From positions 248,001 to 312,000 of the forward strand of contig OZ025731.1 in NCBI GenBank assembly GCA_964019335.1: a DNA stretch of 64,000 nt, read 5' to 3'. The notes beneath the pieces were generated by a model. The model ran no database searches. It was given only the letters and a program-made list of their open reading frames with translations, and was not told the origin of the DNA. The stretch comes from Diplonema japonicum. Its lineage: Eukaryota; Protista; Euglenozoa: Diplonemea. This document shows, piece by piece, positions 1 to 64,000 of this stretch (position 1 is the first letter of the stretch; every line of letters begins with the position of its first letter). The translations under genes were made by a program, and so were the position numbers.

Positions 1-1479
1 AAGGTACCTTTTAGGTTTTTTTTTTTTTTTTTTTTTTTTTGTTGCTGTACCCTGGGTTTGCTCTTTTTTTCCACCAACGTTTATGCCGCTTTTTAAAATC
101 GATCCCCCCCTTCCCCTCACTCCCACTTATCTCCAGAATTAGACGAGGCGGGAATAAAAAAAAAAAAGAAAAGAAAAAAAAAACCTCATTGAAGTCAGTT
201 ACTTCTTTACCATTGTTTTTTTTCCCTCTTTCCCCCCCCCCCCCCCCGCCTCTCAATTCCCTTTTATTCTTTTTAATATAATCATCTCCCGGCACTGTAG
301 AAACAATCGCCTTTATTCTCATCATCCGTACAAGGGCAAATCTCTATTGTTGTCAGGGGGGGTTTTTTTTTTATTCTTTTTTTCTTTAGGTGTCGGCGGT
401 GGACCTCATCGTAAAAAATAAACGCAAGCGGAAAATAGTGAAGTCCCGCTTCTCCAGGAGGCCCATCTTCGCCACCCACACCACGCACGACAAGCTGATA
501 GAATTGAAAACCGCCAACAAGCGGGACCGCATCACTCGACTCCTCAAGACGCCCACGGCCTCGATCGAGATGAAAGCAATGCTCCAGAAGGGGAGTATTA
601 ACAACTGTACTTTGAGTTTTCTTTTTCGTAGCAGTGTTGGGCTTATCCTTCTACGGGTTAACCGCACAAATAACAATCATCCGACTCTTTTTTTTTTTTT
701 TTTTTTCATTCACATGATTCCCTGCCGTCCTCAGAACCTACCACTTTCTTTTTTTTTTCTTTTTCTTTTTTTTTTTTTTTTTGGTGCTCTACACGGCGAA
801 TCACAGACTTGTACCAGCGCTTGTCCTGAATATGATCAAGCACGGGCGAGTCCACCTTACCACTCCTGCTCACTAAAAATTGAAAAAGAAGGGGGAAAAA
901 AATTGTTTTTTTTTATTCTGCTTCTTCCTTCTTCTTCTTCCTGTGTGAATTGTCGTCAAAGAACGAGAAACTTCTGTTTCTCTCTGTTTTCTTTTTTGGA
1001 GATACAAAGAGTACATCAGATGTGTTGTTCGCTGTTGATCTTAACGAAAACTGAGCTGCTCACCGCACGCATTAAGGACACGGAATGCAGAGAAGCTACA
1101 GTTCGCACCTCATCTCCCCCCTCTCGGCAAAAAAAAAAAAAGAAAATAATAGAACCCGTCCTTACGTTTATCTCAAAAATAAAAAAAAGAAAATGGGGGG
1201 GGGAAGAAAAAGAGAATCGGGGGTCCTTTTCTTTCTTCTGTTTCTCCCCCCCGTCCTATTTTCTTCTTTTTTTTTCCTGTGTGAAGTCACAAAAGAAATT
1301 CCTTCATTTTTTTTTTAAACTTTCCTACTCGTTGCCGGGAAAAAAAAAAAAAAATTGGCCCCACATTTCTTCTTGTACTTTAAAAAAAAAAAGAACCTTT
1401 TTTTTTTTTTTTTCTCCTCTTCCATTTTTTTTTTATTTCATCGCGTCCCCCCCCCCCCCCCCCCCCTCCTTCAACTCGA

Positions 1480-1511
<32 letters not shown>

Positions 1512-1513
<2 letters not shown>

Positions 1514-2187
1514 GTAAACAAAAACCCACCGGAAGATAAAATATCCGGACCGCCGAAACATCCGGTGATTTTTTTCTTCCGGACATTTTTTTTTTTTGGG
1601 CACTTTTCTAAGGGGGTACCAAGCCTGTCCTGCGCACTGTCCCCTCTGTCTGGAAAACTTATATTTCTGTTGCAAGAGTCTTAAGAACGGCAAAAATAAA
1701 ATTCAAATTAACAGACGAAAGCTGCATGCTCTAAAAAGGGGAAGGACATATCTCGCGACCCCTCCAGGTGCTGACCTCTTCAGGTGACTGAAATGACATT
1801 GCAAGTGGGAATATCTTCAGGTGAGAGGCACCCTTCAATGGCTGCGTTCCGACCAATAAAACTATAAAAGGGGGCGAGGAAAGCGCTACCTGTCCGCACG
1901 TCTGGCCGTCTTGTCTGCTGCCTTCGCAGTCTTGGCAGTGCGCCTGGCCTCGGCCTCAGCAAGTCTTGGGCTGGCACAAATAGGTGAGGTCTGGGGGGAC
2001 AAACGCTAAGTGAACGCTTGTTTCTGAAAACAAGTTCACAAAAGCCTGCATAGTGTGGACATTGTAGTCATCAAGGATGAGTCGGTGGGTGCTCAGCCCT
2101 TTAAAAAAAGGGGGGTCCCAGGAAAAAAAATATCCGGACCGCCAGAGCTTCCGGACATTTTATCTTCCGGTGATTTTTGTTTTACAG
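1512..2187. mobile_element. Non-autonomous TIR element (MITE), Tc1/mariner-pogo-like, TA-flanked
   Basis: Left end ctgtaaacaaaaacccaccggaagataaaatatccgga is the inverted repeat of right end tccggacattttatcttccggtgatttttgttttacag; TA on both sides (1510-1511, 2188-2189); no coding capacity. Confidence 0.75.
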
Positions 2188-2278
2188 TAATTAAAAAAAG
2201 GAGGCCCCCAACCCAAAAAAAAAAAAAAAAAAAAAAGAAAATAAGATGCCGGTAATACAAAGTAGACAAGCGGTATGT

Positions 2279-2380
<102 letters not shown>

Positions 2381-2402
2381 TTTTTTTTTTTTCCAATAGC
2401 TA

Positions 2403-3431
2403 ATGAAAACGCCTTTGCGGTTGCTGGGCAACCAACACAGAAGGCCCCCTCCAATGGAACTGGTGACCGGCGGCGGCGACGACGGAGGGGTGGAACGACA
2501 AATATTGCTGTGGAGGCAGGACCGCGAGGCCGACAAGAAGAAGCTAAACTTGACCGGCGACCTTCAAGAAGGAATACTCATAAAAAACATAAAAGAATGC
2601 TGGAAGCTAGCCGACAAATGCGAAGGCAGCCTCGACAAAGCCTCCCTGCAAAAACTGCTCCAACTCGAACCACAACTGTTACAAGCAGCTACGAAACGTG
2701 ACGCCCTTCACACCATAATCCTCTACAAGAAGCTCTTCCAGAAAAAACTGATTTTAAACACATTTACGTACAGAACGGCACTTCGCCTGATCTCCATGAA
2801 ACACCAGCTCGCAGGGCTGTCGAAAAAAGAAGTCACAACCCACCTTCTCAACATTTCCTCATCAATGATAGACGTATTCGAAAAATCACCAATCCCATAC
2901 CTTGGTACAGTACTGCCACTATATATAAAGGTGTGCGTTGGCCTCGGGCTGCCAAAGGCGCTCAGGGGAGCCCGACAGGGACTTATGAAACTTGATTTTC
3001 CAGTGCCAACAGCAGAAAACCAAGAGAAGCCAACACCCGTAGGAGAAACCCTCGAAAGCTTTGCCACCGAAATGTACCTTCTTGCAAGAGCATGGGACAG
3101 GAAATCATCTGTTAAACAAACCGTTCGAATTATAACCAAGCACCACGGGAAGAGGGCGATCACGAAAAGACGGTACTCCAGCTACCATGTGCAGGTCGTG
3201 GAGAACCTTCAGTTTTACATTTTCGATGTTTTAGAGGCCAGGACAGCAGCGTATCTTCCTTATCTTTCAGAGTCCGAAGCCTGCGAGGTCCTTGTTGGAT
3301 CCGAAGAACAACAGATGCTCGAGGCCGGTATGTCCTGGCTGTCAGAGGCCGAACCCTCTGTGAAGCGATCCGGGTGTTACCGAAGACTCTTTAAAAGGAA
3401 AATTAGGCTTCCGAAATTAAAGGATGTTTAG
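2403..3431 (+). CDS. Hypothetical protein (342 aa; start could be the second Met, MELVTGG)
   Basis: Long homopolymer-free ORF with coding-like composition; only a weak PPR-like stretch (LNTFTYRTAL); family not recognised. Confidence 0.65.
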   Translation: MKTPLRLLGNQHRRPPPMELVTGGGDDGGVERQILLWRQDREADKKKLNLTGDLQEGILIKNIKECWKLADKCEGSLDKASLQKLLQLEPQLLQAATKRDALHTIILYKKLFQKKLILNTFTYRTALRLISMKHQLAGLSKKEVTTHLLNISSSMIDVFEKSPIPYLGTVLPLYIKVCVGLGLPKALRGARQGLMKLDFPVPTAENQEKPTPVGETLESFATEMYLLARAWDRKSSVKQTVRIITKHHGKRAITKRRYSSYHVQVVENLQFYIFDVLEARTAAYLPYLSESEACEVLVGSEEQQMLEAGMSWLSEAEPSVKRSGCYRRLFKRKIRLPKLKDV

Positions 3432-3534
3432 ATTTTTTTTTTGGGGGGGAGGTAGATTTTTTTTTTGTGTGTGATGGTTCTGGGTAGCGAGGAAGGGAAT
3501 GAGATGTATTATTGAGTGCTTTTTTTTTTTGTGG

Positions 3535-5295
3535 GGATCGAGGAGAGCCGCAGTACAACGCCTTTAGAACGAGGTACAGGGAGTACATCGTGTCGCAGAA
3601 GATGGAACTTCGACCACTTACAGGAGAGGATCTGAGGGCGGTGTTGGCCAAGAAGTCAACGAGAACGGCTCCAGGGGTGGATGGATGGAGGATGGCGGAA
3701 CTGCGTGCCATGCCGGTAGTACTGCTGGATGCTTGGGCCGAGCTGTTCAACGCAATCGAGACGACAGGGGAGTGGCCGAAAGCACTCCTGACAGCGCTGG
3801 TGACGTTGATCCCGAAGGGTGGCGAGAGGACTCCTCTGAACCATCGGCCGATCACAGTCACGATGTGTACAGCGGCAGTGGTCTCCTTGTGGGGCCCCCA
3901 GTTCGGGATGAGAAACCCCGTGTCTGTACTGAACGTTCTGCTGCCAGGGCATACGGCACATCCGTTGTCGAAGGTCATCTACGGAACGATAAACAGCTTG
4001 GTCCGGGAGAGCCTGGCCTCTCCGCGTTTGCGGCAGCGTGTTGGTGAGATCATTGGTCTATACCAGGACCGTGATGACGATGAGGTGATGGGTCCGATTG
4101 GAGTCCTGCGGAACAGATGGCTCCCCTTTCTGGGGAAGGGATGGTCCTTTGTGGCCGACCTGCACGGAGATACAGCGGTGGCTCACAAAGTGAGGCAAGC
4201 CATCAGACGGGCAGTTGCGAAGAGGCTGATCGAGAAGAGATCAACCTTCGTGGGGATGGAGGCAGGGGCGTGCCCGTCCACGAACTATTGGTGGAAAAAG
4301 CTCCAGGCCCGGAGACCGTTGGTGTCCTTTAGGTTGCGGCGCATCATTAGTGGTGCAGTGTTCACGACTCACCCGAGGGTGTGGGGGAGAAAATTGGATG
4401 GCCCTGGTGTGGAAAACCCAGCATTAGCGTGTGACGTTTGCGACCACCGGTCCCAGACAACGACCAGCATGACGGAGCATGCACTGTGGGAGTGCGAGCC
4501 GGCAAGGAGTGTGTTGGAAAGCGAGCAATACGCAGAGGTGAAGCGAGAAGGCCTCCCAGCTGCCACAGCCCTTCACGGGATAGTCCCAAGAGGGGCCGAC
4601 AAAGCAGGGAAAGAACGTGCCAGGATGGTGCAACAATACCTCCTGAAAGTAGTGACGGTCCGTGACGCCAGAGCAGCGGAAAAAAGCAAGAGGGTGCTCA
4701 CCTCCAACCCTTGGGATGAGGTAACGACAGGGAGGCAACATGATGTTCCGACGGAAGCGTTGCTGAAGGCGAACGGGGCGTCAGGCGCGGTCCTGACCTT
4801 TCATTTGAAGAACGTCCTCAAGTGGCTAAGAGGCCTACGATGGTACGATGGTAAGAAGAAAACTTCCGTCACTACAATGGAACTCGCCATAGACTATGAG
4901 CAGACCACCCGCCGGTCACTCATAGGTCCCCTCGACGATCAAGACCTACTCACGGAGAAGGCCGCAAGGATGCGATACATCTTGGGTCGCATCCAGAAAT
5001 GCTCAGCACGCTGTGGAAGGTCAGCCTTCCCCGCCAACGCCAAATCAAGGGTGCATACCCTTCGACATCTTGGGGGCCCGACGGCACACGGCTACGACAG
5101 GAGACCACTCTTCTCCTCGAGCCAAACCCCCCCCTACCTAGCACGACTCCAAGCAATGTTTCTCGCCCAGATGCCGTCCATCTCATCGCGACAAACAGCC
5201 ACCGCAGGCACCAGACAGCAACCGCAGAACGGTGACCGATTAGTGTGAATTTCTACCTGAACAGTGAGCACCCCCATGCACACTGAAATTTTATC
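3535..5295 (+). mobile_element. 5'-truncated, internally deleted non-LTR retrotransposon (ORF 3512-5248)
   Basis: RT N-terminal motifs APGVDGW, WPKALLTALVTLIPKG, HRPITV; RT core (YxDD) absent; C-terminal zinc knuckle CDVC..EHALWEC; 3' motif gtgagcacc..gcacactgaaattttatc shared with the copy at 40264-40753. Confidence 0.8.
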
Positions 5296-5330
<35 letters not shown>

Positions 5331-5943
5331 CGACTTTTTATTTAGTGACCAAATGTGCAACTTTGCACCAATAAGAAGTACGACTTCAGCGGCTTGTTCT
5401 ATTTAAAAAAAGGGGGGGTGAAGAGGGGAAATACTCCTTCCCCTTTTCTTTGTTTTGGTGTGTTCAAAGAAATATAGAAAAAGAAAGCCTTCTCAGAAGT
5501 ATGTGGTTTACCCGGCACAAAAAAAAAAAAGAGTACAAGTTTGGTCTTTTTTTTTTTTATTCTAAAGTTTCTTTTGAGCTTTTTAGCCAACGAAAAACTT
5601 TATATTTTCCCCTTGAAAGAAAGGAGTGAGAGAAAAAAAAAAAAGAAAGAAAGAAAAGAGAGAAAAAAAAAAAAGTGTTAAAGAGGGAAAAAAAACCTCT
5701 CCGATTTTCCTCTCCTAGTAGAACTCACCCCCCTCCCTCCTGCCTCTCTCTTTTTTTTTCTTTCTTTTTTTTTTCTTTTTTTTTTTTCTCTTGTTCACCT
5801 CATTTTTTTAAAATCGAGACAACTTTTTTTTAAGTGTTCTCCCCCTCACCCAACACCCCCTCCCACCTATTATTAAAATTCAAAGTAAAAGAAAAAAAAA
5901 AAAAAAAAAAAAAGCAAAAAAAAAAAAAAAAAAAAAAAAAGAA

Positions 5944-7476
5944 ATGTCCAAAGGGCGACCCTCCCTCGGGAGCCTAAACTGTCTTCCAATAGAAGTGTTA
6001 TCTGATATTTTGATCTACGCCGGGCCGGACGCTCTCATGACGGCGGAGCAGCTTTCAAGCCCAATACGAAAAACAATGGTCTGGGTGTGGAAAGAGATGT
6101 ACGAAACGGTCGCCGGGGTCAAAGATTGGAGAATACCGAAACCCCGATATTTCACCCCGAAATGCTGGAAAAGGTACTACTGGGAATATAAGAAGGAGAT
6201 CGAAGGCCCGATCAAGATCCTGCAACGAGGCACCATCAGCGCAAAGATAAGGTGGAGGGTATCCAACATCGATACCATATCCCTTCGTTCCAGCGACTCT
6301 GTAACAATCCACCTGAACGAGGACCCCTCCATACCAACCTTAACAAAATGGACGATAACCCTGCAAACCCAAATTGTTAAGGATGCCGCAATGCTTGGTG
6401 TATTTGTTCATGTTGACAGTAAAGACCTCCCAGATTCGTTACATAAAGTAAAGTGTTGCTACTCATTATCGCTTCTGAGCGACCACCACAGACAGATTGC
6501 ACATGGCGCTGCCGATGGTGTGGGTTTTAACGAACTAGCGAATCCCAGAGGGTGGATATTCCCCAGAAGCGCAATGGAAAACAATGCAATGGAAAACGAG
6601 GCTTTAATTGAGTTTGATGTCACTATACTCCCTACAAAATCAACCTCCGTGGGGCAGTATTACGAGCTGCTTTCGATGAATGATGTTCCAGAATGGTTGA
6701 AAATAGTTTCTGCTTCCGCCGTTGGACGCCTGGCTCAGTTCGCCACAAACCCTGTCGCGGCCAAGAAATCTCTTCAAGGCGCAGGGCCCATTCCGTTAAT
6801 CGTTCTCTTTGAGTCCCCCGACACATCTGACAAGTTGAAGACCGCGCTTGCAGGATGCTTGTGGAATATTCTTGACACGTCGACGATTCTTCTTCCCGTT
6901 GAGATGTTGCAAAGGATAGTCGGGGCTGCTTGCCAGACGCTCAGCACCACGTTGAAGAAAAACAGTCAATATTTAGAAACCGCTGGTGATGTTAAAATTG
7001 TGGAAGCTTGTGATGGAGCATCGCAAATAACGCAATGTTTGGTGAACACAATGTGTGGGTTGATGTGGAACATACCCACTGGGAAGGTGAACCGGTATGT
7101 TTTTTTTTTTTTTTTTTTCCACAAATTCCAAAAAAAAAAAAAAAAATTTAGACAATTGCTTGCGTCACATCCGTTGTTTTTTCCTTCTATTTATTCGGTG
7201 CTCTGTAATGATGAGTATTTGCGGTCGCATGTGTGTTGCTTGCATTTGCTATCTTCGTTGCGGTGTCATGGGCCTCTTCCTGATCGGTACGATAACTGGT
7301 ACCATGTTCTTCTGAACAGGTACCTCTCGAAGGAGGTGCGGAACGGTGTGGCGCTGTCCCATCGTGACATCGTGGAATTCTTCCTCCCGTTGCTGTTCTC
7401 CTCTGACCTCTCGTGTATCGCGTTTGGGCACCGGTGTATTACGGTGTTTTACTTTGATGACATCGATATTTATTGA
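5944..7476 (+). CDS. F-box protein with MATH-like and ARM-like regions; intron 7095-7151
   Basis: N-terminal LNCLPIEVLSDILIY F-box motif; MATH-like strands (IRWRVSNI, KWTITL, LGVFVHV, RGW, IEFDVTIL); in-frame GT-AG intron explains the FFFFF/KKKKK insert. Confidence 0.75.
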   Translation: MSKGRPSLGSLNCLPIEVLSDILIYAGPDALMTAEQLSSPIRKTMVWVWKEMYETVAGVKDWRIPKPRYFTPKCWKRYYWEYKKEIEGPIKILQRGTISAKIRWRVSNIDTISLRSSDSVTIHLNEDPSIPTLTKWTITLQTQIVKDAAMLGVFVHVDSKDLPDSLHKVKCCYSLSLLSDHHRQIAHGAADGVGFNELANPRGWIFPRSAMENNAMENEALIEFDVTILPTKSTSVGQYYELLSMNDVPEWLKIVSASAVGRLAQFATNPVAAKKSLQGAGPIPLIVLFESPDTSDKLKTALAGCLWNILDTSTILLPVEMLQRIVGAACQTLSTTLKKNSQYLETAGDVKIVEACDGASQITQCLVNTMCGLMWNIPTGKVNRYVFFFFFFHKFQKKKKKFRQLLASHPLFFPSIYSVLCNDEYLRSHVCCLHLLSSLRCHGPLPDRYDNWYHVLLNRYLSKEVRNGVALSHRDIVEFFLPLLFSSDLSCIAFGHRCITVFYFDDIDIY

Positions 7477-7679
7477 GATTGATGAAGGGGGGGGGGGGGG
7501 GGGGGGGGGGGGGGTGGGAGTGGAAGAAAAAAAAGGGGGGGTATTTTTTTTTTGTGTGTCATAAACAAAAGAAGGGGGAAAAACTTTTTTTTCTTCCCCC
7601 CCCTTTTTTTTTCCCCCTTCCTTTTTTTTGTGTTTCGGTTAATTCATTCTTCCAACACGTTTCCCCCCCCCCCCCCCCC

Positions 7680-7710
<31 letters not shown>

Positions 7711-7996
7711 CCAATTCAGCGATTTCTTTAGTACCCAATGGTAAAGATTTGGTTTTTTTTTATTTTTTTATTCCCCCCCTCCATTCAGGTTGGTGCAACG
7801 GAAAAAAATAAAAGAAAAAGAAAAAGAAAAGCTATAAAAAACCCACCGAAGAAAGTTTTTTTAGAAAAAAAAAAGAGGAGGGGGGTTCCCCCCCCCCCTC
7901 TTAAATGGGGCAGCAAGACTTTTTGGCCGTGGTCCAATTGGACTACACTTTAAACATGAGTCGCAATTTTGCAGGGTAATCCAAAAAAAAAAAAAA

Positions 7997-9118
7997 ATGC
8001 GACCCCACGCGAACCCTCAAGAAGTCTTGAAAGAAGACATCCGAAACTTAATAGACCAGTATCCGGCATTCAGAGATTTGTTCTGGGCGCACGGCGAGGA
8101 CGATCGAAAGAAGCTGACGAAGGACTGGGTGGACAGGTACGACAACGAGGAGCACGACTACTCAGGGAACAGCAAGAAGATGCGGGAATGGGTGGAATCC
8201 CTGTGGGACAAAGGCGTCTTCACAAAGAACAACAACAACAACAACAACAACGAAAAAAAAGAATTCTCAATCGGCGAAGAAGTCCTATGCAGAGACACCG
8301 GCGAACAGTGGCTCCAGGGCGTCATAAAACACACCACCCCTCTTAGAGTAAAACCCCGCGGAAACTCCGCAAATTGCAACTGGAAAGACGCAACCTGGGA
8401 CGAGGTAAAAAAACTACCCTACACCCCAGGTAGCGTAGTCCGATTTCGCGACACCACAACTCAAAACTGGTCCAGAGGCACTGTCAAAGCGCTAAACCCT
8501 TTACGAATCAAGCCCCATAACGGTGATGGTGCTCACGCCTATACATACGTATCTGAAATCCCCAAAATGCACATTTACGAAAACGGAGAAAAGAGTATCG
8601 AAGGCCCTTGTAGTATATGTCTAGAGACGGGTTCTGACACTCCCTCACATCTCGCGTCGTGTTGTGGGAAGCATATGTTTCACAGAAAATGTTTGGAAAA
8701 GTGGTTTAAAGGGACGCCGGAGTGTCCTTCGTGTAGAGCGGTTGGTTTGCAAGAAGAAGACATTGTAGCTGAGAAAGAAGAAGAAGAAGAAGAAGAAGAC
8801 TGCATTCCAGCCACCACCAGAAACAGCGGTACCCTTTACCGACACACCGATGCAAACTGTGATGGTACCTCATTTCTTACTCACATAGACTCACCTGCTG
8901 GTACACCTCCTTTTGCGGTCCATGTGGATGACGTCGTTTCTCCGCTGTGCCCGCCGAGGCTTGGGGTGACGCTGGAGATTTTTGGATTAAAGAGCGAATC
9001 GAAGCTGAACGGGGAAAAGGGAATCTGTGTTGGATTTCTAGAGCGGAGAGCGGTGGTTCTTCTGAAAGAAACCGACGTAAGGGTAGCGTTGAAGCTGGTT
9101 AATGTCAGACTGGTTTAG
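7997..9118 (+). CDS. RING-H2 finger protein with two tandem Tudor/SH3-like repeats
   Basis: CSIC..CCGKHMFHRKC..W..CPSCR; repeats FSIGEEVLCRD..W..G..PLRVKP and YTPGSVVRFRD..W..G..PLRIKP. Confidence 0.8.
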   Translation: MRPHANPQEVLKEDIRNLIDQYPAFRDLFWAHGEDDRKKLTKDWVDRYDNEEHDYSGNSKKMREWVESLWDKGVFTKNNNNNNNNEKKEFSIGEEVLCRDTGEQWLQGVIKHTTPLRVKPRGNSANCNWKDATWDEVKKLPYTPGSVVRFRDTTTQNWSRGTVKALNPLRIKPHNGDGAHAYTYVSEIPKMHIYENGEKSIEGPCSICLETGSDTPSHLASCCGKHMFHRKCLEKWFKGTPECPSCRAVGLQEEDIVAEKEEEEEEEDCIPATTRNSGTLYRHTDANCDGTSFLTHIDSPAGTPPFAVHVDDVVSPLCPPRLGVTLEIFGLKSESKLNGEKGICVGFLERRAVVLLKETDVRVALKLVNVRLV

Positions 9119-9289
9119 AAAAATAATTTTTTTTTTTTTTTTTTTGTGTATGCGGCTTTCGCTTTAGGAGTTTGCTATGTTAAATTTGAGTTTTATTTAA
9201 TATTTTGACTTTTTTTTAAAAATTCACGCAATGGAGCTTTGACTCTCCGGTCAATTTGCAAAAAAAAAAAAAAAAAAAAAAAAAGCTAT

Positions 9290-10755
9290 TTATTGCCAAC
9301 AAATAATGAGTCATAATTTAACTCGAATTCCCGAATTTTTTGCAAAAAGAAAACGGTAACGAGAGTTAAATTATGGCTCATTTGGCGGCAAGTAAGTCGT
9401 TTTATTTCACTCTTCGTCATTTGAGTCACTCACTCTCACTGCTTTCACCGCTGCTTTCCTCACACGGGTCAGCTTTTGGTTGGTTATTGTTGATATTGAT
9501 TGTGACGTAGTCGCTAATATTTGATAAATAGATAGTTTGACCCGGTTGGACACCGTTGGGGGCGGGCTGTGGCAGTCCAGGCTGCTAATCAGCTTTTTGC
9601 TTTTATCGATGTAGCCCTGGGCTACTGAAACCGAGTTCCAGCTAAAAAAATTTCATCAGCGTGGCTATGTCGGCGCCCCCTTCACAAGCAGCTGTAGCGG
9701 CACTCCTCCTCATCGAATGCGAAGTGTACCTCGACAGGCAGCTCTTGCCTAGCAGGCTGGCCACTACTTTGGTGACGTTCCTCACGGTGTTGATCCCTAA
9801 CCTGGAGCAACAAACCCCTTCGACCCCCTCCAAAGGAACGGTTTCTTGTCGTCAACAGAGGAAAAATAGATGTTGAAAACATCGGCTGCGAGTCCCTTCG
9901 GCACTAAAAAGGTCGAAAGCTCCGGAGGTCCACGCTGTTGCGCTGGAAGCAGAACCAGAAGCCGTAGTCGTCTTGCGACACCTTAGAGTACTCTAGCTCG
10001 TACAGCTCTTCCCCCCTCAACCCCCCGTAATAACCACAAACAAACATTGTTCTGTTCACGGTAAAAACGTTGGCCTTCATATGCTCAGGGCATTCGAGGG
10101 TGAGCAACGTAGAGAGGTCCTCCATGTTGAACTCCTCAGCTTTTTTGACAACCCGGGTCGTGGAGGATTCCGACCTCTTCAAAAAGAGTTTTGAGCTCTT
10201 TCCACTCCTTTTCATCAGCCCCATAAATTGCAGCGAATCCACGCGGTGCCACAGCTGTACCCATCAGCAAGTTTCTGCTTAAGATAGGAGATGACATCAG
10301 CTTCTTTCGGATTCGTATGCTTGGACCAGAAGTTTTCCCATGCTGTTTTGTAAATCTCAGCTGACTTCCTGGGGAGTTTTTCTTCCCAGTTCGAACACTT
10401 TTTAACCTTTGGCATGATTGCGATGCGATGTGTAGTGCTGTTAGGTGGTTTTTTTGCTGAAATTTCCCTAAGGTGATATGGGGGTGGCAATTTCGCCATG
10501 GCATTTAAAGGGGAAGTAAAGCACTTATTCCCACTTTTAAGGGCTGGAATGGCCTCAGATGGCCAAAAATAGTCAAAATACCCCCACCCCAAAAAAGTTT
10601 TTCAAGGGGGTGGGTACATTTTTTTTCACGACGAGACCATTTTTTCACTCTGAATGGCAAAATCTCATTATTTAACTAGTTAAATAATGGCGATTTCGCG
10701 TTAAATAATGAGGCCCTCCCTAGTGAGTGAAGAAAATGACGAAGAGTGAAAATAA
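9290..10755 (-). mobile_element. Crypton-like tyrosine-recombinase DNA element with frameshifted YR gene
   Basis: Minus-strand fragments give LPRKSAEIYKTAWENF (N-terminal binding domain), GYYGGLRGEEL (catalytic R), HSMRRSAAT (HxxR), WNSVSVAQGYID (W, catalytic Y); inverted repeats 9305-9324/9363-9382 and 9402-9434/10722-10755. Confidence 0.85.
9407..10499 (-). pseudogene. Tyrosine recombinase pseudogene (several frameshifts)
   Basis: Catalytic R..HxxR..W..Y motifs are spread over ORFs 10215-10592, 9904-10242, 9642-9833 and a downstream frame. Confidence 0.85.
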
Positions 10756-10827
10756 AAAAGAAAAAAGAAAAAAAGGGGGGATAAGGGAGGGGGAAAAAAA
10801 AAGAGGAAAAAAAAAAAAAAAAAAAAA

Positions 10828-11181
10828 ATGACCATTTCGCATCCTACGAAACAGAAAGGGCGATCGGTTACTTTCAACCCAACGGTGGGTATATTTATAT
10901 ATGAGTCCCCTCAGCATATAGAGCCTGACTGCAAGAATGTGGTGGGGGTACCGAAGTGGATGCTGACAGATGCTGTCCCTGAGCTCGAAAATAATTTGTA
11001 TCAAGGTAAGGCCAGCGAAAACAACCCCTCAAATAGTGAAGTGAGCTGGCAGCAGGCGCTGAAGGTTGCTAGGAAGATTCTCCGTGAATCGCCAAATGCC
11101 GTCTCCGGCGGCACCACCAACAATAAAGAGGCTTATTTGGCAGCAAAAGCTGTTCTGTCATCTTGTTCAATTCAACTGTAA
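10828..11181 (+). CDS. Small hypothetical protein with RVxF-like motif (RSVTF)
   Basis: ATG directly after a poly-A run as in other genes; 117 aa of non-homopolymeric sequence. Confidence 0.55.
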   Translation: MTISHPTKQKGRSVTFNPTVGIFIYESPQHIEPDCKNVVGVPKWMLTDAVPELENNLYQGKASENNPSNSEVSWQQALKVARKILRESPNAVSGGTTNNKEAYLAAKAVLSSCSIQL

Positions 11182-11630
11182 GAAAAGAAGAAGAAAAAAA
11201 AAAGAAAAAAAAAAGTTTATACCCCCCTTTCACTTAAAATTTGAAAGATGCTGGGAGGTATGTCATCACTCCCTCTTCTAGTTTTTTTTTATCCCACCCC
11301 CCCTTTTCAGTTTTCTATATGTTTTGGTTCTATTACTTTTTTTGAAGAATGGATTTTTATCAGTGAACTTTGTGATGAACGGGAAAAAAAAAAAAAAAGA
11401 AAAGAAAAAAAAAAAAATCCCAGTTCACAATGCTGTAAACTGAGGTGGAAGAGAAAAAAAAAAAAGAAGAAGAAGAAGAAGAAGAAGAAGAAGAAGAAAA
11501 AAAAAAGAAAAAGAGAAGAATAACCATAATTTTTATTTTTTAAAAAAATAATAATAATAATAATTAATCTTTTACATTTCATTTTTTTTTTGTAAGGCGT
11601 TTGTTCAGATGTGGAAAAAAAAGAAGAAAA

Positions 11631-11659
11631 GATAAATTTCAGTGTGCGGTGCTCACCGT
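11631..11659 (-). mobile_element. Isolated 3'-terminal remnant of the non-LTR retroelement
   Basis: Reverse complement acggtgagcaccgcacactgaaatttatc matches the 3' ends at ~5262-5295 and ~40720-40753. Confidence 0.55.
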
Positions 11660-11989
11660 AAAAAAAGAATCCTGTCTGACGCAGACGCACGCCCCCTCCC
11701 CCCCTCTCCTAGTCACCTAGTCATTCATATTTCTTTTTTGAAAAAAAAAAGTACACCTTTTTTCCCCCATTTTTTTACTTTCTAGCTGAAACTAGCTGGG
11801 CCTGTTATTAAATATAATATTATTAAACTTGTTGGGCTTTATGAGGTAAAAAAAAAAAAAAAAAAAAAAAAAAACACACACACACATAACATAGATAGGG
11901 AAAAAAAGTTTTTTTTAAAAAAGAAATACAAAATGAAGATGAAGACCGGGTCCCCCTTCCCCTCCATGTGGGCTTCTTCGTTCTTTCTT

Positions 11990-12042
<53 letters not shown>

Positions 12043-13372
12043 GATTACCAGGCTAAAGAAATTGATCTTTACATTTCCAACCTGTGTGGTGAGAGGGCAA
12101 CGTCACACCCCTTTTTTTTCTTCTTTTTTTTTTTATTTCAAAGCAGAACACACTTCCCTTTTCTACCAAAACCCTCTTTCCTCCTTTCCCCCCCCCTCTC
12201 TTTTTTTTCTCTTTTGTAGCCGGTCTTTGGTGTGGCCATTAAGTCTTAGCGGCTCCTCTTAGAGGTTTACTGTCTACCTGCCTTTTTTTTGTTTTTGTTT
12301 TTCCAGTGAAAAAGGAAAAAAAAACCGAAAAAAGAAAAGAAAAAAAAAAGAAAACTCTTCTCTCAATCGAGAGAAGAAGGTGCATTGAGTTCTATTAGTT
12401 TGTAATACAGACCAAAAATTCTCTCGGTTTTTCTTTTTTTTTTTTCTCTCTCTTTTGTTTTTTTTTTTTCCTCTTCTTTCTCTTTGTTTTGTTTTCATCC
12501 TGTTTCTTTTCTTTTCTTTTCTTTCTTTTTCTTTTTTTTTACCCCCCAATCTATGTCCCCGCTCCCTTAAGAATTGGTCGAAGGGGTCACAGGAGTAAGG
12601 GGGAAAAAAAGAAGAAATGGAAAAAGAAAAAAGAAAAAAAAGGAGTTTGAGGGTCCCCCCCCCCCCCCCCCCCCTTTATTTCACCCCCCTTAAATGTGTG
12701 TCACAAAATCTGCTTTTTTTTTTCTTCTCTTCCCTTTTTTTCTTCTTTTTTTTTCTTATTCTTGTGCTTCTCTCTTTCATGTAAATAAATACCCCCTTTT
12801 TTTTTCCCAGCGATTAGAAGGGGGGAAAACTTCCTCAGAACGGAGGGAAACGGCAATTTTTTTTTGGGGGGGCAGAGTTTTTTTTTTCTTCATGTTTCTT
12901 CTTTTTCCGATCTTGACCCATACTGCAGGTTCCCTTCAAAGAGATCTTTTTTTTTTTGTCGTTTTCTCTATCAAATTACCATATTTAAGTTAAATTAAAT
13001 GGAAAAAAAAAAAAAAAAAGTGCCAGACAGGGAGGTCTGGTAAATGGTTCGGGAACAAATTTCTGCGTAGCTTTTATTGGGCGTGCAAAAAAACTTTTCG
13101 ATTTTTTTTTTGTCGCTCATTTGGCGGTGAATAAGTCGTTTTTTTTTTCTCTTTCACTGGAAAACGAGTGCATTTTCGGGAAACCCTCCTATTTTTCGAA
13201 TTTTTCGCACCCTTGTGCAAGAAATTAATAAAACAAAGGGGTGGGGGGGGGGGGGGGGGGGGGGGTTCATATGTGAGTGAAGAAAATGGCAATGAGCATG
13301 TAAAAAAAAGAAAAAAAAAAAGAAGAAAAAAAATTTTTTTCCGGACCGTAACTAAAACACAACTAGTTTCCC

Positions 13373-13415
<43 letters not shown>

Positions 13416-14921
13416 GCCCCTCCTTTCCCTCTTCTCCTTCATCTATTTTTTTTTTTCCCCTTGAAAAATGCCCGCTCAGCCTGATTTTTTCAAAAGAGTC
13501 TTTTGACTTGTCTAAACAAAAGAAGGGGGAGTTGTTTGGCAGCGTATATACTGGTCAGAAGCTTGAGGGAGAATAAGAGGCGAGGGGGAAAGAAAAAAAC
13601 GAGAAAGAAAAGGGGGGGAAAATGTAAGAACTACAAAAAAAAAAAAGAAGAAAAGAACATCGCTGCCTCTTTAACAAGGAGTAACCACCACCCCCCCCCC
13701 CTTTTTTACTGTTTCGAATAGTAGGAGGGGGGAAGAAGAAACAATTGCTCCCTTTTTTTTTATTTCCCCATTATGGTAGGCTCCTTGCCTATCATGGCTG
13801 AATTATTATATTTTTTCTTTCACCCCCCCCCCCCCCCCCCCTCCCTGGTTCACGTATTTATTTACTTTTTTGAACCCCCACCCACAGATTTTTCTTTCTT
13901 CTTCAATAGAAAAAAAATGCTACCAAGGATTGAGGAAAAAAAAAAAATGGTTTACTAGTAAGACCGACTACTATAGATGCCTGTTGAAGAAAAAAGAAGA
14001 AAGTTTAAAAAAAAAAGGTGGGAGAAAAAGAAGCATTTCTCCCCCCCCCCCCCATTATCGTCCTGTCTTTCACTCCGCTCTTTTTTTTTCTTCCTTAGCT
14101 TCTTCATTTTTCTATCCTACTGTTTAACACCCCCTTACCCGTCCCTCCTGGTTGTCTTGCGCCACCAGGCTGCCCACACACATAAATAAAATAAATGGAG
14201 GGGTAGTGCGAAAAAAGGTAATTAAATAAATAAAACAAAACAAAAAAAAATAAGGGGTAAAAAAAAGGGAGGGCAAAAGTCAGGAGGTATCTGGTGCTTT
14301 GGCCCCCCCCTTTTTTTTACATAAACAGACATCTAAGAAGGAAGGGAGGGGGGGGGAGGAAGAGAAGAAAGAGCAAAAAAAAAATTAAAAATACGTGCAC
14401 CGTGAATATGGTCATGGGTGCCTGACTCGTGATTAATTTGCCGTGCATTTTCAGTTGACTTTTTTTTCTTCCTCCCCCCAGGTATCCCCCCTTTCTTCCC
14501 CCCCCTTTTTTTTCCCTTATCTCTTGCATCGCCCCGCAGCGGGCACAGCTTTGTGAATATATTTTAAAACTACTTGATTCATCAACAAAGGGGGTAGTCA
14601 AAAAGCGGAGGAAAAAAAAAAAAAAAAAAGAACAACAGCCCACTGTATAATACTTCCCCCCCTTCATTTTCTTTTTGCAAGCTAGAGGAACCACCCGATT
14701 GCTGCTGCTTTGCCCCTACTTACGAAAAAAAAAAGTAGCAATAAATCTGCGGTTTTGGGGGAACCCAAATTTTGCCAAGCTTCGTGTACGTAGCCAAAAG
14801 GAAGAGGGGGAGAACATGGTGGGTGTCAACGGGTTTACAGTGTGGGGGAAAAAAAAAAAGAAAAAAAAATCTCGAGAGACATGAATTTTTTTACGTGGTT
14901 TTCGTCATCATAGTGATTTTC

Positions 14922-14953
<32 letters not shown>

Positions 14954-15245
14954 CCTATCCCCCATTCCCTTCCCCCCCCCTTTTTTTTCCCTTCATCACT
15001 ATTTTTCTATTTTTGAACAATGGGGGGTGTGGTACACCCTCAAATGCTTCGGCTACAAGGATGCACTAACTGGGAAAAGCGCTCTTCCTTTTTTTAATTT
15101 CTATCTGGCCTCCTTTTTTTTGTGGCGTGAACAGTGAAGTCTGACGGTGGGGAAAGGAGGTACTCTCCCTTTTCTACCTTTAGGACATCGTGTAGATCCA
15201 ATGGGAACAACTGGTGGCGCATGTTACAGTTCGTGGAACGAAGGG

Positions 15246-15289
<44 letters not shown>

Positions 15290-15541
15290 TCCTGTTTAAT
15301 GTTTCCATTTCCCCCCCTATTTTTTTTTATATCTTGTGACGATTTATGTCCCTCCCTCCCCCCCCCTCTACCGACTTTTCTTTTGCTAAGAGCATGGGTG
15401 GTCTGCCGGAAAACTAATTTTCTTTTTATCGCATTTAATCTGTGATGAAAAAAAAGCTAGCAAAATATTTCCTTTTTTTCTTCTTTTTTAAAATGGCCCC
15501 CTCTTTTTCTCTCCCCCTCCCCCTCCTGTTTTGTTCCTACT

Positions 15542-15572
<31 letters not shown>

Positions 15573-15807
15573 CCCTTTTTCCCTTTTCCAAAAAGAGAAA
15601 AAAAAAAAGAGTGCTAGTATCAGTGCGACAACAAGAGGCATGATATTTTTCATTCTTTTTTTTTTTTAATTCTTATTTTTTTTACCCCCCCCTATTTCAT
15701 TTAATCAAAAAAAAGCAAAGAAAAGTTTTTTTTCTTATTTCATTCCCCCTCCCCCCGAGTTATTAAAAAACCTTTTACCTCTTCAAGCATACGGGCGAGG
15801 GGGGGGG

Positions 15808-16155
15808 ATGGAAAGTGAACTAAAAACCGGGTTCAAGCCCCCCTTGGAAAACGATGAATCTGAAGAAGACGAGTTAGGCAAGACACAACCTTTGTACCAC
15901 AGTGATAATATTAGAGGCTTTGCACAAAGGACGCGATCGGGCACGGAAGGGATCGACAGGCTAAGGGCAATGTCAGGTGTGCCATTAGGCCCCCCGGTCT
16001 GCACAGTACAAAGCAGTTCAACTGACGACAGTTTGACGGAAGAAATCGACTTGGTCATCTCCTCCCTGCAAGGCGTCATGTCCGGGAAAATCTGCCCAAA
16101 AACAGCACAGGAACAAGTCCTTGCTACCGCTGCTTTCATAGCAGGCTACGTGTGA
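15808..16155 (+). CDS. Small hypothetical protein (115 aa)
   Basis: Complex-sequence ORF island between homopolymer tracts; stop followed by poly-T. Confidence 0.55.
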   Translation: MESELKTGFKPPLENDESEEDELGKTQPLYHSDNIRGFAQRTRSGTEGIDRLRAMSGVPLGPPVCTVQSSSTDDSLTEEIDLVISSLQGVMSGKICPKTAQEQVLATAAFIAGYV

Positions 16156-16183
16156 ATTTTTTTTTTTTTTTTTTTTCCCACCG

Positions 16184-16255
<72 letters not shown>

Positions 16256-16262
16256 AAAGAAA

Positions 16263-17751
16263 ATGTCAAAAAGCAAAAGCCCAACAAGCCGCCGGCCGAC
16301 GAACACGCCGTTCAGGCAGCAGAGGCTGATGGCGTGGACACCTGTGTACGGAAGCGGTGGGACCATATTTTGCCTGGTGGCATCGGCGATATTCCTGCTG
16401 CCCATGGGAGCGGTCATACTGGTGGCAAGCCGTGATACTCAAGTTGTCGAATTTAGGTACGACAACCACGAAGACCTCCTTGACTGCCCGTGGGTCAAAG
16501 GCGCTCCCAACGAAAGATGCTTCGACTTCCCTTGCAGGGAAGAGGACGGCTTCGAATGCTCGCGACAAAGCAGCTGCGGGATGATCGCCAACCTCGCCCC
16601 GCACTGCCCGAGAAAACTGGAAAACCTCCAACCGGACGATATTAGAAAACTCGATAACTGCGACCCACACTGCACGGCTTCTGTGAACTTCACCGTGACG
16701 GAAACCATCGACGGCCCTGTGTACATGTATTACAAAATAGAAGAAATGTGGCAAAACCATCGTAAATATGTAGACGGGCGGTCTGAAGCACAGCTTGCAG
16801 GAAAATCCGCGACCACAGGCGACTGCCCTCCGTATCTCCGCCCTGCAGCTAGATCTAACAACACTTGGTGTCAGGAAATGACAAAAACGGATAACGACTC
16901 AGGGCTGCACTGCAACGCATTGCCCTTCGAACACGGCAATGTAAAAGTAGTAGGTGCTTTGAACTATGCACCGTGTGGGCTGTCAGCGTGGTCGATGTTC
17001 AACGACTCCTTCACTCTGACAAGTGTTGAGGACAACCAGGTGATTTGCAATGGGGAAAATCCGTCTGCGAACTGTACAAGAACAGGAATTTCTTGGACGT
17101 CTGACAGGGACCACCGTTATCGAGCACCTCATGTTTCAGATTCCACATTTATGCACGGCGGCTTCAAAGATAAAATCGAGGCTTTTTGGTCCGGAGCCGA
17201 TGCTCCCTCCAACGAGTCCTCTGTTACCCGTCTTGAGAACATCACCGTTCCTTATCTGTACCATGGTTGGTACCTTTTTGAACCTTACCATAGAATCCCA
17301 AATCAGCTCGATGAAGATTTAATGGTTTGGAACAAGGTCGCGTTGCTTAAAACCTTTCACAAGTTGTACCGAAAGATCGACCAGTCGATCCCTCCCGGGA
17401 CGTACCGTGTGGACATCAAGCATCGGTTCAACGTGAGGTTGTTCGAGGGGAGGAAGAGCTTTGTCTTAAGAAACGCGAAGTGGACGGGTGCGAAGCATGA
17501 TTTCATCGGAATTTTGATGCTGTGCCTCGGATCGCTCGACTTTTGCCTTGCTGTGGGTTTTATAGTATGATTTGAAAGATTTAAAAAAAAAAAAAAAAAA
17601 AAAAAACCAGATTCACTATCTCTGCTACAACAAGGCTCGCGAAGAGACACTTGAAAAATGGAACGAGGTCATGAAAACCAGGTCGCTGCAACACCGGATA
17701 CCGGTGGCAGATGATGAGATGAGCGAGGTAAAAGGGAATGAAAGGGCATGA
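16263..17751 (+). CDS. CDC50/LEM3-family P4-ATPase beta subunit; exons 16263-17564 and 17611-17751
   Basis: FRQQRLMAWTP, VYMYYKIEEMWQNHRKYV, PCGLSAWSMFNDSF, DEDLMVW, two TM helices; 46-nt GT-AG intron restores an in-frame C-terminus. Confidence 0.93.
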
Positions 17752-17903
17752 AAAAAAAAAATAAATAAATAGAGGGGAATTTTTTTCTTTTTTCCCCCTT
17801 GGGGGGGGGGGGGGGGGTGGAAGGATTCTTCTCGAGAATGAACAAAAAAAAAGGGAAGAAAAAAAAAAAAAAAGCTCACACGTTTTGTTAATCGGCAATT
17901 ATT

Positions 17904-18019
17904 ACTGTAAAATGGGGGGGGGGGGGGGGGGGGAGACAAAATAACCCGGGACGGGCCAATGCAGGTCTTCCTCCCGGTTTTGTCACTCCAACATTTTTTT
18001 TATTTTTTTTTTTTACAGT
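17904..18019. mobile_element. Miniature TA-CTGTAAA...TTTACAG-TA MITE related to 1512-2187
   Basis: tactgtaaaatg..gacaaaataacccggg pairs with cccggttttgtc..ttttacagta. Confidence 0.5.
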
Positions 18020-18355
18020 ATTTTTTTTTAAAAGGGAACAACGGAGCTCCCATGTTCCGCTTGTCCTGAAGGGAAGATGAAAAAAAGGGAGGGGGGTGGG
18101 AGAGGCAAGAAAAAAAAATATAAATTTCTATTTCGAAAAAGGGGGGGGAGTTGGGGGGGCGAAATAAAAAAAAGGAGTTTTTTTTTGGAAGGAAAGGGAG
18201 GCTGTCCCAACCTTCTGGGTATTTCTCTATTTCATTCCTCCCCCCCCCCCTCCTCCATTTTTTTTCTTTGACACTGTAAATACGAAAACAAAGAACCGCA
18301 GCCTGTATTTTTATTCAATCGGCTAGGCAACATCTTTATTTCTTTTTTTTTCTTA

Positions 18356-18389
<34 letters not shown>

Positions 18390-18855
18390 GTAAAAGGAAA
18401 TTGTTTCTACTCTGCCCCTCCCCCTTTTTTTGTTTCTTCTTTTTTTTTTTTTCCCTCACTTACTACCATACCTGCCTTTCCCCCAGAACCAACAACCCCT
18501 CGATTTTTCACCCTCTTCTCCTCTTTTTTCCACTTCATCCTGTATTTTTTCTCCCTTTTTTTCAGGTTTTGTACCAACTATTTTTTTTTTTATCTGGAGC
18601 AGTAGTGCAAGGAACCCCACTTGTTGGATAATGTATGGGAAAACTGCAATAAAGGACACCAGCTCGGCTTGGCACTCTGAAAAGACGACCGGAAGCTGGG
18701 AGTCTACAGCCAGTGCATATAGCTCACCACAAGAGCATGCCCTCAAAAAAAAAAAAAAAGTGGAATATCTTGTCTTTTACTTTGAATTTTTTTCCCCCCC
18801 CAAAAAAAAAATAATTTTTCCTAGGTACCCCCCTGGGGGAAGGGGGGAAAAAAAA

Positions 18856-20010
18856 ATGCCGGGTGCAGGGAAAATCATATTTTTCAGCATTGCTGTGACA
18901 GCGGCTCTAACAGCAGTAAGCCTTATAGGGAACACGCTGACGGAAACTGAGGACGGTTGGGTGATGACCATACGCATCCCGGTGGGAAAAACGGCCGTAA
19001 AGGACGACCGCCCGACAAATATAAATTCTACCTCCCCGTCACCGGCCCCAACACAACACACACCCCCTCAAAGCGTCGGAAGCGAAATCCAGCTGAAGCT
19101 CCACCCTGCAAAGCTCCATTCCTCGTGTCCTCCACGGGCGGCGGACGAACCAGAAGAGTACCCTGAAAACGGGGTCAAAATGTGCCCGATCCCTGGACTG
19201 AACAATCTACTTTACACACAGGTAAATCGATACTATTGCGCAGCACGGGACAGAGTGAAGCTAAACCTACGGGACAGGCTCTGCATGAAGTACTCAAAGG
19301 ACTGGTTTCGATACTCGGAAATCCTTGATATCGAGGAAAAAGGTGGCCCGCCTGTGTGTTTCGGGAGCAATTTCGCGGACCCTGAAAAATACCTGAAGCG
19401 ATGCGAGTGGAAGAACATCCGGGAGTGGTACGGGAGCAGAAATTTTTGGGCAGCAAGAAAAAAAATCGCGTTCAACAAAGGCTACATGGAATACGCTGAA
19501 AAATGGTTGGAAAAAAACTCCGGAGGTTCGAAATTTTTGGCGATTCACGTGAGGCGGGGGGACTACTTCACACACTGCAAACAAATCGCAAAGAAGAAAG
19601 AACCTGCTTGGCATGCCTTCTCATGGAACAAGGCACACAAAACCGTTTCAGAAGGGGGTGGTTACGTGAGGCAGGCTTGCTACCCTACAATGGAGGAGGT
19701 AGCAGCCGGCATAGACAGAGTTGTCGGCCACCAGAAAGATGCAAACATCACCTCTGTCTTTGTGTCATCCAACGATAAAGATCTCATAAAGAATGTTTCT
19801 CTCTTGGTGTCGTCTCCACTCTCCTTCTTCCAGCTGCACTTCCCGAACGGAACCTCTCTACGAGGGGTGGACCAGGCAATCATCGACATGGTGATCCTGA
19901 GTAAGGCCTCCTCGTGGATCCTGAACCGCTACTCCTCGTTCTCTGCCACACCTTACGAATTGGCTTACACCGACGGGAGGGTTACTGTGGACAATCTGTG
20001 GTGGTGGTGA
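18856..20010 (+). CDS. GDP-fucose protein O-fucosyltransferase-like glycosyltransferase (type II membrane protein)
   Basis: N-terminal anchor; GLNN, FLAIHVRRGDY, VFVSSND, AIIDMVILSKAS..SSFS motifs; ATG after poly-A (upstream ORF extension is low-complexity). Confidence 0.8.
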   Translation: MPGAGKIIFFSIAVTAALTAVSLIGNTLTETEDGWVMTIRIPVGKTAVKDDRPTNINSTSPSPAPTQHTPPQSVGSEIQLKLHPAKLHSSCPPRAADEPEEYPENGVKMCPIPGLNNLLYTQVNRYYCAARDRVKLNLRDRLCMKYSKDWFRYSEILDIEEKGGPPVCFGSNFADPEKYLKRCEWKNIREWYGSRNFWAARKKIAFNKGYMEYAEKWLEKNSGGSKFLAIHVRRGDYFTHCKQIAKKKEPAWHAFSWNKAHKTVSEGGGYVRQACYPTMEEVAAGIDRVVGHQKDANITSVFVSSNDKDLIKNVSLLVSSPLSFFQLHFPNGTSLRGVDQAIIDMVILSKASSWILNRYSSFSATPYELAYTDGRVTVDNLWWW

Positions 20011-20361
20011 ACGAAAATTTAAAAAAAAAATAATTGGGCGGGGTAAAAGAAAAGTTTTTTTTTTTCTATTAATTTTTTTTTTAAAAAAAGTTTTAAAAAA
20101 TCAATACAGGGATCACCCCCCCAACAAAAAAAAAGTAAGAAGAGAGGAAAGAAGAAAAAACCCACCCCCCCACCCAGCCCCCCCCTCGATTCCTCCTCTG
20201 GGGTAGATTAGATAACACAGGGGAGAGGGGGACTTTTTTTTTCCTTAGACTTCTCCCCTCCCCCCCTTCCCCCCTACATCTTCGCCTCTCTCCCCCCCCC
20301 CCCCCCCTTCCCCTTCCCCCGAGTCTTCGGGGTTGTTGCGAGTCTGGATTCATTAGGTGCG

Positions 20362-23300
20362 ATGCCCGTGCCGCCGCAGCCGAGGGGTTCGGTAGGAAGG
20401 AGTGGGCAGGCACCGGTTCCTGCAACGGTGGTGCAGCAGGGTGGGGTGCAAGGAGGCGCGCCGCAGCCTGTGGCCCCCACACCGATGGTGTCACAGGTGC
20501 AGCCGCATTTGCCGTCGCAGCTCCGAGGAACGCAGCTACAGTGGGGACGATTGATGGCCAAAGGCGTGGACCTGAGGGTGGATCTACTCAAGAAATGGGT
20601 CGAAGACACAGCGCCCGTTGTGCCGTGGCCCCGGCCCCACCAGCCTCTGGAGCTATTGGCGTATAAGCTCACCACACTAACGAACACATCCACCTTGACT
20701 GTCTACTCCTCCTTTCCCGTCGAGAACCCGCCCGATAAAAGCTTGACACATGTGATTATTTCAGCGGAGGACAAAGGCTTCGACCTGGTCAGGGTGCTCG
20801 ACTGCAAACCGAACACGCTCTCCGACTCGGACGTCAAGGTGATGCGCGCGTACGTCGACTGCTGGCACGACTGCCCTCCCTGGCCGCTTGTCATCCGCCT
20901 CGCGAACAGCGACGAGGTGGCGGCGTATAAGGCCGAACACATCCGCGCTGAGAAATGGATGTTCGAGCAAATGCAGCGGGCAGTGGACAGCAGGAAGATC
21001 GCGGTAACCGCAGTGGAGTTCAGGTACGACGGGAAGAAGCTGGGCATGATATATGACGCGGAAGGTGTCGGTCCTGACTTTAACGAGCTTCGAGGTGCGG
21101 AATCGAAGCTATCAGAGCTGTTGGGTGTCCGTGTGCGGATGCAGCGTGCCAGCGACCTCCCACCTCCTGCCGCGCTTGCTGCTGCCCACACGCTCCCACC
21201 TCACCAGAAGCCCACGTACCTAGCTGCGTTCCGCGACCCTTCTACGAATAATATGATCACGTTCGAGTCCAGTGTTGTGAATGGGCTCCGCTACTGGGTG
21301 AACGATTCTGAACGCCCTCCTCTGCAGTCGATCAGCTTGCTTGTAAGAGGTACGGGTGTCTCCCTCTGGTTTGTTGAGCAAGACCGCGGCATCACCCTCC
21401 CCAGGCACAACAGTGCCAAGATCATCACCGAGCTGACGAAACTCGCGAACTTGGCAGACATACCGCACAACCTCCCTGACATGACGACGCAGCCAATATC
21501 GCAGCTCACTCAAGGCCCTCAAGGGGCCAACCAGCAGCAGAGGGTCAACCAAGGTGGGAATGCTGCGGGGGGGTACCAGCAGCCCCAACAGCCACAGAAC
21601 GCCATTCAGCAGCAGCAGCTCCATCCGCACAACCACCAGCACCCGCACCCACAGCAGCACCAGCACCCCCACGTACAGCAGAGTTCTCACCAGCACCAAC
21701 ATCAGCATCAACATCAACACCAGCATCAGCATCAGCATCAGCACCAACACCAGCACCCTCATCAGATGCAACAGCAACAGCATCATCAGCACCAACAGCA
21801 ACAGCCGCCGCAACAACAGCAACAGCAGCAGCCCATCATCGCTGCGATGCCAGGGGGCCAGGTGCAGCCCGCGTCCCACGTCCCTGTGAGCACTGTCCCT
21901 CCCATGCAGCACCTCATGGAGCAGCAGCCACAACTTCAGCAGCAACCACAACCCCAGCAGCAGCAGCCGCTGCAGCAACAGCAGCCACAACAACTTTCTA
22001 GTGCCGCCCCTAAGACCATGCAAAGCAAGATGGTGGTGCAAGGGGCACCTAACCCTGCGGCACACCCTTTTGTTCCTAGCAACATGCATGCACAGATGTT
22101 CGACAGGAACTCGCACAACGTGCCCACTCTGAACGAGGGCAAGGAGCAGGAGGAGAAGCCCGCCAGGGCTATGGGGCTTGGGTACGATGAGGCCTCGCCA
22201 AAGAGACCCTCGCAGCAAGAGGGGTTGATCCTGCCGTCGTCGACGACGCCTGCCACCGTCCCGCAGGCGGGTAGCGGTGGGGCTGCTGCGTCACCTGTGG
22301 ACAAGGTGCAGACGCCGTGCCACTACTTCCAGTCAGGCGGGTGCAGCAGGGGGGACAGGTGCAGGTACCTCCATGTGTATCCCAGCGAGCAGCCCACGAA
22401 CGTACACATCCCCGAGTCCATGAAGGACGCAGTGCGGAGGGCCATCTCCTTCACAAACGAGGAGAAGACAAAGAAACCCGAGATCGAGATCCCACATCCC
22501 ATTGTGCCTGTCGAAACGCCGTCGGCGAAGATCGACCTAGACCTCGACAGCCACGCAGGGCAGGTCGAGTGGCTCATCATGAACAGCATGTCGCTGGGCC
22601 CCGAGTCCTTCGACCAGACAGCACATGAGTTCGCTTTGATCGAGGACGAGGCCAGGATAACTATATCGTATGTTGGACTGAAAGACAAAAGAAAATAATT
22701 CTTTTACAGGCATCAAGAGTTTGCAGAGCACAGGCGGCTGGAGTTCTGCATCTCTGAGCAGCTGGGGCCTCTGAGAGACGTCATAGCGAAGTATGAGTGG
22801 GCCAGGCTGGAGGTGAACACTGAAGAGACAGGAGTCCGACATGGTGTGGTGGAGGAGGAGAAGGACGAGTACGGGAAGCTCGAGACGGAGGTCCAGAAGG
22901 AAGGGACCTGGTTGGCGACCACAGCACCGCCGCAACAACATCAACAGCAACAAAGCGCTCCTGCGCGCGCACAGCACTTCACGGCGCCCCAGGTGTACAG
23001 GCCTCCGCCTCCTCTTATCCCTGCATCGTCTCTACCAAGCAACCTCACGTCCCCACTGACCACCCCGACTCCACCGCAACATGGACAGCCTGGTTCATGG
23101 AGTGGTGGTCAGCAACAACAGCCTCATGACGTGGCACCCTCTGCAGTGCAGCCTGCCTTCCGTGTCGTCACACCGCATGACGCACAGATCCAGGCCGCAG
23201 CCGCAAGGGCCGCACAGCACAATACGCTCGAGCCAAATGGTATGGGGAAAAAAGAAGAAGAAAAAAAGAGGGAAAAAAAAGGTGATAGCAAGCCGATTCA

Positions 23301-23919
23301 ATACCACCACCATCATCACCACCACCACCACCAGAACCAGCACACCGGGCACAAGGTAGGTGGAAAAAACAAAACAAAAAAAAAAAACAAAAAAAAAAAA
23401 AATCAGGGCAAGGGAGGGATGCATAAGCTGCAGCCAGGCAAGGTGCCAACTGCTATCTTCGTTTCACAGAAAGGGCAGTTGAAAAGGGAGGTGGCGAACA
23501 ACAGAAACTTCAACGATGGGGACAAGGCTGTGGTGACGAACGACCTCTTGGAGTTCCCAAAGCTCATGAGCAGCAAGGTAAAAAAGAAGGGGGGGGGGGG
23601 GGGGGGGGAGAGGGATGAAAGGATGGAAAAAAAAAAAAAGGAAATCACACAGCCCAAGACAATTCCGGAGCAGTTTGTAGGGCAAACCTCTGATGTTTTA
23701 GCCTGGAACGGAAGCAAGGACAAGAGAAGGGGGCCCCCTGTTACTGCAGCTAATTCCAGCTCAGGTAACAATACCCAAAATGTCCCCACTAGTGGCACAA
23801 GCGCGCAGGTAAGGAAGCGAGGGAACAAGAATTTGGAAGCGGCTGAAAAACTAAAAATGGAGAAGGCACTACAGAAGGTGGCCGAAAACTATCGTGACAA
23901 ACAGCACACAGTGTTTTGA
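20362..23919 (+). CDS. PSP1-domain, CCCH zinc-finger, poly-Q/H RNA-binding protein; introns 22668-22709, 23240-23281, 23356-23406, 23578-23652 (or -23640)
   Basis: PSP1-C-like VIRLANSDEV..AVEFRYDGKKL..PDFNEL..VRVRM; CHYFQSGGCSRGDRCRYLH; splicing 22668-22709 joins ORF 20362-22698 to ORF 22813-23919 in frame. Confidence 0.8.
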
Positions 23920-24275
23920 ATAATAAAAAAAAATTAAAAGAGAGGACAAAAAACGGGGGGGGGGGGGGGGGGAGTGTGTGGGGAGGGGGGGGAAAGAAAG
24001 ACATAAATATAGATTTGGCTTCGATCCCAATTTTTTTGTTTTGAAGAATGAACCCAGTTTGCTTCACCCCCCCCCCCCCCCCCCCCCATATCTTCTTTGT
24101 TTTTTCTTCTCCCTCCCCCCCCATCAATAAGAAATAAGAAAATGGAAAAAAGAAAATTAAATTGTTTTGGTTCTTTCCCTCTCCACTTCATAATTATCCC
24201 CTCCACCCCCTCCCCCTTTCTTAAGGAAAGAAGAAAAAAAATTGAAGAGAAAAAAGTTGGGGGGGGCTTAATGTT

Positions 24276-24475
24276 NNNNNNNNNNNNNNNNNNNNNNNNN
24301 NNNNNNNNNNNNNNNNNNNNNNNNNNNNNNNNNNNNNNNNNNNNNNNNNNNNNNNNNNNNNNNNNNNNNNNNNNNNNNNNNNNNNNNNNNNNNNNNNNNN
24401 NNNNNNNNNNNNNNNNNNNNNNNNNNNNNNNNNNNNNNNNNNNNNNNNNNNNNNNNNNNNNNNNNNNNNNNNNNN
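24276..24475. other. Assembly gap (200 N)
   Basis: Run of n. Confidence 1.
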
Positions 24476-24566
24476 AAAAAAAAAAAAAATCCAAAGTCTT
24501 TCTGAACTCCCGCGGTATAATAAAAAAAAAAAAAAAATTTAAAAAAAAAGGGGGGGGAGGGGAAAT

Positions 24567-24809
24567 ATGACATCCATTGTCCCTGAGACGCCACCCAGTA
24601 CATGGTCTGAGGTGGTGCCCTCGGTTGTTGCTGGGGCTGTGTGTGTCTGTGTTCTGCTTTGTTGCGCGGTTTTTTTCTTGATGAGAGACCGGTGCCACAC
24701 AGCCAGGGGTACGGGACATAAACTGCTATTGGACTGTGATGATGCCGTTTCCTTGGCAGACTGCAACGAGAAGCCTGAGCCTCATGTTCCTGAAGAGTAC
24801 CATGTATAG
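24567..24809 (+). CDS. Orphan TM + cytoplasmic-tail module resembling the C-terminus of the LVIVD proteins (fragment or last exon)
   Basis: ttgtccctgag (VPE) shared with the LVIVD copies; TM VVAGAVCVCVLLCCAVFFLM resembles VVAGVLLCGAASFVLL; lies next to the gap. Confidence 0.55.
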   Translation: MTSIVPETPPSTWSEVVPSVVAGAVCVCVLLCCAVFFLMRDRCHTARGTGHKLLLDCDDAVSLADCNEKPEPHVPEEYHV

Positions 24810-25245
24810 TTGATTTTTTTTTTTTTTTTTTTTTGTTAACCTCGTCATTTCAATAGACTGAAAACGTGTCAGTTTAATTTTTCTCTCTTTTTTTTTTCTT
24901 ATTTTATTTTATATTTTTTTTTTTTTTATTTGTTTCGCAGAGTTGATTCTTCATCACTAGCATTACAAACTGTGTATTGTTTAGCTATAAATAACTTACT
25001 GCACGGGAAACACACCTTTTTTTTTTTTTTTTTTTTTTCCACGCCCTGAACTTCTAAAATCCGTCTCGTCAATCCTGTGCTTGCACTAAAGGAGTGCCAA
25101 AACGGGTATTCGATTTATAAGACGTAGTAATCTTTCTTCTTTTTTTTTTTTTTCTTCTTTTTTTCGATCAAGAGATAGATTGAGACTCTTCAGGCGTCCT
25201 GTCACATACCGCAGGTACCCTTAAATGTCTCTTTTTTTTTTTCTG

Positions 25246-25546
25246 GGTGGTGGGGATAACATGGAAATATAAGAAGTACATCAGATGTGTTGTTCGCTGT
25301 TGACCTCCTCGTCGGTCATCACCGGTAGCGCCCGAGTGGAAGAACGTAACGCAGATGCTCAGGGTGACGAACAGGCAGCAAACTTCACGAGCGCAGAATC
25401 TTGGTCACCCGGGACGCCCCGGCTAGGGTTGAGCACACCGCACGCATTAAGGACACGACGCGGAACGCAGAAGAAGCTACTGCTAGGCCGAGGAGCGCCC
25501 CCTGTAATCAAGTAGGTAGTTCGTGCTTCATTGCACGCTTAACGCC
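25246..25546. repeat. 301-bp dispersed repeat (SINE-like), copy 1
   Basis: Matches 42367-42667 with about 3 substitutions; partial copies at ~1011-1099, ~48103-48174 and ~51066-51127. Confidence 0.9.
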
Positions 25547-25568
25547 ACCTAGTGTTGCAATCAAAGCC

Positions 25569-25607
<39 letters not shown>

Positions 25608-26078
25608 CCCTTCCTTTATCAAAAAAAAAAAGGAACGCTTGGCAGCGTTATGCGTTTTGTCGGGGGAGGGGGAGAAAAAAGTTTTCCTTTTTTCCGACCC
25701 GATTCGTTTTAGAAAAAAAAAAGAATCGGCTAATTGTTTGTGCAAGCCGGCTCTTTTAATTTTTGTTTCCTCGCGTGAGGGAGGGGGATAATTAAGAGGT
25801 TTACAATCATTCTCTCTTAGTTTATTCCTCCCGATGACTTGTGTGTTCGTGAGGGGGGGGGGGGGGGGGGGGGAGAGAGGTTGTGCCTTTAAAAAAAAAA
25901 AGCGAAAAAAGAAATGAAAAAAAAAACCCCTGTCGCCATGGTTTTAATGGTGGGGGGGGTTTTTTTTTTCTTCTCTCTCTCTCTCTCTTTTTTTCTTCTT
26001 TTCTTTTCTTCTTTGTTTCTTTTAAACCCCTCTTTTTTTTTTCATAATCCCCGCTTGACGACCAAAAGACGACAAAAA

Positions 26079-28154
26079 ATGTCCCTGCTCCTCCTATGCA
26101 CCTGGATCGGGGCAACTTCCATAATACCTCTCAGCAGCCTCGAGACAGCCGGTTACATACAAGACGTGAAGGTGGTGGGGGACATCCTGTACGCTGCTTC
26201 AAACACATCAGGGCTGATCATATTCGACGTGAGCACTTCTCCGAAACCCCGGAAACTGGCGACGTTCAGCATGCACGGAATGACATCCATCGACGTTGCA
26301 GGGCAAACCCTCTACACGGTGAAGGGGACCAGCATCATAGCCATCGATGTAACATTCCCGGAGGCCCCACTTCTCTTATCCGTCACGAAAACCAAACATT
26401 TTGCACGCGGCATCATGGTGGACAAACAATGGGCGTATGTGGTGGGCGATGGCGGCGTGACTGCGTTTGATGTGCGAAACCCAAGCAAACCTATCGAAGG
26501 CAGCTCATACTTGCACTATGGTGAGGCCTACACATCAGTGTTCGCTTCTGGGAACATAGTGTCTGCATGTAGTTCGATGCGAGGCGACATCGTGAACTTC
26601 GGCGTGACCCCTCCTCGCCGGGAGAGGGGGAACAACGTCCGCGGCGTGTGCCGCGGCTTCAACGGGACCATCTACGTGTCGCTGCGAGGGATCGTTATTC
26701 TCATCGACGTAATGAACCCGGCGTCATGGGCGGTAGTCGCGATCTCCCCCAGCACAGAGATTCACGCATTCGCCGTCTGGGACCACTACGTTGCCACCAC
26801 AGGCTACCACGGCCTTTACATGTTAAACCAAAGCAATCAAAAGTTAGACGATCCCAAGGATTACATCATCGGCCACCTCGATTCCATAAAATACGGATGG
26901 CAGGTGCGGGTCCACGAGGACATTGCCTACGTGGCGGAGGGGCCCAGGGGGGTGCAGGTGGTGGATATCAGTAACATCTCGAACCCGACACTCGTTGGTG
27001 GCTACAACCCGATCAGCGCAGACAGTCGGGACATCTTCGCACAGGGTGGCTATGCCTATCTCTCTGGACCCGTTGCAAGCTTGCAGGTTGTGGACATCAG
27101 CAACCCCAAGAAACCACTCCTTGTCGGCAGGCTTTATGATGGAACCGGGAGCTCTGTGCACGCTGTGGGGGCAACTGTCTACGTTGCTGGGGGGACGCAG
27201 CTCATGGTGATCGACGTGAGCGTCCCGTCAAGACCTGTGGTGCTGGGGCGGCGCTCTGTGAAGTGTGCGGCTGTCCACGTGGTGGGGACGACTGCTTACG
27301 TCGTGACCCTGCGTGACGGCTTTCAGATCCTTGACGTGAGCAGCCCATCGTCCATCAAACTTGTGAACTACCTCCCTTTCGACTACCTTCTGAAGGCAGC
27401 GCTCTTGGTGTCGAACAACATTGCATACGTCGTGTCGGACAGGCTAACCCTCATCAATGTGCAGGAGCCAACAGTGCTGGGGACTGCATGCAAGGGGAGC
27501 ACACCAAGTGGTGTGGATGTGGTGGGGACAACGGCGTATGTGGCTGTTCAGGATGGCGGCCTGCAGGTGCTCGATGTGAGCGACCCCTTACAACCCGCTG
27601 TGCTGGCATCAGGGTGCAAGGGGTGCAAGGCTGCGACAGATGTAAAGGTCCACAACGGGACGGCCTACCTCACAACAAAGCAGGGGATGCAAGCGGTGGA
27701 TGTGAACAAACCAAGGGCCTTGCGTCTGGTCGACACCTTCCTCAACAAGGAACGGGACCTGAAAGGGGAAGAGGGAGAGGAAGAGGAAGAGGAAGAGGAA
27801 GAGGCCACGACACTGTCCATATCCGATGGGGTTGCGTACGTGAGCCGCAACGGGTTGCACGTGTTTGGGCTTGTTGACAGTTACCCCTTTGTCCCTGAGG
27901 AGGAACCTGAAGGGAAGTCATCGGGAGAAGGAGCCATGGTGCTGGTATCTGTGGTGGCGGGTGTTCTTCTGTGTGGTGCGGCATCATTCGTTCTGCTGAA
28001 CAGAAGGCAACGTGCCAGATCCAAAGCCGGAGGAGGTAAGAATGATGATGGGTACGCTGAGGTAGAGCTATGTGTCTCTGACACAAAGTTTGAAGGGGAT
28101 GACTGTCAAATGTCTGAGCAGACGATCTCCTGTCACCGAGAACTGCACAATTGA
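26079..28154 (+). CDS. LVIVD-repeat beta-propeller type I membrane protein, copy 1
   Basis: Signal-like MSLLLLCTWIGA; repeated AYV..GL.I.DVS.P..P units; acidic linker; TM; short tail. Confidence 0.9.
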   Translation: MSLLLLCTWIGATSIIPLSSLETAGYIQDVKVVGDILYAASNTSGLIIFDVSTSPKPRKLATFSMHGMTSIDVAGQTLYTVKGTSIIAIDVTFPEAPLLLSVTKTKHFARGIMVDKQWAYVVGDGGVTAFDVRNPSKPIEGSSYLHYGEAYTSVFASGNIVSACSSMRGDIVNFGVTPPRRERGNNVRGVCRGFNGTIYVSLRGIVILIDVMNPASWAVVAISPSTEIHAFAVWDHYVATTGYHGLYMLNQSNQKLDDPKDYIIGHLDSIKYGWQVRVHEDIAYVAEGPRGVQVVDISNISNPTLVGGYNPISADSRDIFAQGGYAYLSGPVASLQVVDISNPKKPLLVGRLYDGTGSSVHAVGATVYVAGGTQLMVIDVSVPSRPVVLGRRSVKCAAVHVVGTTAYVVTLRDGFQILDVSSPSSIKLVNYLPFDYLLKAALLVSNNIAYVVSDRLTLINVQEPTVLGTACKGSTPSGVDVVGTTAYVAVQDGGLQVLDVSDPLQPAVLASGCKGCKAATDVKVHNGTAYLTTKQGMQAVDVNKPRALRLVDTFLNKERDLKGEEGEEEEEEEEEATTLSISDGVAYVSRNGLHVFGLVDSYPFVPEEEPEGKSSGEGAMVLVSVVAGVLLCGAASFVLLNRRQRARSKAGGGKNDDGYAEVELCVSDTKFEGDDCQMSEQTISCHRELHN

Positions 28155-28341
28155 GTGTTCATCTCGGTGAAAGATTCTGTGTGCTTAATCATTCACTGCT
28201 ACCTCCCTTTTTTGAGGGGAGGAACATCTTGACATGGCAGGCTCACCGCAACGAGTTCTTTGTGGACCTTAAAAGCGGATGTATCAGCTTCAAGGGTACA
28301 AGGACCCTGTGTACTTTAATTTCACCCTCCCCCTCTTTTAA

Positions 28342-28705
28342 CTCATAAAGGACCGCTGTTTTTTTTTTTTTTTTTTTTTTTTTTTTGGTCTAAAAGGCGA
28401 TTTTGAACCTTTTTTTTTCAGATACAAAAATAGAGTGGCGAGGGTGCGTGACTGTTATCTTTCACTACCCGAGTTCTGGAGCGCGAAACGACCGTGCATA
28501 TCAGCCCCGGACGCGACCAAACTTTAGTGGTAGAGCATTTGAGAGAAGCAACTCTTGCAAAGGGCATGCTACCTGGAGGTTCCGTGGAAATCGCGCAATA
28601 GGGCTCCTCTTTAAAGAGAAGAGCTGCAGAACCGCTAAGATTTGCTTAGAAAAATTAAAAAAAAAGTCTTTTTTTAGACTGAAATCAGTTCCGGTCCTTT
28701 ATGGG
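28342..28705. mobile_element. piggyBac-type MITE
   Basis: TTAA-ctcataaaggaccg ... cggtcctttatggg-TTAA (14-bp TIR, 1 mismatch). Confidence 0.8.
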
Positions 28706-28912
28706 TTAAAATGAAAGAGGGAAAAAGAAAGGGAACCAAAAAAAAAGGCAAACCTGCAATCTGCCAAACCCCCCCCCCCCCCCCCCCCACGTGTATCCGT
28801 TTCATTGAAGACGAAACACCTGCTTATCTTGCTTAGTCTTTTTCTTGTGTTCTCTCGCAAGGGGAAAAGCTGTTTTTTAAAAAAAGTAGGACCACCAAAA
28901 AAAAAAAAGAAA

Positions 28913-30988
28913 ATGTCCCTGCTCCTCTTATGCACCTGGATCGGGGCAACTTCCATAATACCTCTCAGCAGCCTCGAGACAGCCGGTTACATACAAGACG
29001 TGAAGGTGGTGGGGGACATCCTGTACGCTGCTTCAAACACATCAGGGCTGATCATATTCGACGTGAGCACTTCTCCGAAACCCCGGAAACTGGCGACGTT
29101 CAGCATGCACGGAATGACATCCATCGACGTTGCAGGGCAAACCCTCTACACGGTGAAGGGGACCAGCATCATAGCCATCGATGTAACAGACCCCGAGGCT
29201 CCTGTTCTTTTATCCGTCACGAAAACCAGGAATTCTGTAACAAGCATCACAGTTGAGAGCCAATGGGCGTATGTGGTGGGCGATGGCGGCGTGACTGCGT
29301 TTGATGTGCGAAACCCAAGCAAACCTATCGAAGGCGGCACATTCTCAAAAGGCAGTTCTAAGTATGAGAAGTACACTTCGGTGTTCTCTTCTGGTAACAT
29401 CGTGTTCGTGTGCAGCAAGTGGTATTCCGACATCGTGAACTTCGGTGCCACCACCCCTCGCCTCGTGAAGAGGATTAGTAACGGTGGTGGCAGTAACTGT
29501 TATGGTGCTAAAGGGCTCTTCTACAGAACAACTTATAAACGCATTAACTATATCCAAGCGGATGGGAAGGTAAATCAGATCACTGTGGCGCGCTTTCCTG
29601 ATTACTTTCATGCACTAGACGTGGTGCATAACTCCATGGTCACGACAGGCTACCACGGCCTTTACATGTTGACTCAGTTCGAACAGGACCCACATGATTA
29701 CAGCGGCCACCTCGATTCCATAAAATACGGATGGCAGGTGCGGGTCCACGAGGACATTGCCTACGTGGCGGAGGGGCCCAGGGGGGTGCAGGTGGTGGAT
29801 ATCAGTAACATCTCGAACCCGACACTCGTTGGTGGCTACAACCCGATCAGCGCAGACAGTCGGGACATCTTCGCACAGGGTGGCTATGCCTATCTCTCTG
29901 GACCCGTTGCAAGCTTGCAGGTTGTGGACATCAGCAACCCCAAGAAACCACTCCTTGTCGGCAGGCTTTATGATGGAACCGGGAGCTCTGTGCACGCTGT
30001 GGGGGCAACTGTCTACGTTGCTGGGGGGACGCAGCTCATGGTGATCGACGTGAGCGTCCCGTCAAGACCTGTGGTGCTGGGGCGGCGCTCTGTGAAGTGT
30101 GCGGCTGTCCACGTGGTGGGGACGACTGCTTACGTCGTGACCCTGCGTGACGGCTTTCAGATCCTTGACGTGAGCAGCCCATCGTCCATCAAACTTGTGA
30201 ACTACCTCCCTTTCGACTACCTTCTGAAGGCAGCGCTCTTGGTGTCGAACAACATTGCATACGTCGTGTCGGACAGGCTAACCCTCATCAATGTGCAGGA
30301 GCCAACAGTGCTGGGGACTGCATGCAAGGGGAGCACACCAAGTGGTGTGGATGTGGTGGGGACAACGGCGTATGTGGCTGTTCAGGATGGCGGCCTGCAG
30401 GTGCTCGATGTGAGCGACCCCTTACAACCCGCTGTGCTGGCATCAGGGTGCAAGGGGTGCAAGGCTGCGACAGATGTAAAGGTCCACAACGGGACGGCCT
30501 ACCTCACAACAAAGCAGGGGATGCAAGCGGTGGATGTGAACAAACCAAGGGCCTTGCGTCTGGTCGACACCTTCCTCAACAAGGAACGGGACCTGAAAGG
30601 GGAAGAGGGAGAGGAAGAGGAAGAGGAAGAGGAAGAGGCCACGACACTGTCCATATCCGATGGGGTTGCGTACGTGAGCCGCAACGGGTTGCACGTGTTT
30701 GGGCTTGTTGACAGTTACCCCTTTGTCCCTGAGGAGGAACCTGAAGGGAAGTCATCGGGAGAAGGAGCCATGGTGCTGGTATCTGTGGTGGCGGGTGTTC
30801 TTCTGTGTGGTGCGGCATCATTCGTTCTGCTGAACAGAAGGCAACGTGCCAGATCCAAAGCCGGAGGAGGTAAGAATGATGATGGGTACGCTGAGGGGGA
30901 GCTATGTGTCTGTGAAGGAGGTGACTGTGAGATGTCTGAGGGTGATGCTCAGCAGGACGACCTTACAGAAGGTGACATCAAAACTTAG
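28913..30988 (+). CDS. LVIVD-repeat beta-propeller type I membrane protein, copy 2
   Basis: As copy 1; constant regions essentially identical, variable segment 29336-29703. Confidence 0.9.
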   Translation: MSLLLLCTWIGATSIIPLSSLETAGYIQDVKVVGDILYAASNTSGLIIFDVSTSPKPRKLATFSMHGMTSIDVAGQTLYTVKGTSIIAIDVTDPEAPVLLSVTKTRNSVTSITVESQWAYVVGDGGVTAFDVRNPSKPIEGGTFSKGSSKYEKYTSVFSSGNIVFVCSKWYSDIVNFGATTPRLVKRISNGGGSNCYGAKGLFYRTTYKRINYIQADGKVNQITVARFPDYFHALDVVHNSMVTTGYHGLYMLTQFEQDPHDYSGHLDSIKYGWQVRVHEDIAYVAEGPRGVQVVDISNISNPTLVGGYNPISADSRDIFAQGGYAYLSGPVASLQVVDISNPKKPLLVGRLYDGTGSSVHAVGATVYVAGGTQLMVIDVSVPSRPVVLGRRSVKCAAVHVVGTTAYVVTLRDGFQILDVSSPSSIKLVNYLPFDYLLKAALLVSNNIAYVVSDRLTLINVQEPTVLGTACKGSTPSGVDVVGTTAYVAVQDGGLQVLDVSDPLQPAVLASGCKGCKAATDVKVHNGTAYLTTKQGMQAVDVNKPRALRLVDTFLNKERDLKGEEGEEEEEEEEEATTLSISDGVAYVSRNGLHVFGLVDSYPFVPEEEPEGKSSGEGAMVLVSVVAGVLLCGAASFVLLNRRQRARSKAGGGKNDDGYAEGELCVCEGGDCEMSEGDAQQDDLTEGDIKT

Positions 30989-31219
30989 TTGCGCACGATG
31001 TCACCGAGAACTGCACAATTGAGTGTTCATCTCGGTGAAAAGATTTATGTGATTTAATCAAAAATTCACTTCTACCTACGTTGGAGCAGATGGAGAGTAT
31101 AAGGTGGCTCAATGGGCTCAATAGGGACACTGGGCTGCACTTGAACTATGTGTCATTTGACTACGCCCACCCCACCGCTATTTTGACTGTTCAAAAATAT
31201 CGTTTTTTTTTTTTTTTTT

Positions 31220-31355
31220 GTTACAAATATTTATCTTTCAAAAAATGATTTTATAGCTATATGCAACTTGTGCCGAGCAAAAAACTTTCGCAGCTTTTTA
31301 AAAAACCTTTTTTGCTCGTGCGAACAACAAAGACATAGAGTAATAAAGAATTATT
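31220..31355. repeat. ~135-bp dispersed hairpin repeat, copy 1
   Basis: Near-identical to 57662-57798; internal cgagcaaa/tttgctcg stem. Confidence 0.85.
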
Positions 31356-31422
31356 TTTTTTTTTATTCTCTTTGTGTTTTTTCATACAAAAAAGAAAAAA
31401 GTGGAATCACAATAAAAAGATA

Positions 31423-33483
31423 ATGTCCCTGCTCCTCCTATGCACCTGGATCGGGGCAACTTCCATAATACCTCTCAGCAGCCTCGAGACAGCCGGTTAC
31501 ATACAAGACGTGAAGGTGGTGGGGGACATCCTGTACGCTGCTTCAAACACATCAGGGCTGATCATATTCGACGTGAGCACTTCTCCGAAACCCCGGAAAC
31601 TGGCGACGTTCAGCATGCACGGAATGACATCCATCGACGTTGCAGGGCAAACCCTCTACACGGTGAAGGGGACCAGCATCATAGCCATCGATGTAACAGA
31701 CCCCGAGGCTCCTGTTCTTTTATCCGTCACGAAAACCAGGAATTCTGTAACAAGCATCACAGTTGAGAGCCAATGGGCGTATGTGGTGGGCGATGGCGGC
31801 GTGACTGCGTTTGATGTGCGAAACCCAAGCAAACCTATCGAAGGCGGCACATTCTCAAGCTTCAATGTGTACACCTCTGTGTCCTCTCTGGGAAGCACCG
31901 TTATGATATGTGGAACAGAGGTAATCACAGTGGTGAACTTTGGTGTCACCCCCCCTGCGCACTTAGGGCGCCAGTATATACATAGTTTAAACTGCCATTC
32001 GAGCAGCGGTGTTGAGGACACCTTCTACATAGCTGGCCGGAGGGGTGTTTATACCATCAGTGCAATATCGCCTCACGACCCGGTGGAGCGCTTCACACGA
32101 GGTTTCACCGGCACTATGAGGGGGATAGACGTGCTCCGGGGCTCCGCCTTCGTCGCAGGCACTGATGGCTTCCACACATTGAACGCAACTGAAATGGATC
32201 TCAGGGTCGGCCACATCATGACCCCCATGCATGGTTGGCAGGTACGAGTGCGTGAAGACATGGCCTACGTGGCAGAGGGACCGAAGGGGGTGCAGGTGGT
32301 GGATATCAGTAACATCTCGAACCCGACACTCGTTGGTGGCTACAACCCGATCAGCGCAGACAGTCGGGACATCTTCGCACAGGGTGGCTATGCCTATCTC
32401 TCTGGACCCGTTGCAAGCTTGCAGGTTGTGGACATCAGCAACCCCAAGAAACCACTCCTTGTCGGCAGGCTTTATGATGGAACCGGGAGCTCTGTGCACG
32501 CTGTGGGGGCAACTGTCTACGTTGCTGGGGGGACGCAGCTCATGGTGATCGACGTGAGCGTCCCGTCAAGACCTGTGGTGCTGGGGCGGCGCTCTGTGAA
32601 GTGTGCGGCTGTCCACGTGGTGGGGACGACTGCTTACGTCGTGACCCTGCGTGACGGCTTTCAGATCCTTGACGTGAGCAGCCCATCGTCCATCAAACTT
32701 GTGAACTACCTCCCTTTCGACTACCTTCTGAAGGCAGCGCTCTTGGTGTCGAACAACATTGCATACGTCGTGTCGGACAGGCTAACCCTCATCAATGTGC
32801 AGGAGCCAACAGTGCTGGGGACTGCATGCAAGGGGAGCACACCAAGTGGTGTGGATGTGGTGGGGACAACGGCGTATGTGGCTGTTCAGGATGGCGGCCT
32901 GCAGGTGCTCGATGTGAGCGACCCCTTACAACCCGCTGTGCTGGCATCAGGGTGCAAGGGGTGCAAGGCTGCGACAGATGTAAAGGTCCACAACGGGACG
33001 GCCTACCTCACAACAAAGCAGGGGATGCAAGCGGTGGATGTGAACAAACCAAGGGCCTTGCGTCTGGTCGACACCTTCCTCAACAAGGAACGGGACCTGA
33101 AAGGGGAAGAGGGAGAGGAAGAGGAAGAGGAAGAGGAAGAGGCCACGACACTGTCCATATCCGATGGGGTTGCGTACGTGAGCCGCAACGGGTTGCACGT
33201 GTTTGGGCTTGTTGACAGTTACCCCTTTGTCCCTGAGGAGGAACCTGAAGGGAAGTCATCGGGAGAAGGAAGTACAACTCTTGCAGTAGTAAGTTTGGTT
33301 GGCTGCAGTATTCTGTTGACTGCAGCAACAGTACTGCTGGTGAGAAGGCTGCGTGCTGCAGGTGGTGAAGATGGTGTTGGGGCCAGTGACGTGTTTGGAG
33401 CTCCACAGGAAGCCGACGGGCGCGAAGCTCTAGAATGCAGCACTATGAAACACTCTGATCAAAGTTCTGAGAATATAGAGTAG
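31423..33483 (+). CDS. LVIVD-repeat beta-propeller type I membrane protein, copy 3
   Basis: As copies 1-2; variable segment ~31859-32285; different TM and tail after 33270. Confidence 0.9.
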   Translation: MSLLLLCTWIGATSIIPLSSLETAGYIQDVKVVGDILYAASNTSGLIIFDVSTSPKPRKLATFSMHGMTSIDVAGQTLYTVKGTSIIAIDVTDPEAPVLLSVTKTRNSVTSITVESQWAYVVGDGGVTAFDVRNPSKPIEGGTFSSFNVYTSVSSLGSTVMICGTEVITVVNFGVTPPAHLGRQYIHSLNCHSSSGVEDTFYIAGRRGVYTISAISPHDPVERFTRGFTGTMRGIDVLRGSAFVAGTDGFHTLNATEMDLRVGHIMTPMHGWQVRVREDMAYVAEGPKGVQVVDISNISNPTLVGGYNPISADSRDIFAQGGYAYLSGPVASLQVVDISNPKKPLLVGRLYDGTGSSVHAVGATVYVAGGTQLMVIDVSVPSRPVVLGRRSVKCAAVHVVGTTAYVVTLRDGFQILDVSSPSSIKLVNYLPFDYLLKAALLVSNNIAYVVSDRLTLINVQEPTVLGTACKGSTPSGVDVVGTTAYVAVQDGGLQVLDVSDPLQPAVLASGCKGCKAATDVKVHNGTAYLTTKQGMQAVDVNKPRALRLVDTFLNKERDLKGEEGEEEEEEEEEATTLSISDGVAYVSRNGLHVFGLVDSYPFVPEEEPEGKSSGEGSTTLAVVSLVGCSILLTAATVLLVRRLRAAGGEDGVGASDVFGAPQEADGREALECSTMKHSDQSSENIE

Positions 33484-33598
33484 TGGGCTTGCTATTTCAA
33501 ATTTGAGTATCTTCTTTTTTTTTTTTGTTTCCTGGAAACATTACTTTATGATACCTGCTTCCAGCAAAAAAGAAGAAGAAGAAATAAATGAGGGTGTT

Positions 33599-33638
<40 letters not shown>

Positions 33639-34030
33639 TAATAAAAGCCGTGTTTATAGCTTTTTCTCCCCTCATTCCTCCCCCTTTTATTTTTTTGATT
33701 TTCATTGTTTCGGAATTAGTATCAATGGTTTGCTAGGTTTAAAAAAAAAAATCTGTTTAATAATGTGTCGGCAGTTCATCCAGGGCCGCATTGGCATTTT
33801 TTTTTTTTCTTCTTCTTCCATTTGCCCATAAAAGCATCGCCTTTATTCCCCCCTTTTTTACTCGAGAAAAAAAAAAAAAAAAAAAAAGAAGAATATGCTA
33901 TGCACTACATAAACCTGGTGCAATAATTCGCGTTATCTTTTATTATTTTTTTTTTTTATCCCTTCCTGGGGGACTTAGAGTAGACTTTTTTTTATTTTTT
34001 TTTATTTTTTTTTTTTTTACCCTTGTATTC

Positions 34031-34116
34031 CAGGGTTAACCGATCGCTCACGGGGTTTTTTTAAATTACAATCGGGTTCTAAATTGAGAAAAGGATTATT
34101 TTCCCGAAAAAAGCTG

Positions 34117-34149
<33 letters not shown>

Positions 34150-34357
34150 GGTCGGAATAGGGATTTTGAAAAAAAAAAAAAAAAAAAAAAAAATGAGCAT
34201 GGTATTGGTATTTTTTGCATGATCCTGTTTTTAATTAGGATCGATCGATCAAACCTCGATCATAAATCAAGAGAAACCCATCAAAACCCAACTGTGATCG
34301 AAAATCTAAAATTGCTCGGCTCGGGTTTCAAAACCCGAAGGCGATCGGCTAACCCTG
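34031..34357. mobile_element. MITE with CAGGGTT termini (hAT-like)
   Basis: cagggttaaccgatcgc pairs with gcgatcggctaaccctg; no clear 8-bp TSD. Confidence 0.55.
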
Positions 34358-34784
34358 AATACTACAATGAACCGAAAAAAAAAAAAAAAAAAAAAGAAAA
34401 AACTACAAAAGTTGTCAAAAAAAACTTCAAAAAAAGGATTGTCGAATGCTGAAAACTAGTGATGGCGAAGCGTATTGAGTAATTTTATTTAGCTAAAAAT
34501 AAACGTCAGATATGCACACTTCAAAAAAAAAAAAAAAAAAAAAAAAAGATTCTGCACAATAAAAAGAGTTTAGTACCATTTTCTTTTATTATTATCCACA
34601 GAAGACTATGTCGCGGGGGTGTCCGTTGCGGTGTTGATGTGCAACTCGCTGTCAAATCTGGGTATAGGGGGGCGAAAGACCAATCCATCTTGGTATTTAA
34701 TTTGGTCAAAATTCAAGTTTCCTCCCCCCTTTTTTTTTCTCTTTTTTTTTTCTCAGTTATTATTATTTACAACCCTGCTGCAGG

Positions 34785-34950
34785 CCTATGCTGGCAGGAA
34801 ACGTGGAAACGTTTCCGTTTCCATGTTTTTCAAAATTCTTATGGAAACGCGTTTCCTTCTTAAGGAAACGTAAGGGAAACGTTTCTGTTTCCTTTTTTTT
34901 TTTTTTTTCAAAAAAAATGCATGGAAACGCGTTTCCATGCCCAGCATGGG
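34785..34950. repeat. Short fold-back element built from ggaaacg/cgtttcc units
   Basis: Ends cctatgctggca / tgcccagcatggg; multiple internal GGAAACG(C)GTTTCC palindromes. Confidence 0.6.
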
Positions 34951-34958
34951 TTCAGGCA

Positions 34959-34990
<32 letters not shown>

Positions 34991-35118
34991 GTTCCCGGCA
35001 TTTCTTACGGACCTTTGAAGTCACAAAATGTGTTCTGTGATTCTAAATTCTAAAAACTTGATCAGGCCACCAAAAGACCACTCACTGGGGGAAAAAAAAA
35101 GAAGAAAAAAAAAAAAAA

Positions 35119-36195
35119 ATGACCCCTCTCTTCCTATTGTTCACAACAACAACAGCAGCGCTGACCTTGCAAAGCAAAATCGACGGCTTCGGCAAGGCAA
35201 CGGACATGAAGAGTGTCGGGACGCTCCTCTACGTCTCGTCAAACGAGTCAGGACTGGTCATTCTCAACATGAACTCTCCCACCGATCCAAAACAACTCGG
35301 AACCCACCCCGCCGTGGCCCAACCCTCCGCAATTGACGTAACAGGCGACACCGTTTACATAGCAGGGAAGGACGAACTGATGGTTTTAAACACCAGCGAT
35401 CCTTCCAACCCGAAGCCCTTGGGAACGCTGCCGATCACAAATTGCACCGCCTTAACCATCGTGAAACAGACGTTGTACATAACAAGTAGTGACGGTCTGC
35501 AAATTCTGAATGTAACCGACCCGTCATCTATAACACCGATTTCCGATATCAATCTTCAGTACACAGTTCAAGGAATGGCACTTCAATGGGGAATCGCATA
35601 TATTACTGCTGGGGACGTCTTCGCCTTGATAAATGTCAGTCCCACGGAACCAACGGTCGCGGTCACAATGACAAGCCAGGAAAACAACAATACTGGCCAT
35701 CGGGCAGTGGATGTTCTTGGCAACGTTGCTTATGTTGCTGTTGAAAATGGTGGTTTGCAGACGTTTGACATCACTTCACCTTCCAAGCCTGTCGCCCTTG
35801 CTTCTTACTGTGATGGGTGTGTGTCGGGGACCAATGTGGTGGTTTATGAATCGACAGCGTACCTGACTACTGTTGACGGGATGCAGGCGGTAGATGTTGG
35901 GTCCCCCGCTTCGCCCCGTATGTTGAGCTCTTATAAGTTCTCATCTGAGGATGTTAACTCAGCTATCGCTTCTTCTGGGATTTCTGTTTTTGTAGGTCGT
36001 TCGGATGGGGTGTACGCATTTGAGCATGTTTCTTCTGGGAGTTCGTCTGATGAAACGGCCACGGCGGTTTTGGTGTGTGCTGTGGTTCTCGTGTCGGTGG
36101 TGCTGAGCCTGTGCGTGGCGCAGCTAGCTGGGAAGCGGGGGGTGGAGATTACACGGGATGCGGGCAAGAAACCGGAGTTCGAGGATAATTTGTAA
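35119..36195 (+). CDS. Divergent, shorter LVIVD-repeat type I membrane protein (copy 4)
   Basis: Signal peptide; AYVAVENGGLQTFDITSPSKP..CDGC..TAYLTT.GMQAVDV homologous to the constant region of copies 1-3; C-terminal TM. Confidence 0.88.
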   Translation: MTPLFLLFTTTTAALTLQSKIDGFGKATDMKSVGTLLYVSSNESGLVILNMNSPTDPKQLGTHPAVAQPSAIDVTGDTVYIAGKDELMVLNTSDPSNPKPLGTLPITNCTALTIVKQTLYITSSDGLQILNVTDPSSITPISDINLQYTVQGMALQWGIAYITAGDVFALINVSPTEPTVAVTMTSQENNNTGHRAVDVLGNVAYVAVENGGLQTFDITSPSKPVALASYCDGCVSGTNVVVYESTAYLTTVDGMQAVDVGSPASPRMLSSYKFSSEDVNSAIASSGISVFVGRSDGVYAFEHVSSGSSSDETATAVLVCAVVLVSVVLSLCVAQLAGKRGVEITRDAGKKPEFEDNL

Positions 36196-36202
36196 GATCA
36201 CT

Positions 36203-36241
<39 letters not shown>

Positions 36242-36372
36242 GACCCTCGCAGCAAGAACCCGCCAGAGCCCCAGAACGGGGATAACGGGGACTAAGCTCA
36301 GCTCGGCCGGTGAGCGCAAAAAAAAAAAAAAAAAAAAAAAAAAAACGCATACCTTGTTCTTTTTTTCTTTTT

Positions 36373-36409
<37 letters not shown>

Positions 36410-37082
36410 TTCATTCCAGGTTTCTACCCGGGCAAAGTGCAAAAACAAGGGAAAAAAAAAATTAAAAAAAAAAGAAGAAGCACATGCACACATAAAGAAA
36501 TAGAACAGTTTTTGTCATAGACACCCGCCAAGGGGTGTCGAATGACAATTTAGTCTAAAAAAAAGTGTGATTCTAAGGTTATCCTTTCTATTCTTTTTTT
36601 TTTTTCCCCATTTTTTTTTCTTCTTCTTGTTAAAGGGTAGGGTAAATAGATGAAAGTGCTTTTCTATCTATGTCTATCTGACCTCTGGTTCTTTTCTTCC
36701 CCCCCCCCTCCTTTAATTATTTCCTTTCTGACCTACCTCCCCTTCTCCCTTTGATACTATTATTTTATATTTTCATTCTCTTATGTTGCAAATGTTCCCC
36801 CCCCCCCCCCCCCCATTGGTCTGAATACCTCTGATAAGCTATAGGATTGCTTAAAAATAAGAAGGGCAAAAAGGCAAAAAAAAAAAATTAAAAAAATGGA
36901 AAACTTTTTCTTTTTTTATATACATAAAATTACTGCCTTCTTCCCCCTTCCTTTTTAATTATCCTGTGTTTTTTCTTTTTTTTTTTTTTCTTTCTCTATC
37001 TCCTCCTGCATATCAAGTTCGCGCCGCTATGAGTAATTTCATTAGGTAGAATTACATTCGTGCACACAAACAAATTGAGCGC

Positions 37083-37125
<43 letters not shown>

Positions 37126-37200
37126 CCCTGTGTCTCGTTGGTTACACTTCTGTTTCCCTACAACGAAAACCACATTTCCTCTCTTTTCAGCATTAGCAAA

Positions 37201-37236
<36 letters not shown>

Positions 37237-37576
37237 CAAATGAAATCAAAATAAATTCATCTGAGTGAATTCCACCTTAAAATAATGTCCTTTCCCCCCA
37301 AAAAAAAAACAGAAAAATAGAAAAAAATTGAGAATAGGTTTTTTTAGGGGGAAAGTGGATTGGTGATTCATTCTGGTCCCTCCCTCTTATCTTTTTCTTC
37401 GGTTTCCTAGGGGAGCTCGTTGAAAATATTTAAAAAAAAAAGATTTTTAGAAGTTGTAGTTTTTATTATTTATTATTATTATTATTTTTTTTTATTCTCC
37501 TCAAAAAGGGGTGGGAAAGAAAAAGAAAAAGAAGAAGGGCAAGTCCCGCTTCTTTTTTCTTTTTGTTAACTTTCTG

Positions 37577-37611
<35 letters not shown>

Positions 37612-37671
37612 AGAAACGAAAAAAAGATCGCCATCTCGAAGTGTTCGCGGGAAAAAAAAAAGGAAAGGGCT

Positions 37672-37714
<43 letters not shown>

Positions 37715-38160
37715 CCACTCCTTTTATTCTGTCGCGTGTTGCAATGGCCCGGGTACACCGCCCTTTGGAGAAATGGCAGGCGGTATAGAGAGAAAAAGAA
37801 AATCAACTGAAAATAGTGAAAAAAAAAAATTCGAGCAAAAATAAAAAAAAGAAGATCCTTCCATCTTTCCCCCCCTCCTCTTTCTTTTTATCATATTCCT
37901 ACATGGAGCATGAAAAGAATAGAAAGCCAAGCTTATATCCGATACTTTCAAAGAAGTCTTTTTTTTTTTTTTTTTTTTTGAATATTCTGACGCATCAATG
38001 GAAAATAGAAAAAAAAAAAAAAGAAATGTCACTTGGAAGGCTGTTCCTGATCCGCAAATCCTTGCCTCTCTTGAGGTTCATCTTTCGCCCGGCTCCATCT
38101 TCTTGTGGGCCGTTTGCGTAAACCACTTCGTTTCCTGCAGCTGGAGGGCATTTATTTTAA

Positions 38161-39921
38161 CCCATAACACTCCGGGGCCTATCTACATAGGGGTCCCTTT
38201 TTTGCTCCTTTTCATAATTTGAGGGGGAAAATGGCAGCATTTAACCCCCGTTTGCAGGTAAAACGGGTTTTTTGGACCAGGAAAATTAAAAAAAAAGTTC
38301 AAAAATAAATAAAAATACAAAGGGAATGAAGAGTTGAATGGCCGTAGGGTGCTCAAAAACGACCATGTCAAAAATGGGTTGTGCACGGGGGGGTGTAAAT
38401 TGAGCATCCTGGGACAAAAAAGGCAGCATCAGGACCCCTCAGATGTCTCAGACCGAGAGAAGTGCCTATTTGCGGGTGGAATATCGGCCTCGAAATCGTC
38501 AAGAGGCCTTTTTGGGGTGATGGAAGAGTGGTACGAAAAAAGCACTTATTTGGACAGAGGTGTTGGTTTCAGGTGTAACATTTGTAGATTGTGCGTTTTG
38601 TGCATTCTTTCAACCTGCAGACCCTGGAGGTGCCCCCTTTGAGTGGCTAGCGGTCACGTTTGGTGTAATCTGGGGTATCGGGTGTGTGTGCACCACTAGT
38701 TGGGTGCCGGGAGTGGTGTTTTTGCAACGTTGGACCCATCAATTAGGCTCTCTCGAAAGCGCTCTTTAAAGCAGCCAGGGTTGTGTATCTCTTTGGCATC
38801 CCTGAACCATATTTTATTTGAAGTGCATAGCAGTTAACTATTGTCACTTCTAGGGTCCACCAGAAGAGTCCGCAACACCCAACGAAATGCAAGCCCCTCA
38901 CAGTTATTTCACAGGGCTTCGGCCAGACCCACAGTCGAAAAGTAGCTATCGCAAACTACCGTGTTGTCATTTCCCCGGAAAGGCTCTGTTAACCCCAGCC
39001 CCGCTTTTTCCACAACACTGAAATCTTCAAGTGCGTGCCCCTCGATTTTGGTGGCGTGGATGTGAAAACGCAAAAGATAACCCGTGCTCGTTCAGTTTAG
39101 GCAGTAGATTTTTATGCCATATCTTTTACGCTTGAAAGGACAGTAGACCCGCAGCCCCCAATTGCCCCGTGAAGGTACGAGTGTCTCGTCAATGCTTAAT
39201 TATTTTCCTGGCACTGCTGCTTTTGCCCACTTGTCACCAATTCTGTCCAGAAACCCTCGTATCTTCACAACACATCACCGTTTGACTCTTCTGTGTGAGT
39301 GAAGTGGAGGCTACTTTTGATTTCCCAGTACCGTCTCCTGGGCATCGTGTTACTGAAAAGGGGGATTTTCATGGGTCCTGTGGACCAATACGACTGCTGA
39401 TTCTGGGCACCCGTAAACCCATCGCAATGCTCAATCCGAGTAAGCGGTAGAGTCCTGTGTCGAAATTTTATCAATCTCAGCGTCCTTTTGCTTGTTTGTC
39501 TCTTCTTGGATGACGTCTGTTGTATAAAAAAACCGAAGGAATAACCATTTTGCGTACCACGGGACAGCTTTTTTTCTCCCCACTGGCCTATTTTATGGTC
39601 TCTATGTACCAACTCCCTTACCCATGAAGGTTGGACCTCGTCCGTAGCTGTTTTGGCTTTACCTTTGCGTTTTTTGGGAACAATTTGGGCACAGTATGCA
39701 CACCCGTTATTTTGCGTTTTTGGCCTATCTACTCGGATTTGGGACCCACTTGGTGGGTGGATAACAAGTTAAAGTGATGCAGCGCAGCGTGAATTGCAGT
39801 TGAAAATAACTCCTCACTATAGTCGTTCTTGGAGATCCAGGGGTCGTGGGGACGAAAAAGTACTTAGAGAAAAAAACGATTTTTCAAAACGACAAATATT
39901 TGCGCCTTGGAGTGTTATGGG
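38161..39921 (-). mobile_element. Decayed piggyBac element
   Basis: TTAA-cccataacactcc ... ggagtgttatggg-TTAA; minus-strand fragments YWST..MPRRRYWEIKSSLHF, IDETLVP, KRYGIKIY, VVCDSYFST. Confidence 0.9.
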
Positions 39922-40167
39922 TTAAAAAAAAAAAAAAAAGAAAAAAAAAAACTATTTCTGAGGATAGCAAGGTCTTTTATAATGTCAAACACAAATGACA
40001 TTCAGGCCTCAATGCCCCCCCCCCCAAAAAAAAGAAGTCCTTGGTTGACAGGTATTTTGCTGTTATTATTTTTTGTCAATAGAATTGCGCCCCTCCCCCC
40101 CCCTTTTTTTCAATGATTCTGTCTATTATGAAGAAACAAAAAAAAAAAAAAAAAAAAAGCAAGCGAT

Positions 40168-40215
40168 AGCAACAATGAGTCGAGACTCGTTATTTTTGTT
40201 AGTAATAAAATAGCT
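40168..40215 (-). mobile_element. Remnant of the YR-element left terminus
   Basis: Reverse complement agctattttattactaacaaaaataacgagtc resembles 9284-9312 agctatttattgccaacaaataatgagtc and folds back on gactcatt. Confidence 0.5.
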
Positions 40216-40263
40216 ATCATTCTGGCACGATTTTTTTTTTACCATCGTATGAGGCTTTCAAGG

Positions 40264-40753
40264 CTAGATACGGGCCATACATCTCGACGCATGACATGGT
40301 GCTCCAGCCATTGACAGGGGCTGATCTGAGAGCCGGGAGCGAGAGGACGACGAGGAGAGGGGGCCGCTAGGGGTCTTGCTGAAGAGGTGGCTACCCTTCC
40401 TGAACAAGGGGTGGTCCTTCATTGAAGGTTTACGCGCTCTGGTGCCCAGTGCGAGACAGCAAAGAGTGGGAAGAATGCTTTCCCCGCCAACGCGAAGACA
40501 AGGGTACACACCCTTCGACATCTTGGGGGCCCGACGGCACACGGCTACGACAGGAGACCACTCTTCTCCTCGAGCCAAACCGCCCCCTACCTAGCACGAC
40601 TCCAAGCAATGTTTCTCGCCCAGATGCCGTCATCTCATCGCAAACAGCCACCGCAGGCACCAGACAGCAACCGCAGAACGGTGACCGGTGACCGGTGACC
40701 GGTGTGAATTTCACCCTGAATGGTGAGCACCCACCCGCACACCGAAATTTATC
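40264..40753 (+). mobile_element. Second, more deleted copy of the non-LTR retroelement (3' end plus short A tail)
   Basis: GPLGVLLKRWLPFLNKGWSF vs GPIGVLRNRWLPFLGKGWSF; 40480-40690 near-identical to 5027-5238; shared 3' motif. Confidence 0.85.
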
Positions 40754-40884
40754 AAAAAAAAATTTTTTTATATATATTTTTTTGTGAGCCCTTATCCTGT
40801 ATTTGCTCCTTTTTTTTTTTTTTTTTTTTTTATTTCACCAAAAACCCACTTTAAAACACATTTCAAGGACAACACAGCAAAACG

Positions 40885-41157
40885 ATGAATGTCCTTCAGT
40901 GGTGCCACGACCCTTATGCGCTGTGTGTCAGGGGTCAAGAATCTACCGCCCTATCCTGCACGACGGAGGGGAGCGACGGTCTTTCGGCGGAATATCTCAG
41001 CACAGACGAGGAAGGGGAAGTTATAAAGAACAAATTGAAGCGATTTGCAAGGAAGCATCACCTGTGTGTGGGTATCTCATTTGAAGACGAGGTAGAGGGT
41101 ACCCACCGTTATAGGCACGACCCGTATTCTGTGAAATATAGTGTGAAGTTGTGTTGA
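40885..41157 (+). CDS. Small hypothetical protein with two HDPY motifs
   Basis: 90-aa ORF with WCHDPY and YRHDPY; complex-sequence island. Confidence 0.55.
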   Translation: MNVLQWCHDPYALCVRGQESTALSCTTEGSDGLSAEYLSTDEEGEVIKNKLKRFARKHHLCVGISFEDEVEGTHRYRHDPYSVKYSVKLC

Positions 41158-42366
41158 TGATGGGAGGAAAGAAGAAAAAAAAAAGGTGTGATGGTGGTGC
41201 AAAACGTTCGCTTCAAAAAAAACGGGGGAGAAGAAAAGGGGGGGGTGCCATAAAATAGTTTTTTTTTTTGAAGTCGTCATTGTTTTGGCAAGGCATTTTC
41301 CCCCTCTCCCCCCCTTTTAATGTACTAACGAAAAAAAGAAATACTGTAAAAAGAAAAGGGGGGGGGGGAGAGAAGGGTGTTCTTTTTTCTTTTCTTCTTC
41401 TTCTTTTCCCCCCACTGTAAAAATCAACTAGCTTAGCAAAGCAAGCACGCAAAATCCCAGTTTTAATCGTGCTGCGAAGGCCTAATAAGGCCTTAGTCCA
41501 ACCCCCCCAGAAAAATGTGGTCTTTTTTTACTTCATTTTTTCGGGGGCGGATCAAAAATCAGGCTGTGGACTTCAACGTTCTTTTTTTTTTATAAAAAAA
41601 TAATATAATAACACCCCCCCAAAAAAAATCTTTTTAGGTTTAAAAAAGCTTTCTTTTACTTTTTACTGTGCTTTTTAAGTAGTGTGTGTGTAGCACTAAG
41701 AACACCGAAGGCTACACAGGTCTCCAGTCATGCGCGGGTGGTTATCTCTATTAGATAACTTTCGGTAAAGAAACGACAAACTTCCCCCAAGCCCCTCTTC
41801 CCTGTCCCTCATTTCTTAAGTTTCTTAAGAAAAAGAAATATGGCCTTAGTTACTACTTTCTTTTAACTCTTCCCCCCCTTTTACCACAAAAAAACCTTTT
41901 TTTGAGAAGCCTCCCTTCCCCCCCACCACTTAATTATTTCAAAAAAAAAAAAAAAAAAAAGAAACATGCTGTAAAAGCAAAAAAAAAAAAAAGAATACAG
42001 GACGGGGGCAAAACGTCCAGGGTTTTTTTGTCGCATTCGGGAGTTTGTCCGCTCGGCATTAAAATTCTCATTATAGCTTTTCAGGCAGAAACCTGCCGTA
42101 TGTTGCCCGAAAAGCGCGTTGAGAGGTGTTGCCAAGCAGGGAAAAGAAAAATCGTTGCCAACATTTTTCCTCTTAGGTCCTGCATACCATACCTATCCTA
42201 CCAGCCTCCATGTAAAAAAATTTTTTTTTACAGTAGTTTTTTTTTTCTTTTTTGTTTTTGGTGCTTGATATTATGTGGAGGTGGGGTTGAGCAGCTGCTG
42301 ACGTATAAAACATTCAGCGGTAAAAAAAAAAAAAGAGAAGAAAAAAAAAATAATATCATTTTTTAA

Positions 42367-42667
42367 GGTGGTGGGGATAACATGGAAATATAAGAAGTAC
42401 ATCAGATGTGTTGTTCGCTGTTGACCTCCTCGTCGGTCATCACCGGTAGCGCCCGAGTGGAAGAACGTAACGCAGATGCTCAGGGTGACGAACAAGCAGC
42501 AAACTTCACGAGCGCAGAATCTTGGTTACCCGGGACGCCCCGGCTAGGGTTGAGCACACCGCACGCATTAAGGACACGACGCGGAACGCAGAAGAAGCTA
42601 CTGCTCGGCCGAGGAGCGCCCCCTGTAATCAAGTAGGTAGTTCGTGCTTCATTGCACGCTTAACGCC
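42367..42667. repeat. 301-bp dispersed repeat (SINE-like), copy 2
   Basis: Matches 25246-25546. Confidence 0.9.
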
Positions 42668-43936
42668 GGTGTCTCCAAAGACCTCCTTTAACTTTTTTTT
42701 TTCTTTTTCTCTTGTTCTCTTTTTTTTGTGATTCAACAAAGAATTCGGTCCATTCGTCTTTCTTTATTTTGTTGTTTTATTTGTTTTTGTTTTTGTTTTT
42801 CTTCTTCTTTTTTTTTTTTTTTTTTATTTACGTATTCGTTTTTCAGAAATTAATTTTTTTCCATTCCCTTCCAAAGAAGAAGAAAAAAAAAAAAAAAAAG
42901 AAAAAAACACAAAAAAAAAAGACAATTCAGGCATGAGGGTTTTTCTTTTTTTACTATTCTTCTTCTTCTTTTTTTTTTCTTTTCTATTTCCGTTTCTTCC
43001 CCCCCTTTTTTGTAAACCAAAACAAAACCAAAAATTCTTTTTTTTTTGCTCTCTCCGTCTGTGCGGGGGTTTCTCGGAGGGGGGAAAGAGAAAAAAAAAA
43101 AAAAAAAAAGGATGAAGGGTCATCAGTTCTGCTTTTTTTCTCTCTCTCTCTTTTTTTTTTCTTTTTATTGACGGAAAGAGTAGTTGCCGGCTTTTGGGCC
43201 TTAAGAAACTCTTTTTTTTTTTGTTTTTTTTTTCCCGAATTGAAACCATCTTTATATTGCGCCTCGCCAAGGGAGAAAAAAAAAAAAATGTTTCCATCAC
43301 AAAAAAAAAACAGTGTCTGAGAAGGCTGGCAGTTAAGCAAGGTTACCTAAGGTAAATAAACCCCCTCCTAATCTCGTATTTTTTTTGTGGGGCAGCAAGT
43401 TCTTCTAAGGGATTCAGGTGTAGCATTCTTTTTTTATTATTATTGGCAACGGGGTAACAAGGGAAGGCAAATGGTGGACCAAGTGATGAGTTTTAATAGT
43501 ACTAATGTTTAAAAAAAAAAAAAAAAAAAGAAGAAGAAGAAGAAGAAAAGACCGGGTTCTAAACCTTCACAGTTTTAACCTTTTGTCTTTCTGAAGTTTC
43601 TTTGCCAACAAAAGTGATGGGGGGGGGGGGGGGGGGGGCAGGAGTATCTTACCTCTCCTTTTCATAGTTCGAAAAAAAACTTTTTTTTTTTAATCATGAG
43701 CTTCGCCCCCGCGTGGAGGAAAAGATGGCTATTTTTACTGCCAACAAAAAGTACACCCCCTGGAAATACTTTGTCACCTTAACATACTGAAACAGGGCAA
43801 GAAATCTTTTTACAAATCTTTTTTTAAAAGATTTTTCTGTTTCTTTCTTTGTCAATGGGTCATTTGTGTTCCCCCCCCCCTTTTTTTTCCTTTTCTGACA
43901 AGTTCGTAAAATATATGTACATGTAAACCTCCTTAA

Positions 43937-45743
43937 CCATCTACCAACGGACCATTTTTGCCCACCAGGGGGTAAATTTTCAAAACTTTCAAAAAAAGCT
44001 ATTCCAGCGCAACGCCGGGGCTATATGCCCCCGGAAATGCCTCCAGATGTCCCAATTCTAGAGAGAGGGTGCCCACAGCAGGGTCCACCCCCACAACATT
44101 GTCAAAAATATCGTTCCTGAAGTGCCCGAGAGGGGATACAAAAAACAAGTCAAAAAAAATCGACTGTAAAATTCTATAAAAAGCTATTTAAGGCCTTCTT
44201 GACGCGGTTCGTATGTGCCCCAGGGCTGGGGGACTTCTTTTTTGACCCCGGGAGGGGTTTCTGGGGGGGTATCCCCGGCAAGGTGGTAGTCTTTGAAGCA
44301 CGGAGTCACGCAAAGTTGTACCAAGCAGGCTGAACACTGAAATAGGGGTCTTTTCGACTTGCAATGCTTGCACCGCACGTTGCACTACTTTTTCGGGGAA
44401 ATGGTCCCAGAAGGTACTGTCACGGCGCATTGGGGTCTCAGAGCACTCGTTCTGTGTTTCGGGGCATGGTATTGGGGCAGCCTGCTCTGTAGTTGACTTT
44501 ATCTGTTGTTTAGACTGCCTCCCTAGTAGCCCTTCGATGACTGCTTCTTTGAAAGGCGTAAATCCACTGTCGTTCGTACTCAGGGCGTTGGGGGGCAAGG
44601 CTTCTTTCCAAACAAGCCAAGCATTCGCCAGAGATTTACCTAACAAGTACAAAAATACTTTTAGGGGCCACTTTTAAGTCATAAGGGTGCGTTTATGGCG
44701 TTTTGTCACAGCATCACCCAGCGTCGGTTCCGCCCATTGCGGTGTTGTAAATATGCACTTGGTGGGGGGCGGGATGTCCTTTCCGGCTTTCATTCTCTTT
44801 TGGCGGACACGTCAAATTCGACTTCACCGGAACATCCAACGTCGATAGAAAGCACGCTGGCATGATGTCATGCCACGTTGTGGTGCAAAGGATGCTCGCG
44901 TGCTGGTGGAACTGGGTGTCCCCACGGGATGCGCGTCCTTGGCATGCGGCCTCGCTTCTTTGGGGCATCCATGATCTCCGGGAGGCCTTTGCGATAAGTA
45001 GAAGTCAGCACGCTTGTTTGTTTCGCTGTGGAAACACAGATTTCCCAGAATAGTCAAAAAGCGGTCTCTTGACATGACGGTGGCGTACCCAGGGGTGTGG
45101 TTGAGAGACGTGGAGCCAGTGTGCCAGTAATCAGAATAATCTGGCTTGATATCCAAGTCCATCGACAAAAGGACACCTAGGAAGGTATGCAGAAGCAGCA
45201 TCGAGATCCAGGGAGACACCTTTTTTAGCCGCATTTGCCACATTGTTGGAAGTTATGACCCGAATAACGTTTGGGACGAGCATTTGGAGAATATATGGTA
45301 TGGCGTTGAGCCTTTGATGTCAAAACAGGGTCCACAAGGATTTCGATCTTCACGAGACCGGATGCCTTCCAACTGCTCCGGCTTTGCCGTCCAATCACCC
45401 TGCTGTGACTCGGAATCGGTCGAATTCGTATCAGAATCACTGTTTGTATCAAAATTGCATAATAGGGATGAGCCATCGTGCTGCCATCACTCATAACGTC
45501 CTCTTCCGGCCCTCTTTCCGGGCGCCTTTTTTTGAAGTGATTTTTAAGGGTAAATTTGGGCTGGCGTTTTTTTTCATTTTTTCATTTTCTTGTTAAGTTA
45601 GGGCAGCATTTAGTTTATTTTTTTTATATTTTCCGCGCAGGACCCCGCCGGCAAGAAAGGGCCGGGCCGTATTGCATTGAAAGCCCTTTGCGTAAAAGAT
45701 TTTTTTTCAAATCGTCTATATATAGACGCTCGTTGATAGATGG
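43937..45743 (-). mobile_element. Decayed, internally deleted piggyBac element (different family from 38161-39921)
   Basis: TTAA-ccatctaccaacg ... cgttgatagatgg-TTAA; fragments DYWHT..MSRDRFLTILGNLCF, YNTAMGGTD, C-terminal RCKHC..CSAC..LC..CFKDYH. Confidence 0.9.
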
Positions 45744-46190
45744 TTAAAAGTTTTTTTTTTTTTTTTTTTTTTTTTTGCCAATGATGGAAAACTCCAGTAT
45801 GCCCGTGTGGCACAACTAACTCAAGCTGGGCAAGAAAAAAAAAAAAAAAAAATGCTTCGAGGTTTATATTTTCTTTTATTTTCCCTTGTTTGTGGGGGGG
45901 GGGGGGGGGGGGGGGGGGCAGTTGGTTAAAAAACAGTGTTTTCCCAGCAAATTTTATCTTCTTTTTCTTTTTTTCTTTTTTTTTTCCATTCTACCTCCCT
46001 CACACTCCTTATATGCTTTACAAATATTTTTTTTTCCCCCTTTCCTTTTCCCTTCATCTTTCTATAGAGCGCTGCCTCCACCCTTTTTTTTTCTTTTCTT
46101 TTTTTTTTCCCAGGACGATCCACGGTTATGGCGGGAGGCCTGCGGAATAGATATCTACGACTAGGCTGTAGGTGAGCGCAAAAATGCATA

Positions 46191-46231
<41 letters not shown>

Positions 46232-46984
46232 ACTCCATACTTATTACTCTACCCCTTTTTTTTTCCTATTTCTTTTATTTAAGGAGTCTTTTATAGCACC
46301 AAGCAAAGCTGGGGCAAGTAACGAAACAGAGTTCGATGAGGAGCAGTCCTATTTTTGTACCATTTCATTTCCCCCATTTTTCTTTGGGGTTTTCGGTATC
46401 CTCGCTTCCCTTCTCCATCTTAAAACAAAAAAAACCCTTTGCAAGGTAAAGAGATGAAGGAAAAAAAAAAAAAAAAAAAAAGAGAACGAAAAACAAAAAA
46501 GAAGGAAATGAAAGATTGAGGTCCTCATGGAACCTTAAAAAAAACAAAAAAAAAAAGATATTTTGTTTAAGTTCTTTATGTTCATTTTTTTTTTGCATGA
46601 ACAAGAAAAACAATATATTGATAATGAATTGTTATTGCTAAAAAGAGTAGTGGTGGCATTGCTGGGCTTATCCTTCTACAGGTTAGTCCCGGCTGTGCAC
46701 AAACAACAATCAACCGACTCTTTTTTTGATTACAAGAGAAAAACAAAAAAAAAAATCTTTTTTTCTAATTGCCTGCTGGGCAGTGCTTGTGCAGGGCGCT
46801 ACCAACACTGGCCTCTGTATCTTCTTTTTTTTCATCACTTACAGGCAATGTGAAGATGTAGTTGTGCAGGTGCCTCAGGTTTCTATGAGTTTCGCATATA
46901 TAAACAAAAATGTCTTCATTTTTTCCAAACTAGATCCGGGGCTGGGTCCGGTGCTGCTTAAAAGGCTCAGAAAGAAACATGCTT

Positions 46985-47015
<31 letters not shown>

Positions 47016-48218
47016 CTTTTTTTTTTTTGACAGCCTTCTCCTTGAAATATCAAAGGGGACAGAGTTTGGTGGGAATCCAGATTACCACCATCGTGTTTTT
47101 TTTTTTTTTTTTTTTTTTCCGTCTCGAAAACCAGACTAATCAGCCAAGGGAAGAATAAAGTCACCTTGGATTCAAGAATCCGTAAATTTTATTTAGTGCT
47201 TTACTTCCCCTCGGGCGCTGATTTCTAAGGTCTCAAGGGGTTGGATTGTAACTTGGGTTTTTCAGGGGCGGGCCTGTCCGATAAGCCGTATTGGCCTCAC
47301 TCTCCCCCCTATATATTTACGCCCTAAAGAAATCTTTAAAAAGAAAAAGAAGAAGAAAAGGTAGGTTTGAGTTTGACTTTATTTCCAGGGGAGGGGGGGG
47401 AAATGGCGTCTTGAAAAAAAATTGAGTGACTCAACTGATGAACGGGTGGAGGGGGGAAAAAAAAATGACTCATAATTTGTTTCTTTTTCTTTTCAGTTTT
47501 CTCGTTTTACCCCTCCCCCCTTGTTGTATTAATAAAAGAATGCGGTTACATCTAGAGACTTCCAAAAAAAAAAAAAAAAAAAAGAGGCAACCAAGACCTT
47601 CAGTATTCTTTTTCTCTCTATTTTTTTTTGGCGTTTCAACATATAGTATCTGGTTTCCTACAAACATTCCTATCTCCCCCCCCCCCTTATTTGTGAGAGC
47701 TCGTAATAGAAGATTTTTTTAAAAGAAGAAATACCTGCCGATGAGAATTTTTTTTTATTATTCCGTTTCATTTTTTTTTCTTATGTTGTAGAGCTCCCGA
47801 ACCCCGCTAGGGTTCGGGAGAGTGGGGAGGGGGGGGGGGGGGGGGGGGGAGAGTCTCTGATGTAATCTAAAAAAAAAAAAAAAAAAAGCCATTTTTCAAA
47901 TTTGCCAAAGAAACCATTCCCAAGCGTTCTGAAGCCGGATATTCCGGTTCCCAAATCATCCACTTTTGACCCACCCACCCACCCTTTTTGTGGCCAACAA
48001 TGGGCACGCTGAAAATACAAAACTCGAAGCGACAGATACCCTATTTTGTTGACCTGACTTATAGGGGGCTTGGTACCAATGTCCATGATTGGCCAAAAAA
48101 AAGATGACGAACATGGGGCAGCATACTGCTTAGGCACCGAATTTTGGTTACCAGAACGCCCCTGGCTAGGGTTGGGTTGCAATCAAAGCCCCATTTTATT
48201 TTTTTATATATGGGTCGA

Positions 48219-49788
48219 TTTCAAACCCCCCCCCCCAAAAATGAGGCCAATTGACACTTTCGTTGCATCTTTGGGCATGCCGCCCCCTTTAAAAAAATTC
48301 TCCATATTTCCCGGCCCATATTAGGAAAGAACCCGGGTCAGAAATCGCTCAAGGGTGCTATTTTGACCTATGAAAAATTCAGTCTTAGGGTCAAAATCGG
48401 GTTTTAGTGGTTTTGGTAAAGTCAGAGATTATGCTTTCAATAGCAAGAAATAGCGAAACTCACTGCTAGAAGGTGGCTGAAATGATGTTGGAAGTGGAAA
48501 CCTTCATTTCCTAGTCTTCTGCGGCTGAGATGTGCTGCTGCTGAGTGGGCGACCTCGTTTCTTTTTCATACTATTAGGCCTTCTACCGCATTTTGGGGGG
48601 GGTTTAAGAGGCTCATTCATAGGTGTACTTGTGCTTTGGGCTTGTCATGGGGTGGCGAGTATTTTCGTAATTTGGTTACTATTCTTTCTCGTTTTTCAAG
48701 TCCGGGAAGGCTATCAGGAACGTCCTCATACTCATCACAAGATTCATAGACTGGGGGCCTTTTCTCTGCCCTGTCTGCATCGAGTTCTTTGATGATGTAC
48801 TTTAGTTCTTTCTAGCTCGTGGACGCACACGTAGCAAAACACCCTCCGGTGTGCTCCTGAGCTCATATGCACCTGTAAAATCCGGAAACTCAAGAATTTT
48901 CTTTTTGTACGGGCCAAAGACATCAGTAACTACATGCACGGCACACTGTATCGTATTGGTGATGTTACCTATTTGTTCCACAGTTTTAATTGTTGTGGAA
49001 CGAGGCACCCAAAACCAAACACGAGAGAGCACACCAAAGTGGCTGTCCCTGTTGTTTTTGCCGTGTTTCTCCCCCAGAAACCACAGGGAAAACGTCCGAT
49101 CGGGATATACATAACGAAGACCAAAAAGAACAAAGTAGCAAAATTCCTTTGCACGAAAGTGACGCCCACCGTCAGCCCAGAGTATCCACTCCATTTTTTT
49201 CTTTATTTTTTTCTGTGCCCATGCTACTGTGGAACAAGACTTTTCCAACAGTAAGGCCAGCTGCCCTTATTTCATCATGTGTGATGTGGTCAAGCCTCAT
49301 GCCTCTGACCAATTGGCGCCGTGTGGTGTCTTGTTGGCTACTAAACCAACCAGAAAATGATAGCAGAAGTGCCGCTAGAAGTTCCCCTTTACACACTACG
49401 CCACAAACTAGTGCAGCACAGTCGTTGCCACTGAGCTTCTCAAAAACCTCTGTGGCGAGTGTCCTGATCGCCGTGGTGTTCCCATTTACCCTTTCTCGGT
49501 CCGAATACCATTTTTTTTTACCCCTAGCTTCTCAACAGCAAGTTTAAAAGCATCCATTTTTGTCACCCCCTCTTTTACTGAATTTGTGCAAAGTGAAAAA
49601 ACCCATTTTTGCCCCCTAGGACTGAATTTTCTGGGTACTAGTAACACTCACTTTCCCATTTTCTGGGGTGTTTTCTTTCCTAACCTGGGCCGGGAAAGTT
49701 GTAGAATTTTTTTTCTTTGGGAAAAAGTACTTAGAGAAATATTGAAAGTGTCAATTGGCCTCATTTTTGGGGGGGGGGGGGTTTGAAA
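48219..49788 (-). mobile_element. TIR DNA transposon with decayed DDE-type (Sola-like) transposase
   Basis: TIR tttcaaa-C11-aaaaatgaggccaattgacactttc at both ends (G run longer on the right); CGA on both flanks; WADGGRHFR and FLGEKHGKNNRDSHFG motifs in ORF 48802-49248. Confidence 0.75.
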
Positions 49789-51869
49789 CGATGCCATATT
49801 TTTTTATATTTTTTTTCCCTTTGCTCCTTCATGAAGCGCGAAAGTTTTTATCCTCCCCCCCCCCCCCCCCCCTCCTGACCACGAAAAAAAAAAAAAACAA
49901 ACAAGTGGGCGAAAAAAGAAGGGGGGGAAAAAAAAAGCATTAAACTTCTTCCAATTGCGGTTCCCATTTTATCCTCCCCCCCTCCCCTCCCCCCTTTTTT
50001 TTTGCCATCTGCATGAGCAAAGAGATCAAAGAAAGAAGAAAAAAGAAGGAAAGAAGCGGACGAGAATTTTTTTTCATTCTTTTTTTTTATTTTTTTACAA
50101 CAATCAACCGACTCTTCTTCTTTTTTTTTTTTTTTTTTTTCCCAAACTTTGACAACTTTCTCTTCGCCTTTCAAGTTCTCTTTCGTCCTTTCTACCCCCC
50201 CCCCCCCCCTACACTCCATCCTTCCCTCTGGATCTAATTTAAAAATTCTATTTTCTTTCCTCCCCCCCCTCTTCTTCTACCATTATAAACAGAGACGAAG
50301 GTACCCTGAGATGTTCTTTTTTTTTTTATTATATTCCCCCCACCCCCTTTCTCTGATTCTTTTTGTATTTTGTAGCACAAGAAGAGCAGAAAGAAAAGCA
50401 GAAAAAAAAAAATAAGAGAGAAAAAAAGGGCGTGGGGGAGGGACCATTTTTATGGTTAAAAAGATTTTCTACTCCTTCAGAGCGCCGTAGTTTCTTTTTT
50501 TTTTCTTCTTCTTTTTTTTTTTTTTTTCCATTCTTCTCTCTCTTTTCGACTTTTTTTTTTTCCCCTTTTTTTATAGCTCTGATGACACAACTTCCTGAAT
50601 AGGGGAAAGGACAGTCGTCATAGGGTGATCAGAAGACGGATTACTGCCTTTTCTTTTCTTTTTTTTTTTTCCCCTTTTTTTTCTCCTCAGTTTCTAGAAC
50701 TGTTTTTTTTCAAAAAAAAGGGGGGGGGACATTTCCTCATTCACACCACTCTGAATAAAAGAAATTGTTGTCCTTTTTTATTCTAGATAGGGAATCAAGA
50801 GGTTTACAAAAGGCCTCCAGCCCTTGGGTAGCACTGCACAAGATGAGCAAGGTCTGACAGCATGTCACGTTGAGTTCTTCGCCCCCCCCCCCCCCCCCCC
50901 TACTTTATCATTTACACTACACTGAGGCTTTCTAAATGAAGGTCCTGATACACACGAGAAGAAAGATAGGAAGAAGAAAAAAAAGAGGGGAACGAGAAAA
51001 TTTTCTTTCTTTTCAGGCTTTCTGAGTTCTGTCCCTGCTTTTTTTTTTTTTTTTTTTTTTTTTGATGGTGGGGATAACAAGGAGATATAAAGAAGTACAT
51101 CGGATAGCGTTATTTCGCTGTTGACCACCAACAGTGACCTCCTTTATCTCCTTATATTTCCCCCTCCTCCCTTCCCCCCCCCCCCCCCCTTCTTCTTTTT
51201 GCTGCCCATGTGCTACATCTTTTGCAAAAATTCTGTGGAAGCAGCATCATGTTAAATACAAAAAAAAAAAACAAAACAAAAAAGAAATAGAGAAAGGGAG
51301 AGAGTGTGAAATAAAAAAATGGGGGAGTGGCGCACATCCCCCCCCCCCCCCCCCCCCCACACACACACAATTTCACACCCTCTGGCCCCCTCATTTTCTT
51401 TCTTTTCCCTCTCTTTCTTTTTTTTTATTCTTTCTTTTTTTTTTTATTCCACGCAATAGAGGTACCGCACGCGGAATCAGGGCGCAGTCCTCCCCGTGTC
51501 CCCACACTGCCAGGAGATACTCATGACAGGGCATGCAAGGACGACCATAGCAACCGTAGCAGCTGCAACAGCATCGCAAAATTGTATCAAGAAGAGAAGA
51601 AGCACCGCTAGGACACGTGGGCACGCACCCTGATGCAACGATGGCTGCCGATAGAAAGGGATAGATAAAAAAATAAAAAATAAAAAAAACAGGTAGTGCA
51701 TGAGAACAAAGGAGTTTTTCACAATCCTCCTTAACTCAAATAAGAAAAATTTTCACACCCCCTCTCTGTCTTTTATTATTATTATTATTACTTTTTTTTT
51801 CTTCCCCCCTCCCCCACGTAAAATATAAAAAATGAGAAAAGGAGACGGGGGGATAATAAAAAAAAAACC

Positions 51870-52871
51870 ATGGAATTCAGCCCACGAGAGTGGGTTCACA
51901 CAACCCCTCACGAAAAAATGCCCGCCTATGACGCTTTGCGGGACCCGCACCTAAAAGGCCTGCAAAAAGGAGGGAGGCTTCGGAAACACATTAAAAGAGT
52001 CCGGGCGCAAGAGGAACGAGCAAGGGCCGACCCTGAAAAGGCCGCCCGTTTAGCGAAGATTAGAAACGTGCATGCGGCCTACGGTGCCATTGGGTCTGCT
52101 CGGGCACGCAAGAAGGAAACCCCGAGCAAACGGTCATCAGAACCCGCGGCGGCCCAAGAACTAAAAATGATACAAAGCGTTCCAACGGAAGATCGAAAGG
52201 ACGCCTCACCACCCCCTTCAGAAGCGCAGTCGGATGCTGAAAGCAACGAATACTCTTCCGACTCATATATACAAGAAGGAAGCCCCCCTTCGGAGAAGGG
52301 AGAAACGCATCCAGAAGAGATGCAGTCACAACCACCACGACCGCCTGTTGACCACAAAAAGTGGATCGAAAATATTAGAGATGCTATCCCGCCCGACTAC
52401 GGTAAAAAAGGCCTGAACAAACCTGTGTGTGTCGCTGACTGCCTTTACCTTGGCGATGCAAAGGGCGCGAAAAACACGAGGTATTTACAAGAGATCGGTG
52501 TTAAGAGGGTCTTCAATTGTGCACCTTCGCAGACACGTACTAGTTCCGATACCTATGAGGGGACCGACATTTCGTATGAAGAGATAGGCGCTGAAGACGC
52601 GGAGGGATATCCTCTTCTGGAAAAGCACTTGCATCAAGCCAAGGCTTCCCTCACGAGTGCTCGGAGCGATTCTTCACCGATGCTTATCCATTGTTTCCAG
52701 GGTGTGAACCGGTCGGCTGCATTGGTGGTGGCTTGCATCATGAGCCTTGACGGGGTTGGACTGCTAGACGCCGTCCGCTCCGTCCACGCTCTACGGCCTG
52801 TCATCTTGCAAGGAAACGACGGGTTCCTGCGGCAGTTGGTCGACTGCGCAGATGGGTTGGGCTTGCTTTGA
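51870..52871 (+). CDS. Dual-specificity protein phosphatase
   Basis: LYLGD, VKRVFNCA, IHCFQGVNRSAALVVA (HCX5R), RPVILQGNDGFLRQL. Confidence 0.92.
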   Translation: MEFSPREWVHTTPHEKMPAYDALRDPHLKGLQKGGRLRKHIKRVRAQEERARADPEKAARLAKIRNVHAAYGAIGSARARKKETPSKRSSEPAAAQELKMIQSVPTEDRKDASPPPSEAQSDAESNEYSSDSYIQEGSPPSEKGETHPEEMQSQPPRPPVDHKKWIENIRDAIPPDYGKKGLNKPVCVADCLYLGDAKGAKNTRYLQEIGVKRVFNCAPSQTRTSSDTYEGTDISYEEIGAEDAEGYPLLEKHLHQAKASLTSARSDSSPMLIHCFQGVNRSAALVVACIMSLDGVGLLDAVRSVHALRPVILQGNDGFLRQLVDCADGLGLL

Positions 52872-52979
52872 CAGTTTAAAAAAAAAAGAAAAAAAAAAAA
52901 ACGCATACTCCACACATTTTTTTTTTATTTTTTTTTTTCTTCGTTCCCCTCCCAAGAAAAAAAAAAAAAAAAAAGCTAT

Positions 52980-53677
52980 TTATTAAGTGAAAATAAGATA
53001 GCATTATTTCACGCGTGGTGGCAGGGGGTTTAACGAGTAGGGATCTTAGTTCACGAGCGAAGCGAGTGAACTAATATCCCGTTTACTTCACGAGCGCAGC
53101 GAGTGAAGTAAAAAGCTACGAGTTAAACCTGCCACCACAAGTGGAATAATGCTCTTATTTTCTTAATAAGTTGTTTTATTTAACAAGAGCCGGGTTTGAA
53201 AGGGTGGGAGGTTACAGGGTTGGGATTTGGGTTACAGTGTGTGGGAGATACAACGTCGCTAAATTCAGTTTGTGCGACTCTTTTGTCCTCATCCCGCTTG
53301 CAAACATGCAAGCTGCATATGCCACACGTTGTAGGGGTCGCTGAATTTCACTGCCAGATACTCTTTCATTTGTTCCTGACTTAACAGCTTTTTTTCGCCT
53401 CATGGCCTTCTTCAAAAGAAGTGCAACCCCGGGAAAGCTCTGCATTTTTTTACCGAAGTTTCGTTGGATGATGGCGTTGATCTTGCTGTAACTTGCCCTA
53501 AACCTAGGTGGAATAGGTGAAATTAGGCCCAGGTAATGTTACATTATTTCACGCTCGAACATTATTTCACTTGGGCCTAATTTCAAGGTAACTGGGGGTG
53601 AAAATAAAGCTGGGAGTGACATAAAGTAAAATTTTATTTTCACTCCCACCCTTGAAAACCCGGCTCGAGTTATATAA
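52980..53677 (-). mobile_element. Internally deleted Crypton-like YR element
   Basis: Same terminal architecture as 9290-10755; minus-strand remnant YSKINAII..FPGVALLLK and AACMFASGMRTKE (GxRxxE motif). Confidence 0.8.
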
Positions 53678-53730
53678 AAACAGAAAAAAAAAAAAAAAAA
53701 AAAAAATACCTAGTAAAAAAAAATGAGAAA

Positions 53731-56700
53731 ATGCAAGAATCGGTATGTCTGGGCAGCTGGTGTGTGGGGCCCCTCGATGGGATCGTCATGAAGTGGGCCG
53801 GCGACGTGGACTGGGAGGCGGACACGGTGGTGATTCAGGCTACACTTGGAATCCACACGGCGATAATGGGAGTTGTGTACGGGGCAATGAACCTAGCCTG
53901 TGAACGATCTCCATACACATGGAGTCTCCTGTCCCTGTGCCTGGCCACGCTGGCTGTATCGGCCCCCTCTATATCTTACGGGTACCCGCAGGTTCTCACA
54001 ATTTTAAACTTTTTTTTCCTGTTCACTGTTCCCGCGTTTTCCTTGGTACGAAGCTGCACCTTCAACTACCTGCTCCTATTCCTCACTCTCCCGTACACAC
54101 ACGTCATCAAGGCAAGCCTGCCCACCCAAAGGTTTATCTGGATATGCGTCGCAATGGAAGGCGTCACATTCATAGTACTCAACTGGACAGGTACACCGCT
54201 TCAATGTTCGGACACACCTGCAAGCAACCGGAATGCGTTGAAAATGGAAGCAACAGCGGATTTTGTGTATGGGGCTGTGGTGATATGGTTGCTCAGCAAT
54301 GCGTATTCCACAACAGCAACGAGCGACGAGGAGACTTCTCCACAACGAGCGGCCAGCATGGCGTACTCAAGTCCAGGTTGGGACTTTTCATCGGCAAACC
54401 GACGCTCGGACGCAGTGTCCGTAATGAGCAATTCGTCCGCGATGTACGAGACGGCGGGTGGGGTACAACACGCCTCAAAAACAACGATGACAGGGCCGTC
54501 CCTTCACGGATCGGAGTCCAGCGATTCCAACTACGACCCACCGTACTCCCCTGTCGTTCCGGTGCTCATCCCGTTCTCCGTTGTCATCGAGACCCCGAAG
54601 ATCACAACCATTGCTACGCCTCCTTTGCAGCCTCCCATGCTCAACATCACAAGCCCAACCAGTGCGGATAAAAACGACGATCTATGGGGCGCGCTGGTTC
54701 AGGAAGAGGAAGTTGAAGACAAGTACAAAGACCGCAATGAGAGGGAATTCAAACCCGAGGATGAACCGCCGACCTCACTGATGCGCAAGCGGTCGAGACG
54801 ATCTCAATGTAATAAAAGCACAGGGAACGCTTCAAACGTGTCGTGGGGAGACAACTGGGAAAACGCTACATATGAGTCTGAATTGGGAACAGAGGACCAA
54901 ACAAAACTGCTCTGGTCGCTTCTAGACCAGGAAGGAACCGGCGAGCTGTCCTTGGACGACACCGAGGCAATGGTCGAGATCTGCGGGCTGCAATTCACGG
55001 GTGAAGGCAACATCGACGATTTCTTACTGTGCTGCACCGAGACCATGATGGTGTCGTTCGAAGATTTTTGGTGGGTCATGACAGATTTCAAAGAGCAAGG
55101 CTTTGTATCGGAATGGTTCTGCATAGTCCACCTCATGGCCATCGCCCTTGTCGTTGAAGACCCCGACATGCAAATCAAGGCTTCAAAAATCTGGGATAAT
55201 GTCAACCCGAACCGTAACTCAGCGATGACGGAGGAGTACTTCACAACATTTTTGGATAGTTTATGTCTGCCTTGCAGTGTGAGGCATCTTGACGATGTCC
55301 GGCGGGAGTTCGAGTACCCGAAGGACTCCGGGTTTGAAATGACCGATATAATCTCCATGTTTTGTTTGCCCCACAAGCGTCTTTCCAAGGAAAAAGAGAT
55401 CCCTCTTGTCCTGCAGCAAGCCAAGGCCGTTCTCCACTCGCGGCAGGAACGTGTCGTCCATTACACCAACGACACACAACGTGAGAACGACAACGCTGCT
55501 AATGAACGCTCGAATCTGGAGAAGAAGCTGCCTGCTGTGTTGTTGTACTGTCTGTTAACCTTTTTCATGTCGCTGCCAAGCGCTATATTTGAGGTGCAGT
55601 TCGGCGTGCTTGAAAAAACGTTGTTGATGTGCTCGGATTTGATCTTCATCTGGTGGGTTTATAAAAGATCGTTGCTGCCGCTGGACGACAACGGGCTGCT
55701 CGTCACCGACAAGCGAACGATTCTGAAGTACTATATCACGTCGAAGGAGTTCTTCGTCGATTGCGTCATATGCATGCCGCTTGACATCATCGGTTTCGTG
55801 GATAACGAAAACCAACACTTCTACCGATTGAACAAGTGCTTCGTTTTGTATTACATAAACTATCTGTTCTGGGCTGTCGGTTCGCAATTCTCTCCCACGA
55901 TGGCCAGGATGGGGCATACATTTTATTGGTTGCTAATACAAGCACATATTCTCGGATGTGCGTTTAAACTAGTCGCACGGCAGGTTGGGGATGATCACAT
56001 TAAAGTCTCACTCACTGTCGACTCTTACTCAACCCTGCCTGTTTTTCTACAGTACTGTCAAGGGTACGACTGGGCTTTAAAAACAATGTCTGGTTTGTCC
56101 CGGGGATCACCTGTACCGCCTTCTGATGAACAGCAGGCGTTGGCACTCGTTACGGTTTTTCTCGGTGTTGCGACTTATGCGCTGCTCCTCACTACGATTT
56201 CCAACGCGTTACAGATTCCTACACAAGAAGTGAAGTTCAGGGAGCGGCTTAACGAGGTTAAGTCGTTTCTGGAGTACACGAAGCTGCCCTGGGACTACAA
56301 GTCTGTATGCATCTCTTACTACAAACATGTCTACGCCACGACCGGTTCGTACAAAATGAACGTGAATCTGCTGGACGACCTTCCCGGCGAGCTGGACACC
56401 CTTGTAAAGGTCAATATGTGCTCGCAAGTAATCAGCAAGGTATTGTTTTTTTTTTTTTTTTTTCTCGTAAAAGAATTTCTAAAAGGTCCCGATATTTTCC
56501 GACGCTGCAAAGAACGATGAGTTCGTCTTTGCGTTGTCGCTGAAGTTGGAGAGTGATGTGGTGTCGCCCGGTCAGCTCGTGACCAAGAAGGGTTTGCATG
56601 GGTCGAATATGTATGGAGAAGAATTAAAAAAAAAAAAAAAAAAAAAAAGGTATTTCGTCACGTTCGGTGAGTTCGGGATCATCGCCGAAACCGGTGAGGT

Positions 56701-56979
56701 AGTTCACACTCTCCGCGCTGGCAACTTCTTCGGCGAGATTGCCCTGCTGCACGATGTCAAGCGCACTGCGACCATCCGGGCGCTTACTTTCTGCAACGTG
56801 CTGACCCTTGAGAAGTCCGACTTCGAGGAGGTAACAGACATCTTCCCAGAAGCATTGGGCAGTATTAAGGAAGCCGCTAAAGAACGCATCATGAAGATCA
56901 TCGAGGAAGAAGAAGAAAAGAAACGGGCCGCCAGGGAGCGATCAAAGGAACGGCGGGACTCCACAACAAAGTATTTAAG

Positions 56980-57012
<33 letters not shown>

Positions 57013-57528
57013 AACACTAAACGAATCTCATGCTGCTCGTCCAGTCTTGGGAAATCTGCCAATAAGATTTCCTCAGATGCTCAGATGGAAAACTGGCTGG
57101 AAAAGCGAAAGGAGACCGACGAAAAGGACGATACCTCAAGCGTGTGCACAACTTCTTCTTTGCTGAGCAGCGCGAAGTCTATGAAATCTGGTTCGTCGAT
57201 GTCTCTGAGTATACGTAGCAGCCGGTCGAAAGCGTCCTTCCGCGGTCCTGCTGTGAGAGGGGCGGTGAAGTCCTTCCGTGTTAAGCAGGCGCAGCGTGGA
57301 GCCTCTGGAGGTTGCGAGCCCCCGCCATACATCCAACCACCACCGCCGCCACCGCTCCCTGAGGTTTCTCTAGACGCAGCTGTTACCAATACTGTCTCTG
57401 AGGACTCTGTCTCTGAAAGCCAGAGTCAATTATCCACTTCAATAGACGCTGACGGACCCTGTACACTCACTTTGCCAACAGGGGTGCCAAGGAGCCAAGG
57501 CTTGCTGTCCGTCTCGCACAGCTGGTGA
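53731..57528 (+). CDS. Cyclic-nucleotide-gated-type cation channel with extra N-terminal TM region and EF-hand-like motifs; introns 56440-56485, 56611-56649, 56971-57011
   Basis: Ion-transport segment (FFVDCVICMPLD), C-linker, spliced KVPIF..NMYF..GNFFGEIALLHDVKRTATIRA cNMP domain; all three introns join in frame. Confidence 0.88.
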
Positions 57529-57661
57529 CGGGTTATTCTTTTCAAAAGAAAAAAAAAAAAAAAAAAAATGAATTCTCTGGGTTTCTATCTGGCGGCAATA
57601 TGGCGGTACAGGACTTCTTCCTTCCCCTTACTTTTTTTTCTTCTTCTTCTTTTTTTTTTTT

Positions 57662-57798
57662 GTTACAAATATTTATCTTTCAAAAAAATGATTTTATAAC
57701 TATATGCAAGTTGTGCCGAGCAAAAAACTTTCGCAGCTTTTTAAAAAACCTTCTTTGCTCGTGCGAACAACAAAGACATATAGTCATAAAGAATTATT
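57662..57798. repeat. ~135-bp dispersed hairpin repeat, copy 2
   Basis: Near-identical to 31220-31355. Confidence 0.85.
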
Positions 57799-58625
57799 AT
57801 TTTTTTTCTTTTTTAAAAGGGCGCGGAACAAAAAAAAAAAAAAAAAAAAAAAAGAGCAATCAGCAAGCAAACAGCTCTCCTCAACGGTGCCCAAACACCT
57901 GCGGGGTCATCCTTTTAAGAGCGTGATGTGGTTGGCCGCGAGAAGTTTGATGATGAACAGCAAGGGATGGACCTTGCAGGTCAGCGAGAAACAACAACCA
58001 AAGAAACAGCACTAAGGCGATATCTTGGTGCTCGAACGCCAGTTCTTAATTTCCTTTTTTTTTTATTCTTTTATTCCTTCTCTTTTTTCTTTCAGAAAAC
58101 TGCTAACTTGACCACCCGTTGAAGAAATACTCTCAAGGTTTATAAATCTCAACTACCCCAGGTCTTCAGAAATTCTAACGCGATCCTTTGTTTCTTACAT
58201 GAAGACACACAATTCAACACTCTAAGAAGTTACCCTGATTTCCCAGCGGGGGGGTTTTTTTTTTTCTTTCTTTCCATTTCCTTTCAAGCTTCGCTTTGAG
58301 CATTTTCGAAAACCTAGGGGTCAAGTTATCACCTCCTCCACCCTCTTTTTATTTTATTTTTATTTTTTTTATATACCCCCCTCTGACTGTTAAATTGGGG
58401 TTTTCTCTCTTTTTTTTTTTTTTTTTTTTTTTCTGGATTTACATCCAAGAAAAAAAAAAAAGAAAAAAAAGGGGAAAAAAAAATAGCTTGACAATTGGGG
58501 GTTTTTTTTTCTTCTTCTCACACTTCAAAAAAAAACTTTTGTTTCAATTCTACCCCCCCCAAAAAAAAAGAAAAATACAAACATTACAGCGGGGGGAAAA
58601 AATATATATATATATAATTGTAATA

Positions 58626-60742
58626 ATGAAGAGCTTTACGCGAGGCTGTGTGAGACAAGCAAGGTGGGCCTCCACGGACGTGGAGATCAACAAAGTGCTG
58701 ATCGCGAACAGAGGTGAGATCGCATGCAGGATAATCGACACGGCAAGGGGCATGGGCGTCCAGACTGTCGCGGTCCACTGCGACGCAGAGAGCGAAGGGA
58801 AACACGTTCAGATGGCAGACGAGGCTTACAGACTGGGACCCCCTCCCGCTACGTCTTCCTACCTCCAAGCTGACAAGATAATCGAAATCGCCAAGAGAAG
58901 CGGCGCGCAGGCAATCCACCCTGGATACGGATTCCTCTCTGAGAATGCAACCTTCGCCAAGGCATGCGAGGACAACGGAATCGAATTCATCGGCCCCCCC
59001 GCCTCCGCTATCATTTCAATGGGGTCCAAATCTGAATCAAAACTGATCATGGAAGACGCCAACGTCCCTTGCGTCCCAGGGTACCACGGTGAGGACCAGA
59101 CCAACGACACCCTCCAGGCAGCCGCCGATAAAATGGGATACCCGCTTCTTATCAAAGCCGTTCTCGGCGGTGGTGGTAAGGGTATGCGTGTTGTGAGGTC
59201 TTCCAAGGAGTTTATCGAAGAACTCGAGGGAGCCAGGAGAGAGGCGATTGCGTTCTTCAAAGACGACCGTGTTCTTATGGAAAGGTTCATCGAGAAGTCC
59301 CGCCACGTGGAGGTCCAGGTTTTCTGCGACAAGCACAACAACGGGGTGTACCTGTTTGAACGGGACTGCTCGGTTCAAAGACGGCACCAGAAGGTTCTCG
59401 AGGAAGCTCCCGCTCCGGGGCTTTCCGAAGAGCTTCGCAAAGAAATGGGTGAAACCGCCGTCCGAGCCGCAAAAGCAGTAAACTACGTAGGTGCCGGAAC
59501 CGTAGAGTTCATTTTCGATGTTGACAGAAACGAGTACTACTTCATGGAGATGAACACTAGGCTGCAGGTTGAGCATCCTGTTACTGAAATGATCACAGGT
59601 CTTGATCTTGTCAAGCTTCAGGTTAATGTAGCACGCGGCCAGCCCCTCCCGTTCACACAGGAGGACTTGACTATCAACGGCTGTTCTATCGAAGCGCGTG
59701 TGTACGCCGAAGACCCGTACAAAAACTTCCTCCCTGGGTCGGGGACCTTGAAGCACGTCACCATCCCCACACAGAAGATCGAAGGTTCCATAGTGAGAAT
59801 CGACTCCGGGTTCAGATCCGGCGACGAGGTTTTGGTTCACTACGACCCGATGATCGCGAAGCTTATTGTCCACGCGAAGGATAGGGCGACCGCATTGGAT
59901 GTCATGGACGACGCGTTGCAGCAGTACCACATTGTGGGGATCCCCACGAACATTGAGTTCCTCCGTGCTTCTATCAACCACAGGGAGTTCCGTGAGGGTT
60001 GTGTTACGACAAACTTTATCGGCGACAATGAGGGAGACCTGCTTGTTAGGAAGCCCGCCAGCGGTGAACAGTTGGTCATGGGTGCCATAGGGTGCATTGC
60101 AGAGGAGTTCTCCACAAACGCTTCCTCCTCCGGGCCTTTCGGTGAGAAATCGTTTTTCAGGTTGAACGGCCCGTGGTCAAGAACCTTCACGTTCGTTGAA
60201 AACGAGGCGGAGACGGATCTCACCCTGACATCCACCGGTGTTGAAGGTACTTTCACTGCGACTACGGGAAGCTGCGAATCCCCAATGACAGTCCGTATCG
60301 TCTCTCTTGAGAAGGACAACCTTGTTGTTGTCATTGATGAGTCTCGCAAGACGTTCAACGCTGTCCCCTCTGGTGACCAGGTGTCCGTGCTGTCCTCTAC
60401 CGGTACGGTCACTCTTTTCAGGAAGTCTGTCGATTCGTCGTTTGGCGATGTGTCTGGGCTGTCTAGTGGTGGGCGTATTACTGCACCCATGCCCGGGAAG
60501 ATTACCAAGGTGATGGTCAAGACAGGGGACGCTGTTAAGGTGGGAGACGATCTGTTGGTGATGGAGGCGATGAAGATGGAGCAGAAGATCAAATCCACCG
60601 CGGAAGGGGTTGTTGAATCACTTACTGTGAAGGTTTGTGTTGGGGGGGCAAGGGAAAGAAAAAAAAAAAAAAAAACCAGGTCGACTCCATGGTGAACGGT
60701 GGCCAGGTCTTGGTATCAATCAAATCCGATGATGAGGAATGA
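58626..60742 (+). CDS. MCCC1: Mitochondrial biotin carboxylase alpha subunit, most like 3-methylcrotonyl-CoA carboxylase alpha; intron 60633-60679
   Basis: Presequence MKSFTRGCVRQARWAS; KVLIANRGEIACR, IHPGYGFLSEN, ERDCSVQRRHQK, FMEMNTRLQVEHPVTE, biotin site EAMKME; PCC alpha not strictly excluded. Confidence 0.88.
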
Positions 60743-60745
60743 GGA

Positions 60746-60785
<40 letters not shown>

Positions 60786-61331
60786 CCCCGACATCCCCAA
60801 TTTTTTTTTCCCCTCTCTTTTTTTTTTTCATGACACTCGCTGGGCGTAGGGAAGGAATGGGAGGGGGGGGGGGGGGGGGGTAAATCGGGAGTATATTGCC
60901 CCACCCCACCCCCTTTCCCCTCCCCTCTCTCTTCTTTCTCGAGTCTTTTTTTTATTGTAAAACAAAACGTTGGAAGAAAAAAAAGGGGGGGAGAGTAAAT
61001 AGTTTTTAAAAAAAAAGAAAGTAAGGATAAAACCCCACCCCCCACTTTTTTCCTGTCTCTTCCCCATCTCTCTCAGAGGGGGGAAAAGAAGAAAAAAAAA
61101 AGATTGAGCGGGGGGTTTTATATAAAAAAAAAAAAAAAAAAGTGTGACAAAACAAAGGAAACTTGAAAGATGATAAAAAGAAAAAGAGACAAAAAAAGTT
61201 ACTTCCCCCCCCCCCCCCCCCTGACATATTATTTCCCGCATCCTCCCACACTGTTTTTCTTTGTTTTCCTTTTTTTTTTTTTTAAAGTTTTTTTTTCATT
61301 TGTAAACTAAAAGGAGAGGGGGAAAAAAAAA

Positions 61332-61997
61332 ATGCTTTGTCGGGGATTAGGAAGGCGGCAGGCACGATGTTTAAGTAGAACCGCAACTTTACGGGATCTA
61401 TCATACAAAAACTCCGAATGGCAAGCCGACAAGATGACCACCAACAGAGGCCGCTCGTTGATAAACTCAGACACCACGCTTTATGATTTTATGGTTTACG
61501 GTTTCCAGCTCAGCCGAAAACGGGGAACAGTGGAGGCAAGAGTAGCCAACCTGTTGGAGTACACGCAGAAAAATATTGGGATGGTGAGTATGCGAAGCAA
61601 GGCCTTCAATTACTCTTTGTATTACTACTACCCAGTCATCCACAAAGCCGCTTCGAACCTTCTCTACAATTTCAAACTGCAGCCCCTTCTGATGCACAAG
61701 GTCCACCATCTCATTCAGTACTTTCACGCCGGGCAGTCGTATGCGAGAGGGGGGAAAAAAAAAAAAGATTAACACAGGCAACAATATAAATCCATTATTC
61801 GTAAACCCGCGAACTTTCGTTACTTTTGGCTTTGGTGGCTCACCAGACGAAACCAGTTCAAGGGTATTCATCAATACGATGTTTACGAGTACGCCAGAAA
61901 GTGTGCCAACGGTGAGGTAAAACTCCCGCAGATGAGAAGGACGGCAGAGAGCTGGAGGAGCTTATACAAAAACGCATTCGAGGGCAAACAGGGGTAA
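61332..61997 (+). CDS. Hypothetical protein with mitochondrial-presequence-like N-terminus; intron 61739-61777
   Basis: MLCRGLGRRQARCLSR; removing the 39-nt GT-AG intron extends the ORF by about 73 codons to TAA at 61995-61997. Confidence 0.75.
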
Positions 61998-62165
61998 AAA
62001 AAAAAAAAAAAAGGAGAAAAACAAACTCTCAAGTGTTTTTTTTTTTTTTTTTTTTTTTTTTCCCGCAGTGTTTTTTTTTTTATCCCCTTCCCCTCCCTTT
62101 CCTGCCTGCTTTAATTATTTTTTTTTTTTATAGATACACACAAATAAATAAATAAAAAAAAAAAG

Positions 62166-62765
62166 ATGCCATCTGTCACCCTTCAGGTCATCCTTCCTGA
62201 CGGAGCCAGCACTACTATAGACGCAGTTGCTACCGACACCGTTAAAAGTCTTCACAAACGAATCGCAGAGGCCACGGGCATCGATGAGAAAAAAAGTGCT
62301 TTGGTGTTCGATGGCAAAGCTCTGAGGGATGGGTTGGTCCAGGAGTACCCTTTTGAGGACCAGAGCACCGTTGAACTCAAAAGTGAATGCTGGTTCGAGG
62401 AAATGAAGGAGGAAGGCGTACTGGTCGACTTATCACACGTGTGGTACCGCCACATGCAGTATAAGTCAACTCGTGGGCTTGAACCCCTCCTTGCGGCCCT
62501 TCAGGAAGCCTCGTTGTCAGACCACCGGACTGTTGGGTATTACTATCACATAGGTCGTGTCGAAGGCGGGTTGCTTTATGATGGTGTTGAAGTTTCGGAT
62601 TCGGAATGGCCCGTCAAGGACCCTGTTCTTCTTGCCTGCGGTAGCATTACATGGGGTTCACCTGCCGATTGGAGGGGGTCTGGGACGCCATCTGATCAAA
62701 CGTCTACCCAAGTGGGGAGGGGTTGGGATACATGGAGGACCTGCAGAAAGATTAGGCTCCAGTAA
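62166..62765 (+). CDS. Protein with N-terminal ubiquitin-like domain
   Basis: LQVILPDG..DTVKSLHKRIAEATGI..LVFDGKAL. Confidence 0.75.
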   Translation: MPSVTLQVILPDGASTTIDAVATDTVKSLHKRIAEATGIDEKKSALVFDGKALRDGLVQEYPFEDQSTVELKSECWFEEMKEEGVLVDLSHVWYRHMQYKSTRGLEPLLAALQEASLSDHRTVGYYYHIGRVEGGLLYDGVEVSDSEWPVKDPVLLACGSITWGSPADWRGSGTPSDQTSTQVGRGWDTWRTCRKIRLQ

Positions 62766-63364
62766 AGGGCGGAGAGAAAAAGAGAGACGACACTTCTCCA
62801 GTTGGTGTTAAATTGCTTCTTGCTTCTTGTTTCCTATCTCCCTTATTCTAAAGGTTTTTGTTTTTTTTGTTTTTTTTTTTTTGCGTCCGGGGGGGGGGGG
62901 GGGGGGGCAGATCAACCTTTATCCTCCCTCTTTTTTTAAATGTGCTTGTTTCTTCTTTCTTTCTTTTTTTTTTTTTTTTTTTTTTGCTCAGATAATCAAA
63001 ACAAGATGTTTTTGAACTGCCAAAAAAGAAAAGTGCGGACATTAATCCGGACGTTCCAAAACAGGAACCTCCTTTATCTCATCTCTTTTTTTTTTTTTTT
63101 TTTGTATTGTGGTTGGGAAAAGCACTCTCCAAACCTGCTGGGACTATGAACCGTTGAAGGGTGCCTCTCACCTGAAGAGAACAGCACCTGGAGGAGTCGC
63201 GAGATATGTCCGAAGCTGTGAGACACCTCTGACCATTACCCGTTCCCCTTCTTTAGGGCGAGTTTTTTGTTTCCTTTTTCCCATCCCCCCCCCCTTTTTT
63301 TTCCAGATCCTCCTTTATCTCCTCCCAGATGGATTCTACTTTCTACACATAAGAAAAAAAAAAA

Positions 63365-64000
63365 ATGCCAATTATCGAATCAGCTGTGGTGACAGGCTGT
63401 GTTGGGAACGGGGTGCTGCTCACCATATCCGATTGGTGTGCACAGACAATTGAGACAGGTGCTAAAGACGACCCGGAACGGGGCAAAACACAGAATTATG
63501 ATTATGTTAGAACAGCAAGGTACGCGGGGATAGGGGTTTTTCTGACGGGCCCGCTCACCATGTGCAGGTACATGGTGCTGGGAAATATGTTTGGGTTTAA
63601 CGCAGGAGGCGCTGTGGCTGTGCAGAAAATGGTGTTCAATCAGCTGATTTTCGACCCCCCAGAAACGGCGGTTCACCTTGCAGGGCTCGAGTACCTAAGG
63701 TCAAAAGACGTCAACTCAGCGGTAGAAAAGCTCCGGGCGGACTATACAAAAGTACAGATCCCCTCATGGGGGCTGGCAGTGCCCGTGAACATCGCTACCT
63801 TCACGTTCTTTCCTGAGATTTGGCAGCAGTTGGTTTTCCAGAAATCGGTCGGGACGTGTTTCAACGTCTATTTTTCCTATGTTGCGAACCTCAAAGTGTC
63901 CACTGATGAAGATAGAGAGAGAAAGGTAGACGCTGCGGAACGGCATCGCGTCCTGATACCCAGGAAGCGGCGGCTCAAGCTTTCTACGACGCGTCCCGTG
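63365..64000 (+). CDS. Mpv17/PMP22-family membrane protein (runs off the window end; absent from the ORF track)
   Basis: Manual translation: ISDWCAQ..YDYVRTARY..GP..KMVFNQLIFDP..KLRADY..SW..VPVNIATF..FNVYFSYVAN. Confidence 0.88.
   Translation, partial: MPIIESAVVTGCVGNGVLLTISDWCAQTIETGAKDDPERGKTQNYDYVRTARYAGIGVFLTGPLTMCRYMVLGNMFGFNAGGAVAVQKMVFNQLIFDPPETAVHLAGLEYLRSKDVNSAVEKLRADYTKVQIPSWGLAVPVNIATFTFFPEIWQQLVFQKSVGTCFNVYFSYVANLKVSTDEDRERKVDAAERHRVLIPRKRRLKLSTTRPV

Follow-up and report, generated by a model that had tools for sequence, protein, structure and literature searches.

The window analysed here is a 64,000-nucleotide stretch of the genome of Diplonema japonicum, a protist of marine habitat. 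The source assembly, of strain YPF1604, was built with hifiasm from 102x PacBio HiFi data (PMC13598402). Table 1 presents an overview of the features at the locus, which comprises three neighbouring, intronless genes in the same orientation (copies 1 to 3, or the trio) and a half-size member of the same family. The product of this fourth gene consists of a signal peptide, a single seven-bladed propeller and a transmembrane (TM) helix, and shares 38% identity with blades 8-14 of copy 1. A further candidate for the cluster, P0123 (48 aa), was rejected as unrelated in sequence. The trio sits in one unidirectional cluster with housekeeping genes around it, and gene clusters of this kind are transcribed polycistronically in diplonemids (PMC10161547).

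Table 1. Features of the propeller gene trio and its surroundings, in window coordinates
Feature	Position	Strand	Description
Copy 1	26079..28154	+	691 aa; open reading frame with translation; exact match to EukProt D. japonicum transcript
N-terminal constant block	26079..26354	+	from ATG; signal peptide, blades 1-2
Patch A	26355..26426	+	72 nt; copy 1-specific; blade 2 strand D to blade 3 strand A
V1	26502..26869	+	368 nt; unique in genome
26-nt island within V	26799..26824	+	identical in copies 1 and 2 (= 29645-29670)
C-terminal constant block	26948..27932	+	985 nt; = 29782-30766 = 32286-33270; blades 7-14
Hairpin island	28131..28172	+	42 nt; identical to 30999-31040; dG -21.1 kcal/mol, z -4.0
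Copy 2	28913..30988	+	691 aa; exact transcriptome match P0124
V2	29336..29703	+	368 nt; 56% identical to V1 at the aa level
Copy 3	31423..33483	+	686 aa, own TM helix and tail; exact transcriptome match P0126
V3	31846..32285	+	34-37% identical to V1 and V2 at the aa level; starts at 31846 against copy 1 and at 31859 against copy 2
Copy 3 TM helix and cytoplasmic tail	33271..33483	+	dS > 2 against copies 1 and 2 (unrelated at synonymous sites)
Fourth family member, half-size	35119..36198	+	358 aa; exact transcriptome match

The products of all three copies score 145-150 bits with the LVIVD family PF08309, whose gathering cut-off is 20.2 (E ~1e-43; 3e-43 for copy 1), and an AlphaFold2 model of copy 1 (pLDDT 84, pTM 0.79) predicts 55 strands arranged in 14 blades. 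Together, the Pfam match and the model uphold the suggestion of the sequence-only reading that these are LVIVD beta-propeller proteins, putatively of the membrane. In the model, the fourteen blades form two seven-bladed propellers, and the top Foldseek matches are themselves tandem seven-bladed propellers (Utp21, PorZ 5m11 and 2ymu). Copy 1 has a hydrophobic N-terminus, and its residues 620-649 are predicted to be a helix, with basic residues after it. The trio products are putative type I membrane proteins with a predicted signal peptide, TM helix and short tail, and may be positioned at the cell surface. No sequence relatives were found in the PDB, and no relatives in metagenome contigs. The closest relatives outside D. 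japonicum are bacterial proteins with 23-34% identity; a word-indexed protein search for eukaryotic relatives beyond D. japonicum, insensitive at 30-40% identity, returned only bacterial or archaeal matches. To our knowledge, the LVIVD propeller family is otherwise known only from prokaryotic surfaces. The trio has its repeat family in common with LVIVD-repeat cell-surface proteins of bacteria and archaea (PF08309; PMC2447325) but differs from them in its predicted eukaryotic type I membrane architecture and in the expansion of its family to 58 or more genes within a single protist.

Identical runs among the copies were read off a MAFFT alignment, and dS and dN were obtained by the Nei-Gojobori method. 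Between copies 1 and 2 these runs are 26095-26354, 26427-26501, 26799-26824 and the 1193 nt of 26870-28062; between copies 1 and 3 they are 26078-26354, 26427-26501 and the 985 nt of 26948-27932; and between copies 2 and 3 they are 28929-29348 (420 nt) and 29782-30766. The 276-nt N-terminal constant block of copy 1 recurs unchanged in copy 3 (31423-31698) and differs from that of copy 2 (28913-29188) by one synonymous change. Across 328 codons of the constant block, dS is 0. Adjoining these tracts, with sharp borders, are apparently unconverted segments with dS of 1.0-2.9. Among them, the V segments range from 368 to 440 nt in length, with 26-77% identity in 50-nt windows and a saturated dS of 1.0-1.6. 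At patch A (dS 0.63, dN 0.33), copies 2 and 3 have a common alternative form (29189-29260 and 31699-31770), which is also the form present in organism B and in the related organism C. The intergenic flanks of the trio are unalignable, and low-complexity A/T tracts in the intergenic DNA have likewise stayed unconverted. The segments group the copies discordantly: copies 2 and 3 belong together by patch A, copies 1 and 2 by the 26-nt island (probably a micro-conversion tract), by the TM helix and by the 78 nt proximal to V, and copies 1 and 3 by the first 16 nt. Such a mosaic cannot be due to chance. Its earlier description as constant blocks alternating with diverged segments holds at every coordinate.

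An artefact of assembly or polishing can be ruled out because the borders occur in a 102x HiFi assembly and contigs from other studies break exactly at them. In a comparison that rests on assembled contigs and not on raw reads, Logan contigs from two other studies of D. japonicum end at 26354, 26472, 26899, 26948 and 28062 with zero differences. Two studies gave V1 as one contig (26472-26899), and run X4 gave the C-terminal constant block as one 1115-nt contig with zero differences.

Gene conversion is well supported as the means by which most of the trio coding sequence is homogenised, because the borders are sharp, the sharing is discordant, dS of 0 lies beside dS > 1, and the mosaic occurs in tandem genes of the family and not in dispersed ones. 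The family comparison, which took in family loci other than the big C106 and C110 arrays, shows three more tandem arrays, T2, P1 and P2 (C62), to be mosaic in the same manner: identical from the ATG, with internal patches and unalignable spacers. In contrast, the dispersed pairs L025/L027 and L007/L015, whose members lie on different contigs, are evenly ~90% identical. Homogenisation is dependent on proximity, and an even spread of divergence was found only in the dispersed pairs. On this point the sequence-only reading, in which gene conversion homogenises the scaffold, has gained support.

The duplication appears to be old because the spacers and tails have diverged as much as V. A genome search finds V1, V2 and V3 to be one another's nearest relatives, without a further copy of any of them anywhere in the 62.5 Mb, so the segments are best understood as having diverged in place. 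In organism C, whose constant block is ~97% identical, there is a V2-type cassette with an identical 85-nt spacer length; a further 15 of 16 nt are like copy 2, and 35 nt are consistent with copy 2, differing from copy 1 at the same number of positions as copy 2 does. By these sequences, which amount to ~50 nt open to comparison together with the length of the spacer, the V2-type cassette seems conserved at least as well as the constant block. The zero differences within constant blocks and the sharp borders could also be accommodated by young duplicates in which V was targeted by hypermutation or was imported from lost or foreign paralogues. We regard that history as highly improbable in light of the saturated synonymous sites of V, the equally diverged spacers and tails, the mutual relationship of the V segments and the conservation of V2 across organisms. 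Moreover, no reverse transcriptase or template repeat was found near the trio.

The constant frame with its sharply bounded variable segments, and the 26-nt micro-tract inside V, call to mind programmed cassette variation as in VSG, pilin, MSP2 or chicken immunoglobulin, where donor exchange or exclusive expression yields a changing repertoire. The sequence-only reading had spoken of a hypervariable cassette, and this part of it does not survive. Six-frame and DNA searches found no donors for V1 to V3 in the 62.5-Mb assembly, where every V segment recovered was one of the three that are expressed; a donor for patch A was not found anywhere in the assembly, nor one for a patch of array T2 elsewhere in the genome. 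All three V segments and all three tails are present in the bulk transcriptome, the trio lies in a unidirectional cluster among housekeeping genes of the polycistronic diplonemid kind (PMC10161547), and V2 is stable in organism C. The dN/dS of V, at saturated dS, is 0.45-0.6. Programmed variation is therefore a very unlikely account of the locus. The Trinity isoforms include nine of nine V by tail combinations, and recombinant transcripts were considered as a sign of shuffling; they were rejected because all combinations are expected when graph paths cross the shared 1-kb block. All that the trio has in common with the VSG, pilE/pilS and msp2 systems is a layout in which a variable insert sits in a constant frame; unlike them, it shows no silent archive or single expression site in the searches made and no evidence of switching in the bulk transcriptome.

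V1 corresponds to blades 4-6 of the N-terminal propeller (residues 142-264), or three units of ~41 aa. V had been described as a diverged segment keeping only its framework; it instead spans three whole blades in which the framework differs too. V1 to V3 all keep framework residues and a confident predicted fold, and V1 and V2 are separated by several indels. Clustering of variable residues on one propeller face finds support in the sister arrays and little support within the trio. In the sister arrays, amino acid differences are enriched in the B-C and D-A loops with odds ratios of 4-10 (6.3, 10.1 and 4.2; p 1e-7 to 1e-9), loops whose placement on one face follows from blade topology (a beta-meander, same side) and not from measured positions. 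Loop enrichment within V is weak (odds ratio 1.4-2.0), and invariant sites of V number 2 of 34 in loops and 19 of 99 elsewhere (p 0.10). Against a family baseline dN/dS of 0.37-0.5, the patches of array T2 reach 1.7-2.5 (binomial p 0.005-0.013), and array P1 has a value of 1.3 that is not significant. Variable patches of the other arrays coincide with blades 4-6 only partly, their positions varying between arrays, and these positions may be a historical accident.

It is plausible that selection for distinct binding specificities, acting beyond a barrier of sequence divergence, has protected V from conversion. By the theory of escape from conversion, a segment lying between two actively converting tracts would have difficulty in staying divergent without selection. 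A neutral escape under the same concerted evolution, in which indels or chance divergence blocked heteroduplex formation in V, the tails and the spacers and left functionally equivalent isoforms, would account for a V dN/dS below 1 and at the family baseline, for the escape of A/T low-complexity tracts, for the varying patch positions among arrays and for the indels between V1 and V2. It sits less easily with the persistence of V in all three copies despite active tracts on either side, the conservation of V2 in organism C, the face-specific differences in the family and the dN/dS above 1 in array T2, and with the fact that every V is transcribed and keeps both framework residues and predicted fold. 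We judge neutral escape unlikely, although worth serious consideration.

The reading that we consider likely is an old tandem triplication under concerted evolution, giving three fixed, co-transcribed isoforms and not switching or hypermutating cassettes. An ancient tandem triplication of an LVIVD double-propeller gene would have been followed by recurrent short-range gene conversion among neighbours, keeping ~80% of the coding sequence identical (from the ATG up to blade 3, and again in blades 7-14). Escape would date from long ago for V (blades 4-6), patch A, copy 3's own TM helix and tail, the distal tails and every stretch of intergenic and UTR DNA, and these parts may now be too divergent for conversion. 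The outcome would be three receptor or adhesin isoforms that have a common scaffold and differ in three blades, the cytoplasmic tail and the UTRs.

We know of no description of the LVIVD propeller family in kinetoplastids. In that sister group (Kinetoplastea), it is established that tandem arrays evolve in concert and include selected copies that have differentiated (PMC4413820). The trypanosomatid arrays of beta-tubulin, adenylate cyclase, amastin and GP63 (Jackson 2007; PMC4413820) lie, like the trio, in euglenozoan unidirectional clusters, and likewise combine converted coding sequences with divergent UTRs and spacers and with differentiated copies preserved despite conversion. In the trio, however, what conversion has spared is a module of three blades inside the gene and not an end copy or UTR. 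Another parallel is offered by the WD40 allorecognition genes of Podospora anserina (HNWD: het-d and het-e as well as het-r; PMC2873952), in which propeller repeats undergo concerted evolution while specificity positions remain diverse. The HNWD products are cytoplasmic STAND proteins that are extremely polymorphic and whose repeats are exchanged inside genes as well as between them, whereas the trio comprises predicted membrane ectodomains, exchange between neighbouring genes and three stable variants.

Concerted evolution of tandem arrays, known in trypanosomatids, is seen here at work in diplonemids as well, where it matters for annotation, transcript assembly (as in the Trinity chimeras) and orthology calls. 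The trio also constitutes a natural blade-swap experiment in which three blades differ on one scaffold. More tentatively, diplonemids could possess a large germline repertoire of LVIVD-propeller surface receptors in which conversion maintains the scaffold and selection protects modular specificity elements. If this doubtful but possible extension is true, the elements would be whole blades in the trio and one-face loops in the sister arrays, and the repertoire could serve eukaryotic recognition of prey, symbionts or self by a logic analogous to the diversification of fungal HNWD or plant NLR genes. The family of at least 58 predicted membrane-anchored LVIVD propellers, with its one-face differences, provides a concrete candidate for such recognition.

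Apart from the propeller genes, the locus contains the small hairpin island listed in Table 1. No Rfam families were found in the window, and a genome search found no copies of the island beyond 28131-28172 and 30999-31040. In copy 1 it overlaps the stop codon, and in copy 2 it is part of the 3' UTR.

Three co-oriented open reading frames (ORFs) that share one signal-peptide-like N-terminus form a tandem array of LVIVD propeller genes, referred to here as copies 1, 2 and 3. In a nucleotide alignment that included the flanks, the copies are identical in long blocks, drop to 26-77% identity in the 50-nt windows between them, and are bordered on either side by spacers that cannot be aligned. The divergent segment between the N- and C-terminal constant blocks is termed V (V1 to V3), and a shorter stretch of copy 1, for which copies 2 and 3 carry another form, is termed patch A. 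Exact identical runs in the alignment agree throughout with the boundaries drawn by the sequence-only reading, as listed below.

Coordinates and substitution rates (Nei-Gojobori for the trio) of the LVIVD array, its neighbourhood and related loci; window positions unless a contig is named
Feature	Position	Length or detail	dS	dN
Copy 1	26079-28154 (+)	691 aa
Copy 2	28913-30988 (+)	691 aa
Copy 3	31423-33483 (+)	686 aa
All three copies, every 50-nt window 100% identical	~26096-26345, 26446-26495, 26962-27911
Exact runs, copies 1 and 2	26095-26354, 26427-26501, 26799-26824 (26-nt island), 26870-28062 (1193 nt)
Exact runs, copies 1 and 3	26078-26354, 26427-26501, 26948-27932 (985 nt)
Exact runs, copies 2 and 3	28929-29348, 29782-30766
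Constant block		328 codons	0	0
V (all copies)			1.0-1.6	0.48-0.86
V1	26502-26869	368 nt
V2	29336-29703	368 nt
V3	31846/31859-32285
Patch A	26355-26426	72 nt	0.63	0.33
Copy 3 transmembrane (TM) region and tail			above 2	0.91-1.06
Island shared by copies 1 and 2	28131-28172 = 30999-31040	42 nt
Half-size family member	35119-36198	358 aa
Stretch lacking ORFs of at least 200 aa	36200-51800	~15 kb
Sister tandem arrays	C62:182-195 kb (L010/L012/L013); C62:84-92 kb (L009/L011); C62:78-85 kb (L024/L026)
Dispersed pairs	C18, C11 (L025/L027); C105, C80 (L007/L015)		0.15-0.25

An assembly artefact as the source of the identical blocks was ruled out by the nature of the assembly and by independent contigs. 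The D. japonicum YPF1604 assembly was made with 102x PacBio HiFi, hifiasm and Hi-C (PMC13598402); single HiFi reads have the length to cross the whole 7.4-kb array. Logan contigs of D. japonicum from two other studies, when placed on copy 1, end at 26354, 26472, 26899, 26948 and 28062, that is, at block borders, as expected of branch points where the blocks are truly identical. They show zero differences from copy 1, with one contig covering 26948-28062, although as contigs rather than raw reads they could miss rare variants. The encoded proteins also match transcripts of D. japonicum (EukProt EP01064) residue for residue.

The assignment to LVIVD beta-propeller proteins is upheld by the Pfam repeats (PF08309, 145-150 bits) and by an AlphaFold2 model built from an alignment of 44 family and bacterial sequences (pLDDT 84, pTM 0.79). 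The model arranges 55 strands into fourteen four-stranded blades, ahead of a TM helix (residues 620-649) and a disordered tail. Its top Foldseek matches are the tandem seven-bladed propellers Utp21, PorZ and 2ymu, and the PDB contains no sequence relative. As modeled, V spans residues 142-264; it starts in strand D of blade 3 and ends in strand D of blade 6, and within the N-terminal propeller its three repeat units of ~41 aa make up blades 4-6. Patch A takes in the last strand (D) of blade 2 and the first (A) of blade 3. V is thus predicted to comprise whole blades rather than loops on a fixed frame and, as first read, only framework residues survive within it.

The hypervariability that was also ascribed to V is not borne out. 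Across the whole assembly, the relatives of each V are the other two alone and the next matches are insignificant; the genome-wide count of V cassettes is therefore three, with no archive of donors, and they diverged from one another in place. Patch A likewise has no donor in the genome. V1 and V2 share 56% amino acid identity and V3 shares 34-37% with the others. The layout resembles VSG and pilin cassette systems, but the donor archive that defines those systems was sought here and is absent. In a related organism whose 2014 sequencing run carries a different organism name (organism C), the constant block is ~97% identical to that of D. japonicum, and one contig joins the N-terminal block to a V2-type cassette. 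This contig has the 85-nt spacer of copy 2. Over 35 nt it fits copy 2, with as many differences from copy 1 (five) as copy 2 has, and 15 of 16 further nucleotides are like copy 2. On these few bases, the comparison argues that V2 is at least as conserved as the scaffold, and against fast turnover. Every V and every tail occurs in RNA, as the Trinity isoforms (EukProt EP01064 TRINITY_DN18064_c0_g1) comprise all nine V-by-tail combinations, listed as separate proteins. Six of the nine are assembler chimeras missing from the genome; real shuffling was rejected as their source because a de Bruijn assembler yields all combinations across the shared 1-kb block.

The proposal that gene conversion homogenises the scaffold fared better. 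A six-frame search of the genome found at least 58 open frames of the family (114 matches), including arrays on contigs C62, C106 and C110; the family comparison covered loci from this search only, leaving out the large C106 and C110 arrays. On C62, three further tandem sets show 100% identity starting at the ATG, with unalignable spacers and internal patches of 73-93% identity, whereas two pairs dispersed on different contigs are evenly ~90% identical without long identical tracts. This proximity dependence of homogenisation is the hallmark of local gene conversion, and it is a property of the LVIVD family and probably of the genome as well. The flanks of the dispersed pairs are unalignable right to the ATG and stop codon, a spacer divergence greater than synonymous distance predicts.

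Whether selection protects V is a separate matter, and direct evidence for it in the trio is weak. The dN/dS of V (0.45-0.6) is at the family baseline of the dispersed pairs (0.37-0.5) and, with dS saturated, neither shows nor excludes positive selection. Differences fill whole blades, with a loop-enrichment odds ratio of just 1.4-2.0, and of the sites in the B-C and D-A loops 2 of 34 are invariant, vs 19 of 99 elsewhere (p = 0.10). By beta-meander blade topology, these loops should share one propeller face, and they are the least conserved positions family-wide (0.36-0.38 vs about 0.6). In the less diverged sister arrays on C62 (T2, P1 and P2), amino acid differences fall overwhelmingly in them, with odds ratios of 6.3 (p = 4.6e-9), 10.1 (p = 5.3e-7) and 4.2 (p = 2.9e-9), respectively; the dispersed pairs give about 2.2 (p about 0.002). 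T2 patches show a dN/dS of 1.7-2.5, with 11 synonymous vs 68 non-synonymous differences (binomial p 0.005-0.013) and two or more changes in 21 of 53 differing codons at a dS of only about 0.02; no donor for a T2 patch was found in the genome search. P1 gives a non-significant omega of 1.3. For diversifying selection, the sister arrays make a stronger case than the trio does. The L010/L013 pair has a dN/dS of about 2 and many codons with multiple changes. Variable patches of the other arrays overlap blades 4-6 only partly (residues 161-260, also 341-460, and the whole C-terminal half in P2), so their position is not a fixed property of the family.

These features are probably explained by an old triplication, after which continuous conversion would have kept the scaffold identical while blades 4-6, tails and spacers dropped out of conversion early. 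Low-complexity DNA prone to indels would be cause enough in the spacers. A segment flanked by two actively converting tracts would be expected to be overrun before it has diverged, unless selection opposes its conversion. For V, escape through functional divergence is more likely. The outcome would be three isoforms on a common scaffold that differ in blades 4-6 and UTRs and partly in cytoplasmic tails; in a polycistronic system, differential regulation would act at the differing UTRs. Trypanosomatid tandem arrays behave likewise (PMC4413820).

Homology among the three copies ends at the ATG, with non-homologous A-rich and pyrimidine-rich tracts upstream. The 5' border of the homogenised tract was examined in four arrays; in each it is ~0-45 nt from the start codon (26078, 28929 and 31422 in the window; C62 genes) and adjoins such low-complexity DNA. 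Either a homology barrier or a trans-splice acceptor, used in an RNA-templated event, may lie behind this border. Amid the diverged 3' regions, copies 1 and 2 share an identical 42-nt island that overlaps the copy 1 stop codon and lies 10 nt past that of copy 2. It folds as a stable hairpin (dG -21.1 kcal/mol, z -4.0) and has no further copy in the genome; it may regulate expression from the 3' UTR, or it may be the trace of a micro-conversion.

The Podospora HNWD genes already exemplify a propeller that evolves in concert while its specificity positions are protected (PMC2873952), and homogenisation of tandem arrays is known in kinetoplastids. What is new is the family itself. Descriptions of LVIVD proteins concern surface proteins of bacteria and archaea (PMC2447325), and among the papers found that use the term, none deals with diplonemids; at least 58 membrane-anchored LVIVD genes in a protist thus appear to be undescribed so far.

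All ORFs of at least 200 aa in the window lie on the + strand save five, four of which overlap larger + ORFs. Since diplonemid genes form unidirectional clusters thought to be polycistronically transcribed and trans-spliced (PMC10161547), it is unlikely that each copy is driven by a promoter of its own. The neighbours are ordinary: CDC50, an O-fucosyltransferase, a CCCH zinc-finger protein, a dual-specificity phosphatase and a methylcrotonyl-CoA carboxylase subunit. Next to the trio on its downstream side, a half-size fourth family member, found in the transcriptome, encodes a signal peptide, a single seven-bladed propeller (38% identity to blades 8-14 of copy 1) and a TM helix. It is followed by the ORF-poor stretch, low in G+C (34-45%), in an otherwise gene-dense one-strand cluster.
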